Shown piece after piece: positions 1 to 64,000 of a DNA stretch of 64,000 nt. The position numbers were made by a program, and so were the translations under genes. The stretch's first letter is position 1. Each line of letters opens with the position of its first letter. Origin of the DNA: an uncultured delta proteobacterium (lineage in GTDB: Bacteria > Desulfobacterota > Binatia > UBA9968); the NCBI GenBank assembly GCA_963737905.1, contig CAVTUQ010000022.1:138061-202060 (forward strand), read 5' to 3'. The notes beneath the pieces are model-generated. The model worked only from the letters and a program-made list of their open reading frames with translations, was not told the origin of the DNA and did not search any database.

Positions 1-323
1 TCGAGGCTGAGCGGTAGCTCGCTTTCGTTGGGTTTCATGCCGAGAGACAGCGCGCAACGTTCGCCCTCGTTGGGTTTCATGCCGAGAGATAAAGCGCAGC
101 GCTGGCGGGTCGCAAAGACATTGCTCAGCAGGGGAACGCAAGGGTTTGCCGTCCATAGATCGAGCGGTTTTCAAAGAACAGGACGGGAAATTTTTTTTGA
201 TTCTCGAGATGCTGCAGCAGAGCGGTGACTTCGAATTGATGGGGCGCGATAGTTCGCTCAATGCGAACAAAATCATAGGGCAGCCGTTCTTGAAGATCGT
301 CGAGGAAAGCCTCTGAGATCCAT
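1..323 (-). CDS. UbiD-family (de)carboxylase, 5' part; at least two frameshifts, runs off the window edge
   Basis: Not in the ORF track. Manual minus-strand translation from ATG 323 with indels near 306 and 166 gives MDLRGFLDDLQERLPYDFVRIERTIAPHQFEVTALLQHLENQKKFPVLFFEN...PLLSNVFATRQRCALSLG, matching the UbiD N-terminus (DLRxFL, PxLxFEN, NxFxTxxRxAxxLG). Confidence 0.7.
25..101. repeat. 42-bp-period in-frame tandem duplication inside the UbiD-like gene
   Basis: TCGTTGGGTTTCATGCCGAGAGA occurs at 25-47 and 67-89; both copies encode RCALSLGMKPNE on the minus strand. Confidence 0.9.
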
Positions 324-405
324 GCTACATAGTCGTAACTCCGCTACATGCCGGTTTACTTCCTGGTCTAGCAGGAAGCTGAGAAGCTTTCTCGGAGTCC
401 CGGAG

Positions 406-470
406 CTCAGGACGAACGAAAAGAGTTGATGTCAGATTTTTTCCGTTCATGCTGAGGTACTCGAAGCATT
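406..470. repeat. Degenerate REP/MITE-like palindromic element
   Basis: Inverted arms CTCAGGACGAACGAAAA (406-422) and TTTTCCGTTCATGCTGAG (439-456), followed by ..TCGAAGCA; resembles the CCGTTCxTxCTGAGxxxGTCGAAG class of intergenic repeats. Confidence 0.6.
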
Positions 471-1484
471 CCTAACTTTTCATCAGTACTCTGATCTTCT
501 AACCCTGCCACTTGCGCTAAGGCTCTCTGCGTATACACCTTTGCCATGCGCTTCCGATACCAATAATCCAAATCGGCGTTGTCCAGCGGATGGGAAATTT
601 TTGCCGCGGCATCCGCGACGGCGTCAATCAGCTCCTTTGTGATTTTCTTACCCTGAAGCAACGTCGATGCTTCAGCGACGACTTTCGGCGCCGACGCGAC
701 GGCGGTTAACACCACTCTTGCATGACGGCATTCGCCTTGTTCGTCAGTCTCCATCGTTGCGGCGACGCCCAAGATCGGAAAATCGAAGGAGCCACGGCGG
801 CGCAATTTAAGATAGACATTGCGCCGTGCCAAGCTTTCCCGCGGAATGAGTAATCCCTTCAGCACTTCGTCTTTGGCTTTGGCCGAATAATCAATTCCGT
901 CGTCGATATACAATTCTTCGAGCTTGCCTCGCCGCTCGCCATTTTTGCTTACCAGGATAGCCTCGGCTCCCAGACTCACGAGAACGGGCGCAGTGTCCGA
1001 CGAGGCGATCGCCAGGCACTTTGCGCTACCGGGAGCAACTAAACAAATCTCGCCCGTCCTTTTTCATGCAGAAGCCCACTGCCTGGCGCCAGAAGAAAGT
1101 CTGATCGTAGTAATTGCAGCGCGTGTCGACGAGAACATTGCCGCCGATAGTGCCCATGTTGCGCAATTGTGGCGTGGAGACAGATTCCGCCGCGTGGGCG
1201 AGAGCGGGAAAATGTTTGGCGATGAGTCGATGATTCGCAACCGCTGTCAGACTTTCGCCGGCGCCGATCCAAAGACCTTCCTTGCTCTGACGAATCCCTT
1301 TCAGCTCGCGCAGGTTTCTTAGCGAGATTAAATGCCTCGGCGTGAATTGCCCACGCTTCATTTTTGGATACACGTCCGTGCCCCCGGCCACGAGCATCGC
1401 ATCGGTGCCCAATTCGGCCAATGCTTTGGTTGCCTGTTTCAGCGAGCGCGGTTGGATGTAGTTAAACTCTGGTAGTCGAAGCAT
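407..1484 (-). CDS. hcrB: 4-hydroxybenzoyl-CoA reductase beta-like FAD subunit with [4Fe-4S] insert (one frameshift ~1054)
   Basis: AGGTD, A..V..PQLRNMGTIGGN, KLRRRGSFDFP. Removing one G at ~1054 joins ORFs 1026..1484 and 407..979 and restores RCNYYDQTFFWRQAVGFCMKKDGEICLVAPGSAKCLAIASSDTAP, the 4-Cys insert typical of HcrB. The true stop may be ~499. Confidence 0.8.
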
Positions 1485-1567
1485 GGTTCGACTTTATTTA
1501 AACTCTGCGATCATGGCAAACTTCACTCTGCCACTGGCGATAGCGAGCGCGAGTCGAATCCGAATCT

Positions 1568-1605
1568 CCCTCGTCCCGCCGTCCGGGAGAGGGCAAGGAT
1601 GATGG
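1568..1605. repeat. GC-rich intergenic hairpin (CCCTCTCCC...GGGAGAGGG REP-like class)
   Basis: CCCTCGTCCCG-CCGTC-CGGGAGAGGG stem-loop between hcrA and hcrB. Confidence 0.5.
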
Positions 1606-1646
1606 CCGAATCCGACCAAAATCGCCCGAGGATGTTCAGTTTAACC

Positions 1647-4022
1647 TCAACTCTTTTGCGTCACTTCGATACCTTCGCCAGGTTGCCATTTTATCGGCGT
1701 GGGAAATTTAAAATCAGGAATTGACACCGCCTTCAATCGCCCTTCGAGAGCTCGAAGAATTTTGTCCGGTGTGATCGGAACTTCATGGATACGCACTCCA
1801 ATGGCGTCGTAGACGGCGTTCGCGACCGCAGGAACCACAGGCAACAGCGGCCCCTGGCCGGCTTCCTTCGCTCCGTAGGGTCCTTCCGGATCGTTGGTTT
1901 CCACCAGGATCGTTTCGATCTCCGGTGTTTCCAGTGTGGTCGGACTCTTGTATTCCAAAATCGATGGTATTTTATGCAGTCCGTTTTTGCGAAAAATTTG
2001 CTCCTCCATCAGCGCTTCGCCGAGAGCCATATAAACGCTGCCTTCGGTTTGACCTTCGACGAGCAGCGGATTAAAGGCGCGTCCGCAATCGTGCGCGATC
2101 CAGACTTTATCTATTTTGATTTGGCCCGTAATGCTGTCGCAGTGAAGCTCGACGATAGAGGTAGAAAAGCTGTAGGACGGCGTGGGACCGACTCCCGAGC
2201 CTTTGAAATCACGCGGATTCTTCGGCGGCCAGTAGCTGCCGGTGGCGCCGAGCGTCCCATATTTTCCCTCGGCCTTGGTCACCGCGTCAGCGAAGCTCAT
2301 GCCACGTTCGGGGAAGCTTGAGCTGCGAATCTTGCCGTCGGCGAATTCGAGATCGTCCGGCGGTACTTCCAGCGCTTTACTCGCCGCTTCGAGCAGCATG
2401 GGTTTGAGCTTGCCGCAGGCCTGCACCGCGGCGTTGCCGGTCATCACAGTCACCCGGCTGGAATAACTGCCTAGGTCCACCGGCGTCAAATCCGTATCGG
2501 CGGTCAACACTCTGATGTCGGCAGGATCGATGCCGAACTCTTCCGCGACGGCATAAGCGAGAATGGAGTCGGATCCCTGGCCGATATCTATGGAGCCGCA
2601 AAACACCGCGACTCCGCCGCTGCGGTCGAGTTTGATCTGCACGCCGGAGTGGGGCATGTCGTTCCAGTAAATCGGCAAGCCCGCGCCGCTGATATAAGAG
2701 CTGGCCGCGAAACCGACGCCGTGGCCAAAGGGAAGCTTGCGGAATTTATTCTTCCACTCGGCGCGCTCGGCGACGCGCTCGCTGCATTCGCGTAGTCCGG
2801 TGGTGCTCACCCGCAGGCCGTTGATGGTCGTTGTGTTGGGCTCCACAAGCTGTTTAAGCCGGAGATCGATGGGATCGATGCCAAGCTTTTCGGCGATTTC
2901 GTCCAGTTGAATCTCCAGAGCAAAGCGCGGCTGCGGCGTGCCGTGACCCCGCTTTGGCCCGCAGGCGGGCTTGTTGGTGAAGACGCGCACGCCTTCGAAC
3001 TTGTAAGCCGGCACTTTGTAGGTGACCGTCTGCAGCGCGCCGGTATAGTAGACGGTCGCCAATCCATAGCTGCTGTAGCCGCCGCCATCGAGAAAAGTCT
3101 TATACTGCATCGCCTGAATCGTACCGTCGTTCTTCACGCCGGTCTTTGCAAACATCTTGACCGGGTGTCTGCCGCGGTGGACATAGAAGGATTCCTCGCG
3201 GGTAAGCGTGATTTTCACCGGTCTTCGCGTGATCATGGAGAGTTTGGCCACTGCGATCTCGTGCGAAAAAGGATCGCTCTTGCCGCCGAAACCGCCTCCC
3301 ACGGGAGTCGCAACTACACGGATGCGGCTTGCGGGAAGTTTCAGAACCTTGGCCAAAGCGCGGTGGAGATAATGGGGCGTCTGGGTTGAAGACCAAACCG
3401 TGAGCTTATCGTCCGGTCCATGGAAACCCACGGCACAATACTGTTCCATGGGCAGGTGGGTGTTGCCCTGATAGAAAAAAGTTCCCTCGAAAATGTGGTC
3501 CGAGTGGGCGAATCCGCCTTCGATGTCGCCGAATTCGAAGGACACGGCCTTTTGAATATTGGCCTGCCGGTTCCACGTGTGAATCCGTTCACTCTCCTCT
3601 GTGGAGGCCAGCGCCTCTTCGATAGTGAGAATCGGTTTCAGAACTTCATATTCGACGTCGAGGTAGCCAAGCGCCTTTTCGGCTAGGCTCTCGCTGGCTG
3701 CCGCTACCGCCGCCACCGGATCGCCTGCGTAACGCGCCTTGTCGGTGACAAGCGTCTCCTCGTCCTGGGTCGAAGGCATGATGCCGAACTTTTCCGGCAA
3801 GTCTTCGCCGGTGATCACGGCGAACACGCCTTCGAGCTGGAGCGCCCGCGTGGCATTGATGCTGAGGACGCGCGCGTGGGGGTGGGGGCTCCGCAAAAGT
3901 TTCGCATAAGTCATACGGGGAAGATTGAGATCATCCGCAAAGACCGTCTCGCCCGCGCACTTGGCCATCGCATCGATCTTGCGGAGCGGTTTTCCGATCA
4001 CCGAGAAGTTTTTCTTTTTCAT
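1647..4022 (-). CDS. hcrA: Xanthine-dehydrogenase-family molybdopterin subunit, 4-hydroxybenzoyl-CoA reductase alpha-like
   Basis: RSPHPHA, STQTPH, GGGFGGK, KRGHG, DIGQGS, GSYSSRVT, GQTEG, GPYGAKEAGQG; lies between 2Fe-2S and FAD subunits in hcrC-A-B order. Confidence 0.75.
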   Translation of the reverse strand: MKKKNFSVIGKPLRKIDAMAKCAGETVFADDLNLPRMTYAKLLRSPHPHARVLSINATRALQLEGVFAVITGEDLPEKFGIMPSTQDEETLVTDKARYAGDPVAAVAAASESLAEKALGYLDVEYEVLKPILTIEEALASTEESERIHTWNRQANIQKAVSFEFGDIEGGFAHSDHIFEGTFFYQGNTHLPMEQYCAVGFHGPDDKLTVWSSTQTPHYLHRALAKVLKLPASRIRVVATPVGGGFGGKSDPFSHEIAVAKLSMITRRPVKITLTREESFYVHRGRHPVKMFAKTGVKNDGTIQAMQYKTFLDGGGYSSYGLATVYYTGALQTVTYKVPAYKFEGVRVFTNKPACGPKRGHGTPQPRFALEIQLDEIAEKLGIDPIDLRLKQLVEPNTTTINGLRVSTTGLRECSERVAERAEWKNKFRKLPFGHGVGFAASSYISGAGLPIYWNDMPHSGVQIKLDRSGGVAVFCGSIDIGQGSDSILAYAVAEEFGIDPADIRVLTADTDLTPVDLGSYSSRVTVMTGNAAVQACGKLKPMLLEAASKALEVPPDDLEFADGKIRSSSFPERGMSFADAVTKAEGKYGTLGATGSYWPPKNPRDFKGSGVGPTPSYSFSTSIVELHCDSITGQIKIDKVWIAHDCGRAFNPLLVEGQTEGSVYMALGEALMEEQIFRKNGLHKIPSILEYKSPTTLETPEIETILVETNDPEGPYGAKEAGQGPLLPVVPAVANAVYDAIGVRIHEVPITPDKILRALEGRLKAVSIPDFKFPTPIKWQPGEGIEVTQKS

Positions 4023-4082
4023 GACGTTTCGCTTTTGCTATACAGTCAATTCAGTCTGGGATCTTTGAACGCGAGTGAAATC

Positions 4083-4169
4083 AGATCCTTCGCTGTGCTC
4101 AGGATGAAGAGAAAGGATACCGAATGAAAAGCCGTCCGGCCGTCATTCTGAGCCGCAGGCGAAGAATCT
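4083..4169. repeat. Inverted pair of REP-like elements (GTCATTCTGAG...GCGAAGAATCT class)
   Basis: AGATCCTTCGCTGTGCTCAGGATGA (4083-4107) is the diverged reverse complement of TCATTCTGAGCCGCAGGCGAAGAATCT (4143-4169). Confidence 0.7.
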
Positions 4170-4205
4170 CGTCTTTTTACATCATAGCCGTAGCTTCATT
4201 TTGCC

Positions 4206-4715
4206 TTACCCGGCATATTGCTTGGCAGCGAACTCGACCGCTTGCAAAATTTTTGTATAGCCGGTGCAGCGACAGAGATTTCCAGACAGGGCTTGGCGAA
4301 TCTCGTCGCGAGTCGGCTGCGGGTTCTTGTCTAACAGGGCCTTGGCGGTGAGGAGTATTCCGGGAATGCAATAGCCGCATTGTGCTGCGCCAAGATCCGC
4401 GAAGGCCGTCTGCAGCGGATGGGGTTTGCCATTCTGTACCATGCCTTCCACCGTGACGATTTCGGTGTTTTCCGCTTCGATGCCCAGCATCAGACACGAC
4501 AGTACCGGCGCGCCATCAACAAGCACCGCGCAAGTACCGCACTCTCCCAGCTCGCAACCATGTTTGGTGCCGGTGAGACCCATGTCCTCACGCAGCACCT
4601 CTAACAACGTCTTGTTGATCTCAGTGGCGACTTCCTTTGTCTCGCCGTTGACCCGGAGCTGGAGTAGCGTTTTCGCCAGCTTGCCGTCCGTTCGGTTCTT
4701 TTTGCTTATTCTCAT
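4206..4715 (-). CDS. hcrC: 2x[2Fe-2S] small subunit (HcrC/CoxS-like)
   Basis: GTKHGCELGECGTCAV...SC, QCGYCIPG, GNLCRCTGY. Confidence 0.85.
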   Translation of the reverse strand: MRISKKNRTDGKLAKTLLQLRVNGETKEVATEINKTLLEVLREDMGLTGTKHGCELGECGTCAVLVDGAPVLSCLMLGIEAENTEIVTVEGMVQNGKPHPLQTAFADLGAAQCGYCIPGILLTAKALLDKNPQPTRDEIRQALSGNLCRCTGYTKILQAVEFAAKQYAG

Positions 4716-4836
4716 GCCCGTTCTGACTAGGGCTGAGCGGTTTTACTTGGCTTACATTGCGTCTTTGCGCGAGATTATTCTTGTCCTATCGTTTTCCGAA
4801 AATGTAACGCGGACTCCCTTATAGTCACACCCGCCC

Positions 4837-6123
4837 CTACAACTTGAAGAATCTTTTAGCCTTGAGTTCGAATCTCGGCAAGGTTCCCGGCGCAACCCGT
4901 TCAACTTGAGGGCGAAGGCCGATGCGCTCACGTATGCGTCGGCTCACGTTCTCCGCCAGCAATCCAGTGGAACTCTGGTCGGCGCATGGCTCTATGATGA
5001 TCCTGAGCTCTTTCATCGCTTCTTTTTCAAAGACTTCCACGCGAAACTCTTCGATCTCAGGAAATTCCCGCATGACGTTTTCAATCGCGCTCGGGAACAC
5101 GTTTACACCGCGGAGAATAACCATATCATCGACCCGCCCTAACACGCCACCTTGCAAGAGCAAAAACGGCCTGCCGCATGGACACGACTGGTAACTGGGT
5201 TGAACTAGATCGCCGGTTCTATATCGGATGACGGGACTGCCGATCCTGCCGAGATTAGTAATAACCAGTTCACCTTTTTCTCCTTCGGAAACCCCTTTCC
5301 CGGTGTCGGGGTCCAGGATCTCGGCAATGAATTCACTTTCGTTAACGTGGACGGCTCCGGATTGACATTCAAATGCGAAAGCGCCGACCTCGGTGGCGCC
5401 GGGGTGATCAAAGCATTTTGCTCCCCACAATTCTTCAATCATTTTTTTGGTACTGGGGATACTTGCCCCGGGCTCGCCGGCATGGATGGTGATCTTAATA
5501 GCGGACTCTCGCGCCAGATCGATTCCTGTTTTTTTCGCTTCCGAAGCCATATGTAGCGCATACGTCGGCGTGCAGACAAGCACCGTAGCCCCGTAATCAA
5601 TTATCGTCTTAAATCGCTGCGACGTCGATTGACCTCCGCCGGAAATAGCCATGGCTCCTAGCTTTCGCGCTCCCTCCCAGCCCGCCCAAAAACCGATAAA
5701 AGGACCAAAAGAAAATGCAAAGTAGATTCGATCCCCAGGATGAACGCCCGCCGCTTCAAAGATGACCTTCCAACATGCCGCCCACCAATCCCAGGATTCT
5801 TCGGTATCGAGCCAGTACATCGGTTTTCCCGTCGTGCCCGAGGTCTGATGGATTCGGATGTAACGTTCCAGCGAAAACGTTAACCCGGTGCCAAAGGGGG
5901 GATAAAGCACCTGATTCTCGACCAGCTCGCTCTTTTTCGTAAGAGGCAGACTCTTCAACGTCTCCATGGAGACGATATCGGAAAATTCACGTGCCGAAAA
6001 CTTCTTTCGGTAAAACGCGTTCGCCGGCAGAGCTAGTTGAAGCATTTCACCGAGTCGATCGAGCTGTCGGTGCTCCAGCGCGCTGCGGCTGCTTAGTGTA
6101 TTCATAGGATCCGTCAGCGCCAT
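4837..6123 (-). CDS. Phenylacetate-CoA ligase (PaaK)-family aryl-CoA ligase
   Basis: HQTSGTTGKP, CTPTYAL, AGEPG, GATEVG, IRYRTGD, GRVDDM..RGVNVFPS; start 6123 chosen for upstream GAGG (6150 possible). Confidence 0.85.
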   Translation of the reverse strand: MALTDPMNTLSSRSALEHRQLDRLGEMLQLALPANAFYRKKFSAREFSDIVSMETLKSLPLTKKSELVENQVLYPPFGTGLTFSLERYIRIHQTSGTTGKPMYWLDTEESWDWWAACWKVIFEAAGVHPGDRIYFAFSFGPFIGFWAGWEGARKLGAMAISGGGQSTSQRFKTIIDYGATVLVCTPTYALHMASEAKKTGIDLARESAIKITIHAGEPGASIPSTKKMIEELWGAKCFDHPGATEVGAFAFECQSGAVHVNESEFIAEILDPDTGKGVSEGEKGELVITNLGRIGSPVIRYRTGDLVQPSYQSCPCGRPFLLLQGGVLGRVDDMVILRGVNVFPSAIENVMREFPEIEEFRVEVFEKEAMKELRIIIEPCADQSSTGLLAENVSRRIRERIGLRPQVERVAPGTLPRFELKAKRFFKL

Positions 6124-6323
6124 CCTAGCCTCGGTATGAAGCCGATTCAAGGCAATTTATTGAGCCCGTGATGAACTGCCCGCCTCGATATTTCCCGCAT
6201 GAGCAAACAACCGATAAATCGTGGCTTGCCGTGGACCCCGCGTTTGTTGTAAACGTCTAGCCGGTCGCACGTGTAGCGAGTGGATCGGATGCCTGTGTGA
6301 CAGACTCGCGCGACGGAGGACGT

Positions 6324-7310
6324 ATGGTTATCTCTTTTCGAATCGCAGTTGTGCTTCTGGTCTGTGTCGTGGTTTCCTCTGCGGTGATCGCACAGGAGAA
6401 ACCCAAGATCTTTTTAGGGGCTTCGAGCAAGACTCTGGGTTACAGCCCGCTCTGGGTCGGCGCGAGAAAGGGTTTCTTCGAGCAGCAAGGTTTAGATGTG
6501 CAGTTGGTGTTGTTGCGCGGGATGCCGATGACCGTTCAGGCTCTTTCGGCGGGGTCTTTGCATATTGGCTCTGGGGGCGCTGAACCCTATATCGATGCAT
6601 CGGAGCGGGGCCTGGATTTTATCCTCACCGGCGGCGTCATCAACGGCACGGCGCAATTCATTATCGCAGCGAAAAATATCAAGACTTATGAAGACCTCCG
6701 GGGGGCCACCTTTGGCACGGCGTCATTGACTGGCGGTACGATTACGGTGCTGCGCGAGGCGCTGAAGTTGAAAGGGTTGGAATACCCGCGCGATTATAAA
6801 CTGTTGATCATCGCCGGGGGCTCGGCGACCAACCTTGCGGCGTTGCAGTCGGGCCAAATCAGCGCCACCACCGTCGCAGTGCCGTTGAATTATGCCGCAG
6901 AAGAAGCCGGTTTCAATGTCATCGGCAAGCTTTCGGACGGTGTTCCCTATTTTCAAACCAACGTCATCGCAACGCGAAGAAGTTGGGCGGAAAAGAACCG
7001 CCCCGTGATGGTGCGTTTCATGCGAGCGATGGTGGAGTCGCTGCGCTGGCTGCACGAAAACAGAGAAGCTGCCATCGACTTTCTGGCCAAAGAGATGCAA
7101 CTCAAGCCGGTTCACGCCCGCAAGGGTTGGGAGTTTTATACGCAGAATCGCTTCTGGCCGCCCGACGGCGAAGTCACTATGGAAGGACTCAAGTACAATA
7201 TCCGCATTTACGCCGAGCAAACGGGCGCGAAAGGGCCGCTGCCCGAGCCCAGTAAATACGTGGACCAGAGTTATCTGTCCGAGGCGTTGAAACAGATCGA
7301 TAAGCGATGA
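6324..7310 (+). CDS. Orphan ABC transporter substrate-binding protein (NMT1/THI5/SsuA-like)
   Basis: Sec signal peptide; PLWVG..KGFF..QGLDV, DLRG..G, AALQSGQI; GGAGGA RBS; no permease or ATPase nearby. Confidence 0.8.
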   Translation: MVISFRIAVVLLVCVVVSSAVIAQEKPKIFLGASSKTLGYSPLWVGARKGFFEQQGLDVQLVLLRGMPMTVQALSAGSLHIGSGGAEPYIDASERGLDFILTGGVINGTAQFIIAAKNIKTYEDLRGATFGTASLTGGTITVLREALKLKGLEYPRDYKLLIIAGGSATNLAALQSGQISATTVAVPLNYAAEEAGFNVIGKLSDGVPYFQTNVIATRRSWAEKNRPVMVRFMRAMVESLRWLHENREAAIDFLAKEMQLKPVHARKGWEFYTQNRFWPPDGEVTMEGLKYNIRIYAEQTGAKGPLPEPSKYVDQSYLSEALKQIDKR

Positions 7311-7444
7311 GACGAGCGAGTAACGAGAGCGCGGCATAGGACGTGATACGAATAGCCAGTTATCATAAGTAGGGAAATTGGAATCCGAGAATTTGAAGTT
7401 TGGCAGCAGACTCGTTCGCTTCGGTTAGCTAAAATCTCTATTTG

Positions 7445-8032
7445 TTATTCCCTGGGCCGCCACATGTACCAGGTCGGAGTGCCGATAAGCAGCTCTTCGC
7501 GCCGCACAACGAATCCGAACGTTTTGTAGAATTCAACATTTTCCGGTTTGTCGGTTTCGAGATAGCCGGCGGATCGCTCCTGATCGAGATGCTCGATGTA
7601 ACGATTCATCAATGCCGTGCCGATTCCTTGTCCCTGAGCCTCGGGAGCTACGCCGATGGGTCCCAGGTGGACGTGCGGTTCGTCAGGGTCGAGATGGCAC
7701 CATCGAGCAAACCACTTGATGACCTGCGGAATTGCCTCGCCGAGAGGTTTCAATAGGGTTGTAACCGCCAGCGGAATCTCTTCTGGCGCCGGGAGACAAT
7801 AGGGCGACGCGTTAAAGTGGATATAGCCCAGGACTCGACCCTCTCCCAACGCGACAAAGGCTTGGCCGGCGAACATATGCCGGAGGCCGATGCGGAAAAA
7901 CAATCGATTTTGATCGATGCGTTGCGAGCCGAAAGCCGAGACATGAAGGGGGTTGGTAACAAACGCCTCGGCTAGCATGGATACCGTAGTGTCCAATCGT
8001 TCAGCGGAATACTTTTGAATTGTAGGTGTCAT
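7445..8032 (-). CDS. GNAT-family N-acetyltransferase
   Basis: [20 protein letters not shown] (motif A), [14 protein letters not shown]. Confidence 0.85.
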
Positions 8033-8273
8033 ACTTATTCCTGCTCCGACGGGATCTAAAAGGATTATTGCTATCCCGCCTCCCTGGATCATCCGGGAGA
8101 GGCTTACCGAAATGCTAGCATCTCTTTGGCCATTTTTTAAAAGCTTAGCCACTGTCTCGCGAAGCTCGCGGGGCCGTTTCACGGCTGTTTTTCAAGTTCG
8201 AATCTTCCCTGTTGCTTTATCCCCCCACCCTCGCTACAAAATACTTAGTCTCAGACCTGTAAAGGAGATCCCT

Positions 8274-10969
8274 ATGGCGCAGAAGTACGTCGACAGTTTC
8301 GGCACCCGTAAGACGCTAACGGTCGGCAATCAGAACTACGATATTTTCCGGCTCGATCTTTTGGAGAAAGCGGGCTTTAAGAACGTCTCCAAGTTGCCGG
8401 TCTCTTTGAAGGTCCTTTTGGAGAATCTGCTCCGCCAGGAAGACAATCATCATGTCAACAAAGGCGACATTCAAGCGCTGGCGAACTGGAGTCCCAAGGC
8501 GAAGCAGGACAAAGAAATCGCCTTTATGCCGGCCCGTGTGCTGATGCAGGATTTGACGGGTGTGCCGGCGGTGGTCGACCTGGCGGCCATGCGCGAGGCG
8601 ATGAAGCGGTTGGGCGGCGATCCCAAAAAGATCAATCCACTGGCACCCGTGGATCTGGTCATCGATCACTCGGTCCAGGTAGACTATTTCGGCACCTCGG
8701 ATGCCTTCCACAAGAATTCCCAAATCGAGTTCGAGCGTAACGTCGAGCGCTACGCCTTCTTGCGCTGGGGGCAGAGGGCTTTCGACAATTTCCGACTCAT
8801 CCCGCCGGATACCGGAATCTGCCATCAAGTCAATCTTGAATATCTGGCGCCGGTGGTGTTTCGCGCCAAGAAAGACGGCGCGATATTCGCCTATCCCGAC
8901 ACAGTCGTTGGCACCGATTCGCACACGCCGATGATCAACGGCTTGGGCGTGGTGGGTTGGGGCGTGGGCGGCATCGAAGCGGAAGCGGCGCTACTCGGCC
9001 AGCCGATCATCATGCTCATCCCTGAAGTCATCGGCTTTAAGCTTCACGGCAGGCTTCCGGAAGGCGCGACGGCCACCGACCTGGTGTTAACGGTCGTTCA
9101 GATGCTCCGTAAGAAAGGCGTTGTCGAGAAGTTCGTGGAGTTCTATGGATCCGGACTGTCGACCTTGAGCCTGGCCGACCGCGCGACCATAGGCAACATG
9201 GCGCCTGAGTACGGAGCAACGATCGGTTATTTCCCTGTCGACGACGAGACTCTCCGATATCTGCAGCTTACCGGCCGCGATCCTGAGCTGATCAAACTCG
9301 TCGAAACTTATGCCAAAGAGCAGGGGATGTTCCGCACGGATGCATCTCCAGATCCGATGTTCACGGACACACTGGAGCTCGATCTCGGCAGCGTGGTGCC
9401 GAGCCTGGCCGGTCCCCGAAGGCCGCAGGATCGCGTGCCACTGACGGAAAGTAAGGACGCGTTCAGGGAAGCGCTGCCGTCCTTAATGAAGAGCGGCGAC
9501 GTCGGCGAAAACCGTGGCCGTGCAGATGAACGGCGACAAATTCCAGCTAAAACATGGATCGGTTGTGATCTCCGCCATCACGAGTTGCACCAACACGTCG
9601 AATCCTTCGGTGCTGATCGGAGCGGGGCTGTTGGCAAGGAAAGCGGTCGAGAAAGGCCTCACGAGAAAGCCGTGGGTAAAGACTAGCTTGGCGCCGGGAT
9701 CTAAAGTCGTTACTGAATATTTAACGGACAGCGGTCTTCTAGCTGATCTAGAGAAAATCGGCTTTCATTTGGTGGGCTATGGATGTACCACGTGCATCGG
9801 CAATAGCGGTCCGTTGCCTGAACCCGTTGCCAACGCCATTCAAGAAGGCGATCTGGTGGCCGCTGCGGTTTTGTCCGGCAACCGCAATTTTGAAGGCCGC
9901 ATCCATGCTAGCGTGCGAGCCAATTATCTCGCGTCGCCGCCGCTGGTGGTGGCCTATGCGTTGGCTGGCAGCATGGATGTGGATCTATATAAGGATGCGC
10001 TGGGAAACGATTCTGAGGGCAACCCGGTTTATTTGAAGGACATCTGGCCGACTCCCCAGGAAGTCCAGGCGGTGATGAACAAGTCGGTGCGGTCCGAGAT
10101 GTTCAAGAAGGAGTACAGCCAGGCCACCGAGGGCGATGAGCGCTGGAAGTCGATGCCAGTGCCGGAGGGCGAACTCTTCAAGTGGGATGGGCAATCGACC
10201 TATGTGAGGGAAGCTCCCTATTTCGAGAATATGTCGAAGATTCCGGGAGAACCCACCGAAATCAAAGGGGCGCGTGTGTTGGCGCTGCTTGGTGACTCGG
10301 TCACGACGGACCACATCTCACCGGCGGGTTCCATCGAAAAGAACGGTCCAGCGGCGCGCTATCTCACGAATAATGACGTGGCGCAGAAAGACTTCAATCA
10401 ATACGGCGCCCGGCGCGGCAACCATGAGGTCATGATGCGCGGTACCTTCGCCAACGTCCGGCTGAAGAATGTTTTGGCGCCGGGGACCGAAGGGGGCGTG
10501 ACGGTACATCTGCCGGATAAGAAGCAGATGTCGATCTACGACGCCGCCATGCTGTATCAAAAGGAGGGCGTTTCTTTAATTGTGATCGCTGGCAAAGAAT
10601 ACGGAACCGGCTCGTCCCGCGACTGGGCGGCCAAGGGACCGCGTCTCCTCGGCATCAAAGCGGCGATTGCGGAGAGCTTCGAGCGTATTCACCGCAGTAA
10701 TCTGATCGGCATGGGGATCGTGCCCTTGCAGTTCAAGCCCGGCGAGAACCTCAAGTCCCTCGGTTTAACCGGATTCGAAAAGTTCGATGTCGTTGGCATC
10801 TCGGCCGGACTCAAGCTGCGACAGGAACTTACCGTCAAAGCGACCACCGACGACGGCAAGCTCACGGAGTTCAAGGTCATCTGCCGCATCGACACCCCGG
10901 CGGAACTGGATTACTACCGGCACGGAGGAATTTTGGAGTATGTGCTGCGGCAGTTGCTGCAGAATTTAG
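8274..10969 (+). CDS. acnA: Aconitate hydratase A (frameshift ~9504; stop probably masked by an extra T at ~10966)
   Basis: AAGGAG RBS; [90 protein letters not shown]. Confidence 0.92.
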
Positions 10970-11145
10970 CAGTTTCGAGGATGCGAGTATTGGAGTTAAT
11001 TCGAGATCTGAACCCGAAATTCGAGAGACTTACGGTAATGAGACGACGAGAAGCGCTGGCGACCATCGGCAAAACATCGCTGGCGATCCTGGCCGGAACT
11101 CATCCATCGATCATTCCGAACTTGCAAGGTGCTGAGAGGCCCGCT

Positions 11146-11955
11146 ATGACGACACCCAACCACATCCGGCATTACACCGCCAATAATCCCGGCATCATGA
11201 CTTTACAGGGGACAAACCAATACGTTGTCGGTAAAGAGAGCGTGCTGGTGATTGACGTGGCGCTGAGCGCGGACTCGAACATGGACGGAATCATCGAGCA
11301 AGCAGAGGCGATGGGTGCGAAGAAGATCGAGAAGATTCTGCTGACGCATATTCATAGCGACCACTGCGGCGGCGCCCTGGCCTTGAGAAAACGCTGCGGC
11401 GCGAAGCTGGGCATTCATCGCTCCCGCGCGGGGTATCTCGGCGGCGAGGACTTTCAATACGGCGACAACGATCGGATTGCATTTGGGGGAGGCGAGCTGC
11501 GAGTGCTTCACACGCCGGGCCATGAATCCGGCCACTGTTGTTTCTATGAGTCGGGGGACAAGGTGCTGTTTAGCGGCGACAATATTCTCGGCTACGGCAC
11601 GGCTGTGATTCGCCCGCCGGATGGCAACATGACGGACTACCTGAGCTCCCTGGAGCGATTGCTTGATTTCAATATCAACTTGATCCTACCCGGTCATGGC
11701 CCTCTCGTCGGCAAGCCCGAGGCGAAGATTAAGGAATACATCGAGCATCGTGTAATGCGCGAAAAGCAGGTGCTCGACGCATTGCGCAAAGGGCGCAACA
11801 CCATTGGTGATATCACCGAAATGATTTACGTGGGTGTTTCGCCTGCTCTCCAGCGGGTCGCGGAGTTTTCTGTCCAAGCGCACTTGGAAAAGCTGATGAG
11901 GGAGGGCCGGGTGAAAAACGAGGGCGGACGCTATCTGCTTCTAAGAGACACCTGA
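11146..11955 (+). CDS. Metallo-beta-lactamase-fold hydrolase, LACTB2-like, with C-terminal winged helix
   Basis: [37 protein letters not shown]; GAGAGG RBS before ATG 11146; alternative start 11038. Confidence 0.85.
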
Positions 11956-12067
11956 GTCGGTCCTCTAACCGAGTCGAAGGGGATGACGGACTCGGTCTCC
12001 GTGTCCAAATGCTTCCGATGGCGAAGCGAAAAACAGTTCGGGCCGCCAGCCGGACAAGAACATCCAC

Positions 12068-12775
12068 CTACTTCTCCACGATAATGACCGGGAGGCCTGC
12101 TTGTGACAGCTGGCGTGCCCGTTCTTCGGCGGCGTTACGATTGGAGAAGGTTCCCAACTGAACCCGATAATAGGTGGCATCCTTTGCTTGCAGCGGGACG
12201 ATGAAAACTTCCGCATAAGAACTCGCGAGCCTGTCGCGCAGTTGTTGTGCATTCTCGATTTGGGAGAAAGATCCCAATTGCAAGGTATAGTCGAGAGAAG
12301 TGCGAATCGATTGAATGCCATTGGGACCGTCGATCACTTCAACGCGCACCGGGATCGTGCCGGGACCGATCATCCCGAGAGCTTTTCCTGCTCCATAGGA
12401 GAGGTCAATAATTCTACCCTTGGCAAAGGGACCGCGGTCGTTGATCGTGACTTCGGCGGAGCTGCCGGTTTCGAGATTAGTGACCATGACGCGAGTGCCG
12501 AGGGGTAATGTCTGGTGCGCTGCGGTCAGATCGTTCTGATCGTAGATGGCTCCACTAGCGGTCGCTTTCCCATGAAAACCTGGGCCGTACCAAGATGCGA
12601 TGCCCGTCTGGCTAACGCGGCCCGCGGAGGCCGGTGCGGGCGGCAACTTGACTCTAGACGGGGGCAGGGAACAGGCGGCGAGAAACAAGAACGGCAGGAA
12701 AAGCCACACAGACAGAGCATGAGATCGCAGAAGATTCAGCGATAGATTTCGTCGTGGTGCGGGTTCCTCGAACAT
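12068..12775 (-). CDS. rlpA: RlpA-family lytic transglycosylase lipoprotein with SPOR domain
   Basis: Lipobox LAAC; GIASWYG, TAAHQTLP, INDRGPF..GRIIDLS; C-terminal LQLGSF...YRVQLG SPOR domain. Confidence 0.9.
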   Translation of the reverse strand: MFEEPAPRRNLSLNLLRSHALSVWLFLPFLFLAACSLPPSRVKLPPAPASAGRVSQTGIASWYGPGFHGKATASGAIYDQNDLTAAHQTLPLGTRVMVTNLETGSSAEVTINDRGPFAKGRIIDLSYGAGKALGMIGPGTIPVRVEVIDGPNGIQSIRTSLDYTLQLGSFSQIENAQQLRDRLASSYAEVFIVPLQAKDATYYRVQLGTFSNRNAAEERARQLSQAGLPVIIVEK

Positions 12776-12835
12776 GGAAGCCCGGATTATAGCGAAAGAA
12801 GAAAAAGGAAAAAAGCCATCAACAGCGAAATGATT

Positions 12836-13408
12836 TTAGGATTCGGATAACAGCAGTCCGACTTGCATGGCGCCGTCGTCACGGTCCGGCACGGCTAGGT
12901 GATCCTTAGAGGGGATGAGTGTGCCAAAGACGATGTCGGCTAGCGGCAACACCACATTGAGATTATTGAAGTGTCGTTTGTGATGCATGTGGTGATGGGA
13001 GTCCAGCCAACGGAACCAGGCCGTCGTTTCCAACCAGCGTCGTTTGGGAATATGCATGCAGTAATGGAGATATTCATAAAGGAAATAATAGAGGGAAAGC
13101 GCCGACAAGGCGCCTACGAATAGGTCTGCTTCCAACACCTTTTGTAGCCAAAGAACGACGGGCGTGTGAAGCAAGATAATAAAAGGCGCGTTCCACCAGG
13201 CAAAGCGCACCTTTTGGATAACCTTCGCGTCGGGAAGAAAATACTGGGCGCCGGTCCGAAAAAGGCCGTGGTGAACCAACGCATGGGCGCGAAACGGATA
13301 TCGCCAAAGCGGCATGTGCATCAAATATTTATGCAGGGTCCACTCGAAGAAACTCGCATACACGAGGAAACAGAGGAAAGCTGTTGTCTCGCTGATGAGG
13401 ATGGTCAT
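12836..13408 (-). CDS. Fatty acid hydroxylase/sterol desaturase-superfamily di-iron membrane enzyme
   Basis: His boxes HKYLMH, HALVHH, HYCMH, HHHMHH; N.NV...D..FGT; AAAGGAG RBS before ATG 13408. Confidence 0.8.
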   Translation of the reverse strand: MTILISETTAFLCFLVYASFFEWTLHKYLMHMPLWRYPFRAHALVHHGLFRTGAQYFLPDAKVIQKVRFAWWNAPFIILLHTPVVLWLQKVLEADLFVGALSALSLYYFLYEYLHYCMHIPKRRWLETTAWFRWLDSHHHMHHKRHFNNLNVVLPLADIVFGTLIPSKDHLAVPDRDDGAMQVGLLLSES

Positions 13409-13717
13409 TGAACTCCTTTCAATCGCCCACACTGCGGTTATCCCTGCTTCTGCGCCTACAGAATAGAGTTCCGCCGCAGGCTGAGGTGGCAAGAATGTCT
13501 GGGAATCGCTTCGCAGGGAGAGGTCTATTAGACTCTTGAGCCGCTTCCGTCGCTATTTCAGACTGGATGATAAATTCAGAGAGCAATGTACGTGTTTTTT
13601 TTAAAGTCGTCAATCAAATCTCCAAACATTCCAAACATTAAGTCTTCGATTACGCCCGGTTTACGCAGCGGAGGCTTTGTGGTAGTTTAACGCAACTAAT
13701 TCAGGGAGTTGTTGTTT

Positions 13718-14464
13718 ATGTCCGGTCATTCGAAATGGAGCACCATCAAGCACAAAAAGGCGGCCAAGGACGCAAAGAAGGGAAGGCTCTTCACCAAGCT
13801 CATCAAGGAAATTACGGTGGCGGCTCGGGTGGGCGGCGGTGACATCAACTCCAACCCGCGTTTGCGCACGGCCGTGATCACGGCAAGAACCAACAGTATG
13901 CCGGGAGACAACATTGAGCGGGCGATCAAAAAGGGCACGGGAGAATTGGAAGGCGTCTCATACGAAGAAATCCAGTACGAAGGATACGGCCCGGGAGGCG
14001 CGGCCATCTTGGCGCAGGTGTTGACGGACAACAAAAACCGTACGGTCTCTGAGATACGGCGCTTGTTTGTCAAACACGGGGGAAATTTGGGAGAGACCGG
14101 TTGTGTGGCGTGGATGTTTGACAAAAAAGGTGTCATCACGGTGGAAAAATCACAAATCGATGAAGACCGCTTGATGGGTTTGGTGCTAGAAGCGGGTGGA
14201 GAAGATGTCAAGGACGAGGGTGATCTATTTGAAGTCGTGACCCAACCGGAGGACTTCGAAAGAGTCAAAGAAACACTCGACCGGGAAAAGATAGCTCTTG
14301 CTAGCGCGCAAATCACGATGGTCCCGAAAAATACGGTCACCGTCGGCGAAAAGCATGTGGAACAGATTCTCAAGTTGACCGAAGAGCTCGAGGATCATGA
14401 TGACGTGCAAAACGTTTCGGCAAATTTTGATATCCCCAGCGAGTACCTCGAAAAGGCGAGCTGA
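13718..14464 (+). CDS. yebC: YebC/PmpR-family protein
   Basis: [37 protein letters not shown]. Confidence 0.95.
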
Positions 14465-15042
14465 TGGAGAGAGCCCCGGACCGTTCGGCTCGCCGGGCCG
14501 TGATGAGTCGCAGAATCCTGGGCATCGATCCGGGATCGGTGGTGACCGGATGGGGCATCGTCGAGGCGGTCGGAAATTCCTTGAGTCATGTGGCCTGTGG
14601 CACCATCGCGACCGTCGGTGCCCAAGGGCAAGGGGCTCGGTTAAGCCGCATCTACAGAGGCATTCAGGAAATCATCGTGCGTTATCGTCCGCACGGAGTC
14701 AGTCTGGAAAAGGTTTTTTTTGCGCGCAATCCGCAAAGCGCTCTTAAACTCGGCCAAGCGCGCGGCGTGGCCTTGCTGGCGGCCGCAGAAAACCAACTGG
14801 ATGTCTACGAATACAGTTCAAACGAGATCAAGTCGGCGGTGGTCGGGTATGGCCATGCGACCAAAGAGCAAGTGCAGAAAATGATCGCGGCGCTTCTCCA
14901 TGTTTCAGAGAAGATGGCCGCCGATGCCGCCGATGCTTTGGCGGCCGCGGTTTGTCACGTTCATCGGCAGGCCTTTCAAGCCCGTATCGTAGAAGCTGCG
15001 CCGGACTGGCGGCCTGCGGTGCGCCGGCGCAGGGTGCCATAA
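14464..15042 (+). CDS. ruvC: Holliday junction resolvase RuvC
   Basis: ILGIDPG, E.VFF..N..SALKLGQARG, IKSAVVGYG.A.KEQV, DAADALA; start may be 14503. Confidence 0.95.
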   Translation: MERAPDRSARRAVMSRRILGIDPGSVVTGWGIVEAVGNSLSHVACGTIATVGAQGQGARLSRIYRGIQEIIVRYRPHGVSLEKVFFARNPQSALKLGQARGVALLAAAENQLDVYEYSSNEIKSAVVGYGHATKEQVQKMIAALLHVSEKMAADAADALAAAVCHVHRQAFQARIVEAAPDWRPAVRRRRVP

Positions 15043-15094
15043 GCGGCTCCGGTGATTGGGGAAGCCCTGTCCTGAGAGAAATCCAAGATTCACT

Positions 15095-15688
15095 GTGATT
15101 GCGCAAATTAGCGGAACCCTGGCGCATAAGTGGCCGGGAGAAGTCGTCGTCGATGTCGGGGGCGTCGGCTATCAGATATTTATCCCGCTCAACGTTTTCT
15201 ATCGACTGCCGGACGTGGGCGGTTCCGTCAGTCTTTACATTCATACTCATCTAAGGGAAGATGCGCTGCAGTTGTTCGGCTTTCGGGCAGCGGAAGAAAA
15301 ACAGGTCTTTCTGTTGCTTATCGGCGTTTCCGGCATCGGTCCCAAGTTGGCCGTCAATATTCTTTCTGGAATTCCGGCGGAGGAATTGGTACAGGCGGTC
15401 AAGGATGGCGATCAGCTGCGGCTGGTGTCGATACCGGGAGTCGGCAAAAAGCTCGCGGAACGTATGATCGTCGAACTCCGAGATAAATTCACGACGCTGC
15501 AGTCTCGGCCATCAGAAGCGGTTACTCAAAGCAATGATTCTCAACTCATTCAGGATGCGGTGTCGGCGCTGGTCAATCTGGGTTATAGAAAAGCGGAAGT
15601 CGAGAAAAACGTGCGCGAGATGAGCCAGACGGGCAAACGGACTTTGGAAGAAGTGATCAAGGACGTGCTCCGGCGAATGAGCCGCTAG
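15095..15688 (+). CDS. ruvA: Holliday junction DNA-binding protein RuvA
   Basis: [46 protein letters not shown]. Confidence 0.95.
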
Positions 15689-15696
15689 AACCCGCT

Positions 15697-16767
15697 ATGC
15701 CGAAACTTGACGACAGGAGCGAGACCTCGATGCCGGCGCGACCCGTGGCGCCCAAGCTGGCCGAGGACGATGCCAACTATGACGTGAACTTGCGGCCTCG
15801 CGGTTTCGATGAATACGTCGGTCAGGAACAGGTGAAGGAGAATCTTAAAGTCGCGATTGCCGCGGCCCGCGGGCGCAACGATGTGTTGGATCATATTTTG
15901 TTTCATGGACCGCCGGGGTTGGGCAAGACATCGCTCGCCTACATTATCTCGCGGGAGATGGGCGTGAACATCAAAGCGACCTCGGGGCCGGTGGTGGAGC
16001 GCCCGGGCGATCTTGCCGCGCTGCTCACGAATCTCGAAGACGCCGATATACTTTTTATCGACGAGATTCACCGGCTGAACCACGTGGTGGAGGAGGTTCT
16101 TTACCCGGCCATGGAAGATTACCAGATCGATATCATGATAGGTCAGGGTCCTGCGGCCAGGTCGATGAAGCTGCCTTTAAAGCCGTTTACTTTGATCGGG
16201 GCAACGACGAGATCCGGTCTTCTTACCTCGCCGCTGCGCGATCGCTTTGGACAAATTTTTCGGCTGGACTTCTATTCCACTCAAGCCCTGGCACAAATCC
16301 TTAGGCGATCCGCCTCCATTCTGGGTGTCGCCGCAGAAGACGAGGGCACGACCGAGATCGCGCGCCGGTCCCGTGGCACTCCGCGAATCGCGAACCGGCT
16401 CTTGCGCCGGGTGCGCGATTTTGCCCAGGTCAAGGCGAGTGGCACGATCACGAAATCCGTTACCCAAGAAGCTCTGCAAATGTTGGAAGTTGACCCCATC
16501 GGTCTCGACAAAATGGACACGATGCTCCTCTTAACCTTGATCGACAAGTTTTCGGGCGGCCCTGTTGGAATTGAAACACTGGCGGCGGCGATCGGAGACG
16601 AAAAGGACACGATCGAGGACGTGTACGAGCCGTTCTTGATTCAAGCGGGGTTTCTCAAGCGAACGCCTCGCGGCCGGGTGGCGACGGAGCTGGCCTACGA
16701 ACATTTCGGGCGCAACCCCGCATCGCCAAAAGGAACCAGTTCGAAGAATCAACCCAGCCTGTTTTGA
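15697..16767 (+). CDS. ruvB: Holliday junction helicase RuvB
   Basis: [49 protein letters not shown]...RTPRGR. Confidence 0.97.
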
Positions 16768-16814
16768 AATGGGTTGCGCGGCAGTAACAAAATAACGACG
16801 GGCGAAATACGCAA

Positions 16815-17027
16815 ATGACCGGATTGGGTAAGACGCTGATCTATATCGGAATCGTGTTGATCATTCTTGGACTGATCGTTTCGATGGCTGGCAAGATTCC
16901 CTGGTTGGGGCATCTTCCGGGCGATATCACCATCCAACGGGATCGGTTCACCTTCTATTTCCCATTGACCACCTGTATCCTTATCAGTGTGATTATAACG
17001 CTTGTCCTTTATTTCTTTAGACGGTAA
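16815..17027 (+). CDS. DUF2905-family small membrane protein
   Basis: Two hydrophobic segments around LGHLPGDI...FYFPLTTCIL. Confidence 0.85.
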   Translation: MTGLGKTLIYIGIVLIILGLIVSMAGKIPWLGHLPGDITIQRDRFTFYFPLTTCILISVIITLVLYFFRR

Positions 17028-17065
17028 AATTTGGCTGTCTTTTTCTCTCCTTAGAAAGTCTGCTC

Positions 17066-19297
17066 ATGGAAAGTTCGGGCACCGTCGAGTCGATCGAGGC
17101 ACGCCTCAAGCTGGAGGAAGCCAAGCGCCGCAAACGTGAGGGTTGGGTGATCCTTGCCACTACCCTCATGGTATTGGCGTTTGCGTTTTTTGAAGTGCAG
17201 TTGCCCGAGACGGCGCCAGAGTACTCTTTGGGCAACAATATCGCTTTCTTTCTCTTGATCAATGTGAACGTTATCCTCCTGGCGCTGCTGGTTTTTCTCG
17301 TTGTCCGCAACTTGGTCAAACTTGTCTTCGAACGCAAGAGAAGGATCCTGGGTTCACGCCTACGGGTGCGGCTAGTATTGGCATTTGTTGCGCTATCGCT
17401 TGTGCCCACGTTGCTGTTGTTCGTCATTGCGGGCGGATTCGTTACCCGTTCTTTTGAAAGATGGTTTGATCTTCAGGTGGAAAACGCGCTGCAAGGCTCC
17501 TTGGAGATCGGCCAGACTTATTATCAAAATTCGGCCAACAATGCCTTGTTCTATGCGCGGCAGCTGAGTCAACGCATGACTCGAGAGGGGCTCTTCGAGG
17601 CTCATCGACTTGGCGAGCTCAAGGAGTTCATCCAAAACAAACAGCAGGAGTATAACCTCGGAACCGTTGAATTGTTCTCGCCTGACTATCGATCACTGGT
17701 TGTCGCGTTCAACGAACAAGTACCGACGGGAGTCACCATCAAACCTGAAAAGGAGTTTCTGAATCGGGCGCTCCGGGGTCTGGAAGTGACGCGAACCCAA
17801 GCGTTTGGAGAAGGGGACATTATCCGTGGAGGCGTTCCGATCTATAGTGGGGACAAGCGCGTGCTCGGAGTCGTGGTGGTCGACTATTATGTGCCCAAAA
17901 GCATCACTAAAAGAGCCTTGCAAATTTCCCGTTCCTACGAACAGTACAAACATTTGATGTTTCTCAAGGCGCCGATCAAAAATAGCTATATTTTGACCCT
18001 TCTCCTCATCACGTTGGTGATTATCTTCGCGGCCACCTGGTGTGGGCTTTATCTTGCCAAAGGCATCACGGTCCCGATCCAAAAACTTGCGGAAGGAACC
18101 CATGAAGTTGCCCAGGGAAACTGGGACTACAAAATCGATTCCGGAGGAGACGATGAGATTGGGACTTTGGTGGAATCGTTCAACCAGATGACCCGGGATC
18201 TCAAGCAGATCAATTTAGAACTGGAACAGAGAAAGCGCTTTGTGGAGACGCTTCTCGCCAATATCACGGCAGGCGTGATCGCGGTGGATCCCGCGGGAAG
18301 AATTACGACGTGGAACAAGACCGCCGAGGAGATGTTGGGAGTCGAGGCGGTGGGCGTGCTCGGAAGAAATCAGGAAGAGGTCTTTCAGGGCGGACGGCTC
18401 CAAGTCATGCGCGACATCCTGGAAAGCGTGAAAGACCGGGAGAGCGTGGAGCGCCAAATTAAGATTCCTTTACCGGACCAATTGCTTACCGTGGTGGTGA
18501 CGGCGGCAACCTTGCGCGACGATGAGGGAAAGACCATGGGGGTCATGATCTTCCTCGAGGACATTACCCAGATTCAAAAGGTGCAGAGAATGGAGGCCTG
18601 GCGCGAAGTCGCGCGGCGCATTGCTCATGAGATCAAAAATCCGCTGACGCCCATCCAATTGTCCGCCGAGCGGCTCCGAAAACGGTACGCCAAATTGCTC
18701 GAGGGCAACGGTGCGGTTTTGGATAAGTGTACTTCGACCATCATCCAGCAGGTGGACGAGCTGAAAAATCTCGTCAATGAATTTTCTCATTTCGCTCGAT
18801 TGCCTGCGGCCCACCTCACCACTAACGACCTGAACGCGATCGTTCAGGAGTCTCTGTTTCTCTTCAAGGAAGGGCATGACAAACTCCACTTCCAATTTCG
18901 CAACGGAGATATCCCGCCGCTCGAATTGGACCGGGAACAGATCAAACGAGTGATTATCAATTTATTGGACAACGCGGTGGCGGCCGTAGGAGAAAATGGC
19001 GAAATCAGGATGACCACGAGTCATGATCCCTCTCGGGGAGTCGTCTTTTTAGAGGTCGCGGATAATGGCTGTGGTGTGGCGCCGGAAGTAAGAACCAGAA
19101 TTTTCGAGCCTTATTTTTCCACCAAAAAGAATGGCACTGGTTTGGGACTCACCATCGTCAGCCAGATCATCGAAGATCACCGGGGCTACATCCGGGTGCG
19201 ACCCAATGAACCCCAGGGGACCCGGTTGACGATCGAGTTTCCCGTGCCAACGGAGAGTCAGCTTGTCGAGAACAGGAAGAAGGCAATGCATTCTTAG
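17066..19297 (+). CDS. ntrY: NtrY-like sensor histidine kinase (TM helices, periplasmic domain, HAMP, PAS, HisKA, HATPase)
   Basis: WF...VE.AL, DEIG.L..SFNQMT, AWREVARRIAHEIKNPLTPIQLSAERL, NLLDNA, DNGCG, FEPYFSTK, GTGLGL. Confidence 0.9.
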   Translation: MESSGTVESIEARLKLEEAKRRKREGWVILATTLMVLAFAFFEVQLPETAPEYSLGNNIAFFLLINVNVILLALLVFLVVRNLVKLVFERKRRILGSRLRVRLVLAFVALSLVPTLLLFVIAGGFVTRSFERWFDLQVENALQGSLEIGQTYYQNSANNALFYARQLSQRMTREGLFEAHRLGELKEFIQNKQQEYNLGTVELFSPDYRSLVVAFNEQVPTGVTIKPEKEFLNRALRGLEVTRTQAFGEGDIIRGGVPIYSGDKRVLGVVVVDYYVPKSITKRALQISRSYEQYKHLMFLKAPIKNSYILTLLLITLVIIFAATWCGLYLAKGITVPIQKLAEGTHEVAQGNWDYKIDSGGDDEIGTLVESFNQMTRDLKQINLELEQRKRFVETLLANITAGVIAVDPAGRITTWNKTAEEMLGVEAVGVLGRNQEEVFQGGRLQVMRDILESVKDRESVERQIKIPLPDQLLTVVVTAATLRDDEGKTMGVMIFLEDITQIQKVQRMEAWREVARRIAHEIKNPLTPIQLSAERLRKRYAKLLEGNGAVLDKCTSTIIQQVDELKNLVNEFSHFARLPAAHLTTNDLNAIVQESLFLFKEGHDKLHFQFRNGDIPPLELDREQIKRVIINLLDNAVAAVGENGEIRMTTSHDPSRGVVFLEVADNGCGVAPEVRTRIFEPYFSTKKNGTGLGLTIVSQIIEDHRGYIRVRPNEPQGTRLTIEFPVPTESQLVENRKKAMHS

Positions 19298-19314
19298 ATG
19301 AATTTAGGAAGGCG

Positions 19315-20619
19315 ATGAAAGAACGGCCGGCACAGAAAACGATACTGATCGTCGATGACGAGGACAAAGTTCGGGAGTCGGTCCGAGAAGTTTTGACCGA
19401 CGAGGGCTATCGCGTTGTGGACACCGCCGACGGCGCTCGCGTGCTTGAATTGATTGAACGGGAAAAGCCCGGGCTCGTGCTGCTGGATATTTGGATGCCG
19501 CAGATTGACGGCATCGATCTGCTTAAGCAGATTAGGAGCAAGGAGCCCGCGATCCACGTAGTCATGATTTCAGGCCATGGGAATATTCACACGGCGGTGA
19601 CGGCGACCAAATTCGGAGCGTTCGATTTTATCGAGAAGCCGCTGTCTTTAGATGCACTGCTGTTGACGGTGCAGCGGGCCTTAGGTGACTATTCGCCGCG
19701 CCGCTCCAAAGGGGTCACCGGTAACGGAGGCAGAAAATCGAAAACCGGGAAGCGCCCACCGGCGACAGCAAGACGCGGAAACTCGAATCCATCCATCAAG
19801 CAACGCACCTTGAAGAAGAGTGTTGTGACATCGGGGCAAGGACTTCACTCGGGAATGAAGACCGGTCTTATTCTCCACCCGCTACCGCCTAATAGTGGGA
19901 TTCTCTTCACCGGCATTTCTGGTGATGTGCAGGTACCCGCCCACCTGGATCATGTGGGATCGACCGGATATGCGACTTCACTCCGCGCCAAGGGGTTTGC
20001 CGTGGGGACGGTGGAGCATTTATTGGCCGTGCTGCATAGTTACGGTATCACCAATCTGCTCGTCAAGGTTCAAGGGGAGGTTCCGATCCTGGATGGTTCC
20101 GCCCTGGAGTTCTGTAACCTCATTGACGACGTCGGCGTGCAGGAAGAAAGGGAGGAATGGTCCGAAATAGTGGTTGATCGACCGTATCGAATCGGGAGCC
20201 CCGGGGGTGAGTCGATCACCGTCGAGCCTGCGGAAGTCTTCTCGGTGCATTATGTTTTGAATTATCCCAAGCCGGTGGGCATCCAAGAGCATACTTACAC
20301 CCACAGAGGTCCCACCTTGTTTAAGGAAGAAATCGCGCCGGCCCGAACCTTCGGCTTTTTGAGGGACGTCGAACAGCTGCAACAAGCCGGCTTGGTTAAT
20401 GGCGGCAAGCTCAACAATTGCATCCTCATTGATGACGAGAAAATCGTCAATACGGATCTACGATTCCCCAACGAGTTAGCGCGCCACAAGATCCTCGATA
20501 TTATGGGTGACTTTTACTTACTCGGGAAGCCGGTTCGAGGTGCCATTACCGCTCACATGACGGGCCACTCCGACAATATTGCCCTGCTGCGAGAGCTGCG
20601 AAGCGGGATGGGTCTTTAG
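19315..20619 (+). CDS. lpxC: Fusion of an NtrX-like receiver domain (aa 1-124), basic linker and LpxC UDP-3-O-acyl-GlcNAc deacetylase (aa 163-434)
   Basis: REC: ILIVDDE, LLD58IWMP, ISGHG, FIEK108P. LpxC: QRTL, GQGLHSG, TVEH, EVPILDGSA, IAPARTFGF, LRF..E.ARHKILD..GD, GH418. Single uninterrupted ORF. Confidence 0.92.
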   Translation: MKERPAQKTILIVDDEDKVRESVREVLTDEGYRVVDTADGARVLELIEREKPGLVLLDIWMPQIDGIDLLKQIRSKEPAIHVVMISGHGNIHTAVTATKFGAFDFIEKPLSLDALLLTVQRALGDYSPRRSKGVTGNGGRKSKTGKRPPATARRGNSNPSIKQRTLKKSVVTSGQGLHSGMKTGLILHPLPPNSGILFTGISGDVQVPAHLDHVGSTGYATSLRAKGFAVGTVEHLLAVLHSYGITNLLVKVQGEVPILDGSALEFCNLIDDVGVQEEREEWSEIVVDRPYRIGSPGGESITVEPAEVFSVHYVLNYPKPVGIQEHTYTHRGPTLFKEEIAPARTFGFLRDVEQLQQAGLVNGGKLNNCILIDDEKIVNTDLRFPNELARHKILDIMGDFYLLGKPVRGAITAHMTGHSDNIALLRELRSGMGL

Positions 20620-20669
20620 CAGAGATCGGCAACTTTGCGCTCTCTGCACCCTTTCCAAACAACAAAAAT

Positions 20670-21119
20670 ATGGTCTCTTCTGTCTCTTTTCCACGACTCT
20701 TTACAGTGGGCGAAGCGAATGTGCTGCTGCCCACGGTGCGTAGGTTGATGGAAAGGATCGAGGAAAATATCAAGCGACTGAGAAACCAAAGCAAAACCAT
20801 CATCCGCGATGAACAACTCGATCCAGACGCCATGGATTTCATGGACCGATTGCAGGAACATAATGAAATTGCTCGGATCGTGGCAGAAGTCAAAGGCTGG
20901 GTGGAAGAGATCCAAAGCTATGGTTGCATCTGCAAGGGAGTGGAACAGGGTCTCGTCGATTTCCCGTGCCTACTAGGGACGGAAGTGGTGTTTCTCTGCT
21001 GGCAGTTGGGTGAGCCGACCGTCAGCTATTGGCACCGGATCGAAGACGGCTTTGCGGGGCGCCGCGCCTTGCTTGATGTCGAGAAAACGGAATCCGATAA
21101 GAAGAGTCCTTACCACTAA
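20670..21119 (+). CDS. DUF2203-family protein
   Basis: FTVGEAN.LLP, K..E.GLVDFP, LCW..GE....WH....GFAGR. Confidence 0.85.
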   Translation: MVSSVSFPRLFTVGEANVLLPTVRRLMERIEENIKRLRNQSKTIIRDEQLDPDAMDFMDRLQEHNEIARIVAEVKGWVEEIQSYGCICKGVEQGLVDFPCLLGTEVVFLCWQLGEPTVSYWHRIEDGFAGRRALLDVEKTESDKKSPYH

Positions 21120-21193
21120 TCGGTCCGTCAATTTTCCGTTCATCTCCAATCGTGCTTGTTTCGATTCAATCGGTCGGTAGGTTGGGAGGTTTT

Positions 21194-22366
21194 ATGATCG
21201 CCCAGGATGAAGACGCGCTATCGCTCCGGGTCAAAGACGAAGCACAGCGCCTGGGTTTTGAGTTGGTCGGAATTTCGCCGGTCAAACTTCCGCCCCATGA
21301 GGAGTCGTTCGCCGAGTGGCTGCGGCGGGGCTTCTCGGGACAGCTGGACTATATGAAACGAACCGAGGATCTACGACGTGATCCCCATCGACTCGTCCCT
21401 TGGGCGGTGTCCGTTATCTCGGTCGGAATGAATTATTATACGCCTTTTTCCCGCCCGCGAGCGTCGGATCAGCCAAAGGGTTGGATTTCCCGTTACGCGT
21501 GGGGCGATGATTACCATACTCTAATCAAAAACCAGTTGGAGTCTCTCCTCAACGGCATTCGACGGATTTGGAACGGACCCGTGGAAGGAAAAGTCTTTGT
21601 GGATTCCGGTCCGGTGCTGGAGCGGGAGTTTGCCGGCATCGCGGGTGTCGGCTGGATCGGCAAAAACACCCATCTCATTTCCCCCCAAAGGGGCTCGTGG
21701 TTTTTTTTGGGAGAACTTTTCCTCAGCATACCGCTCGGTTATGATCGGCCGATTCGCGATCGGTGTGGAAAATGCGATCTGTGTTTGAAAGCCTGCCCCA
21801 CAGGGGCTTTCGTGGGACCCTACGTGCTGGACGCGCGCCGCTGCATTTCCTACTTGACAATTGAGCTCAAAGGCCTGATGCCTCGCCATCTTCGTCCGCT
21901 TGTAGGAAATCACATCTTTGGCTGCGACATCTGTCAAGAGATCTGTCCGTATAACGTAAAGGCTCCACCAACCCGGGAAAAGGCGTACGCTCCAAGAGAG
22001 GGACTGTATGCACCCGATCTGATTCCCTTGCTGTCTCTAGATGAAGAGGAGTTTCGGCACAGATTTCGTGGCAGCCCGATCCTTCGCGCAAAGCGAAAGG
22101 GATTATTGCGCAATGTTGCGGTTGCTCTCGGGAATACGAGAAGCCGTGCGGCCACGCCTGCGTTGATTCGGGCGCTCGATGATGAAGAAATGCTAGTGCG
22201 AGCCCACGTCGCTTGGGCGTTGGGTCAGATCGGTTCGCCAGAGGGAATGAACGCACTGGAAAAAAGGTTGCGCATCGAGAGCGATCCCACGGTCCGGATC
22301 GAAATCGAGGATGCGATCACGGAAGCCAAGAAGACCGTTAGCCCCGTTCCGAGCGTACAAGAATGA
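21194..22366 (+). CDS. queG: Epoxyqueuosine reductase with C-terminal HEAT-like repeats
   Basis: ISRYAWG.DYH, VDSGPVLER, GWIGKN, CGKC..C..ACPT, RCISYLTIE, FGCDICQ..CPYN, RNVAVALGN. Confidence 0.93.
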   Translation: MIAQDEDALSLRVKDEAQRLGFELVGISPVKLPPHEESFAEWLRRGFSGQLDYMKRTEDLRRDPHRLVPWAVSVISVGMNYYTPFSRPRASDQPKGWISRYAWGDDYHTLIKNQLESLLNGIRRIWNGPVEGKVFVDSGPVLEREFAGIAGVGWIGKNTHLISPQRGSWFFLGELFLSIPLGYDRPIRDRCGKCDLCLKACPTGAFVGPYVLDARRCISYLTIELKGLMPRHLRPLVGNHIFGCDICQEICPYNVKAPPTREKAYAPREGLYAPDLIPLLSLDEEEFRHRFRGSPILRAKRKGLLRNVAVALGNTRSRAATPALIRALDDEEMLVRAHVAWALGQIGSPEGMNALEKRLRIESDPTVRIEIEDAITEAKKTVSPVPSVQE

Positions 22367-22420
22367 TCGTGCGTTCACGCTATGACGGCGCCCAACGTCC
22401 GGGGCGGCTTAGGTCTTTAG

Positions 22421-22873
22421 TCAGCCTGCGGTTGGCTGGGCTGGCGTGACCAAGGCTTTGGCCAAGAGTTGTACCACGTTGCTGGGGATCCGCTTCATTC
22501 GTCCATCCGCATCGACGCAGGCGTGCTTCGTCGATCCCAACGCCAACGCCGCGCTGTCACCTTCCCGTGAGATTGTATAATCGAAATTCAGCGTGGCGCG
22601 GCCGACGGACGAGAGTTGAGTTGCAATCGTGATGACGTCATCGTAGCGAGCTGATTGGAAGTAGCGACAGGAAACTTCGGTTACAGGAAAATGAAACCCT
22701 TGCTCTTCGATTGTTTTGTAGGGAAGACCGATTTGGCGCAGAAATTCCGATCGGCCCTTTTCAAACCACCGAAGATAATTTGCGTAATAGACGACGCCCA
22801 TCTGGTCGGTGTCTCCGTAGATGACGCGATCGGTTGTGACGATTTTATGGTTTGCGCCGAGTTGCCCCATCAA
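22421..22873 (-). CDS. YbgC/4HBT-family acyl-CoA thioesterase
   Basis: Y.DTDQMGVVYYANYLRWFE.GR. Confidence 0.9.
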   Translation of the reverse strand: MMGQLGANHKIVTTDRVIYGDTDQMGVVYYANYLRWFEKGRSEFLRQIGLPYKTIEEQGFHFPVTEVSCRYFQSARYDDVITIATQLSSVGRATLNFDYTISREGDSAALALGSTKHACVDADGRMKRIPSNVVQLLAKALVTPAQPTAG

Positions 22874-23044
22874 CCATACTCCTAGTTCTTTTTTCGCCCG
22901 TTCTCAATCTACGTAGGAAGCCGCTCCGTCTTGACAAGGCAAAGGGATCTATGGTTTAAAACTTTCGCATTTGCGTAACGATTGCTTGACCCCATCGGTA
23001 CAAATCGAGCGCCTATTTTCCCTCGACGAGAAGGAGGACAAAGA

Positions 23045-23509
23045 ATGAAGGGTTCAGCCAACTACGTCATCGGATCTATTGCCGCATTCCTAGTGGCGGT
23101 TGGAATGCTGGCTTGCACATCGGTACAGGAGCAACCGAAGCCGGCGGCGCCCGCCGTCGCCCAACAAACGACGCCGACTACCGGAAAGGAAGAGCCGAGC
23201 AAACAGGAGTCCAGCAAGACGGGGACAAAAGCGACCAAAACGAAGGTTGTCGAGGTGGAAGGTGTGATCAGCAGCGTTGGCCAGCGCACCATCACCTTTC
23301 AAGTTGAGCGTAAGGGGAAAGTCCGAGAAGAGGTCGTGGGTGTTGACGACAAGACTAGTATCGAGAAGGCCGGAAACAGAGTTAAATTAAGAGACTTGCA
23401 GGAGACAGATAAGGCGTTGATTAACTACGAGCCGGATGCCTATACACCGGCGTTGGCGATCAAGGTTGTCGGCCAAGGTAAAATACAGAAAGTCGGCGGG
23501 GACGACTAG
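23045..23509 (+). CDS. Putative lipoprotein with low-complexity linker and beta-barrel (OB-fold/DUF5666-like) domain
   Basis: AGGAGG RBS; lipobox MLAC; P/A/T/K linker; VEGVISSV...V.VDDKT.I...L.DL..DK..I.Y. Confidence 0.65.
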   Translation: MKGSANYVIGSIAAFLVAVGMLACTSVQEQPKPAAPAVAQQTTPTTGKEEPSKQESSKTGTKATKTKVVEVEGVISSVGQRTITFQVERKGKVREEVVGVDDKTSIEKAGNRVKLRDLQETDKALINYEPDAYTPALAIKVVGQGKIQKVGGDD

Positions 23510-24408
23510 GAGCGGTAGCGATCCGATCGATCTCCCGCGATTATATCCAGATCAAAAGACTGCTCATCTCTTAATATCCTAAACGAGATTCGCTCTCCCG
23601 GGCGCTTTTTCCACATCTCTTGGTAAAGCTCAGGTCGAGAGCGGATCTCCTTTTTTTCTACACCGATAATAATATCGCCTTCTTTAAGGCCGTATCTTTC
23701 GGCCGGCCCGCCGGCTACTATTCCTCCGACGACGACGTGCCCGGCCAAAGGTTGGGGATAAAATCCCAGCCAGGGCCTTCGCGGGCGGCTCCGAACGTGC
23801 CCGTACTGTTTCATTTCCGAAGCATGCTGTAGATAGCAATCGATGGGAATTGCCAGAGAGAACTTAGCGATCTCAGTTAGATTCAGCGAGACGACGCCGA
23901 TGATTTCGCCTCTAAAGTTGGCCAGCGTGCCTCCCCCGAAACCTGGATTGGGTGCCGTGAGACGAATGGTTTTTTCGAGCATGTATTCCCAATGGCCGTC
24001 GTAGCAGTCCATGGAACTCACATAACCGCCGCTAACCCGGCGAGCGGCCTGGCCACTACTGGCGATGATGACCGCAGGCTGACCCAATGCGACTGAATCT
24101 AACCCCGCGGGCTTGAGAAAAGGCAGTCCTCGCGCGGGAATTTTGACCAGCGCAAGCCCGGTTTCTTGATCCTGAGCGGCCAACGCGCCGGGATACTGCT
24201 CCCCGTCCGGCAAGGTTACCGTGATGGACGCTGCCCCTACGGTGACATAGTGGACGGTTAAAATGTAACCATCCGGGTCGATGATGGTGCCTGAACCGCC
24301 TCGCTCGGTTCCCAGATTGCGGGTGGACGGGTGATTGTCCGGGACGGTAACTTGAATATCTGCCGTTGCGGGCAAAACCGAATGGATCAAACCAATATGG
24401 CCGTTCAA
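23506..24408 (-). CDS. Trypsin-like (S1C/HtrA) + PDZ protein with degenerate catalytic triad
   Basis: GSGTIIDPDGYILT, G.IIGV, AIP, RPWLG, GGPA...GLKEGDII; GNSGG replaced by GFGGG and DLA by GLA; no signal peptide. Confidence 0.8.
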   Translation of the reverse strand: MNGHIGLIHSVLPATADIQVTVPDNHPSTRNLGTERGGSGTIIDPDGYILTVHYVTVGAASITVTLPDGEQYPGALAAQDQETGLALVKIPARGLPFLKPAGLDSVALGQPAVIIASSGQAARRVSGGYVSSMDCYDGHWEYMLEKTIRLTAPNPGFGGGTLANFRGEIIGVVSLNLTEIAKFSLAIPIDCYLQHASEMKQYGHVRSRPRRPWLGFYPQPLAGHVVVGGIVAGGPAERYGLKEGDIIIGVEKKEIRSRPELYQEMWKKRPGERISFRILRDEQSFDLDIIAGDRSDRYRS

Positions 24409-25391
24409 AGCCGTGCTCCTTCAGCGCCATGAATGCTTGGGGGCACTAATTCCAGGAATTTGCCCTGCCAACTGTCTCGTTCTTCCAGCTCTTTGTAGAT
24501 CGCGTTGTGCACGCCGATCTTGTTAATCGACCATTCTGGAGCGACGGTAATTGCGCGGTAAGTTTCGCCGGTCAAACGGTGCACAACAATTTCCGGGTCG
24601 AGACGTTCAAGGAAATCAACGACGAGTCTAACATATTCCCCTCGACTAAAAAGGGTAAAGCCACCCGCGCTGTACAATTTTTCCAGGACGGTATTCTTGA
24701 TGACATGGAGGTTGTGCAGTTTGATGCCGTCGATCTTCAGCCCATTCAACAACGAGGGCGTTTGAAGGATTTCCGACCGGCTTTCTTGTGGGAAACCTAG
24801 GATCAAATGGACGCAAAGCCGCAGTCCTCGTTGTTTGCAGCGCTGGACGGTTTCGACGAACTCCCTTAGCCCATGGCCGCGGTTCACCCACCGGAGCGTT
24901 CGGTCTTGCATCGACTCAAGGCCAAGCTCCAACCAAAGGTAAGTTTGGTGCGAGAAATCCGTTAGAAGGTCGAGGATATCCTCGGGTAGGCAATCAGGCC
25001 GAGTGGCCACGGAGAGGCCGACGACCCCGCGGAAGTCTAGGGCTTCGCGATACAGCTTTTCTAGTCTAGAGACCGAACCATAAGTATTCGTGTAACTCTG
25101 AAAGTAGGCGATGAATTTCTCGGCTCGATGACGTCGTTGAATCGCTACCGCCCCGCGCTCCAGTTGTTCCGTGACCGAAGCGTGAGGTTGATAATTCTGG
25201 GAGGTGTGGCTGGCATTGTTACAGTAAATACATCCGCCCACGGCTACCGTTCCATCCCGATTCGGACAGGTAAAATCTAATCTCAAGCCAATTTTGTAGA
25301 CACGCGCATCAAAAGTGTCTTTCAGTAAGCGATTATAAGAATTATAACGCTTCCCGTGCCATCGGTTGCCTAGTGTGATAGGAAAATTCAT
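24405..25391 (-). CDS. TIGR01212/YhcC-family radical SAM protein
   Basis: FTCPNRDG....GGCIYC, YFQSYTNTY, TRPDC, ELGLES, NRGH, K.H.LH, HRLTG. Confidence 0.92.
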   Translation of the reverse strand: MNFPITLGNRWHGKRYNSYNRLLKDTFDARVYKIGLRLDFTCPNRDGTVAVGGCIYCNNASHTSQNYQPHASVTEQLERGAVAIQRRHRAEKFIAYFQSYTNTYGSVSRLEKLYREALDFRGVVGLSVATRPDCLPEDILDLLTDFSHQTYLWLELGLESMQDRTLRWVNRGHGLREFVETVQRCKQRGLRLCVHLILGFPQESRSEILQTPSLLNGLKIDGIKLHNLHVIKNTVLEKLYSAGGFTLFSRGEYVRLVVDFLERLDPEIVVHRLTGETYRAITVAPEWSINKIGVHNAIYKELEERDSWQGKFLELVPPSIHGAEGARL

Positions 25392-25584
25392 GATGTGGAC
25401 TGAGGATGGGTTAACAAAAAGCCGGTCAATACTCAAGAGAATTACCTCGTGCGGGTTGTGCTTTCAAAGGAGGTAGGGTCGTAGGTTCTTCTCTAGATTC
25501 ACTGCATAGCTGGCTTGGCGATGCTGAGACTTTGGAAGTGGTTAATAAATCACGGGCTTTTTCGAGCTGGGTGGTTGACTTGGC

Positions 25585-25614
25585 TTGACAATAAAACTCC
25601 ATTGAATATATTCT
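25585..25614 (+). promoter_or_regulatory. Putative sigma70 promoter of the yceD-rpmF-plsX-fab operon
   Basis: TTGACA at 25585, then TATATT (16-nt spacer) or TATTCT (18-nt spacer), ~25 nt upstream of the yceD ATG. Confidence 0.55.
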
Positions 25615-25638
25615 TACCAGCAGGCTTCTTGTCCGCCG

Positions 25639-26175
25639 ATGAAAATTCCCGTCGACGACATTACTGAATCCGCCAAAGAGATTAGCTTTTCCGAACGCAT
25701 TGAGGAACTAAACGATCTCTACAAAAATAGCCCGTTTCGGGAGTTTGGATTTCCTCGGTTTGTGGAGGTCAATCTAGTCTATTATCGATCCGGCCAAGAT
25801 ATTTTCTTCAAAGGTTGGTTGGACGGGACGCTTGAGGGGGGTTGTAGCCGTTGTTTGAGGCGTTACTCGTTTCCATTAAACAAGGAATTTGACTTTGTAC
25901 TCAGCCCAGATCCGTCTGAACCGGGGCGTAAGACTGAAGAGCTGGATCGGGAAGACCTGGGATTGAGCTATTATTCCGCAGATGAAATTGATCTCGCGCC
26001 TCTCCTAAGAGAACAGGTCATGTTGGCTCTGCCGACCCGGCCGCTGTGTTACGAAAGCTGCCGCGGGCTTTGCGATAGTTGCGGCGCCGACCTCAACAAG
26101 GAGACTTGCGCCTGCATCAGCTCCACGGATGATCCGCGGATGGCGATTTTTCGAACTCTCAAAGTCGGTCGTTAA
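25639..26175 (+). CDS. yceD: YceD/DUF177-family protein
   Basis: CSRCL, IDL..LLREQ..L.LP..PLC..SC.GLC..CG..LN...C.C, DPR..; directly upstream of rpmF. Confidence 0.92.
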   Translation: MKIPVDDITESAKEISFSERIEELNDLYKNSPFREFGFPRFVEVNLVYYRSGQDIFFKGWLDGTLEGGCSRCLRRYSFPLNKEFDFVLSPDPSEPGRKTEELDREDLGLSYYSADEIDLAPLLREQVMLALPTRPLCYESCRGLCDSCGADLNKETCACISSTDDPRMAIFRTLKVGR

Positions 26176-26234
26176 GTTCACGTCAACATTTGTTCCGCTG
26201 TCGCTGAGCGACGGGGAAAGATAGGACTAAGAAA

Positions 26235-26417
26235 ATGCCAGTACCGAAGAGAAGAACTTCAAAAAGAGTAAAAAACCAACGGCGATCCCACGATGCGCTG
26301 ACCGCTCCCCAGTGGAGCACCTGTCCGAAGTGCGGAGAAACGGTTCTGCCGCACCGTGCCTGCGGTAGTTGCGGTTTCTACCGAGGTCGAATCGTGATAA
26401 AGACCGAAGAGAGTTAA
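26235..26417 (+). CDS. rpmF: 50S ribosomal protein L32 (Zn-ribbon type)
   Basis: MPVPKRRTSK...RRSH..L, CPKCG...PHRAC..CGFY. Confidence 0.95.
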   Translation: MPVPKRRTSKRVKNQRRSHDALTAPQWSTCPKCGETVLPHRACGSCGFYRGRIVIKTEES

Positions 26418-26437
26418 CTCACCTTTCCGACTCGCAT

Positions 26438-27559
26438 ATGCTAAAAATCGCTGTCGACGCCATGGGCGGGGACCATGCTCCCCAGGTTGTGGTAACGGGT
26501 GCCTTATTGGCCGCCCAAGAGTTCGGCATAGATCTTGTCTTAGTGGGTGACAAGGATTCCGTCGAACGCGAATTGGCGCGGCATCCTGCGAAATCGTCCT
26601 CGGTTCAGGTTGTCCATGCTTCTCAAATGATCGCTATGGAAGAGTCTCCGAGTTCTGCGCTCAAGAAAAAGGACTCCTCCATGAAGATCGCTTTTGAGAT
26701 GATGAAACGCGAAGAGGTTCAGGCCGTGGTGAGCGCGGGGAATTCCGGTGCCATGATGGCAACGGGGATGTTTGTCATGGGCAGGTTGCCGCAGGTCGCT
26801 CGACCCGCAATCTTGATCGTTGTGCCGGGCCTGTCGAAGGGGACGGTCATTATCGACGCCGGCGCCAATGTCGACTGCAAACCGCATCATCTGGTTCAGT
26901 TTGCCTTTATGGGCGCGATCTACGCTGAGAAAGTGCAGGGGATCGCCAGTCCGCGCATCGGGGTCTTGAGTAACGGCGAGGAAGAAGGAAAGGGAAACGA
27001 TCTCACCCGAACCGTCAGCGAGGAGCTTTCAGCGACCGCATTGAACTATATCGGCTATGTAGAGGGGCGGGATGTTTTCAACGGCAAAGTCGATGTGATC
27101 GTCTGCGATGGATTCACCGGCAACATAGCCCTGAAGACCATGGAAGGGGTTGCGAGTTTCGCGGGAGACGTGTTGAAAGAAGCTTTTCAGAAGAATCTTG
27201 CCAGTCGGCTGGGATATTTCATGAGTCGTAATTCGCTGCGAGAAGTTTATCGGCGCCTGGACTATGCTGAGTATGGGGGCGCTCCCTTGCTCGGGCTGGA
27301 TGGGATCGGGATTGTGGCTCATGGCGGGTCGAGTCCGCGGGCCATCAAAAATGCTATTCGCGTCGCCAAGGAAGCGGTTCAACAGGATATCAACGGTCAT
27401 ATCAGCCAGGTGCTCGCCGATGCGGGCGGCGGCAATGATAAGAAGGATGGCCTGCCGAGAAAAATTTGGCAACGAATCAAGTCGAAGATCGACTCCCTAG
27501 GTGACAAACCGAGCGCCGAGGTCGAAACAGAGGAACGGCAAGGTGAAGCCAAGCGTTAA
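26438..27559 (+). CDS. plsX: Phosphate acyltransferase PlsX with C-terminal extension
   Basis: IAVDAMGGDHAP, SAGNSGA, RPA, DAGAN, NGEEEGKG, CDGFTGNIALK..EG, GGAPLLG, HG.S. Confidence 0.95.
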   Translation: MLKIAVDAMGGDHAPQVVVTGALLAAQEFGIDLVLVGDKDSVERELARHPAKSSSVQVVHASQMIAMEESPSSALKKKDSSMKIAFEMMKREEVQAVVSAGNSGAMMATGMFVMGRLPQVARPAILIVVPGLSKGTVIIDAGANVDCKPHHLVQFAFMGAIYAEKVQGIASPRIGVLSNGEEEGKGNDLTRTVSEELSATALNYIGYVEGRDVFNGKVDVIVCDGFTGNIALKTMEGVASFAGDVLKEAFQKNLASRLGYFMSRNSLREVYRRLDYAEYGGAPLLGLDGIGIVAHGGSSPRAIKNAIRVAKEAVQQDINGHISQVLADAGGGNDKKDGLPRKIWQRIKSKIDSLGDKPSAEVETEERQGEAKR

Positions 27560-28490
27560 AGTTGCCTTCGTTTTTCCGGGACAGGGTTCTCAATATGTGG
27601 GAATGGGGAAGGAGCTTCATGCACAATTTGCGGCTGCCCGGCGAGTGTTTTCGGAAGCGGATGAGGCTCTGGGCTTTCCGCTAAGTCAACTTTGTTTCAG
27701 TGGGCCCGACTCCGATCTCAAGCTCACTGAGAATACCCAACCGGCTATCTTGACAGTCTCACTCGCTGCTCTGCGTGTGTTTGAGTCAGAAACCCCGCTG
27801 AGGCCCGACTTTGTGGCTGGTCACAGTCTCGGAGAATACACGGCACTGGTTTGTGCCGGGGCACTCAGCTTCCAGGACGCGGTAAGAGTCGTGCGTGAGC
27901 GGGGTAGGCTCATGCAACAGGCAGTACCTCCTGGTACGGGCAGTATGGCGGTGATTTTAGGATTGGGGATGGAAGTTGTTCGGTCCCTTTGTGAAGCAGT
28001 CAGCAATGGCGAGGTGGTGGCACCGGCCAATTACAACGGAGGCGGACAAATTGTTATTGCCGGCTCTAAAGCGGCCGTGAACCGAGCGATGTCGATCGCC
28101 AAGGAGCGGGGCGCGAAGAGAGCCTTGCATTTGCCTGTAAGCGCTCCCTTTCATTGCCAGCTCATGCGTCCGGCTGCGGAAGGACTAAGGAAGGTTTTGG
28201 ACGATGTCACTGTTCATCCTCTTTCGATGGGTGTCGTAACCAACGTCGAGGCGGATGTGAACCTGGACACCGGCCGTGTGAAGTCTCTATTGATAGAACA
28301 GGCTGTGCAGCCGGTACGGTGGGAAGAATCGGTCCGCAAACTTGAAAGTCTCGGTTGTGCTCGCATCTGGGAGATCGGACCGGGAAAGGTGCTCAGAGGG
28401 TTGATCAACCGTATCAGTCCGGCGCTGCTACTCGATAATTTTGAGTCTCCGCAAGATCTTGGCAAACTCTCTCCAGAAGAGCTCACATGA
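27543..28490 (+). CDS. fabD: Malonyl-CoA:ACP transacylase
   Basis: FPGQGSQ, TENTQPA, GHSLGE, RG.LMQ, Q.VIAG, VSAPFH, EIGPG.VL.GL. Confidence 0.95.
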   Translation: MKPSVKVAFVFPGQGSQYVGMGKELHAQFAAARRVFSEADEALGFPLSQLCFSGPDSDLKLTENTQPAILTVSLAALRVFESETPLRPDFVAGHSLGEYTALVCAGALSFQDAVRVVRERGRLMQQAVPPGTGSMAVILGLGMEVVRSLCEAVSNGEVVAPANYNGGGQIVIAGSKAAVNRAMSIAKERGAKRALHLPVSAPFHCQLMRPAAEGLRKVLDDVTVHPLSMGVVTNVEADVNLDTGRVKSLLIEQAVQPVRWEESVRKLESLGCARIWEIGPGKVLRGLINRISPALLLDNFESPQDLGKLSPEELT

Positions 28491-29230
28491 TTCTAAAAGA
28501 TCAAATTGGCATAGTCACAGGCGGAAGCCGGGGCATCGGGCGGGCGGTTGTTTTGGCGCTCGGGCGCCTGGGGGCTCACGTGATCATCAACTATCGAGGC
28601 AATCAAACGGCAGCCCAGGGGACCTTACAGGAACTGGTCAACCAGGGTGGGCATGGCGAGATCAGTCAGTTTGATGTTTCAAATGAAAATCAGATAGCAG
28701 AGGCGATCAAGAAAATCGTTGACCATCATAAAAAAATTGATATTCTGGTCAACAATGCCGGTGTAACCTCTGACAATCTCTTGATTCGGATGAGGTCAGA
28801 GGATTGGGAGCAGGTTGTCGGAACCAACCTCAAGGGCACGCTCTTTTGCACGAAGTGTGCGTGCCGGATCATGATCCGCCAGCGGTCTGGGAGGATCATC
28901 AATCTGTCCTCGGTGGTAGGGCAGATGGGTAATGCCGGCCAGTCACTGTATGCCTCCACCAAAGCAGGCATTATTGGATTCACCAAAGCTATGGCAAGGG
29001 AAGTCGCTTCAAGGGGCATTACCGTAAACGCGGTGGCCCCAGGTTTCATTGAAACCGAAATGACCGCACAACTATCCGCCAAAATGCAAGAGGAATTTCT
29101 AGGTTCTATACCCCTGGGCCGTTTTGGCACTTGCGACGAAGTCGCGGAGTTGGTCGCTTTTCTTGCTGGGCCTGGGGCTGGATATATTACCGGACAAGTG
29201 CTTAGTGTTAATGGCGGGCTTTACATGTGA
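28487..29230 (+). CDS. fabG: 3-oxoacyl-ACP reductase
   Basis: TGGSRGIG, NNAG, SSVVG..GN.GQ..YASTK, PGFIET, YITGQ; position in the fab cluster. Confidence 0.95.
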   Translation: MILKDQIGIVTGGSRGIGRAVVLALGRLGAHVIINYRGNQTAAQGTLQELVNQGGHGEISQFDVSNENQIAEAIKKIVDHHKKIDILVNNAGVTSDNLLIRMRSEDWEQVVGTNLKGTLFCTKCACRIMIRQRSGRIINLSSVVGQMGNAGQSLYASTKAGIIGFTKAMAREVASRGITVNAVAPGFIETEMTAQLSAKMQEEFLGSIPLGRFGTCDEVAELVAFLAGPGAGYITGQVLSVNGGLYM

Positions 29231-29259
29231 GGAAAACGTAGGCAGGAGGTGAGATAAAG

Positions 29260-29496
29260 ATGGCAGCATCTGTTCAGACCAGGGTGAAGGAAATTGTCTG
29301 TGAGCAGCTTGGGGTGAGTGAGGAGGAAGTAACTCCTGAAGCGTCATTTATAGAAGACCTGGGAGCGGATTCCCTGGATATCGTGGAGTTGGTGATGGCG
29401 CTGGAGGAGGAATACGAAATGGAGATCTCCGACGAGGACGCGGAAAAAATCAAGACTGTCCAGGATGTAATCACCTACATCGAGAGCCACCGCTAA
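29260..29496 (+). CDS. acpP: Acyl carrier protein
   Basis: [19 protein letters not shown]; AGGAGG RBS. Confidence 0.97.
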
Positions 29497-29570
29497 TTTC
29501 TCCAAGTTGCAGCGAGGAATTAAAATGGCGCGGTGATGGCGTAAAGCAGTCGCCGCAAATCGAACTGGAG

Positions 29571-29617
29571 ATCGCAGGGGGCGTGGTGTTGAACCAATCC
29601 CACTCCTGCGATTTTTT
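29571..29617 (+). terminator. Putative intrinsic terminator after acpP
   Basis: ATCGCAGG...CCTGCGAT stem followed by a T run. Confidence 0.6.
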
Positions 29618-29672
29618 CTATTTACAAGTCAACTGAGTAACTCAAGGCGACTCTAATGGAGAGCGCTTTCGA

Positions 29673-30149
29673 ATGATGATCGCGATTGGCAGTGACCATG
29701 GTGGAGTAGAACTCAAGGACTACTTGATCGATTTGCTACGCTCCCGAGGTGTGGACGTGACGGATTTCGGAACCCGAGGGAGCGAATCCGTCGATTACCC
29801 GGATTTTAGCCGCGAGGTCTCTCTCCGCGTTGCTCAAGCCGAAAGCGCGCGGGGAATCCTGATCTGCACGAGCGGCATCGGCATGTCCATTGCCGCCAAT
29901 AAGTTTCCCGGGGTTCGCGCCGCGTTGGTGGTCGATGTCGATGGCGCGAAAACGAGCCGCGAACACAATAATGCTAATATCCTCGTTCTAAGCGGGGCGA
30001 AGACGGACAAATCAATAGCCCGAGAGATAGTGGAAACGTGGCTCGAAACCCCCTTCGGCGGCGGGAGGCATCAGCGTCGTATTGAAAAGATCACCCAGAT
30101 TGAACGGGATCTGGGTATCCGCATCCCTAACGATCAGACCAAAAAATAA
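29673..30149 (+). CDS. rpiB: Ribose-5-phosphate isomerase B
   Basis: IGSDHGG, SVDYPDF, ICTSGIGMSIAANK..GVRAA, REHNNAN, F.GGRH.RR. Confidence 0.95.
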   Translation: MMIAIGSDHGGVELKDYLIDLLRSRGVDVTDFGTRGSESVDYPDFSREVSLRVAQAESARGILICTSGIGMSIAANKFPGVRAALVVDVDGAKTSREHNNANILVLSGAKTDKSIAREIVETWLETPFGGGRHQRRIEKITQIERDLGIRIPNDQTKK

Positions 30150-30164
30150 TTACGTGAAGGAAGC

Positions 30165-31424
30165 ATGACCATGTCGTTTCTGGAACAAACCGATGCCGAC
30201 GTTTTTTCGGCTATTCAAAAGGAAACCGAAAGGCTCGAGCAAACCCTCGAGCTGATTGCTTCAGAAAACGTTGTCAGCGAAGCTGTGTTGGAAGCCCAGG
30301 GCTGTGTGATGACTAACAAATATGCCGAAGGTTATCCGGGAAAACGGTATTACGGCGGCTGTCAGTTCGTCGACGAAGTCGAATCGTTGGCGATTGGGCG
30401 CGCCAAAAAGCTCTTCGGCGCCGATCATGCTAATGTTCAACCTCATTCTGGAACGCAGGCAAACATGACCGTTTATCTCGCCGCGCTTAAACCTGGGGAT
30501 AGTTATCTGGGCATGAACCTGGCCCATGGCGGTCATCTATCCATGGGTAGCCCGGTCAATTTCTCCGGGATGCTTTATCGCGTCATCCCCTACGGTGTTT
30601 CCGAGGAGACCGAGACGATCGACTATGATGAACTCGAGCGGTTGGCAAAGGAGCACAGACCGAAGTTGATTGTGGCGGGCGCCAGCGCTTATCCGCGGAT
30701 AATCGACTACGCGAGATTTCGGAAAATCGCGGACGATATCGGAGCCTGGCTCATGGTGGATATGGCTCATATCGCGGGTTTGGTGGCAACTGGCTTGCAC
30801 CCGAGCCCGGTGCCCTACGCGGACTTCGTTACCACAACAACCCACAAGACGCTGAGAGGTCCTCGAGGCGGCCTGGTCCTGTGCCGAGCAGAGCATGCCA
30901 AGACGATCGACAGCAAGGTCTTTCCGGGCATGCAGGGCGGACCGCTCATGCACGTCATCGCGGCGAAAGCCGTGGCTTTAAAAGAAGCGCTCGGCCCTGA
31001 GTTCAAAAGTTACCAGCGGCAGATCGTAACGAATGCCCGGGTGCTGGCGCAAGCTCTGATGTTCCAGGGTTTCCGCTTGACCTCCGGGGGGACAGACAAT
31101 CACTTGATGCTCCTTGATCTGCGGAAATCGGAATTGACCGGGAAGGTCGCACAGGAAGCGCTCGATAAGGCGCGCATCACGGTCAACAAAAATGCGGTTC
31201 CCTTTGACACCCGCTCGCCGTTTGTAACCAGCGGCATTCGCATCGGAACTCCGGCGGTGACGACGCGGGGTATGAAGGAGAAAGAGATGGAGCAAATCGG
31301 CGATTTCATCGTCCGTGCTCTCCATCACGTCGCTGATGACCACGCGCTTCAAATCATTGCCGGTGAAGTCGGAGAGCTTTGTCGAAAATTCCCCGTCTAT
31401 CCGCAACGGCTTTCGCGGCGGTAA
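30165..31424 (+). CDS. glyA: Serine hydroxymethyltransferase
   Basis: [58 protein letters not shown]. Confidence 0.97.
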
Positions 31425-31535
31425 GGTGGCCCGGGTTCGTGGCTGGATTCCATCGAAGATTGGAATGGTCATGAGCGCCCACGGCTTGTTTCTAATTCCC
31501 CGGCCCATGATGAATTCACAGGTTGGGTGTCCTGC

Positions 31536-32033
31536 ATGAAATGTCCCTTTTGTCATGAGACGGACAACCGCGTTATCGATTCCCGCTTGAGCAAAGACAG
31601 CAACATGATCAGGCGCCGACGGGAGTGCTCTCATTGCAGCCGTCGGTTTACCACCTATGAGCGGGTGGAGGAAATGATGCCGCTGGTGGTTAAGAAAGAC
31701 GGTCGGCGAGAAAGCTACGACCGGATCAAAATCGTCAACGGGTTGAAGCGGGCGTGCGAAAAACGTCCCGTCAGTATCAACACGATAGAAGCGATTGCTG
31801 ACCGCATCGAACGAAATCTTCAAGAGCGGGGAGAAAAAGAAATTCCTAGTTCCGTAATCGGCGAAACTCTCATGCGGGAGCTTCATGACACGGATCAAGT
31901 CGCTTACGTCCGTTTTGCCTCGGTTTACCGCTCCTTCAAAGACATCAATGAATTCATGGTTGAGTTGGAAGAACTCATCAAAGAGCGAAAAAGCGTGCCG
32001 GCGTCAAACTCAAGCCGGCCAAGGAGGGAATAG
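31536..32033 (+). CDS. nrdR: Transcriptional repressor NrdR
   Basis: MKCPFC...[39 protein letters not shown]. Confidence 0.97.
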
Positions 32034-32038
32034 CGCAT

Positions 32039-33166
32039 TTGTCCGACCGGTCCTGGACGGATTTGGATAGACGTTACCTACGCAAGGCTTGTCGTCTCGC
32101 CCTTAAAGCGGCGGGCAGGACCAGTCCGAATCCAATGGTCGGCGCCGTGCTGGTGCGAGACGGGAAAGTCATTGCCACAGGTTTTCACAGAATCGCCGGC
32201 GCAGACCACGCGGAGATCGTTGCGCTCAAACGCGCGGGCGCGAAAGCCAAAGGAGCCACTCTCTACATCAACCTGGAGCCTTGCAGCCACTACGGCCGTA
32301 CTCCACCCTGTTCACAGTCACTGATCCAAGCAGGAATTAAAGAAGTCGTAGCCGGTATGAAGGACCCAAATCCCCTGGTCGGGGGCAGGGGTCTTCGAGA
32401 GCTCAAGCGGGCGGGCATCCAAGTCCGGGTCGGGCTCTTGGAGCAAGAGTGTCGGACGCTCAACGAGGCGTTTACAAAATATATTACGCGGGGGCTCCCG
32501 TTTGTTATCCTGAAGCTAGCGGCCTCACTGGACGGAAAAATCGCGGCCGTGACCGGCGACGCCCGCTGGATTAGCAGCGAGGATTCCCGTCACATGGTCC
32601 ATGAACTACGGAATCAGGTGGACGCTATCGTTACAGGAGTGGGAACGGTGATAACCGATGATCCACAATTGACCTGTAGAATTCCCAATGGTCGAAACCC
32701 CTGGCGAGTAATTTTGGATTCCCGTCTTCGTATCTCGCTTTCCGCCAAGCTTTTGCGTCAGCCCGATCCTGAAAGGAGCATTATTGTCACCAGCGAACGG
32801 TCGTCCCACCAAAAAGCCCATGCCATCGAATCTTTGGGAGCCCGGGTTTGGCGAGTAAAACTGCGACATGGAAGAATTCTTTGGAGGGCGATCTTGCGGA
32901 AACTTGCGGCCAAGGGCGTGCTGAGCGTGATGATCGAGGGCGGGGCGACGACCGCGGCGTGGGCGTTGCAAGAAAAGGCGGTGGACAAAGTCTTGTGTTT
33001 CTACGCCCCGATTATTCTAGGCGGCGACGGCCGGGTCATGATTGATGCTCTGGGAGTCAAACGTGTCAAGCAGGCCATTCGAGTCCGGGGAATGCGAGTG
33101 CAAAAGTCGGGGACCGATACCCTTGTTTCCGCCTATCTCTGCAATGGCTCTCCTTCCCGGCGTTAA
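32039..33166 (+). CDS. ribD: Riboflavin biosynthesis deaminase/reductase
   Basis: PNPMVGA, HAE, LEPCSHYGRTPPC, K.A.SLDGKIA, WIS, DDPQLT.R, IEGG. Confidence 0.95.
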   Translation: MSDRSWTDLDRRYLRKACRLALKAAGRTSPNPMVGAVLVRDGKVIATGFHRIAGADHAEIVALKRAGAKAKGATLYINLEPCSHYGRTPPCSQSLIQAGIKEVVAGMKDPNPLVGGRGLRELKRAGIQVRVGLLEQECRTLNEAFTKYITRGLPFVILKLAASLDGKIAAVTGDARWISSEDSRHMVHELRNQVDAIVTGVGTVITDDPQLTCRIPNGRNPWRVILDSRLRISLSAKLLRQPDPERSIIVTSERSSHQKAHAIESLGARVWRVKLRHGRILWRAILRKLAAKGVLSVMIEGGATTAAWALQEKAVDKVLCFYAPIILGGDGRVMIDALGVKRVKQAIRVRGMRVQKSGTDTLVSAYLCNGSPSRR

Positions 33167-33198
33167 AGCGCGCGCGATCAAAGATAAATTCTAAGCCT

Positions 33199-33792
33199 AT
33201 GTTTACGGGTTTAATAGAAGACGTGGGGAGAATTGCCTCGCTACGGTTGGATAAAAAGTCGGCGGTTTTAACCGTCGAGACCAGCCTTCCCGTAGGGCCG
33301 ATGGAACTGGGCGCCAGCATCGCTGTCAATGGAGCTTGTTTGACGGTAGTTAAAAAAGGCAAGCGCAGATTTACAGTGGATGTCTCGCCTGAAACATTAA
33401 ATCGCACTAGCCTGGCGATACTCGCAACCGGCAGCTGGGTCAATCTCGAACGGCCATTGCGGCTCCAAGACCGGATGGGAGGCCATTTGGTTACGGGGCA
33501 CATCGATGGAGTTGCGGTTGTCGAGTCGATAGCAACACGAGGCGAGTTTACCTTTTTCACGTTTCGTGTTCCGGCAGGGTTGGGAGCTCTCCTGGTATCC
33601 AAGGGGTCGGTGGCCGTGGACGGCATTAGCCTGACCATAAATGAATGTAGCCGTCGACGCTTCGCAACCGCGATTATCCCGTTTACCTTGGAGCACACTA
33701 ATTTGCGCGCCCGTAGGGTTGGTGATAAAGTCAACATCGAAACTGATCTGATCGGAAAATACGTGCAAAAGTTTGTCAAGGCGCTGAATTAG
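33199..33792 (+). CDS. ribE: Riboflavin synthase (alpha chain)
   Basis: MFTGLIE, SIAVNGACLT, VNLER, GGHLVTGHID, KGSVAVDGISLT, VNIETD. Confidence 0.95.
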   Translation: MFTGLIEDVGRIASLRLDKKSAVLTVETSLPVGPMELGASIAVNGACLTVVKKGKRRFTVDVSPETLNRTSLAILATGSWVNLERPLRLQDRMGGHLVTGHIDGVAVVESIATRGEFTFFTFRVPAGLGALLVSKGSVAVDGISLTINECSRRRFATAIIPFTLEHTNLRARRVGDKVNIETDLIGKYVQKFVKALN

Positions 33793-33831
33793 GCTCAACT
33801 TTCAGCCATCTAACACCCCTGATTCTAGGTT

Positions 33832-35058
33832 ATGTCGCTGGCAACCATTGAGGAAGGTATTAAGGAACTCCGCGAAGGTCGGATGGTCATCCTCGTAAAC
33901 GAGGAAAGGTCCGACAGCGACGGTTTCTTTTGTATCCCCGCGGAAAAGGTGACGACCGAGATTATTAATCACATGCTGCGCGACGGTCGGGGAATTATCT
34001 ACGTGACATTGACCGATGAAAGGATTCGGGAGTTGGGCATTCCGCTGGTTGCGGAGGAGAACAGCAGTTTGTCTGGGCTCCTGTGTGGCGCATCTTTTTC
34101 CGTAAGATTGGAAGGTGTGCATGGCGTGTCGGCTCAGGGTCGAGCCCACACGATTCAAGCCGCCATCGCCGATCAAACCAAGCATGAAGACCTGGTGATT
34201 CCCGGCCATGTGCAGCCCCTCCAGGCGCGCAGTGGTGGGGTGCTGGCGCGTTCCGGCCGGACGGATGCTTCGGTGGATTTGGCCCGATTAGCGGGGTTCA
34301 AACCTGCCGGCGTGATCTGTCAAATCCTGGAAGAGAACGGTTCCCTTGCTTTACTTCCGTATCTGGAGCGTTTGGCCGAACGGCAAGGAGTCAAGATCGT
34401 TTCGGTTACCGGATTGATCGCCTATCGATTGCGGAACGAGAGCATGGTTAAACGCGTTGCCGAGGAAGTTTTTCCCACTATCCATGGCGGCGTGTATAAA
34501 GCCATTGTTTATCGCAACGAGGTTGACGGTTCTGAGCATATGGCCCTCGTCAAAGGGGATATTGGGGATGCGACGGGTGTGTTGGTGCGTTTACATTCGG
34601 AGTGTCTTACGGGCGATGTCTTTGGTTCGGAGCGTTGCGATTGCGGCGATCAGATACGGCAGTCGCTGAAACTAATCGACCAGCAAGGTAAAGGCGTGTT
34701 GGTTTATATGCATCAGGAAGGCAGAGGCATCGGTCTTACCAACAAGATCAAGGCCTATGCCTTGCAAGACAAAGGTTTGGATACGGTTGAAGCTAATCTT
34801 GAATTGGGCTTCAAAGAGGATCTCCGGGACTACGGCATTGGCGCCCAGATGTTGCGCGATCTCGGCGTTCAAAGCATCCGTTTGTTGACCAACAATCCGC
34901 GCAAAATCCTCGGCCTCGAAGGGTACGGACTTAAAGTGGAAGAACGGGTGCCACTGGAGATTCCGCCCCGCGAAACCAATATTCACTATCTTCGCACGAA
35001 ACAGAGTAAGCTCGGGCATATTTTTTCCAACCTCGAATCCAAGCCCGCCAAACAGTAA
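33832..35058 (+). CDS. ribBA: RibBA-type fusion: degenerate DHBP-synthase domain plus intact GTP cyclohydrolase II
   Basis: C-half has [47 protein letters not shown]; N-half has the RibB layout but lacks DDEDRENEGD, RxGHTE and CE motifs. Confidence 0.9.
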
Positions 35059-35081
35059 CTGCCTGCAGTCGCGTAGGGCTC

Positions 35082-35552
35082 ATGACGAAGATTATTGAAG
35101 GCAAGCTTGATGCACGGGGAATCAAGATCGGTATTATCGTAAGCCGGTTCAATAATTTCATAACGGAAAAGTTACTGGACGGAGCGTTGGATGGATTGAA
35201 GAGCCATGGCGGCGAAGAGGACGATGTTACTGTTGTTCGTGTTCCCGGCGCATTCGAAATACCTTTGCTGGCCGAGCGAATGGCGGGCAGTGGAAAATAC
35301 GATGCGCTGGTTTGTTTAGGCGCGGTGATTCGGGGGGATACGCCGCATTTCGAATATGTATCGGACGCGGTGACCCGCGGACTCGGGGAGGCCATGTCAA
35401 AGTACCGGATTCCCATCGGCTTTGGGGTTTTGACGACGAATAACGTCGAGCAAGCCATGGAACGCTCCGGCTCCAAGGACGCCAATAAGGGATACGAGGC
35501 GGCCCTGACAGCCATCGAGATGATCAATGTCCTTCGCCAGCTCACAGAATAA
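35082..35552 (+). CDS. ribH: 6,7-dimethyl-8-ribityllumazine synthase
   Basis: [43 protein letters not shown]. Confidence 0.97.
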
Positions 35553-35609
35553 ACAACCAGTCCGTATTGGTGGCCCGATCAAGAGTCCAAACAACGACGG
35601 TGCTTGATC

Positions 35610-36026
35610 ATGGGAACTAGACGCAAGGGCAGGGAACTGGCCCTCCAAGCTTTATACCAGATCGAGATAACTGGCGACGCTTCGGCAGCCGCTGTGGATC
35701 TCTTTCTTAGTCATTTCGAAGGCAGTGGAGAAGCAAAGGAATTTGCGCGCCGTTTGGTATCGGGAGTCGTGAGTCAGCGGGTGGAAATCGATCGACTCAT
35801 CCAAAAATGCACTGAGCACTGGAAGTTGCTGCGCATGGCGAAGGTGGATCTTGTGATTCTGCGCATGGCGACCTACGAGCTGGTTTTTTGCCCGGATATC
35901 CCGTTGAACGTTAGTTTGGATGAAGCGATCGAGATCGGCAAACGCTTTGGCACGGACGACTCCCCAACCTTCATCAATGGCGTGTTGGATCAGGTGGCCC
36001 ACTCAAGCGGCGCAAAATTGCCATAA
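35610..36026 (+). CDS. nusB: Transcription antitermination factor NusB
   Basis: RRKGRELALQALYQ, W...R...VD..ILR, DEAIEIGK.FG, FINGVLD. Confidence 0.95.
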   Translation: MGTRRKGRELALQALYQIEITGDASAAAVDLFLSHFEGSGEAKEFARRLVSGVVSQRVEIDRLIQKCTEHWKLLRMAKVDLVILRMATYELVFCPDIPLNVSLDEAIEIGKRFGTDDSPTFINGVLDQVAHSSGAKLP

Positions 36027-36035
36027 TCCTCAAAA

Positions 36036-38515
36036 ATGGAAGCTCGGTATCAGGCGAAGGTCATCGAAGACAAGTGGCAGCGGATTTGGGAGGAGAACAA
36101 AACTTTCCAAGTCACAGAGGATTTAAGAAAACCCAAGTACTATGTCCTTGAGATGTTTCCCTATCCCTCCGGACGCATCCACATGGGTCACGTGCGCGTG
36201 TATGCGATTGGCGACGTGATCGCCCGCTTTAGACGAATGAGGGGCTACAACGTACTCCACCCTATGGGATGGGATGCCTTTGGGCTTCCCGCGGAGAATG
36301 CTGCGATCGAACGTGGGATTCACCCTGCAAAATGGACGACGGAAAATATTGTCTACATGCGGGATCAGCTGAAGAAAATGGGAATCTCTTACGACTGGGA
36401 GCGTGAAATCGCCACCTGTGACCCGGATTACTATCGTTGGGAACAACTGGTCTTCATCCGGATGCTCCAGCGCGGGTTGGCATACCGCAAGCGCTCCAGT
36501 GTCAATTGGTGCCCCTCGTGCCAGACGGTTCTGGCCAACGAGCAGGTCGAAGGTGGCCGTTGTTGGCGGTGCGAGTCCGAGGTCAGCAAGCGTGATATCG
36601 CCGGCTGGTTCTTCAAAATCACGGATTACGCCGATGAATTGTTGGATTGGTGCGATCGACTGTCGGGCTGGCCCGAACGCGTCATCACCATGCAGAAGAA
36701 CTGGATCGGGCGTAGCGAGGGTGCGGAGTTCGACCTACCGGTTGCCGGGCCGGCCGGATCTGAAGATCCGGGTGTTTACTACACGGCCCGACACCGCATT
36801 CGGCATGACTTACGCTGTACTCGCGCCCGAACATCCGCTGGTGGACCGATTGGTGACCGAGCCGGGTGAGCGGGCGGAGGTGGAACGCTTCCGCGCTCAA
36901 GTGCTCAAGCAGTCTGAGCAGGAACGCGTGGCTGAAGACCGGCCCAAGCATGGCCTCAGGCTCTCTGCCCAGGTGGTCAATCCCTTTAATGGGAGGGAGA
37001 TACCGCTGTTTATCGCCGACTATGTGCTCATGATCTACGGCACTGGAGCTATCATGGCGGTACCTGGAGAGGACCAGCGAGACTGGGATTTCGCGAGGAC
37101 GCACGGGCTCGACATCATCGAGACGGTGAGCCGGCCGGTGAACTGGACCGGCGAGTCGTACACCGGTGACGGCATCAAAATCAATTCAGGTTTTCTCAAT
37201 GGACTTACAGTGGCCGACGCCAAACGGCGGGCGATCGACTGGCTAGTCGACGGGGGGCCTCGGAGAAGCGAGGGTCAACTATCGCCTGCGTGACTGGGGA
37301 ATAAGCCGCCAGCGCTATTGGGGTGCGCCGATTCCCGTGGTCTATTGCGACGCTTGTGGCATGGTGCCCGAAAAGGAGGAAAATCTCCCGGTCGTGCTGC
37401 CGCAGGATGTCCAAATCAGCGGCAAGGGAGGCTCACCGCTGTCTGCCCACGCCGCGTTCGTCAGCACCGCCTGTCCGCGTTGCGGCGGTCCCGCGCGGCG
37501 CGAGACCGACACGATGGATACTTTTGTAGAGTCATCCTGGTACTTCCTCCGTTACTGCTCGCCTCACTTTGAGGGAGGCATAGTCGAGCGGGACGCGGCA
37601 GCGTACTGGATGCCCGTGGATCAATACATCGGTGGTATCGAGCATGCGGTGCTTCATCTCCTTTACGCGCGGTTTTACACCAAGGTGCTGCGCGATCTCG
37701 GACTGGTCAAGGTGGACGAGCCGTTCAATGCGCTCCTGTCCCAAGGCATGGTTGTCAAGGACGGCGCCAAGATGTCAAAGTCGAAGGGCAACGTCGTCTC
37801 CGACGATGTGATCCGCGACAAATACGGCGCCGACACCGGACGATTGTTCGAGCTTTTTGCTGGTCCTCCGGAAAAGGATCTGGAGTGGAGCGATCAAGGT
37901 GTGGAAGGGGCCTATAGGTTTCTTACTCGTTTGTGGCGTTTCACTTTCCAGCATCGCGAGGCTCTAATCGCAGTGAGGTCGGATGTTTCGCAAAGCGGCC
38001 TTCCTGGTGATCTGAGGGATCTTTTTCGGTTGATTCATAGGACCATTAAGAAGGTCACTGAAGATATCGAGTCGAGATTTCACTTCAACACGGCGATTGC
38101 AGCGATTATGGAACTCTTCAACGCTCTCAGTGCCAGCGTGCAAGATGAATCGAAGCTCGAAGCAGGGACGCCGGTCATCAAAGCAGGGTTGGAAACGATT
38201 ATCACCATGCTTTACCCTTTTGTGCCTCACATCGCGAGCGAGTTGTGGGAGTCTCTAGATCATCGAGACCGTCTGGATGCCGTTACTTGGCCGCAATACT
38301 CGGAACAGGCCCTCGAAGAAGAACAGCTGTTGATCGTTGTCCAAGTCAACGGCAAAGTACGAGGGAAAATTACCGTTTCTTCCGACCTGGACCAAGGCCG
38401 GATTGAGTCGGAGGCTTTGCAGGATCAGAAAGTGAGAACTTTTCTCGATGGTAAAAAGGTGCAAAAGGTTATTCACGTCCCGCGTCGGCTTGTCAATATC
38501 GTAGTGGAGGGCTAA
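36036..38515 (+). CDS. leuS: Leucine--tRNA ligase (two apparent +1 G frameshifts, ~36748 and ~37255)
   Basis: [39 protein letters not shown], restored [44 protein letters not shown]; three ORFs join. Confidence 0.95.
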
Positions 38516-38519
38516 GAGG

Positions 38520-39128
38520 GTGGGCAAGAACTGGGTATTCCAATCTTTTATCTGGCTGTGCGCTTATCTCGCGTTTTCATGTCTGCTCGGTTGTGGTTAT
38601 CAGTTCGCGGGACGGAGCGATCAGTTTCCCAAGGACATTCACTCCGTATACGTGGAACCGTTTCTTAATCGAACTCGGGACGTTGGCCTGGGGCCCGAGA
38701 TAACCACAGCGCTACGGGGCGAGTTGTATCGCAGAGGCGAGCTGCAAGTCGTGGATCAGGCGGATCGGGCGGATGCGATCTTGAGTGGAGTTGTGCGATC
38801 TTTCGATAGCCTAACAGCGTCGGTAAACCAAGATGCCGAGGTCCTCCAGTTTGAAGCCACATTGATTGTCGACACAACGTTTCGCCGCCGGGAGCCGAGT
38901 GAAATACTGTGGCGCGGCCAGGATATTCGGTTAACTGAGATCTATGCCGGTCAGCGAGCCGCGGATGTCACTACATCATCACAGTTTCAAAACCAAACGT
39001 TGAATACCTCGGACGTGCGTAGGTTGACGGATATCCAGCTGACGGAAACAGAAAGTCGCCGGATGCGAGAGAATTTGATGGAGCGTTTCGCCCGGGAACT
39101 CCACCAGAGATTAATGGAAATGTTTTGA
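38520..39128 (+). CDS. lptE: LPS-assembly lipoprotein LptE-like
   Basis: Lipobox LLGC-GY; V..F.N.T, ADAIL.G.V; directly downstream of leuS. Confidence 0.8.
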   Translation: MGKNWVFQSFIWLCAYLAFSCLLGCGYQFAGRSDQFPKDIHSVYVEPFLNRTRDVGLGPEITTALRGELYRRGELQVVDQADRADAILSGVVRSFDSLTASVNQDAEVLQFEATLIVDTTFRRREPSEILWRGQDIRLTEIYAGQRAADVTTSSQFQNQTLNTSDVRRLTDIQLTETESRRMRENLMERFARELHQRLMEMF

Positions 39129-39185
39129 GGGGCAATGTGATGCCCTGATAAGAACCACGGGGGGCTGCGCCCGGAAATCAGAATG

Positions 39186-39458
39186 TCATAAGGCCGTCGC
39201 AGTGGGGCCCGCTGACCGGGAGAGTCGCGATAGCCACCGAGAGGCTGTGTTACGCGTGATCGTTCCTTTGCCGACGGCTTTGCCTAAGGCACGGTTGACC
39301 GCTCTGATCTGAACGGAAACGGTATCCGGATTGCTCGACTCGATTGCCTGCCGCGCCTTTTTGATCAAGGTCCTCAGCTTGGTTTTCGATTCCATGTTTC
39401 TTGCCCGTCTTTTTTCGCTCTGGCGATGCCGCTTTATGACTGATGGATGGATAGCCAA
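39186..39458 (-). CDS. rpsT: 30S ribosomal protein S20
   Basis: H.S.IKRHRQSEKRRARN...KT.LRT.IKK, KA..KG.I..N.ASR..SRL; AGGAGG RBS before TTG start. Confidence 0.93.
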   Translation of the reverse strand: MAIHPSVIKRHRQSEKRRARNMESKTKLRTLIKKARQAIESSNPDTVSVQIRAVNRALGKAVGKGTITRNTASRWLSRLSRSAGPTATAL

Positions 39459-39570
39459 ATAATTCCTCCTCAAATGAATGCAGCTTTTCTAACATCTACC
39501 TTCCAAGGAGTCAATGTGGAAAAGCGAGATGGATACTCGGCGACTGCCCGTTCAGTGTTGGTGGGTTGAT

Positions 39571-39595
39571 TCCCCGCGCAGCTTGCTGCAGGGGT
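39571..39595. repeat. CCCCGCAGCTTGCTGCGGGG-type palindromic REP-like hairpin (degenerate)
   Basis: TCCCCGCGCAGCTTGCTGCAGGGGT imperfect palindrome. Confidence 0.5.
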
Positions 39596-39844
39596 ATTGA
39601 TTCGAAGACACTTTCTGACTCCTTTTGCATGTCGAATGTGGCATCTTGCGGTGTTTTGGGTGAAAGCTCCTTTCCCAGGTCTGAGTAGAATATATATCCG
39701 TCTAAGTGATCAAAATTGCCATTAACTCCACGTTTTGAATAAAGTTGATAAGTTGGCTGATTTAAAGGGAATTTATTGGCGTGAAATTGGGCATTTCGCT
39801 AAACTGCGCTATTTTTAGCCTTCTGCTTGACCCCTTGAATTACT

Positions 39845-39857
39845 TATCAACAAGTTA
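39845..39857 (+). promoter_or_regulatory. IHF-consensus site
   Basis: TATCAACAAGTTA matches WATCAANNNNTTR exactly, in an AT-rich intergenic tract. Confidence 0.4.
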
Positions 39858-40042
39858 CTAACAGTTCTTGTGGGCTTGAATTTCAGGATGCGCTTCTGGC
39901 GATGCCACTGGGTCGAAGGTAACACCCTCGGTTCTACGGCGGATGCGTGAAGTCCGCCATTTGCGAGAGTCAAAAGCTGTAAACTGGTAAACTAATCGCA
40001 ACAGAAGCAGCGTAGACACACGCAGTGCAAACGGAAATATCA

Positions 40043-40196
40043 GGTTGTATTTCAGGACAAGAATGGAACCCGCGGGGATTGCACCGCCGAGGCGCGGAGG
40101 ACGCGGAGTAAAGAGTTCTTGATAAACGAAATCTCCGATCTCTGCGAACCCTTTGCCTCGGTGGTGAATATTCTTCACAGAAAACTCGGAATAACC
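40043..40196. repeat. MITE/REP-like element with internal inverted arms
   Basis: CACCGCCGAGGCGCGGAGGACGCGGAG (40082-40108) vs CTCTGCGAACCCTTTGCCTCGGTGGTG (40140-40166); loose terminal IRs GGTTGTATTTC / GGAATAACC. Confidence 0.65.
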
Positions 40197-40440
40197 AAAA
40201 TCTTTTTCCGGCTTTGAGAATTTGCTTGAAACTGCTTTGCTGCCTTGGCTCTCCGGGATAATAGAACCTGTTGCCCGATGTGGCGCTCGCGGCGAAGCTA
40301 TAAAACCCGCGAGACGAAATGGCATCTTTCTCGTTTGACTGTCCATAAATCCCCTTGCAAGGACGCTAAACTTGTGTAATAAAAAATTATCTAGCAAAAC
40401 GGCTTTTCATAGATGTGTCGGGAAAGGAGGTGAACTCAGG

Positions 40441-40668
40441 ATGGGAAAGAGAATCGTTTTATTGTCGGGAACAACCCTCTTCGCTTTGATGTTAACCTTT
40501 GCAGGGTGCGGTAAAAAGGAGGAGCCAGCTCCACCTCCCCCGCCGCCGCCAGCGGCGCCAGCGCCGGCAGAACCGGCGGCACCAACTGGTGAAATGAAGG
40601 CCCCCGCCGATCAGCCTTCGGGCGGAGCGCCGATGGAAAAGAAGGACGAGGAAACTAAAACCAAGTAA
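40441..40668 (+). CDS. Small proline/alanine-rich lipoprotein
   Basis: AAAGGAGGTG RBS; lipobox FAGC; KKEEPAPPPPPPPAAPAPAEPAAP; own terminator. Confidence 0.8.
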   Translation: MGKRIVLLSGTTLFALMLTFAGCGKKEEPAPPPPPPPAAPAPAEPAAPTGEMKAPADQPSGGAPMEKKDEETKTK

Positions 40669-40703
40669 AGGTGAATTAACCTTACCGCGGTTTTTGATAA
40701 CCG

Positions 40704-40738
40704 AAAAAGGGGAAGGGTTTATATCCTTCCCCTTTTTT
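40704..40738 (+). terminator. Intrinsic terminator (possibly bidirectional)
   Basis: AAAAAGGGGAAGG-loop-CCTTCCCCTTTTTT. Confidence 0.85.
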
Positions 40739-40764
40739 GCAATCTTGGTCCGGGGTAGTGGCTT

Positions 40765-41487
40765 TTGGCGACAGATTCCTACATGACCTTAACCGAGCAC
40801 CTGGAGGAGCTCCGCTGGTGCTTGCTCAAATCTTTGGCCGCGATAATTTTAGCCTCTGGACTCTGTTATTTTTTTTCAGATGCAATTTTCAAGATCATGG
40901 TAGCCCCGCTTCGACAGAACCTTCGCCCGGGGCAAAGTTTGATTGGGACCGGAGTCACCGAAGCATTTTTCACTCAAATCAAGGTCGCTTTGGTCGGGGG
41001 AGTTTTTTTCTCCTCCCCGGTTATTTTCTATCAGATCTGGCGGTTTATTGCTCCGGGTCTTTCGGGGGGCGAGAGGAGGCTGGTCTTTCCGTTCGTCTTG
41101 TGTGCAACGCTTTTTTTTCTGGGCGGGGCCTTTTTTTGCTACCGGATCGTTCTTCCGGTTGCGTTTCAGTATTTCATCGAGCAATACGGAACGATCGATG
41201 TAACTCCGGCTATACGCATCGGGGAGTATTTCACCTTTTTTTTTCGTATGATCTTGGCCTTTGGCGTGACGTTTGAGTTGCCGGTTTTTACATTTTTTCT
41301 GGTGCGTTTGGGCATCTGGAATTACCGTCTCATGCTCCGTACTTTCCGCTATGCTATCGTTATCATATTTATTGTGGCTGCCATCTTGACGCCGACGCCG
41401 GATGTTATTAATCAATCTCTCCTAGCGGGTCCGATGCTCCTGCTCTACATCGTCAGTATCGGAGTAGCTTACATTTGGCGTAAATAA
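40765..41487 (+). CDS. tatC: Twin-arginine translocase subunit TatC
   Basis: MTLTEHLEELR, EAFF..IKV, YQIWRFIAPGL...ER, FGVTFELP, AAILTP.PD, P..LLY. Confidence 0.95.
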   Translation: MATDSYMTLTEHLEELRWCLLKSLAAIILASGLCYFFSDAIFKIMVAPLRQNLRPGQSLIGTGVTEAFFTQIKVALVGGVFFSSPVIFYQIWRFIAPGLSGGERRLVFPFVLCATLFFLGGAFFCYRIVLPVAFQYFIEQYGTIDVTPAIRIGEYFTFFFRMILAFGVTFELPVFTFFLVRLGIWNYRLMLRTFRYAIVIIFIVAAILTPTPDVINQSLLAGPMLLLYIVSIGVAYIWRK

Positions 41488-41530
41488 ACCCTGTGAATGC
41501 ATATCAATTGAGAAGGGGTGATTAAACATC

Positions 41531-43654
41531 ATGATCCTACTGGTTATTGCGATTAGCTGTTTTTCTTTGCTGTTTGCGGTTTACCTTGCCCGTTACGTCC
41601 TTCAACGCGAGATGGGCACCGAGAAGATGCAAGAGATCTCCAACGCAATCAAAGAGGGCGCCGAGGCATTTCTGTCGCGGCAGAACCGGACGATCGCGTT
41701 CTTTTCCGCAGTGCTGGCGATTTTGATCTTTTTGCTTTACGCCTATGTGAGGACGCCTAGTCCAGTGGATCCGATGCCACCGGTAGAGATGGCTTTCTGG
41801 ACGACGTTCTCCTTTGTGCTCGGGGCGCTCTGTTCTGTGATCGCGGGTTACATTGGCATGTGGGTTTCCATCCGGGCGAATATTCGAACGGCCGCGGCAG
41901 TTCGAACGAGCTTGAACGAAGGGCTGCAGATCGCGATGCGAGGTGGCGCGGTGTCCGGACTCTTCGTTGTCTCCATGAGCTTGCTGGGGGTCGGAGGCCT
42001 TTATTACTTACTTGAAGCACTGGGTCACGATCCGCAAAAGATTCCTTTTACGATCGTCGGTTACGGCTTCGGCGCCTCTTTTGTCGCTCTTTTCGCCCAG
42101 CTTGGTGGCGGCATCTATACCAAAGCGGCAGATGTTGGAGCGGATCTAGTGGGGAAAGTGGAAGCGGGCATTCCCGAGGACGATCCTCGGAATCCGGCGG
42201 TTATTGCCGATCTGGTGGGCGATAATGTCGGTGATTGCGCCGGTCGTGGAGCCGACCTCTTCGAATCCACCGCGGCTGAGAATATCGGTGCCATGATTCT
42301 CGGAGTCGGGCTGTATCCGTTCTTCGGGTTGAAGGGGATTCTCTTTCCGCTCGTCGCCCGCGCCTTCGGTCTGATCGCTTCCATCGTGGGCGTCATGATC
42401 GTAAAGTGCGGCGAAAATGAAGATCCGATGAAAGCGCTTAACCGCGGCTATTATGTGACCAGTGCCTTGGCCATCGTCGGGTTTTTCTTTGCCGCGCAGT
42501 GGCTGCTCGCCGTCGATCCCGCAAAGCATTCGGAAGCGACCTCGGCGTGGTTCTATTTTTTCCTTTGCGGCGTTATCGGCATTGCCATGGCGCAGGCCTT
42601 TGTCTATATCACGCAGTACTATACGGAATACAAATACCGTCCGGTCAAATCTATCGCGGAAGCTTCTCAGACCGGCCCGGCGACGAATATTATCGCCGGT
42701 ATGGCAGTGGGGCTGGAGTGCGTGGCCGTTCCGGTGATCGTAATCTCGGTGGCCATCCTGGCGTCCTATCATCTGGGCAATCTTAGCGGGGTGCCTCATG
42801 CGGGGCTATTTGGTACTGCGGTCGCAACCATGGGAATGCTCGGAACGGCAGCCTATGTTCTCGCCATGGATACCTTCGGACCCATTACGGACAACGCCGG
42901 GGGTATCATAGAGATGAGCGGACAGCCTGAAGAGGTACGCCATAAAACTGACCGACTCGATGCGGTGGGCAACACCACGAAGGCACTCACCAAGGGTTAC
43001 GCTATCGGTTCGGCTGCCCTTGCTGCCTTCCTCCTCTTCTCAGCCTACCTCGATGAAGTGGCACACTATGGCAGCAAACTGCTGTCCGTCAACATTGCCA
43101 AACCGGAAGTCTTCGTTGGAGGGTTGTTAGGCGCGATGTTAGTATTTCTGTTTTCGGCTTTGGCGATTCGGGCAGTGGGCAAGGCAGCCTACTACGTGAT
43201 CAACGAGGTTAGACGGCAGTTCAAGGAAAATCCCAACATATTGAAGGGGACCGCTAAACCCGATTACGGCCGCTGCGTCGACATCGTGACGGTCGGGGCG
43301 CTGAAAGAGATGGTGCTTCCGGGTCTGATCGCCGTGGGTATGCCGATAGCGGTGGGTGTCATATTCCGCTTCTTCGGTCTGGGCGCCGAGGTCGTGGCGG
43401 CGTTTTTGATGGTGGGGACCATTGCCGGGATTTTGATGGCAACGTTCCTGAATAACAGCGGCGGTGCCTGGGACAACGCCAAGAAGTTCATCGAAACAGG
43501 GGCCTATGGGGGGAAAGGTTCCGAGACGCATAAGGCGGCCGTTGTCGGCGATACGGTCGGAGATCCTTTTAAGGATACCGCCGGTCCTAGCCTGCACGTT
43601 CTAATCAAGCTCCTTGCCACGATCACATTAGTCTTGGCGCCACTGTTCGTTTAG
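41531..43654 (+). CDS. hppA: Membrane H+-translocating pyrophosphatase, K+-independent type
   Basis: [53 protein letters not shown] (Lys variant), [15 protein letters not shown]. Confidence 0.95.
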
Positions 43655-43669
43655 GCTAATTTCCTTTGG

Positions 43670-43702
43670 AGCAGGCCTCCCGCATGAGAGGCCTGCTTGT
43701 TT
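43670..43702 (+). terminator. Intrinsic terminator after hppA
   Basis: AGCAGGCCTC-loop-GAGGCCTGCT followed by TGTTT. Confidence 0.7.
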
Positions 43703-43754
43703 CAGGCGCCGATAAGTTTCAATCTCCGTTTCGTTTTCGTATGATCGGTCCGGT

Positions 43755-43845
43755 GCCCGGATGGTGGAATTGGTAGACACACGGGACTTAAAATCCCGAG
43801 GACCCGGAAGGGTCCGTGCCGGTTCGAGTCCGGCTCCGGGCACCA
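43755..43845 (+). tRNA. tRNA-Leu(UAA)
   Basis: Acceptor GCCCGGA/TCCGGGC + A-CCA; anticodon arm CGGGA-CT-TAA-AA-TCCCG; long variable arm GGACCC-GGAA-GGGTCC; T-arm GCCGG-TTCGAGT-CCGGC. Confidence 0.97.
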
Positions 43846-43959
43846 AAATGACAGGAAATACGGTTTACAATAATCTTTGTAGGCCAGAATGACCTGCAGT
43901 CCTTTCTGGGTTGGGCCAAGCTTTGAAAACCGAGTGTTATGTCATAGAGTGAGAAGTTG

Positions 43960-44988
43960 ATGGAGCAACCTAAAGTTAGCTTGGCCGATATTGAGGCGCA
44001 GATTGGGGCATGGCTGCGTGAGCAATCCGGCTCCGGCAATGACGTTCTGATCGGCGAAATCATTCGGACGATTATCAGATTGGCGGGGGATGGAACGAGC
44101 CGCGGGGATCTCAAAATTCTCAATCGCACGCTGAAAGAACTGCGCAATGCTTTCAAAGTTTTTGCGCCCTATAGCGCAGTCCGCAAAGTGAGCATTTTTG
44201 GCTCCACCCATATAAAAGAAGATGATCCGTACTATCAGTTGGCCAAACAGCTTGCGGACCGGCTGTCCCAAGAGGGGTTTATGGTTATTACCGGCGCCGG
44301 ACCGGGAATTATGCAGGCCGGCCATGAGGGGGCGGGACGGGAGAAGAGTTTTGGCGTCAACATCCGTTTGCCCGCGGCACAGCAGGCAAACCGGTTTATC
44401 AAAGACGATGCCAAACTGATGAGCTTTCATTTCTTCTTTACCCGCAAGCTCATGTTTGTGAAGGAGGCGGATGCGGTGGTTATATTCCCGGGCGGATTTG
44501 GCACCCACGACGAGCTCACGGAGGCGCTCACGTTGGCGCAAACCGGTAAGAGCCAAATCGTGCCAATCATTCTCATGGATCTTTTCGACAAGCCCTATTG
44601 GCAACAGTGGGAAAAGTTCTTGCGGGAAGCCATGCTGAGCCGCGGCTATATTACTGGCAAGGAGTTTAGTTTCTTCAAAATCATGGACAGCGTCGAGGCG
44701 GCGTTGGGCGAGATCCAGACGTTTTACCGCAATTTTCACTCCTATCGCTTTGTGAAGCGGGACTTGGTGATTCGTCTCAACCATCCGCCGACCCCCGGTC
44801 TCATCGACACGTTGAATCAAGCGTTTGCAGATATTCTCACGGGCGGTAAGATCACGCAGACAGACCCGTTGGCTGAGGAAGCGGACGATCCGGGCACATT
44901 GCATCTATATCGTCTATCGGTTCCTTTTAAGCGCGAGGATTTTGCGCGGCTGCGCCAGATGATCGATGTGATCAATAGCGGAGGTTAG
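43960..44988 (+). CDS. LOG-family (TIGR00730-like) nucleotide phosphoribohydrolase with N- and C-terminal extensions
   Basis: VSIFGS, ITGAGPGIM.A, FFTRKLMF, PGGFGTHDE, QTGK. Confidence 0.88.
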   Translation: MEQPKVSLADIEAQIGAWLREQSGSGNDVLIGEIIRTIIRLAGDGTSRGDLKILNRTLKELRNAFKVFAPYSAVRKVSIFGSTHIKEDDPYYQLAKQLADRLSQEGFMVITGAGPGIMQAGHEGAGREKSFGVNIRLPAAQQANRFIKDDAKLMSFHFFFTRKLMFVKEADAVVIFPGGFGTHDELTEALTLAQTGKSQIVPIILMDLFDKPYWQQWEKFLREAMLSRGYITGKEFSFFKIMDSVEAALGEIQTFYRNFHSYRFVKRDLVIRLNHPPTPGLIDTLNQAFADILTGGKITQTDPLAEEADDPGTLHLYRLSVPFKREDFARLRQMIDVINSGG

Positions 44989-45006
44989 TGGAAAGGAGCG
45001 CGAACT

Positions 45007-45936
45007 ATGGGGTTTCAACGCATCGGTATATTGAGCATCGGTGAGATGGGTTATCACTGGGCCAAGATTCTAACAGCTCAGGGGGTCGAGGTCCTGACCT
45101 ACGCTAAAGACCGTAGCGAGACGACCCGGAAACGGGTAGAGAACGTCGGTGTGAAATGCGTGGCGTCCGTAGCGGTCCTGGTCAAAGATGCCGATCTGAT
45201 CGTTTCCATTGTCGTCCCGTCCGCGGCGAAACGTGTAGCAACCCAAGTTGCAAAAGCGGCTGCCCGGTCGGAGCGCAGGAATCTTCTCTATTTGGACGCC
45301 AACGCGATTTCTCCCATGACCGCGGATCAGATCGGCAAGGTTCTCGAACCCAGCGGGGTTAGCTTTGTGGATGGTTGTATCATCGGATCCGCAACCAAGA
45401 TGGATAAAGGTGCGGTGGTTTACGTGTCCGGACCCCAGGCAGCGACTATTCAAGCACTTCAGTCTTACGGCTTTTCGGTCAAGGTTCTCGGGCCGCGGAT
45501 CGCTCAGGCGTCGGCGTTCAAGGTCGTTTATGCCGGTTTGACGAAAGGGCTACAGGGACTTTTTGTCGAGCTCTTGATGGGTGCCAGAAAATTTGGTTTG
45601 CTCGACGAAATTTTAAAGCGTTACGAGGAGAGTTTCCCAGGGTTGTTAGATAAAGTGACTTCGAGTATCGTCGGTTTGCGTATCCACGCCGGCAGGCGCG
45701 CCGAGGAGATGGACGAACTGAAGCGGACTTTTAACCACCACGGGATGAAGGCCTTCATGGCACCAGCGGTACAGAAGGTTCTGCAATCCATTGCCGAGTT
45801 GGAGGTCGGGAAGGCCTCCGAAACCGGCGGGCGCGAGGGCGACCTTTTGGCGACGCTTGAGCTGTTCTTTCAAAAGGGCCTGCTGCAGGAGCCGAAGGTA
45901 TCGTCGTCCACGGAACCGATGCATGCGGCGGGCTAA
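45007..45936 (+). CDS. NAD(P)-dependent oxidoreductase (beta-hydroxyacid dehydrogenase-like, DUF1932 C-terminus)
   Basis: IGILSIGEMG, DANAISP, FVDG.I.G, ASAFK..YA..TKG, HA.RRA.EM.E. Confidence 0.8.
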   Translation: MGFQRIGILSIGEMGYHWAKILTAQGVEVLTYAKDRSETTRKRVENVGVKCVASVAVLVKDADLIVSIVVPSAAKRVATQVAKAAARSERRNLLYLDANAISPMTADQIGKVLEPSGVSFVDGCIIGSATKMDKGAVVYVSGPQAATIQALQSYGFSVKVLGPRIAQASAFKVVYAGLTKGLQGLFVELLMGARKFGLLDEILKRYEESFPGLLDKVTSSIVGLRIHAGRRAEEMDELKRTFNHHGMKAFMAPAVQKVLQSIAELEVGKASETGGREGDLLATLELFFQKGLLQEPKVSSSTEPMHAAG

Positions 45937-45992
45937 GCGTGATCACGATTCAATCGTCAGTAGACATCTAAACCCAAGGGAGGACTTTTAAA

Positions 45993-47774
45993 GTGGCCAA
46001 AGCACAAAGCAAGGTAGAAAAGAAACAACCGCAGTACGGTTCGGACGTTGTTGTCGATTTAATGAAAGCTTTTGATATCGAGTACGCGGCTTTTAACCCG
46101 GGCGCAACGTTTCGCGGTATCCACGACTCCATCGTCAATTACGGCGGCAACTACAAGCCGGAAGTCATCTTTTGCAATCACGAAGAGATCTCCGTGGCTG
46201 TGGCCCACGGTTTTGCCAAGGTCACGGGCAAGCCGATGATCGCTATCGTGCACAATATGGTTGGTCTGCAGCACGCGAGCATGGCGATTTTCAATGCCTA
46301 TATCGACCGGGTTCCGATCTTGGTCCTAGGGGGAACCGGCCCGATGAACACCAAACGCCGCCGTCCGCGCATCGACTGGATTCACACGGCACTGGTACAG
46401 GGCAACCAGGTGCGTGACTACGTCAAGTGGGACGATCAGCCCTATACCTTAGCCGACGTACCTGATTCTTTTATCCGTGGCTACCGCATCGCCACGACAG
46501 AGCCCATGGCGCCAATCTATATCAACTACGATGCGGATCTCCAGGAAGATGCGCTCACGTCTATTCTTGAGGTTCCCGATGTTAGCCGACATGCCCCGCC
46601 AGCGTCGATGCAGGCAAACCCCGAAGCGCTTCGAAAAGCGGCGGAAATGTTAGTCAATGCCCAAGCGCCGATCATCATCGCGGACACGCTGGGACGCCAT
46701 CCCAAAACCGTGCCCGCGCTGATCGAGTTGGCGGAGCTTTTGGCGGCTCCGGTCATCGACAAAGGCGCCCGCTTTAATTTCCCCACGACCCATCCTTTGG
46801 ATGCGACGGACGGCGCGCGGGAGTTGCTACAGAAGGCCGATGCCATCTTGGCTCTCGATGTAGCGGATCTATTCGGCTCGTTGACAACGGTGAGCAAACA
46901 AACTCGAAACTGTGAGTATGTCACTTCGCCCAGCGTGAAGCTCATTAGCATCTCAATGAATGACATGCTGGTACACTCCTGGGCTAATGACTTTCAGGCG
47001 CTTCAGGCGCTGGATCTGCCCATGTGCGCGGACACCTCGGTCGCGGTACCGGAACTGACCCGACTGTGTCGTGAAGCCATCGGCAACGACGGCAAGACCA
47101 AGGCGGGCCGCGAGGCGCGGCGTCAGGAGCTCGGCGACAAGCACGACAGCCGACGCGCCAAATGGCTCGCGGATGCGCGCGCCAAGGGCTCCCAAAAGGA
47201 GATCTCGACCGCATGGCTGGCACTGGAACTCGGCGAAGTGATCAAGAAAGAGGACTGGGTGCTGGTGAACGGCAATTCCAATGGGTGGGCGCGCCGGCTG
47301 TGGGATTTTACCAAACCGAACCAGTATCTCGGCGGCAGTGGCGGTGCCGGCCTCGGCTACGGACCGGGAGCGGTCATCGGCGCCGCCTTGGCACTGAAGG
47401 GTACGGGCAAATTTCCCGTCAGCATTCAGTCCGACGGCGATATGTTGATGACTTCGAGCTCGCTATGGACTGCGGCCAAACATCGCATTCCGTTCCTCAT
47501 GGTCATGCACAACAACCAGTCGTACTACAACTCGGAGGAACATGGGATCGAAGTCGCAAAGTTCCGCAATCGTCCAGTGGAGAATGCGGGGATCGGAACC
47601 CACGTGGATGACCCGCCGGTGGACTTTGCCAAGATGGCGCAATCATTCGGCGTCAATGGAGAGGGGGCAGTCAGAAACCCGGCCGATCTGCGGCCAGCTC
47701 TCGAGCGCGGCCTGAAGTTCGTCAAGGAAAAACATCTTCCGTACCTGGTGGATGTGATTGCGGAGCCGCGTTGA
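45993..47774 (+). CDS. Thiamine-diphosphate-dependent enzyme (benzoylformate decarboxylase/acetolactate synthase superfamily)
   Basis: YGSD, NPGATFRG.HDS, HEE..V..AHG.AK, H..VGL.HA.MA, GGAGLGYG, SDGD...NN ThDP motif. Confidence 0.85.
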   Translation: MAKAQSKVEKKQPQYGSDVVVDLMKAFDIEYAAFNPGATFRGIHDSIVNYGGNYKPEVIFCNHEEISVAVAHGFAKVTGKPMIAIVHNMVGLQHASMAIFNAYIDRVPILVLGGTGPMNTKRRRPRIDWIHTALVQGNQVRDYVKWDDQPYTLADVPDSFIRGYRIATTEPMAPIYINYDADLQEDALTSILEVPDVSRHAPPASMQANPEALRKAAEMLVNAQAPIIIADTLGRHPKTVPALIELAELLAAPVIDKGARFNFPTTHPLDATDGARELLQKADAILALDVADLFGSLTTVSKQTRNCEYVTSPSVKLISISMNDMLVHSWANDFQALQALDLPMCADTSVAVPELTRLCREAIGNDGKTKAGREARRQELGDKHDSRRAKWLADARAKGSQKEISTAWLALELGEVIKKEDWVLVNGNSNGWARRLWDFTKPNQYLGGSGGAGLGYGPGAVIGAALALKGTGKFPVSIQSDGDMLMTSSSLWTAAKHRIPFLMVMHNNQSYYNSEEHGIEVAKFRNRPVENAGIGTHVDDPPVDFAKMAQSFGVNGEGAVRNPADLRPALERGLKFVKEKHLPYLVDVIAEPR

Positions 47775-47793
47775 GTCGGTAGGGGTGTAGTAT

Positions 47794-48628
47794 TTGACCA
47801 ACGATCCTTACAAAGACTTTCGTCAGGCCGTCGACCGAGCCGAAACTGAAATCGACCTCGGGCGGGCGGCCTTGACGATTGCCGCAGTCGGATTATCCCA
47901 ATCTCGACATCGATACTTACGTTACTCGCATCGAGGAGTTAGCGTCTGCCGCAGAAGCGCGCTTGCGCGGAGAGGCCGATGCTTACCGATCCATCGCTGC
48001 CCTTAACCACGTCCTATTTCAGGAGCGCGGTTTTCACGGTAACCGCGAGCATTATTTTGATCCCAAGAATAGCTTCTTGAACGAAGTGCTCGACCGAAAG
48101 ACCGGCATCCCGATCTCTCTTTCAGTTCTCTACATAGAAGTCGGGCAGAGGATCGGGCTGCCGCTTCACGGCGTCGGTTTCCCTGGCCACTTTTTGGTCA
48201 AGTATATCGGCGACAACGAGGACATCGTGGTCGACCCGTTCAACCGAGGAGAGATTCTGTCTGAGAATAGCCTCAAAATCATGCTCTATAGACTCTATGG
48301 CGGCACGATAGCCTTTGATCCCGACCTGATCGAGTCCATCAGCAAGAAACAGATCCTCAGAAGGATGCTCAACAATCTCAAAATCATATACTTGGGACAA
48401 GACGATCTTATCAAGGGATTGTCGGTTGTGGAGCATCTTGTGCTCTTAGATCCAGCCTCAGGGGAGGACATCCGGGATCGCGGGCTGATTTATTTGCGGC
48501 TTGAATGCTTCAGGCAAGCGCTGGAAGATCTTGAGAGTTACCTTCGTCTCGCGCCGCATGCCAAAGATGCGCAAGCCGTAAAAGAGCAAGTCGCAGTCCT
48601 AGCAAAGCAGGTCGCGCAGATTCACTAG
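47794..48628 (+). CDS. SirB1/YchA-like transglutaminase-core + TPR protein (frameshift ~47890)
   Basis: F.GN...YFDPKNSFL..VL.RK.GIPISL, GV.FPGHF, DPF..G, R.L.NLK, RDRGL; ORF 47794 supplies the N-terminus. Confidence 0.85.
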
Positions 48629-48662
48629 AGGTGAGATGTTTGGTTAAACCGAGCGATCGAAC

Positions 48663-50915
48663 CTAGCGCTTGGAAAATTCCCGATAATGGAAAGCAAAGG
48701 ATGTCGTCAAGAAAAAATCTTTCACAACCGCCGTTGTCAATTTCCACGGTCGGATCTGCGATAGCTTCATTTGCCGCAGGTTCGTCAGAGTATGAGACCA
48801 GATCCGCTGTAACTCCTGGCGCGAATAGACGACTCGGTTGTTGAGGGCATCAAACTTAATAAAACTTAACCGGGCTTTCGACGGTAGCGAATCTCGCAAT
48901 CGGGCATAGGCATCGTGCCACTCGTGTAGGCGGTCTCCCAGCCGGATGCTGGCATGAATAATATTGTACATTTCATCGAGCCCGCGGTGTGCGGCTTCGC
49001 TTTCACGGAGGCGCAACTCTTGAATTCGCTCCCGCAGAACCCCCCACTGCTTTAGGAAGCGGTCCAGATCTTTCCGGGTAAGTAGGATCCTTGACGATAG
49101 TTCTTCCAAGGGATCCAGCAGGGCTCGCACTTTATCCGGCAAGGCTCCTTGGGCATTGCTATAGACCTTTTGCAGCTCGGCAATACGCAGCGCCTGCCAC
49201 ACCTCGGCTTGAAGTTTCTGCAGCTGTTCGATCCAATGTTCTTCGGTGTCGCTTTTCTTTCTAGTTTGCAGCCACACTTCCTCCATTTCCTTGAGGAACT
49301 TGGCCCAGAAGATGAAAAGATGGGTAATCTCCTTGATGCGTTTCCAGGCGTGGATGGGTACCGAGTCGATGACAAATCCGGATCGTCGATTCTTGCGATC
49401 CTTCAGGCGGAAGAAGCCTGCGACCATCGGATGTTGTTTCTCAATCAAGGCTGCGTTCTTGTACCAGAAAAAGATGGACATGAGGTTCCAGTAGTTCTTG
49501 GGGTGGTTACTCCAGCGCGAAAGGACCTTGATCATGTTTTCTTTGCTGTAGAAAGTCTCCCAGGCGTTCTCATAGGCATGGGTCCATTCCTCGGCCGTCA
49601 TGCGCGGATGATTTATGGTTGCGTGAAACGAATCGCGTTTGTTGAAATCTGGATCCATCCATTCACCGCGCTTCCTCATTTCGCGATGGTCATGGGAGCC
49701 CGGCAGCGGCGTCAACATAAAAAAGGACGCTTGATCGGGACCAACCTCATCCATGAGAAAGCGAATATCCTCGGGCACTTGATCTTTGGAATCCCACGGC
49801 AGGCCGATGATATAGCCCGTGTGTACGACCACGCCGGCGTCGTGCCATTCTTGAATGATGTTACGGTACTCTTCGACGTTATTTTGCTTCTTGCCTTCGG
49901 CCTTCAGGTTCTCCGGGTTGACGCTCTCCATCCCAATGAACACTTGGGTGCAGCCGGCCTTGCCCGCAAGTTGCACGAACTCCTTCGGCTTCTTTGCCAG
50001 GTCGACTTGCATCATAAAGGTTATCTGGAGACCTTCTTCACGCAGCTTGATGATCTCTTCGAAAGTCTCGCGCCAATATTTCTTACGGGCAAAATTATCG
50101 TCAGTAAAGAAATAAAAGGAGATACCGTGCTCCAAGTAATTCCGCCGTATCATGGCGGCGATACTTTTCGGGCTTCTTTCCCTCATCTTGCGACCCTGAA
50201 CATTGATAATCGTACAAAAGCTGCAGGCGAACGGGCAGCCGCGTGAAGTGTCGGCCGTACCGAAAGAAGGATAGGCAAAATGGTCCATCGTCTTAGGGCT
50301 GGTTTTCGGCAAGGGTGCTGAGCCGATATCTACCAAGTTCTGCAGGTCCTGCGCGAAGCTATAAAGCGGTTGCAGCCGATCTTGAAGAAAGTCGGCTAGG
50401 ATCATTTCCCATCGCCCTTCGACCTCACCGGAAACGACGCAAATCGAGTCGCGAATCAACTCCTGAATATCGGGTTCTTGCTCTCCCAACATGTTGATCG
50501 TGCCGCTGGTATGAAAACCGCCCATGATCACCGAGATCCCTGCCGTTCTAAGGATTCTTGCCATGTCCAAAGCGCGCGGAAACTGATTGGTTTGTACGCC
50601 GACTAAACAGACCAACAGTTTAGTACCGGGATTGCGGCCCCAGCGAATGATCTTCTGGAGCGGAACCTTCTCTGCGGTTTCGTCGAAGGTAACAACCTCG
50701 ATTGGAAGATCCGCAAAGACGCGGCGTTCCTTTACGTCTTCAGTCAAACCATGAAGTACGTTGAGGGTATTGCTGGGCAGAACCCCTTTCCAGAAGCGTA
50801 TCACATAACCCTCGTCGTCATACTTGGAGGGCTTGATCAACACAATGCGAAATCTTTCGATTCGCTGTGGCAGGGCTACTCGCGGCTTGAAAACGCTTGT
50901 AAGTCGGCGCAACAT
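48663..50915 (-). CDS. Large radical SAM protein with B12-binding-like N-domain and helical C-terminal extension
   Basis: LIKPSKYDDEGYV, GVQTNQFPRA.D, GGFH, SRGCPFACSFCT, TDDNF, FIGMES, GYIIG, FF.LTPLPGS. Confidence 0.85.
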   Translation of the reverse strand: MLRRLTSVFKPRVALPQRIERFRIVLIKPSKYDDEGYVIRFWKGVLPSNTLNVLHGLTEDVKERRVFADLPIEVVTFDETAEKVPLQKIIRWGRNPGTKLLVCLVGVQTNQFPRALDMARILRTAGISVIMGGFHTSGTINMLGEQEPDIQELIRDSICVVSGEVEGRWEMILADFLQDRLQPLYSFAQDLQNLVDIGSAPLPKTSPKTMDHFAYPSFGTADTSRGCPFACSFCTIINVQGRKMRERSPKSIAAMIRRNYLEHGISFYFFTDDNFARKKYWRETFEEIIKLREEGLQITFMMQVDLAKKPKEFVQLAGKAGCTQVFIGMESVNPENLKAEGKKQNNVEEYRNIIQEWHDAGVVVHTGYIIGLPWDSKDQVPEDIRFLMDEVGPDQASFFMLTPLPGSHDHREMRKRGEWMDPDFNKRDSFHATINHPRMTAEEWTHAYENAWETFYSKENMIKVLSRWSNHPKNYWNLMSIFFWYKNAALIEKQHPMVAGFFRLKDRKNRRSGFVIDSVPIHAWKRIKEITHLFIFWAKFLKEMEEVWLQTRKKSDTEEHWIEQLQKLQAEVWQALRIAELQKVYSNAQGALPDKVRALLDPLEELSSRILLTRKDLDRFLKQWGVLRERIQELRLRESEAAHRGLDEMYNIIHASIRLGDRLHEWHDAYARLRDSLPSKARLSFIKFDALNNRVVYSRQELQRIWSHTLTNLRQMKLSQIRPWKLTTAVVKDFFLTTSFAFHYREFSKR

Positions 50916-51030
50916 CTTTTATAGATAGGCCAATAAATTCAATATTTTGGCAACTGTAACAGCCACCTATATTCATGTCAAGTCTTTTTCAGAGTTGGTG
51001 CCGTCTCAGCTGCTTCTAACGGCAGTTTTC

Positions 51031-51717
51031 ATGATCCAACTCTTGCATGTATCGAAAATATACCCGCCGAACACTGCAGCTCTCAAAAATATCACTCTGG
51101 AGATAGCGCGAGGGGAGTTGGTTTTTTTGGCCGGACCGAGCGGTGCGGGGAAAACGACGTTGCTGAAGCTACTCTTCCGGGAAGAGCACCCTTCCAAGGG
51201 CGAAATATTTATGAATGGCAAGAAGGTAACCACCCTCAACAGCCGGGGAGTTGCTCGACTGCGGCAGCAGATGGGTCTCGTGTTTCAAGAATTCAAGTTC
51301 CTGCCGCACATGACGGCCCTCGACAATGTTGCCTTCGCGTCCCTAGTGACCGGTGCGCCGCGAAGGGCCAGCTACATCAAGGCGTATCATTTGCTTCGCG
51401 AATTCGGGCTGCGGGAAAAGGTTGAGGCCAAGCCTCTCGCCCTTTCCGGAGGCGAACAACAACGCGTCGCCATCGCGCGGGCGTTGATGAACGACCCGCT
51501 AGTTGTGCTGGCTGACGAGCCTACGGGAAACCTGGATGCAGACCTGGCAGAAGAGATCCTGCGTCTCTTTCTCAAGATCCGGGAGCGGGGAACCACCATC
51601 CTCGTCGCGACCCACAATCTGGATCTCGGCCGGCGATACGGGACGCGGGTTCTTTCTCTTCAGGAAGGTTGCTTGGTGGACGACTTGAACCTCCCCAAAG
51701 AGGGTCGCGCCGGGTGA
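51031..51717 (+). CDS. ftsE: Cell division ATP-binding protein FtsE
   Basis: [29 protein letters not shown]; followed by ftsX. Confidence 0.92.
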
Positions 51718-52613
51718 AGCGATCACAGCTGGGTCTCGTCGGCCGCCGCGTGTGCGGTAGCCTCTGGGCGCGGTTTTGGACACACGTGCTCACCGCGGGA
51801 ACGATGGCGATCACTCTGTTTGTATTCGGAGGGTTCATGCTGGCAGAGGAAAATCTTCAAAACCGGCTCAAAGGCTGGGGGGATCAAATTCAAATCAATG
51901 CTTACTTGGACAAAGGTTTGGGCACCGGGGAGGTATCGCTGCTGCGTGATAAGATACAAAATTTTTCTGAAGTGGAGCGGATTCGCCATATTTCCCGGGA
52001 GCAAGCTTGGAAAGATTTTCGCGCGGCCCTGGGGGCAAACTCTAATGTATTGGAAGGTCTTCCCGAAGATGTCTTGCCCGCATCCTTCGAGATCTTCGTC
52101 AAGCCAGCCTATCGGGATGGACCGATGGTCGAGGCATTGGCCAACCGGCTACGGAGAGAAAAGGGACTTACCGCCGTTGACTATCCGCAAGCATGGGTCG
52201 ACAGGTTGAGTCTCGTGGGCCTGGCTCTGCAATGGGCAAAGTGGCTACTCGGCGGGATTCTTTTCATTGGCACATTTTTTATCGTCCGGAGCACGGTGCG
52301 CCTAGGCATCTTAGCACAGAAAGACGAGATTGAAGTCATGCAATGGATAGGCGCGCCCGAGGAACTCATTCAGGCTCCGTTCGTCATCGAAGGCCTCATC
52401 CAAGGAATCATCGGGGCGGGGTTGTCGGTCCTGGGGCTATGGTCTTTAGTGTTGTTACTGCGTGATCAAATGCCGACTTCAATCATTTTTTTTGGCAGCT
52501 TGGCCCAGCTCCAATTTATCGATTGGAGAAGCATCGCTCTCATCCTCGCTATCGGATCGTTGTTGGGAGCATCCGGCAGTCTGTTCTCCCTTCGGAGGTT
52601 CATGAAGAGATGA
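51714..52613 (+). CDS. ftsX: Cell division permease FtsX
   Basis: Four TMs, IS.EQA...F, N...LPAS, EIEVM...GA....I.APF..EG. Confidence 0.9.
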   Translation: MKRSQLGLVGRRVCGSLWARFWTHVLTAGTMAITLFVFGGFMLAEENLQNRLKGWGDQIQINAYLDKGLGTGEVSLLRDKIQNFSEVERIRHISREQAWKDFRAALGANSNVLEGLPEDVLPASFEIFVKPAYRDGPMVEALANRLRREKGLTAVDYPQAWVDRLSLVGLALQWAKWLLGGILFIGTFFIVRSTVRLGILAQKDEIEVMQWIGAPEELIQAPFVIEGLIQGIIGAGLSVLGLWSLVLLLRDQMPTSIIFFGSLAQLQFIDWRSIALILAIGSLLGASGSLFSLRRFMKR

Positions 52614-53767
52614 AGAGGATGAGTCGACGATCATCCCTTTACGTATTCGTACTGCTCTTTTTTTGCGGATTCCGGCTCGATGCCGCCAGCGTCGGCAAAG
52701 ACCTCGAAGGAATCAAGAAGAAAATAGAAAGACAGCGACAGGGAATCAATCAGGTACAAAAAAGAGAGGGATCGGCGGTCCAGGCACTGGGTCAAATCGA
52801 AAAAGATTTGAAAAAGAAGACCAACGACCTGAAGACGGCAAACTCCACGCTTGCTTCGATCTTGAGTGAACTGCAGCAGGAAGAGATCGCGGCAGGGCGA
52901 CTCAAAGTCTCCCTGGATCAGAGACGGGAGCTGCTGATGAAACGGGCCGTTGCACTTTATCGCTGGCACCGAGGTGGGGGTCCCTTTTCGCTCCTTAGCG
53001 ACGACGTCCCGCCTGGAGTTTTACTGCAGCGCAAGCGTTATTTGGAAGCGACCGTTTTGTTCGATCAAGAGCTGGTTCAGAAATTGAGCGACGAGGCGAC
53101 CTCCCAGGAGACTGTCAAAAGAGCGCTGGCGCGCAAAAGAGAAGAACTGGACGACCAAAGACGAATGCTCGCCAAGGTCCAGGATTCAGTCCGCAAGGAC
53201 GCCGAAAAGAAAAAAGAGCTCCTTGCAAGTCTTCGGCAGGAGAAAGCGGGTCGCGTTCGAGCCCTCAAGGAGTTGGAGCAAGCGGCACTGCGTCTCCAGA
53301 AGATGATGGATGAAATGTCCCGACGCGCTGTGAGCAAACCGCCGGAATTCCCTCCCGGGATAGGACTCGAAGCCATGAAAGGAAAACTCGAGTGGCCAGT
53401 GCGAGGAAAAGTCACCGGGGGTTTTGGCAAAATCAGACATCCTGAGTTTTCAGCCGAAGTCTTTCGAAAAGGCATTGATATCGAAGCGCCCATCGGCGAG
53501 GAAATTAGGGCAGTCGAGAAGGGCCGGGTAGTGTTCGCGGAACACTTTTCTGGCTATGGCAGGATGGTGATCATCGATCATGGAGAGCGTTACTTTAGTG
53601 TTTATGCGCATCTGTCTGAAATCATTAAGAAACTCGGCGAGACGGTAAAGCGAGGCGAAACCCTGGGGCGGGTGGGCGATAGTGATTCCCTCGCCGGCTC
53701 ACGGCTTTACTTCGAGATGCGCAAGGATGGCAAGTCCATAGACCCCTTGCCATGGTTTCGAAAATAA
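52610..53767 (+). CDS. envC: EnvC-like murein hydrolase activator (coiled coil + degenerate M23)
   Basis: Signal peptide, long coiled coil, KG.L.WPV.G, KGIDI and RLYFE (Zn-ligand His residues lost), YAHLS. Confidence 0.85.
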   Translation: MKRMSRRSSLYVFVLLFFCGFRLDAASVGKDLEGIKKKIERQRQGINQVQKREGSAVQALGQIEKDLKKKTNDLKTANSTLASILSELQQEEIAAGRLKVSLDQRRELLMKRAVALYRWHRGGGPFSLLSDDVPPGVLLQRKRYLEATVLFDQELVQKLSDEATSQETVKRALARKREELDDQRRMLAKVQDSVRKDAEKKKELLASLRQEKAGRVRALKELEQAALRLQKMMDEMSRRAVSKPPEFPPGIGLEAMKGKLEWPVRGKVTGGFGKIRHPEFSAEVFRKGIDIEAPIGEEIRAVEKGRVVFAEHFSGYGRMVIIDHGERYFSVYAHLSEIIKKLGETVKRGETLGRVGDSDSLAGSRLYFEMRKDGKSIDPLPWFRK

Positions 53768-53836
53768 TAGATATTTCCAAAGTGTTGGGATAGAATCATC
53801 GAACTGGATGTTTCGACTTCACCGAGGAGACTGACT

Positions 53837-55195
53837 ATGCGAATGACAAAGCGCGGCTTCCCGGTCATCCTGCTGCTCGTAGGGATGGCCCTCGGGTTCT
53901 TTCTAGCAGCTCAGTGGGTGCCGAGTGTTTCGGCAGTCCCCCGCCAGGATTATGAGAGCCTGGAAGCGTTTACCAATATTCTTTCCATCGTTAAGAAAAA
54001 CTATGTAGAAGACGTGGACACCAAGAACCTGGTGAACGGAGCGATCAATGGAATGTTGAGCTCTCTTGATCCTCACAGCGCTTACCTCACGCCCGAACTC
54101 TACAAAGAACTGCAAATGGATACGCAGGGACGCTTCGGCGGCCTTGGGATTGAAATCACGGTCAAAGGCGGGATTCTCACCGTGGTCTCGCCAATTGAAG
54201 ATACGCCTGCCGCGAAAGCAGGCGTCAAGCCCGGCGATCAGATCTTCAAGATCGAAGACGAATTCACCAAAGACATGACCCTGGTGGACGCGGTAAAGAA
54301 AATGCGCGGGCCGAAGGGAACGAAAATCACGATCTCCATAAAACGAGAAGGCGTGCCGGAACTCATCGATTTTACCTTGACGCGCGATACGGTTCGTGTG
54401 CAGAGTGTGCGTAGCCGAACTCTTGAACCGGGTTATGGGTATATTCGGCTGGCGCAGTTTCAGGAACGAAGTGATCGTGATGTCCAAAAGGCTCTTGAAA
54501 AAATGGCTGCCGAAAAAGATGGTATAAAGGGATTAGTTTTGGACCTAAGAAACGACCCGGGCGGTCTGTTGACCCAAGCCGTTCGGATTTCGGATCTATT
54601 TCTCGACTCGGGTTTGATTGTTTACACCGACGGTCGCATCGAGTCTCAAAAGCAGAAATATTTCGCTCAGAAAGACGGTTCGTGGATGGACTTCCCGCTC
54701 GTGGTTTTGGTAAACGGGGGAAGTGCCAGCGCCTCCGAGATCGTCGCGGGCGCGTTACAGGATCATAAACGCGCGGTTGTCTTGGGAACCAAAACTTTCG
54801 GCAAGGGTTCGGTGCAAACCATTTTACCGTTGGATGATAGTTCCGCGTTGCGCCTGACGACCGCGCGTTACTTTACGCCCAAAGGCCGCTCGATTCAGGC
54901 AACGGGTATCGTTCCGGATATTATTGTCGAGGCTGCTCCCCCGCAGGAAGCAAAAGTCGATGAAAAGCGGCGGCCGAGCTTGCGCGAGGAGAACTTGCCG
55001 GGCCATCTCCAGAATCCACAACAGACGCCCAACGCGCAACCCGAGTCGGTAGACAAAGAGAACGAAAAACAGATACCCTCTTCCGGACCGACGGGTGACG
55101 ACAGCATTGACAACGACGCGCAATTAAAGCGGGCCCTGGACTTGCTGAAGAGTTGGGATGTCTTTAAACAGCTCGTGCAAAAGAAGGCGGCCTAA
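53837..55195 (+). CDS. ctpA: S41A carboxy-terminal processing protease
   Basis: LDPHS, GLGIE (PDZ), LDLRNDPGG, SASASEIVAGALQD, FGKGSVQ, TPKGRSIQ..GI.PD. Confidence 0.93.
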   Translation: MRMTKRGFPVILLLVGMALGFFLAAQWVPSVSAVPRQDYESLEAFTNILSIVKKNYVEDVDTKNLVNGAINGMLSSLDPHSAYLTPELYKELQMDTQGRFGGLGIEITVKGGILTVVSPIEDTPAAKAGVKPGDQIFKIEDEFTKDMTLVDAVKKMRGPKGTKITISIKREGVPELIDFTLTRDTVRVQSVRSRTLEPGYGYIRLAQFQERSDRDVQKALEKMAAEKDGIKGLVLDLRNDPGGLLTQAVRISDLFLDSGLIVYTDGRIESQKQKYFAQKDGSWMDFPLVVLVNGGSASASEIVAGALQDHKRAVVLGTKTFGKGSVQTILPLDDSSALRLTTARYFTPKGRSIQATGIVPDIIVEAAPPQEAKVDEKRRPSLREENLPGHLQNPQQTPNAQPESVDKENEKQIPSSGPTGDDSIDNDAQLKRALDLLKSWDVFKQLVQKKAA

Positions 55196-55233
55196 ACCGG
55201 GTTGCGGTTGTTAGACGCTTCAAGGCATTCTCC

Positions 55234-55264
55234 ATTAGCCCTCCGTCCGGAGGGCTAATTTTTT
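55234..55264 (+). terminator. Intrinsic terminator after ctpA
   Basis: ATTAGCCCTCC-GTCC-GGAGGGCTAAT followed by a T run. Confidence 0.85.
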
Positions 55265-55299
55265 GTGGGCAGACATTCAGCAGTCGGAGCTAGACCCCA

Positions 55300-56529
55300 A
55301 TGAAAAAAGCGGCGGATGACTTACCTCTGTTCGCCCGAGCGGCTCCACGATTTTTCACCATCAGCGAGCTCAACCAAATCATCAAGGGGACACTGGAGCA
55401 AGAGTTGGACGGATTATGGGTTGTGGGTGAGGTCTCCAATTTTCGTGTCCCGCCTTCCGGCCATTATTACTTCACGCTCAAAGATGACAAGTGCCAGATC
55501 GCGGCCGTGATGTTTCGACGCCAGGGCCTCAGTCTCGTCTTCGCCCCGGCAAATGGTATGGAGGTCCTGTGCTTCGGTAAAGTCAGTCTCTACCCGGTGC
55601 GTGGAGATTTGCAGCTATACGTTGAAAGTATGGAGCCAAGGGGGCAAGGAGCCCTCTACTTGGCGTTCGAGCAGTTGAAGAAAAAGTTATTCGCCGAGGG
55701 ACTATTCGCAGAGGACCGCAAACGAGCGTTGCCGTTCTTGCCTGTCTCGATCGGCATTGTAACCTCGGAAAAAGGTGCCGCTCTGAGGGACATGTTGCGC
55801 ATCATCGGCGATCGCTATCCTGATCGCCGCGTCGTTGTGTGGCCGGTGAAGGTTCAGGGTGAAGGAGCGGCCAAAGAAATTGCCAAGGGCATCACCGAGC
55901 TCGGTCGATCGGGCGAGGTGGAGGTATGATTGTTGGCCGCGGCGGCGGCTCCTTGGAAGATCTTTGGGCTTTCAATGAGGAGATCGTCGCGCGCAGCATA
56001 TTTGCGTCGCCGGTGCCGGTGATCTCCGCGGTGGGTCACGAAATAGATTTTACTATTGCGGACTTTGTCGCGGATTTGCGGGCGCCCACGCCGACCGCGG
56101 CTGCCGAGATTGCTGTTCCGAGAAAGTCTGAATTGGTGGAGCAGGTGATGGATCTGGAAGAGCAACTGGTGAGATGTATGTGGCGAAAATTGGAGATGGC
56201 AAAGGAAAACTGGCGCGGATTCGTCAAGAGGCTAGCCGATCCCGATACGGAAGTTGCGTGAAACGCAACAGCGTGTGGATGAATTGTCGGTGGACCTTGT
56301 GCGCCGTTTGCGCGATCGTATGCGTCAGCTCAAGGATCCATTAGTCCAGAGAGCCGGGCGACTCGATGCGCTGAGCCCCTTGGCTGTTTTGGATCGGGGG
56401 TACAGCTTGGCGCACAAAATACCGGAGGGAAAGCTCGTCAAGGACATAACCTTTTTGGATATCGGCGATTTTCTCCGTGTTACGTTTGCGAAGGGGAAAG
56501 CGATCTGCCGGGTGGAAAGAAAAGAATGA
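55300..56529 (+). CDS. xseA: Exodeoxyribonuclease VII large subunit (frameshifts ~55926 and ~56243)
   Basis: GEVSN...[52 protein letters not shown]...L.RGY. Confidence 0.93.
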
Positions 56530-56530
56530 A

Positions 56531-57448
56531 ATGAAAAGCGCGCGCGTCATAGGAATTTCACTTGCGCTGTTGTTGTTCTTCGATGGTCGCTCCTTCGGTC
56601 GTCCGGCCGCCAAAGCGACGGCAACCAAACCCACTGAAATCTTTCAAGGTGGTATCGTAGAGCTGAAGATCCCCGGCGTAGGGTTGACCACCGTGGAGGG
56701 GCGAATGGGAAAGGCGACCATCCCGTTCTTTTTGAGTGACCGGGACCATTACGCGGCGCTCGTCGGCGCGGATCTTGAAGCGAAGCCTGGTTTGGTAACC
56801 GTCTTTGTCAGAGGCACGACAACGACGGGAGTAGGGCGCGACAGCCAGATGACGTTGCTGATCAAGCCAAAATCTTTCAAAAAGGAATCTTTTTCAGTTG
56901 CGAAAGAATTCGACCAGTTGAGCCCCGAAACGCTGGAGAGAATTCGGCAGGATCAGGAGCAATTTTCCCACGCTTTTATGACTTCTGCACCAGAGCGTTT
57001 GTGGGAAGGCCGTTTTCTCCTTCCCGTATCCAGTGAGGTCAGCTCACCCTTTGGTTATCGCCGGGTCATTAATGGGATGCCCCGTGCGCCGCATACCGGC
57101 GTCGATTTGAAAGCTGCGCTGGGCACAGAGGTGCTTGCGGCGAACCATGGTCGAGTTGTGTTGGTCGGCGATTATTTTTTCAGCGGCCATAGCTTGGTGC
57201 TGGACCACGGGGGTGGGCTATACACCATGTATTTCCATCTCTCGGGGTTCAAAGTTGAAATGGGAGCCGCGGTGCGCAAAGGGGATGTGATCGGTTTATC
57301 GGGGATGACGGGGCGAGTAACAGGGCCGCACCTCCATTGGGGTGCCCGGATCAACGGCGCGCGCGTTGATCCGTTTGAATTGGTCAACAAGCTGAGCGAT
57401 TCTCAGAGTCGGCTTGAAAGCGACACCACCGTCGATGGAGCGAAGTGA
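56531..57448 (+). CDS. M23-family metallopeptidase (Zn ligands intact)
   Basis: Signal peptide; SSPFG.RR..NG, HTGVD, DHG.G..T.Y.HLS, G.TGR.TGPHLH. Confidence 0.9.
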   Translation: MKSARVIGISLALLLFFDGRSFGRPAAKATATKPTEIFQGGIVELKIPGVGLTTVEGRMGKATIPFFLSDRDHYAALVGADLEAKPGLVTVFVRGTTTTGVGRDSQMTLLIKPKSFKKESFSVAKEFDQLSPETLERIRQDQEQFSHAFMTSAPERLWEGRFLLPVSSEVSSPFGYRRVINGMPRAPHTGVDLKAALGTEVLAANHGRVVLVGDYFFSGHSLVLDHGGGLYTMYFHLSGFKVEMGAAVRKGDVIGLSGMTGRVTGPHLHWGARINGARVDPFELVNKLSDSQSRLESDTTVDGAK

Positions 57449-57451
57449 TAG

Positions 57452-57724
57452 ATGGCCAAGAAAGATCAGTCGGACAAGAGATTCGAGTCGGCTTTGGAAG
57501 AGCTGGAAGGAGTCGTCGAGCAATTGGAATCGGGGGATCTTTCGCTCGAAGATGCGCTTGCCGCATTTGAAAAGGGAGTTGGCTTGGTCAAGTACTGTAA
57601 TCAGAAATTGAGTGAAGTAGAAAAAAAAGTTGAGCTTTTGCTCAAGGACAAAGAAGGAAGACTGCAACTCAAATTGTTGGATTCTCTGGCCGACGATGAG
57701 GAAAAGAACGAAGGCGGCGATTGA
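57452..57724 (+). CDS. xseB: Exodeoxyribonuclease VII small subunit
   Basis: FE.AL.ELE.VV..LESG.L.LE.AL..FE.G..L...C...L...E.KV. Confidence 0.93.
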   Translation: MAKKDQSDKRFESALEELEGVVEQLESGDLSLEDALAAFEKGVGLVKYCNQKLSEVEKKVELLLKDKEGRLQLKLLDSLADDEEKNEGGD

Positions 57725-57896
57725 AAGAGGGATCGTGCTACGCTCTCGACTATCTGTTCATCGTTGACCGGTGCTGACCATTCAGAGAGTTCCGCTACGT
57801 GTTGCTCCAAGCATTTCACCAACAAGTGCCGCGAAACAAAGTCCTCTAAGTAGACAGTCTTGCCAATATTCAATCGTGCCATCCAACGGTTAACGA

Positions 57897-59070
57897 CTAC
57901 GTAGCGGCCGTTTTGGAACTGTCTAGGGGCTCGAAAGCCCCGCCGGGACGACGAATATAAACTCGGCCACGCCAAACCTGACGCCGCTTGAGCGCGCTCG
58001 TGATTAGCCGCAGCGCGACCGGGAGATCGAGCAGTGGCGAAAACCAATAGGTCCAAGGTCTCCGCTCATATGCCCTCGCTGTGCCTATGAGCACACCGAC
58101 ACGAGTGAGGCTTAGACTTAGGTTCACGGCGACCCACCATCCCGGCGCGCCGATAGCATAAGCGATAGCGAGCAGGGGCAACGGCAATGATTGAACCAAC
58201 AAAACCTCCAGGAGGCCTGTGACTTCACGCCAGCTGAAGTATTGATCCCGTGTCGGTAGCGACCTTGGCCAATTGCGCCAGGTCTCCTGCCAGTCTTCGT
58301 ACATTCTTACCCAAACCAATCCATCGCTTTCGTAAAAGCCACTGAGCTCGCCGCATTCGGCTAATTTCCGAACCATGGTGAAATCATCGGAAAAGGATCC
58401 TTGGGCAGCCCGGAACGCATCGGTTCTTGACAGAGTTTCTCGTCGGCTGAAGAAACATTGGCCGTTTGCTTGAACCTGATGCGAATTGCAGGTGGCTTTT
58501 CCCGGCATGCCGAAGCGGTAGACGAGAGTTGTCAAAAGGCTGGGGTGGAGCATCGCGTCCGCGAAGCCAGAAAGATGCTGGCGCGTGGCCACCGAAAAGG
58601 TTGAAATGCCGGTTCGTTCGGCATGCGCTAACAAGGAACGCACAAGGAGCGGGGAACAGCGCACATCGGCATCGATGCAGAGAACCCATTCGCAGCGAGC
58701 ATCGCTGTTCTTAAACCCAAGGTAAAGTCCCCATGTTTTGCCGGTCCAATCGCTGGGAACCGGGCTGGCGTCCACCAAGCGCACGCGTCGGTCCCTTGAT
58801 TGGTATTGACGCCACCATCGACTGGGTGCTATCCGTGGAACCGCCGTCCACCACCAGAATTTCTTTAACTGCCTCTGTTTGAGCCACGAGACATTCAAGA
58901 CAAGCTTGGATGCGCGCTGCTTCGTTAAGGACCGGAAGGATGACGCTGACCTGCTCACGCCGCGACTCATTTGAGACTTCAATGCGGTCACCGCCGGCGG
59001 TTCGGACGAAACGGAAAATTACACGGAGAGCCAAGAGGAGCTGCAGCGCGCCGAATAACCCTAGGATCAT
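57897..59070 (-). CDS. GT2 glycosyltransferase, CruG-like carotenoid glycosyltransferase (frameshift ~58812)
   Basis: PVLNEA.RI, VDGGSTD.T, W.GK.W.L, IDADV, L.P.LL.TL..RF, ANGQCF, SFSDD, VRMYE.W.ETW..W.RSL; C-terminal TMs. Confidence 0.7.
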
Positions 59071-59532
59071 GGTAAGCTCCGCTAATCTTTGCGAACACCT
59101 TGTTTTTGGCTTGAGTCCGTCTTTTTCAGTGCAGGCAGGGATAACACTGAGTCTTCTTCCGCCATGCAGATACCGGGCAAGACGATCAAAAAGATTGCGA
59201 TTCTACAAACGATGGACGCGATCAAGTTCACGGATTTAAGTCGGGATACAGCCATTCCGCGCGCCCTTTGCTCTTGTAAATACGATTACCACATCCATGC
59301 ACAGCTATGCTTGCGGTTAGGGTAAGGATTTTCCGTATTTGAGAATTGAAGAACTTTCTGCCGCAGGAAGCCGCCGGCTCCCTGGCCGCTCAAACGTTCG
59401 GTTAGCCATAATCAACTGTTCTTTGTAGCAGACTAACGAAAATAACGCCATTCGATGTGATCCAATCAGGACAACCAGGGTGCGGTGTTTGATTCGATGC
59501 AATCTTACGAGATCGGATTGCTCGGAGATCAA

Positions 59533-59565
59533 TAAAGACGGATTACCTTAAAGACGGATTACCTT
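59533..59565. repeat. Perfect 16-bp tandem direct repeat
   Basis: TAAAGACGGATTACCT at 59533-59548 and 59549-59564. Confidence 0.9.
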
Positions 59566-59664
59566 TCGGAAAAGTAGGTTTTGTGCCAGTTCGGAGGTAT
59601 ACATTGAAGAAATCTGAGATTTTGAGTGACCGTCTAGTCAGGTGAGTTGAGCAAGAGCACGCGC

Positions 59665-61116
59665 ATGCACGACAGACAAAAAATATTACTGACCGGTGCT
59701 ACGGGTTATGTCGGCGGAAGGTTGCTTCGCGCTCTTGAAAACCGAGGCCTGAATCTCCGATGCCTCTCTCGCAAACCAGAAATGCTTCGCGGCCGGGTTG
59801 CGCCAACGACCGAAATTGCTTCTGGAGATTGCCTGGATTTGGCCTCCCTCCAGCAGGCAACGTCCGGCATTGAGACGGCTTATTATTTAGTGCATTCGAT
59901 GGGATCGGCAGGCTCGTTCGAAGATCAGGATCGCAGGTCGGCAGCTCACTTTGCTCAAGCAGCCGATCAAGCGGGCGTTCGCCGAATCATTTACTTAGGC
60001 GGATTGGGGGAAGGTTCTCTTTCCCCGCACTTGCGGAGCCGGCAGGAAGTGGGCGAGCTGCTGCGGTCATCCGGGGTTGAAGTCATTGAGTTTCGAGCGT
60101 CGATCGTCATCGGATCAGGAAGTCTCTCTTTCGAAATCATCCGGGCTTTGGTAGAGCGTTTGCCCGTCATGGTTTGCCCTAGGTGGGTATCAAAGGCGGC
60201 GCAGCCCATCGGCATCGAAGATCTGACGGATTATCTTTTGGCGGCCCTAGATCTTCCTTACGAAGGGAACCGTATTATTGAAATCGGCGGCCCGGATAAA
60301 GTTTCTTATCGCGATATCATGGCGGAATATGCGCGGCAGCGAGGATTGCATAGAGTCATGATCCCTATCCCGGTTCTAACCCCGCGGCTTTCCAGCCTTT
60401 GGCTGGGGCTTGTGACGCCGGTCTATGCACGCATCGGGCGGAAGCTTATAGACAGCATCCGTAACGCCACGGTCGTTAAAGATCCATCGGCATTAAATCT
60501 GTTTCCGATTAAACCGAAAGGACTGGGTGAAATGATCACCCGGGCGATGCAGAATGAAGATAACGAGTTTGCCGTGACTCGCTGGTCGGACGCCTTGTCC
60601 TCGACGGGTTTAGAGCGATTATGGGGAGGCGTTCGTTTGGGAAACCGCCTAGTCGATTCCCGAACAGTTGAGGTCGCGGTTCCGGCGGAAGAAGCGTTTC
60701 GACCGATTCGCCGGATTGGCGGCGCGACTGGATGGTATTACGGAAACTGGTTGTGGCGCTTGCGCGGCTTTGTCGACACCTTGGTTGGTGGGGCCGGGTT
60801 GCGCCGGGGCCGGCGGGATCCGGATTCCGTCCGGGTCGGGGATACGCTGGACTTTTGGCGCGTTGAGGCGATTGAGAATAACCGCAAGCTTTGCCTGCTT
60901 GCCGAGATGAAATTGCCGGGACGGGCTTGGTTGGAGTTCGAGGTGGAACCTCACGGCAAGACATCCGTGATTCGCCAGACAGCGATTTTTGATCCGATGG
61001 GTTTGGCGGGCTTGGCATATTGGTATGGACTATATCCCTTCCATCGATTGATATTCGCAAAAATGCTAAGTCGAATAGCCGAAGCCTGCCAAGAAAAAAC
61101 CAGGTTCGCCCAATAA
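59665..61116 (+). CDS. Atypical SDR/NAD(P)H-binding protein with DUF2867 domain (YbjT-like)
   Basis: TGATGYVG, YYLVHSM, IIYLGGLG, HLRSR, GG..GWY...LW.LRG..D, G..LDFWRV, AEMKLPG.AWL, F.P.GL.G..YW. Confidence 0.88.
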   Translation: MHDRQKILLTGATGYVGGRLLRALENRGLNLRCLSRKPEMLRGRVAPTTEIASGDCLDLASLQQATSGIETAYYLVHSMGSAGSFEDQDRRSAAHFAQAADQAGVRRIIYLGGLGEGSLSPHLRSRQEVGELLRSSGVEVIEFRASIVIGSGSLSFEIIRALVERLPVMVCPRWVSKAAQPIGIEDLTDYLLAALDLPYEGNRIIEIGGPDKVSYRDIMAEYARQRGLHRVMIPIPVLTPRLSSLWLGLVTPVYARIGRKLIDSIRNATVVKDPSALNLFPIKPKGLGEMITRAMQNEDNEFAVTRWSDALSSTGLERLWGGVRLGNRLVDSRTVEVAVPAEEAFRPIRRIGGATGWYYGNWLWRLRGFVDTLVGGAGLRRGRRDPDSVRVGDTLDFWRVEAIENNRKLCLLAEMKLPGRAWLEFEVEPHGKTSVIRQTAIFDPMGLAGLAYWYGLYPFHRLIFAKMLSRIAEACQEKTRFAQ

Positions 61117-61154
61117 CTATTGGATCAAAAATTCATGGGTAAGAACGAGGGAGA

Positions 61155-62544
61155 ATGTTCGTGGATTCTATTGAAGCGCTTTGTGATAACCCCCGGGTGA
61201 CGTTGAGAAAAGGAGGAGTCTTCGATCCCGAGGGGCAATGCGTTGTCTATTGGATGCAGCGTTCGCAAAGAGCGCTGGACAATCCGGCCCTGAACCTGGC
61301 GATCGAGGCTGCCAATCTGTTAAAAAGGCCGGTTGTGGTGTTCTTTAGTCTCATCCCGAATGCTCATCATGCCAATCGCCGCCATTATCAGTTCATGCTG
61401 AAAGGGCTTCAAGACGTCGCCCAGGGACTGAGAGCGCGCGGCGTCGGCTTCGTATTGCGCCGATTCCCTGATCACGATCTGTTGAAGTTCTGTTCAGAGG
61501 TTCGACCCTGTGTTGTGGTGAGTGACGAAAATCCCATGGCGGGCGCCGAGCGAGTCAGAACCCGAGTGGCGAGAGAGATAAAGGTTCCCTTTTGGACCGT
61601 GGACGCCGACGTGATCATTCCCACGAGGCTCTTGAGCAAAGAGCACTACGCCGCACGAACCATTCGGCCCAAGATTCATGCGCTATTATCAGAATTCCTC
61701 AGGCCTGTGGCCAATCCAAAGGCTCGAGTGCCGTGGAAAACGTCCTCTAATCCTCGTGCTTCGATCCCCGATCCGTCTTTGCTCGATGGTTTGTCAGTGG
61801 ATGATGCAACGGCGCCAGTGTCGGCTCAAAGGGGTGGCACGCAGGAAGCTCTAACGACGTTGCGGCGGTTTATCGTTCACAAACTCAAAGGTTATTCAAG
61901 GAATCGTAATCGCCCCGACCTAGACGGGACCAGCCGACTTTCCTCCTATCTTCACTTTGGCCATATCGGTCCTCATACCGTCGCATTGGCGGTTCAGAAA
62001 TCCGGTGCCCCGCTGCAAGATCGCTCGGCATTCCTCGAGGAGTTGATCGTGCGCAGGGAACTGGCGCACAACTTTGTGCGTTTCAACTCGCACTATGAAA
62101 CCTTTCACTCCGGCGAGCCGTGGGCTAATCGAACCCTGCGCATTCATGCGAACGACAAGCGAGAATACCTTTACTCTGAAGCGCAACTGGAGAACGCGGA
62201 AACTCACGATCCACTCTGGAACGCAGCCCAGAAGCAGATGGTGTTAACCGGTTGGATGCATGGATACCTGCGCATGTACTGGGCCAAGAAAATTCTCGAA
62301 TGGAGTCCGTCATGCCGCAGTCGCCTACGACATTGCAGTGAGACTCAACGACCGCTACGAGCTGGATGGGCGAGATCCGAACGGTTATGCGGGAATCGCC
62401 TGGGCGATCGTCGGCAAGCACGATCGTGCGTGGGGGCCGGAACGGCCCGTCTACGGCAAGATACGCTACATGTCCTACGCAAGCACTTCGCGGAAGTTCG
62501 ACAGCGGCGTCTATATCGCAAACATCAAGGCGCTTCAGAGATGA
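61155..62544 (+). CDS. phr: Class II CPD DNA photolyase (frameshift ~62312)
   Basis: [76 protein letters not shown]...G.HDR.W.ER...GKIRYM. Confidence 0.92.
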
Positions 62545-62559
62545 ATGGTCTGAATGGGA

Positions 62560-63087
62560 TCACTGCAATTCTCCAAAAGAAGTTTTTTGGCCTTCCGAAA
62601 GCGGGTGTGATTGCTTGACCGCCGTCGGGTCTTGCGGATTTGACCATCCGAACCTTTTGCGAAGGCGGTTATGTCTATAGGCAAAAATCCTCCTGAGATC
62701 GCGAGCGAGAAATAGTTTTTGGACGAGGATTCCGCCAGCCGTGGAATATTCGACTGTGTCCGCGACCAGGGTTCCGCCATTAAGTTCGGTAAAGGCGTGT
62801 TCGTGTATCCAAACTCGATAGGGTCCCCGAATTTGCCGGTCAACAAAACGATGGGGCGGCTCCCAGACACAGATTTCGCTTTGCCAACGGAGCGGGATGC
62901 CATACAGGCGAAGACGGTAATCGATCAACACACCGGATTTCACTTGCAGCGGCATCGGAGTATGGATTTCAAAATGCAACCATCCGGGAGTGAGGTCCTC
63001 AAGGTTCCGGGGATCGGCAAAGAAGGAAAATACCGTAGTCCTCTTCTGGGGCAGCCAGATCTCCGTCTTGAGTTTGTGGGTTTTCAT
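62560..63087 (-). CDS. SRPBCC-family protein
   Basis: VF.FF.DP.NL..LTP.WL.F, I.YRL.L.G.P..W...I..W.PP..F.D.Q..GPY..W.HEH.F, D.V.Y, IF.YR. Confidence 0.85.
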   Translation of the reverse strand: MKTHKLKTEIWLPQKRTTVFSFFADPRNLEDLTPGWLHFEIHTPMPLQVKSGVLIDYRLRLYGIPLRWQSEICVWEPPHRFVDRQIRGPYRVWIHEHAFTELNGGTLVADTVEYSTAGGILVQKLFLARDLRRIFAYRHNRLRKRFGWSNPQDPTAVKQSHPLSEGQKTSFGELQ

Positions 63088-63101
63088 CACGCAACGTGTT
63101 C

Positions 63102-64000
63102 CTACACGTGATTCCTGAGCATCAATTCTTTGGGGCTCGGTTGGAGATAAATCTGATTCTCCAGATAAGTCACCCGGTATTTTTTCACGTAGTGACGGAA
63201 CAAAGTGAGCGGCACCACGAGCGGGATCAGCCGCTGCCGAAAATCGCTCACCAGCTCTAGCAGCTCCTTGCGCTCCTCTTTCGAGAGCTCTTGAGAAAAA
63301 TAGCCCATCATGTGTTCGAGCACGTTACCATGTTTTTTTGCGGTCGCATGGCGAGCGAGTGCCTCCATGAACAACCAGCTGTATTGTTCATAGACCGCGG
63401 CGAGGGGTGACTGTTTGGCCTGGGCCACGATACGACCGAGCTTCCTGTAGTGGGGCTCGCTATGGGACAAGACAAGCAGTTTATGGCGGGTGTGAAAATC
63501 AACCAGAGATCGGACCGACCTCCGCTGGTGGCCGTATCGTTGCCAGCGATGATAGGCAAAAATTCGCTCGAACGAAGTTTTCGCGAAGAATCGGATTATT
63601 CAATCGGCCTTCTTCTTCGACCGGCAATAACGGCAGCTCAGTCATGACCGCGTTGGCGAAAAGACCGCGCCCCGCCCGGTTTGGAATGCCGTGGCGATTG
63701 TAGACGCGAACCCGTTCCATGCCGCAACTGGGTGAGTCTTTTTTGAAGATGTACCCGGAGAGTTCTAATTCTTTGAGCACCCGCACTCGCTGTGTGGCAA
63801 AGTGCTGCATGGCGTTGGTCCAATCCTGTCCGGAGCGCTCAGCGATCATCCTATAATCCGATACGTTCCCCACCAGTCGAACCGGCTCGCGCGGAACGCC
63901 CATGCCCACTTCGAATTCCGGACATACGGGAATCCACTCGACATGAAGCCCAAACGTATCCGTCAGAAAACGGTCTCTTTTATCGCCGCCGTCGTAGCGG
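63102..64000 (-). CDS. DUF523 (TudS)-DUF1722 (YbgA) fusion, RudS-like thiouridine desulfidase; 5'-truncated by the window, frameshift ~63570
   Basis: RYDGG.KRD, VCPE.E.GMG.PRE, K.DSPSCG, EEEGRL....RENF; after correction ERIFAY.RW, FH.RHK; H.NVL.H..GYF, YL..Q.YL.P.P.EL.LR. Confidence 0.85.

Follow-up and report, generated by a model that had tools for sequence, protein, structure and literature searches.

An NtrX-like receiver fused to LpxC next to an NtrY-like kinase: a candidate enzymatic response regulator of lipid A synthesis

Described systems closest to the locus

Enzymatic response regulators of the CheB type combine an N-terminal receiver (REC), a flexible linker and a C-terminal enzyme in a single chain, which is also the layout of the REC-LpxC protein described here; other such regulators include PleD and WspR (REC-GGDEF) and RpfG (REC-HD-GYP). 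In CheB, the receiver covers the active site until phosphorylation lifts this block. Compared with CheB, the output in the present case is the zinc amidase LpxC, which acts in lipid A synthesis, and the kinase is NtrY-like instead of CheA. No publication on LpxC as the output of a response regulator, or on a REC-LpxC fusion, was found in our literature searches, and we class the protein as a variant of the enzymatic response regulator whose LpxC output is new to the literature searched.

In E. coli, LpxC, which catalyzes the committed step, is also subject to post-translational control, namely proteolysis involving FtsH, LapB and YejM (JBC 2025 review, PMC12444477, in the part available), whereas the signal proposed here is phosphorylation rather than degradation and the protein has no C-terminal degron-like tail. 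The available text of this review lists proteolysis, LapB-type partners and transcription as LpxC controls, and with regard to signalling-domain fusions the terms "fusion", "fused" and "response regulator" appear nowhere in it. No LapB-like protein was identified in the data searched, the sole Zn_ribbon_LapB match lying in a 57-aa frame and coming from an unspecific model. Another natural LpxC fusion is the bifunctional LpxC/FabZ (NCBIfam NF009667), whose LpxC half matches the present protein with 205 bits, below the 465-bit cut-off; there the partner is a C-terminal enzyme of the pathway, implying metabolic coupling, whereas here it is an N-terminal signalling domain.

Several two-component systems have been linked to lpxC at the level of transcription. 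According to the accessible part of one report, loss of NtrYX in R. sphaeroides increases lpxC mRNA 8.8-fold and NtrYX influences LPS (PMC7240162), the effect of alphaproteobacterial NtrYX on lpxC being transcriptional and reported as indirect. Similarly, in the portion available of Rajeev et al. (2011, PMC3333781), lpxC is the single DAP-chip target of D. vulgaris DVU2934, and in S. fumaroxidans lpxC adjoins an operon orthologous to that of DVU2931/DVU2934. This arrangement matches the lpxC-ntrY-regulator clusters described below, DVU2934 being a possible counterpart of their regulators; control in that system is exerted via DNA binding and transcription.

The fused gene and its two halves

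The window is the whole stretch of DNA analysed, 64,000 nucleotides in length, and its host is a soil bacterium. On its forward strand, an ORF of 743 aa for an NtrY-like sensor histidine kinase (17066..19297) is followed, after a spacer of 17 bp (19298..19314), by a single ORF of 434 aa plus stop (19315..20619), an arrangement already noted in a preliminary description of the locus and borne out here. The spacer contains a ribosome-binding site, AGGAAGG, 5 nt ahead of the fusion ATG, and a terminator scan of these 17 bp revealed no terminator-like site. The second ORF encodes the REC-LpxC fusion, as supported by Pfam, NCBIfam, homolog clusters and Logan contigs. Upstream, a gene for a DUF2905 small membrane protein (16815..17027, forward strand; Pfam and synteny) is part of a ruvB-DUF2905-ntrY order that is conserved in Binatia-type loci, and is a neighbour and at most a putative member of the system. 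Downstream, a DUF2203 gene (20670..21119, forward strand; Pfam) is the conserved 3' neighbour of the fusion in close relatives and is linked to it by synteny alone.

The receiver occupies residues 10-119 (19342..19671, forward strand; Pfam Response_reg, PF00072: 111.8 bits against a cut-off of 30.2, E 2.5e-32, profile positions 1-110 of 111). It had been described as an NtrX-type receiver with the acidic pair D14/D15, the phospho-acceptor D58, S86 and K108 intact, in a protein lacking the AAA+ and HTH domains of NtrX, and each of these points was confirmed. The best NCBIfam match of the receiver was the NtrX model NF051870 (positions 3-126 of 452, 137 bits), and its best solved relatives were 4d6x and 5m7n, presumably both Brucella NtrX. 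F105 is also present. In the predicted model (receiver pLDDT 88-95), DSSP assigned strands at residues 9-13, 33-37, 54-58, 81-86 and 104-107 and helices at 17-29, 40-50, 66-76, 91-99 and 112-123, which corresponds to a (beta-alpha)5 fold. The Pfam profile search found neither an AAA+ nor an HTH domain in the protein, including no sigma54-activator AAA+ with Walker A/B and GAFTGA motifs, and the match to NF051870 remains below the 600-bit cut-off, the REC-AAA+-HTH organization being incomplete. Judged by its sequence, the fusion protein is NtrX-like by its receiver and by descent and is no NtrX proper; in contrast to NtrX, it cannot bind DNA because AAA+ and HTH are absent.

The C-terminal half, residues 163-428 (19801..20598, forward strand), is a UDP-3-O-acyl-GlcNAc deacetylase domain that covers positions 1-266 of 268 of the Pfam LpxC profile (PF03331; 272.4 bits, E 5.5e-81, cut-off 27 bits) and scores 247 bits with TIGR00325 (cut-off 187.25). 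Residues E234, H235, T345, H391, K392, D395, D399 and H418 align with conserved motifs of the solved P. aeruginosa LpxC, and we take them to correspond to E78, H79, T191, H238, K239, D242, D246 and H265 of the E. coli enzyme. Among 114 distinct fused proteins, T345 is kept in 112 and the other seven in all, in agreement with the earlier view that the domain is a complete LpxC with E234-H235, H391-K392-x-x-D395 and H418. A Foldseek search of the PDB gave only LpxC structures as top matches (target TM 0.82-0.95, rmsd 1.6-2.3). The chain ends 6 residues past the region aligning to solved LpxC structures, so that the absence of an E. coli-type tail, noted previously, was also found in this alignment. 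Both halves of the fusion look functional from these features.

This appears to be the only lpxC of the genome: neither Pfam searches in six frames nor tblastn with E values up to 10 revealed a second copy in the assembly, which also encodes LpxB and LpxK. Completeness of the assembly is 87.5% and contamination 6.7%, and in two genomes sampled from other families (G034 and G199) a fused LpxC is accompanied by an unfused one; both points would suit the idea of a fused paralogue with a regulatory or sensory role, the true LpxC being encoded in the 12% of the genome that is missing from the assembly. We consider this very improbable in view of the invariant catalytic residues, the failure of both searches to detect another copy, and five same-class genomes (G038, G076, G110, G143 and G174), each 98-100% complete, in which the single LpxC match is fused. 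The best explanation is that the fusion protein is the housekeeping LpxC of the organism, its catalysis being predicted from residues and fold.

The halves are joined by a disordered, hypervariable linker of 37 aa (residues 124-160; 19684..19794, forward strand; pLDDT and family alignment), with pLDDT below 50 for residues 129-156 in the predicted model. The preliminary description of a K/R/G/P-rich linker of about 38 aa is right for the window protein (G7 R6 S5 P4 K4); the make-up, however, is not conserved, since the linkers of close relatives are neutral or acidic and linkers across the family vary from 21 to 64 aa with unconserved sequence. A start codon for a separate LpxC within the linker, noted as lacking before, is indeed absent: codons 120-160 contain no in-frame ATG, GTG or TTG, the closest start-type codons being GTG at V119 and TTG at L166, and the former LpxC start position is now Ser160-Ile161. 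Frame breaks do occur at the loci of a few relatives assembled from metagenomes (L014, L057, L069 and L076), and an assembly or frameshift error could in principle have joined separate REC and lpxC genes. Such an artefact can hardly be entertained here, as had been argued from the sequence of the junction: all 120 homolog clusters listed (74-99% identity) contain both Pfam domains, more than 100 independent genomes carry the fusion, and Logan contigs from three independent DNA studies cross the junction with substitutions only and show no indels across 19185-20700.

Forms of the fusion, the linked kinase and unfused relatives

The fusion is widespread, of which the preliminary description was unaware. 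Of 401 genomes sampled from the phylum, at least 102 carry a fused LpxC, including 14 of 14 from the class of the window, and 17 clusters of the ESM Atlas contain Response_reg plus LpxC. Three forms can be distinguished: a short one (REC-LpxC), an intermediate one with a longer linker that has kept the NtrC-type ENRxLR helix, and a long one in which a whole NtrX-like REC-AAA+-HTH regulator with a decayed AAA+ is fused to LpxC. The presence of AAA+ and HTH between REC and LpxC in relatives had been overlooked previously. Long forms match the NtrX model from end to end (positions 3-452 of 452) with only 267-351 bits, below the 600-bit cut-off; all 25 that were aligned have kept Walker A but neither the Walker B DE nor GAFTGA. 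GAFTGA is likewise missing from NtrX (PMC6158489, in the part available).

The kinase has a membrane N-terminal region and carries NtrY_N, HAMP, PAS, HisKA and HATPase_c, an architecture shared with NtrY, all above the Pfam cut-offs, the NtrY_N match being partial (positions 7-136 of 291, 31.4 bits against 23.2). It is called NtrY-like because no NtrY-specific NCBIfam model reached its cut-off. It is single-copy in the genome; the kinase that comes closest to it shares 28% identity, confined to the C-terminal half. The conserved adjacency to ntrY is complete among close relatives (38 of 38) and extends to 71 of 104 distinct fused loci overall; of the distant short forms, 18 of 36 have the kinase directly upstream, as do 15 of 20 long ones. 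The 33 loci without an adjacent kinase include all 10 intermediate forms and 18 distant short ones. In each of the five genomes with unlinked fusions that were checked, one NtrY-like kinase lies elsewhere, and no REC match was found in about 1.5 kb downstream of it. In addition, the receiver in the window matches NtrY-linked regulators of other families with 122-147 bits, as compared with at most 103 bits for paralogous receivers of its own genome. NtrY-like kinases are present in 366 of the 401 phylum genomes, including those with an unfused LpxC, so that co-occurrence does not single out the fusion. From genomic linkage, the NtrY-like kinase is the presumed cognate kinase of the fused receiver.

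Unfused relatives offer an evolutionary rationale for the fusion, in the form of a cluster of lpxC, ntrY and a sigma54 activator. The order lpxC-ntrY-regulator was observed in 9 of 12 unfused loci, and the regulator is a canonical sigma54 activator: Walker A, the Walker B DE and GAFTGA are intact in all 9, with GSFTGA in place of GAFTGA in one stand-alone regulator (L167). In 6 of the 12 loci a strict -24/-12 element is located 63-81 nt before lpxC, and no further strict match occurs in 167,132 nt; the 113 fused loci contain only one such site in 454,786 nt. This promoter and activator cluster had not been recognized in the preliminary description. Because of the lpxC-ntrY-sigma54 activator clusters and the -24/-12 promoter before lpxC in unfused relatives, the fusion has the appearance of a dedicated transcriptional circuit condensed into a single polypeptide. 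Ancestrally, NtrY would have acted on a sigma54 enhancer-binding regulator and this on the sigma54 promoter of lpxC; fusion of the regulator to LpxC would have been followed by the decay and then the deletion of its AAA+ and HTH modules, and transcriptional control would have been replaced by direct post-translational control. An LpxC tree rooted on unfused sequences, with short forms basal and long forms nested, at face value disagrees with this long-to-short order, the backbone being unstarred and the starred branches forcing only 2-3 changes.

It may be asked whether the receiver does anything in this protein, or is an evolutionary leftover or phosphate sink with no effect on LpxC, in a fusion that only secures co-expression; phosphorylation by NtrY would be allowed in either case. 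The clearly decayed AAA+ of the long forms indicates that parts of the ancestral regulator drift, and the linker is unconstrained. Against this, REC is as conserved as LpxC among close relatives (71-91% vs 71-93% identity), D14, D15, D58, S/T86 and K108, the five residues of the phospho-chemistry, occur without exception in the 114 distinct fused proteins, which span about 40% identity (F/Y105 in 113), and REC survived the deletion of AAA+ and HTH, which apparently took place more than once. A useless domain of 125 residues would hardly persist on an essential enzyme, and we find such a leftover or sink improbable. The fusion itself is real and under selection, as indicated by its occurrence in the homolog clusters, phylum genomes and ESM Atlas clusters and by the indel-free junction.

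Proposed control of LpxC and its meaning

The protein is more likely than not an enzymatic response regulator in which NtrY phosphorylates D58 and thereby modulates LpxC, and which arose by collapse of a sigma54 circuit. A flexible linker would connect an NtrX-type receiver to a complete, predicted-competent LpxC; the NtrY-like kinase would sense an envelope, periplasmic or PAS-borne signal and pass phosphate to D58, and the phosphorylation state of the receiver would change LpxC output. Most likely, REC would pack differently against the catalytic domain, comparable to CheB, and a changed oligomeric state may be an alternative. We infer the phosphotransfer from NtrY to D58, any effect on LpxC and the sign of that effect from sequence. 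The analogies differ in sign, with an activator in unfused relatives and repression in alphaproteobacteria; because of the activator circuit in the former, we lean slightly to activation of LpxC by phosphorylation rather than inhibition. A fuller version, in which a periplasm- or PAS-sensing NtrY would switch LpxC in seconds, with the circuit collapsed into a receiver-enzyme and intermediates of every stage still living, is put only a little above an even chance.

AF2 models of the window protein and of a relative with 46% identity reached a pTM of 0.85 and 0.90, respectively, even with REC accounting for only some 30% of the residues and with a disordered linker. By inference, such high values would imply a confidently placed REC-LpxC interface, the two models sharing most of their alignment. 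The long, disordered and unconserved linker would be as compatible with a loose tether as with a regulated interface. It is possible, if rather unlikely, that the receiver sets the amount or location of LpxC and not its catalysis, through gated proteolysis (a regulated degron or adaptor handle, akin to RssB, CpdR and CtrA) or by tethering to the membrane-bound kinase. Control of LpxC classically acts on its level, as in the proteolytic route of E. coli (PMC12444477, in the part available), the fused protein has no tail past its catalytic domain, a long disordered linker would suit protease engagement, and RssB is among the NCBIfam models that match the REC part only. However, no protease or adaptor gene is conserved beside the fusion, the two high-pTM models suggest a defined REC-LpxC contact, and control of amount or location would leave room for an additional catalytic effect.

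With regard to the phosphorylation-controlled enzyme that we favour, the presence of a receiver on the product of the sole LpxC gene, directly after a sensor kinase gene, suggests that phosphorylation directly switches the output of outer-membrane lipid, in place of the protein-degradation route of E. coli. If true, this would be a new principle of LPS homeostasis. LpxC is a leading antibiotic target, and for its regulation outside Enterobacteria a receiver on the sole LpxC, in at least one quarter of the genomes sampled from a major phylum of soils and sediments, provides a directly testable alternative. In addition, the family represents a rare, finely graded natural series, from a two-component transcription circuit, via a regulator-enzyme whose AAA+ is in decay, to a minimal receiver-enzyme, which illustrates how regulation can pass from promoter to protein.

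The receiver-LpxC gene of the window and its authenticity

On the forward strand of the window, an NtrY-like kinase ORF of 743 aa (17066-19297; partial NtrY_N, HAMP, PAS, HisKA, and HATPase_c by Pfam) is followed 17 bases later by an ORF of 434 aa (19315-20619), preceded by AGGAAGG, in which a receiver domain (REC; Response_reg at residues 10-119, Pfam E 2.5e-32) is joined to a full LpxC domain (residues 163-428, Pfam E 5.5e-81, profile positions 1-266 of 268). The protein scores 247 bits against the lpxC model TIGR00325 (cut-off 187 bits), and the best NCBIfam model for its N-terminus is NtrX, matched only at profile positions 3-126 of 452 with 137 bits, far under the cut-off of 600 bits. The window protein is a member of both the LpxC family and the receiver superfamily, and on architecture and score it is not an NtrX. 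All residues named in the preliminary description (D14, D15, D58, S86, K108, E234-H235, H391-K392-x-x-D395, and H418) were found in it. The linker (residues 124-160, composition G7 R6 S5 P4 K4), which had been described as rich in K, R, G, and P, is indeed basic in the window protein, but this character is not conserved among relatives. As had also been noted, LpxC has no separate start in the linker, ATG, GTG, and TTG being absent in frame between V119 and L166. Since the segment S-I-K-Q-R-T-L (160-166) aligns with the extreme N-terminus of solved LpxCs, the join lies exactly at the old LpxC start.

A scan of 16600-21200 for sigma70 promoters and terminators gave counts equal to the shuffle level, and no terminator was found in it between ntrY and the fusion gene. 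RNA matches to the fusion gene comprised one 198-nt metatranscriptome contig (20376-20573, 1 mismatch) and two short partial pieces, too few to indicate transcription or co-transcription. The gene order of the window at 13709-22366 is yebC-like, ruvC, ruvA, ruvB, DUF2905, ntrY, REC::lpxC, DUF2203, and queG, of which the part from ruvB to queG is kept in Binatia-type relatives; ruvB also abuts ntrY at a distant locus (L166).

An artefactual origin of the fusion has a negligible probability. Both Pfam domains occur in all of the 120 best homolog clusters (74-99% identity, 424-444 aa), in agreement with the earlier view that the fusion was unlikely to be an indel artefact, and Logan contigs of three DNA studies span the fusion point with substitutions only and with "none" as inserted or omitted letters; one Logan record covers 19185-20700 without gaps and with 12 substitutions. 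Kinase-REC-LpxC triple fusions were considered in three other genomes (G076, G110, and G143) and rejected, because the kinase is read in a different frame and REC::LpxC begins at a Met of its own; the long open frames there (1007-1423 aa; loci L082 in G110, L083 in G143, and L084 in G076) owe their length to the lack of stops in high-GC DNA.

A Pfam six-frame search of the window's genome (completeness 87.5%, contamination 6.7%) gave a single LpxC match, and tblastn (E up to 10) detected no second LpxC in this 87.5% complete assembly, which does encode LpxB and LpxK. Similarly, five genomes of the same class that are 98-100% complete have one LpxC match each, fused in all five. The fused LpxC of the window is the housekeeping enzyme, and the alternative that it represents a non-housekeeping paralogue is considered very improbable. 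In a separate observation, two sampled genomes hold both a fused and a canonical LpxC, namely G034 (contigs C11 fused, C33 unfused) and G199 (C52 fused, C232 unfused), the loci being L091, L146, L147, and L171; the canonical lpxC of G199 (C232) adjoins ntrY, but no regulator follows this ntrY. The sole Zn_ribbon_LapB match in the window's genome is a 57-aa open frame (G000:C5:55868-55951, locus L179), which was rejected as LapB because it is a small zinc-ribbon protein without TPR; as the model also matches Gram-positive controls, it gives no evidence on LapB presence or absence.

Distribution, conservation, and predicted structure of fused LpxC proteins

A survey of 401 genomes sampled across the GTDB phylum of the window's genome, with the window protein as query, revealed fused LpxC in at least 102, so that the search proposed for the Response_reg plus LpxC architecture was positive well beyond the window. 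A single match over about residues 1-434 was found in 59 genomes (the window's own counted), including all 14 of its class. In 13 genomes the LpxC part matched within a frame of 450-497 aa, four of which were read by sequence and consist of REC, a linker of 63-64 aa, and LpxC; in 30 it matched within a frame of 554-837 aa, 18 of which were read by sequence. These long frames contain Response_reg, Sigma54_activat, AAA_lid_14, and LpxC in a single ORF; their match to the NCBIfam NtrX model covers positions 3-452 of 452 at 267-351 bits, under its cut-off, and beyond this stretch the lpxC model exceeds its own cut-off. The other LpxC matches among the best 150 listed are open frames of 277-432 aa with 37-45% identity, and one match (genome G304, 57% identity), whose frame ends at the contig end, was left unclassified. 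At four loci (L014, L057, L069, and L076) in some MAG assemblies, the reading frame is broken within REC or AAA+ of the fused gene, probably by assembly indels. In a 50%-identity library of 1.84 billion proteins, the best 150 matches included dozens of representatives of 412-505 and 650-736 aa, each matched either in two stretches or over its full length. In addition, 17 clusters of the ESM Atlas have Response_reg plus LpxC, and the three displayed ones are auto-named plain LpxC.

Among 114 distinct fused proteins (89 short or intermediate, 25 long), D14, D15, D58, S/T86, and K108 of the receiver and E234, H235, H391, K392, D395, D399, and H418 of LpxC are invariant; 113 proteins have F/Y105 and 112 have T345. 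Close relatives are equally conserved in both halves (identity 71-91% in REC vs 71-93% in LpxC), and the linker is hypervariable across the family in length (21-64 aa) as well as in composition. That the receiver is a leftover or a phosphate sink is difficult to reconcile with the invariant quintet of phospho-chemistry residues and with the retention of REC while AAA+ and HTH were deleted, and this explanation is regarded as improbable. At eleven positions, fused LpxC domains share, with at least 90% conservation, a residue that is rare in unfused ones (e.g., K251, C267, and Y401); the fused-specific positions include residues 184, 251, 267, 401, and 416 of the window protein, and every one of the 93 fused LpxC domains has G184, K251, and C267. 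Such residues are candidates for a REC contact surface or for an altered enzyme property.

The AlphaFold2 model of the window protein (70-sequence alignment; mean pLDDT 87.4, pTM 0.85) has a receiver of (beta-alpha)5 fold and an LpxC domain, joined by a linker whose pLDDT drops under 50 at residues 129-156. Foldseek aligned the LpxC domain to solved LpxCs with TM 0.82-0.95 on the target; no solved structure was found to combine REC and LpxC. A second model, of a 414-aa relative (L111, 46% identical over the full-length alignment), reached a pTM of 0.90, the alignments behind the two models overlapping. Given that REC makes up about 30% of the chain and is attached by a disordered tether, yet pTM is this high in both cases, the predictions suggest a confident placement of REC against LpxC by the network.

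A probable ancestral sigma54 circuit and a graded series of fusions

In Desulfovibrio vulgaris, lpxC was reported as the single DAP-chip target of the regulator DVU2934, and in S. fumaroxidans, according to the same authors, lpxC adjoins an operon orthologous to that of DVU2934 (PMC3333781). In the present sample, at least 23 genomes of 14 GTDB families have an unfused lpxC upstream of ntrY, in the same orientation and at a distance of 284-1354 nt; about 30 other genomes with unfused LpxC among the matches listed lack this arrangement (both counted by eye). Twelve unfused lpxC-ntrY loci were fetched (L167-L178), nine of which have the order lpxC-ntrY-regulator. By its motifs the regulator is a canonical sigma54 activator, with Walker A, GAFTGA, Walker B "FLDE", the ENRxLRQ linker helix, and a Fis-type HTH intact in 9 of 9 (GSFTGA replaces GAFTGA at L167). 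A strict -24/-12 element (TGG[CT]A[CT]-N5-T[TC]GC[ATC]) occurs 63-81 nt before lpxC in 6 of the 12 loci, these being the sole strict matches in 167,132 nt scanned, and a looser GGCA...TTGC is found at -62 to -105 in three more. The element type in the unfused set is TGGCAT-N5-TTGCT (e.g., L168:315-330 and L174:328-343). Judged from these motifs, unfused lpxC in those lineages seems to depend on sigma54 and to be governed by a two-component system of its own.

Upstream of 113 distinct fused loci, 454,786 nt of same-strand sequence contained one strict site, located at -74 of a long form (L127), and none was detected in the window at 15600-17100 or 19150-19330. The L127 site (genome G181, contig C140) precedes the long fusion gene at L127:380-2578 on the reverse strand at a distance as in unfused lpxC, and no kinase is adjacent; this locus may represent an intermediate stage. 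All 25 aligned long forms still have Walker A but no longer GAFTGA or the acidic pair of Walker B, and the Fis-type HTH is kept in 20 of them. In GTDB family f61 (L090 and L129-L132), the long REC-AAA+-LpxC protein has lost the Fis-type HTH and kept a degenerate AAA+ and lid. Two long forms gave no Pfam match to HTH_8 at E up to 0.001, and the NtrX model does cover this stretch. Intermediate forms retain, of the regulator after REC, only the "EHRRLxxENRxLR" helix. A graded series is therefore visible, from a canonical activator beside lpxC, through a whole regulator fused to LpxC with decaying AAA+ and then REC, linker helix, and LpxC, to REC, a short tether, and LpxC.

A tree built from 114 LpxC domains divides 93 fused from 21 unfused sequences at a single branch (SH-aLRT 99), consistent with a single fusion event. 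When the tree is rooted on the unfused set, its earliest branches are short forms of the window's class, the long forms lie nested within a group of 94% (unstarred) support, and no more than 2-3 changes are forced by the starred branches. The order of the series is not confirmed by this tree, and its long-to-short direction is drawn from the decay of motifs.

Linkage to NtrY-like kinases and possible control of LpxC

Adjacency to ntrY was counted in distinct fused loci having at least 2.3 kb of upstream sequence. The pairing described for the window holds in 38 of 38 close relatives, all with an NtrY-like kinase directly upstream, but only in part across all fused loci (71 of 104), the remainder being non-adjacent: the kinase is directly upstream in 18 of 36 distant short, 15 of 20 long, and 0 of 10 intermediate forms. 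Loci without an adjacent kinase have unrelated neighbours (purA, glycosyltransferases, rubrerythrin, Hsp20, and OmpA/TPR). In five of five such genomes tested, one NtrY-like kinase is encoded elsewhere (35-50% identity, near full length) and no receiver match was found within about 1.5 kb downstream of it, so that kinase and receiver-enzyme are both orphans in those genomes. The kinase is single-copy in the window's genome, which has about 17 ordinary REC-AAA+-HTH regulators, none at the NtrX cut-off. With NtrY-linked regulators of other families, REC of the window protein reaches 122-147 bits (48-61% identity), against at most 103 bits with the top-scoring paralogous REC of the window's genome, which places it in the NtrY-partner lineage. 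As NtrY-like kinases occur in 366 of 401 genomes irrespective of LpxC form, the phylogenetic profile of kinase and fusion is uninformative, and co-occurrence alone is no proof.

Previously, loss of NtrYX in Rhodobacter sphaeroides was reported to raise lpxC mRNA 8.8-fold, together with LPS, as an indirect effect (PMC7240162), and NtrX of Brucella abortus, whose GAFTGA motif is a variant one, was presented as an atypical enhancer-binding protein with repressor function (PMC6158489). In the text of a 2025 review, "The regulation of lipid A biosynthesis", NtrYX and ChvGI figure only as transcriptional influences, and the terms "fusion", "fused", and "response regulator" are absent (PMC12444477). 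No published description of a receiver-LpxC protein was found, mostly at the level of titles and abstract openings, and a separate search on lipopolysaccharide in Binatota gave nothing relevant.

We consider it fairly probable that, much as the preliminary description proposed, NtrY would phosphorylate D58 of REC::LpxC and that this would change LpxC output through REC-LpxC contact or dimerisation. Control of LpxC stability or localisation by the receiver is an alternative that we hold to be unlikely. If phosphorylation by NtrY does alter LpxC output, we lean slightly towards activation by analogy, because in the ancestral circuit a phosphorylated activator would turn lpxC on. The window protein would then work like the CheB-type enzymatic response regulators, a kind already known, with LpxC as an output that is new within the literature searched. 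Also new, to the extent of these searches, is that a sigma54 circuit can be seen to have collapsed into the enzyme itself.
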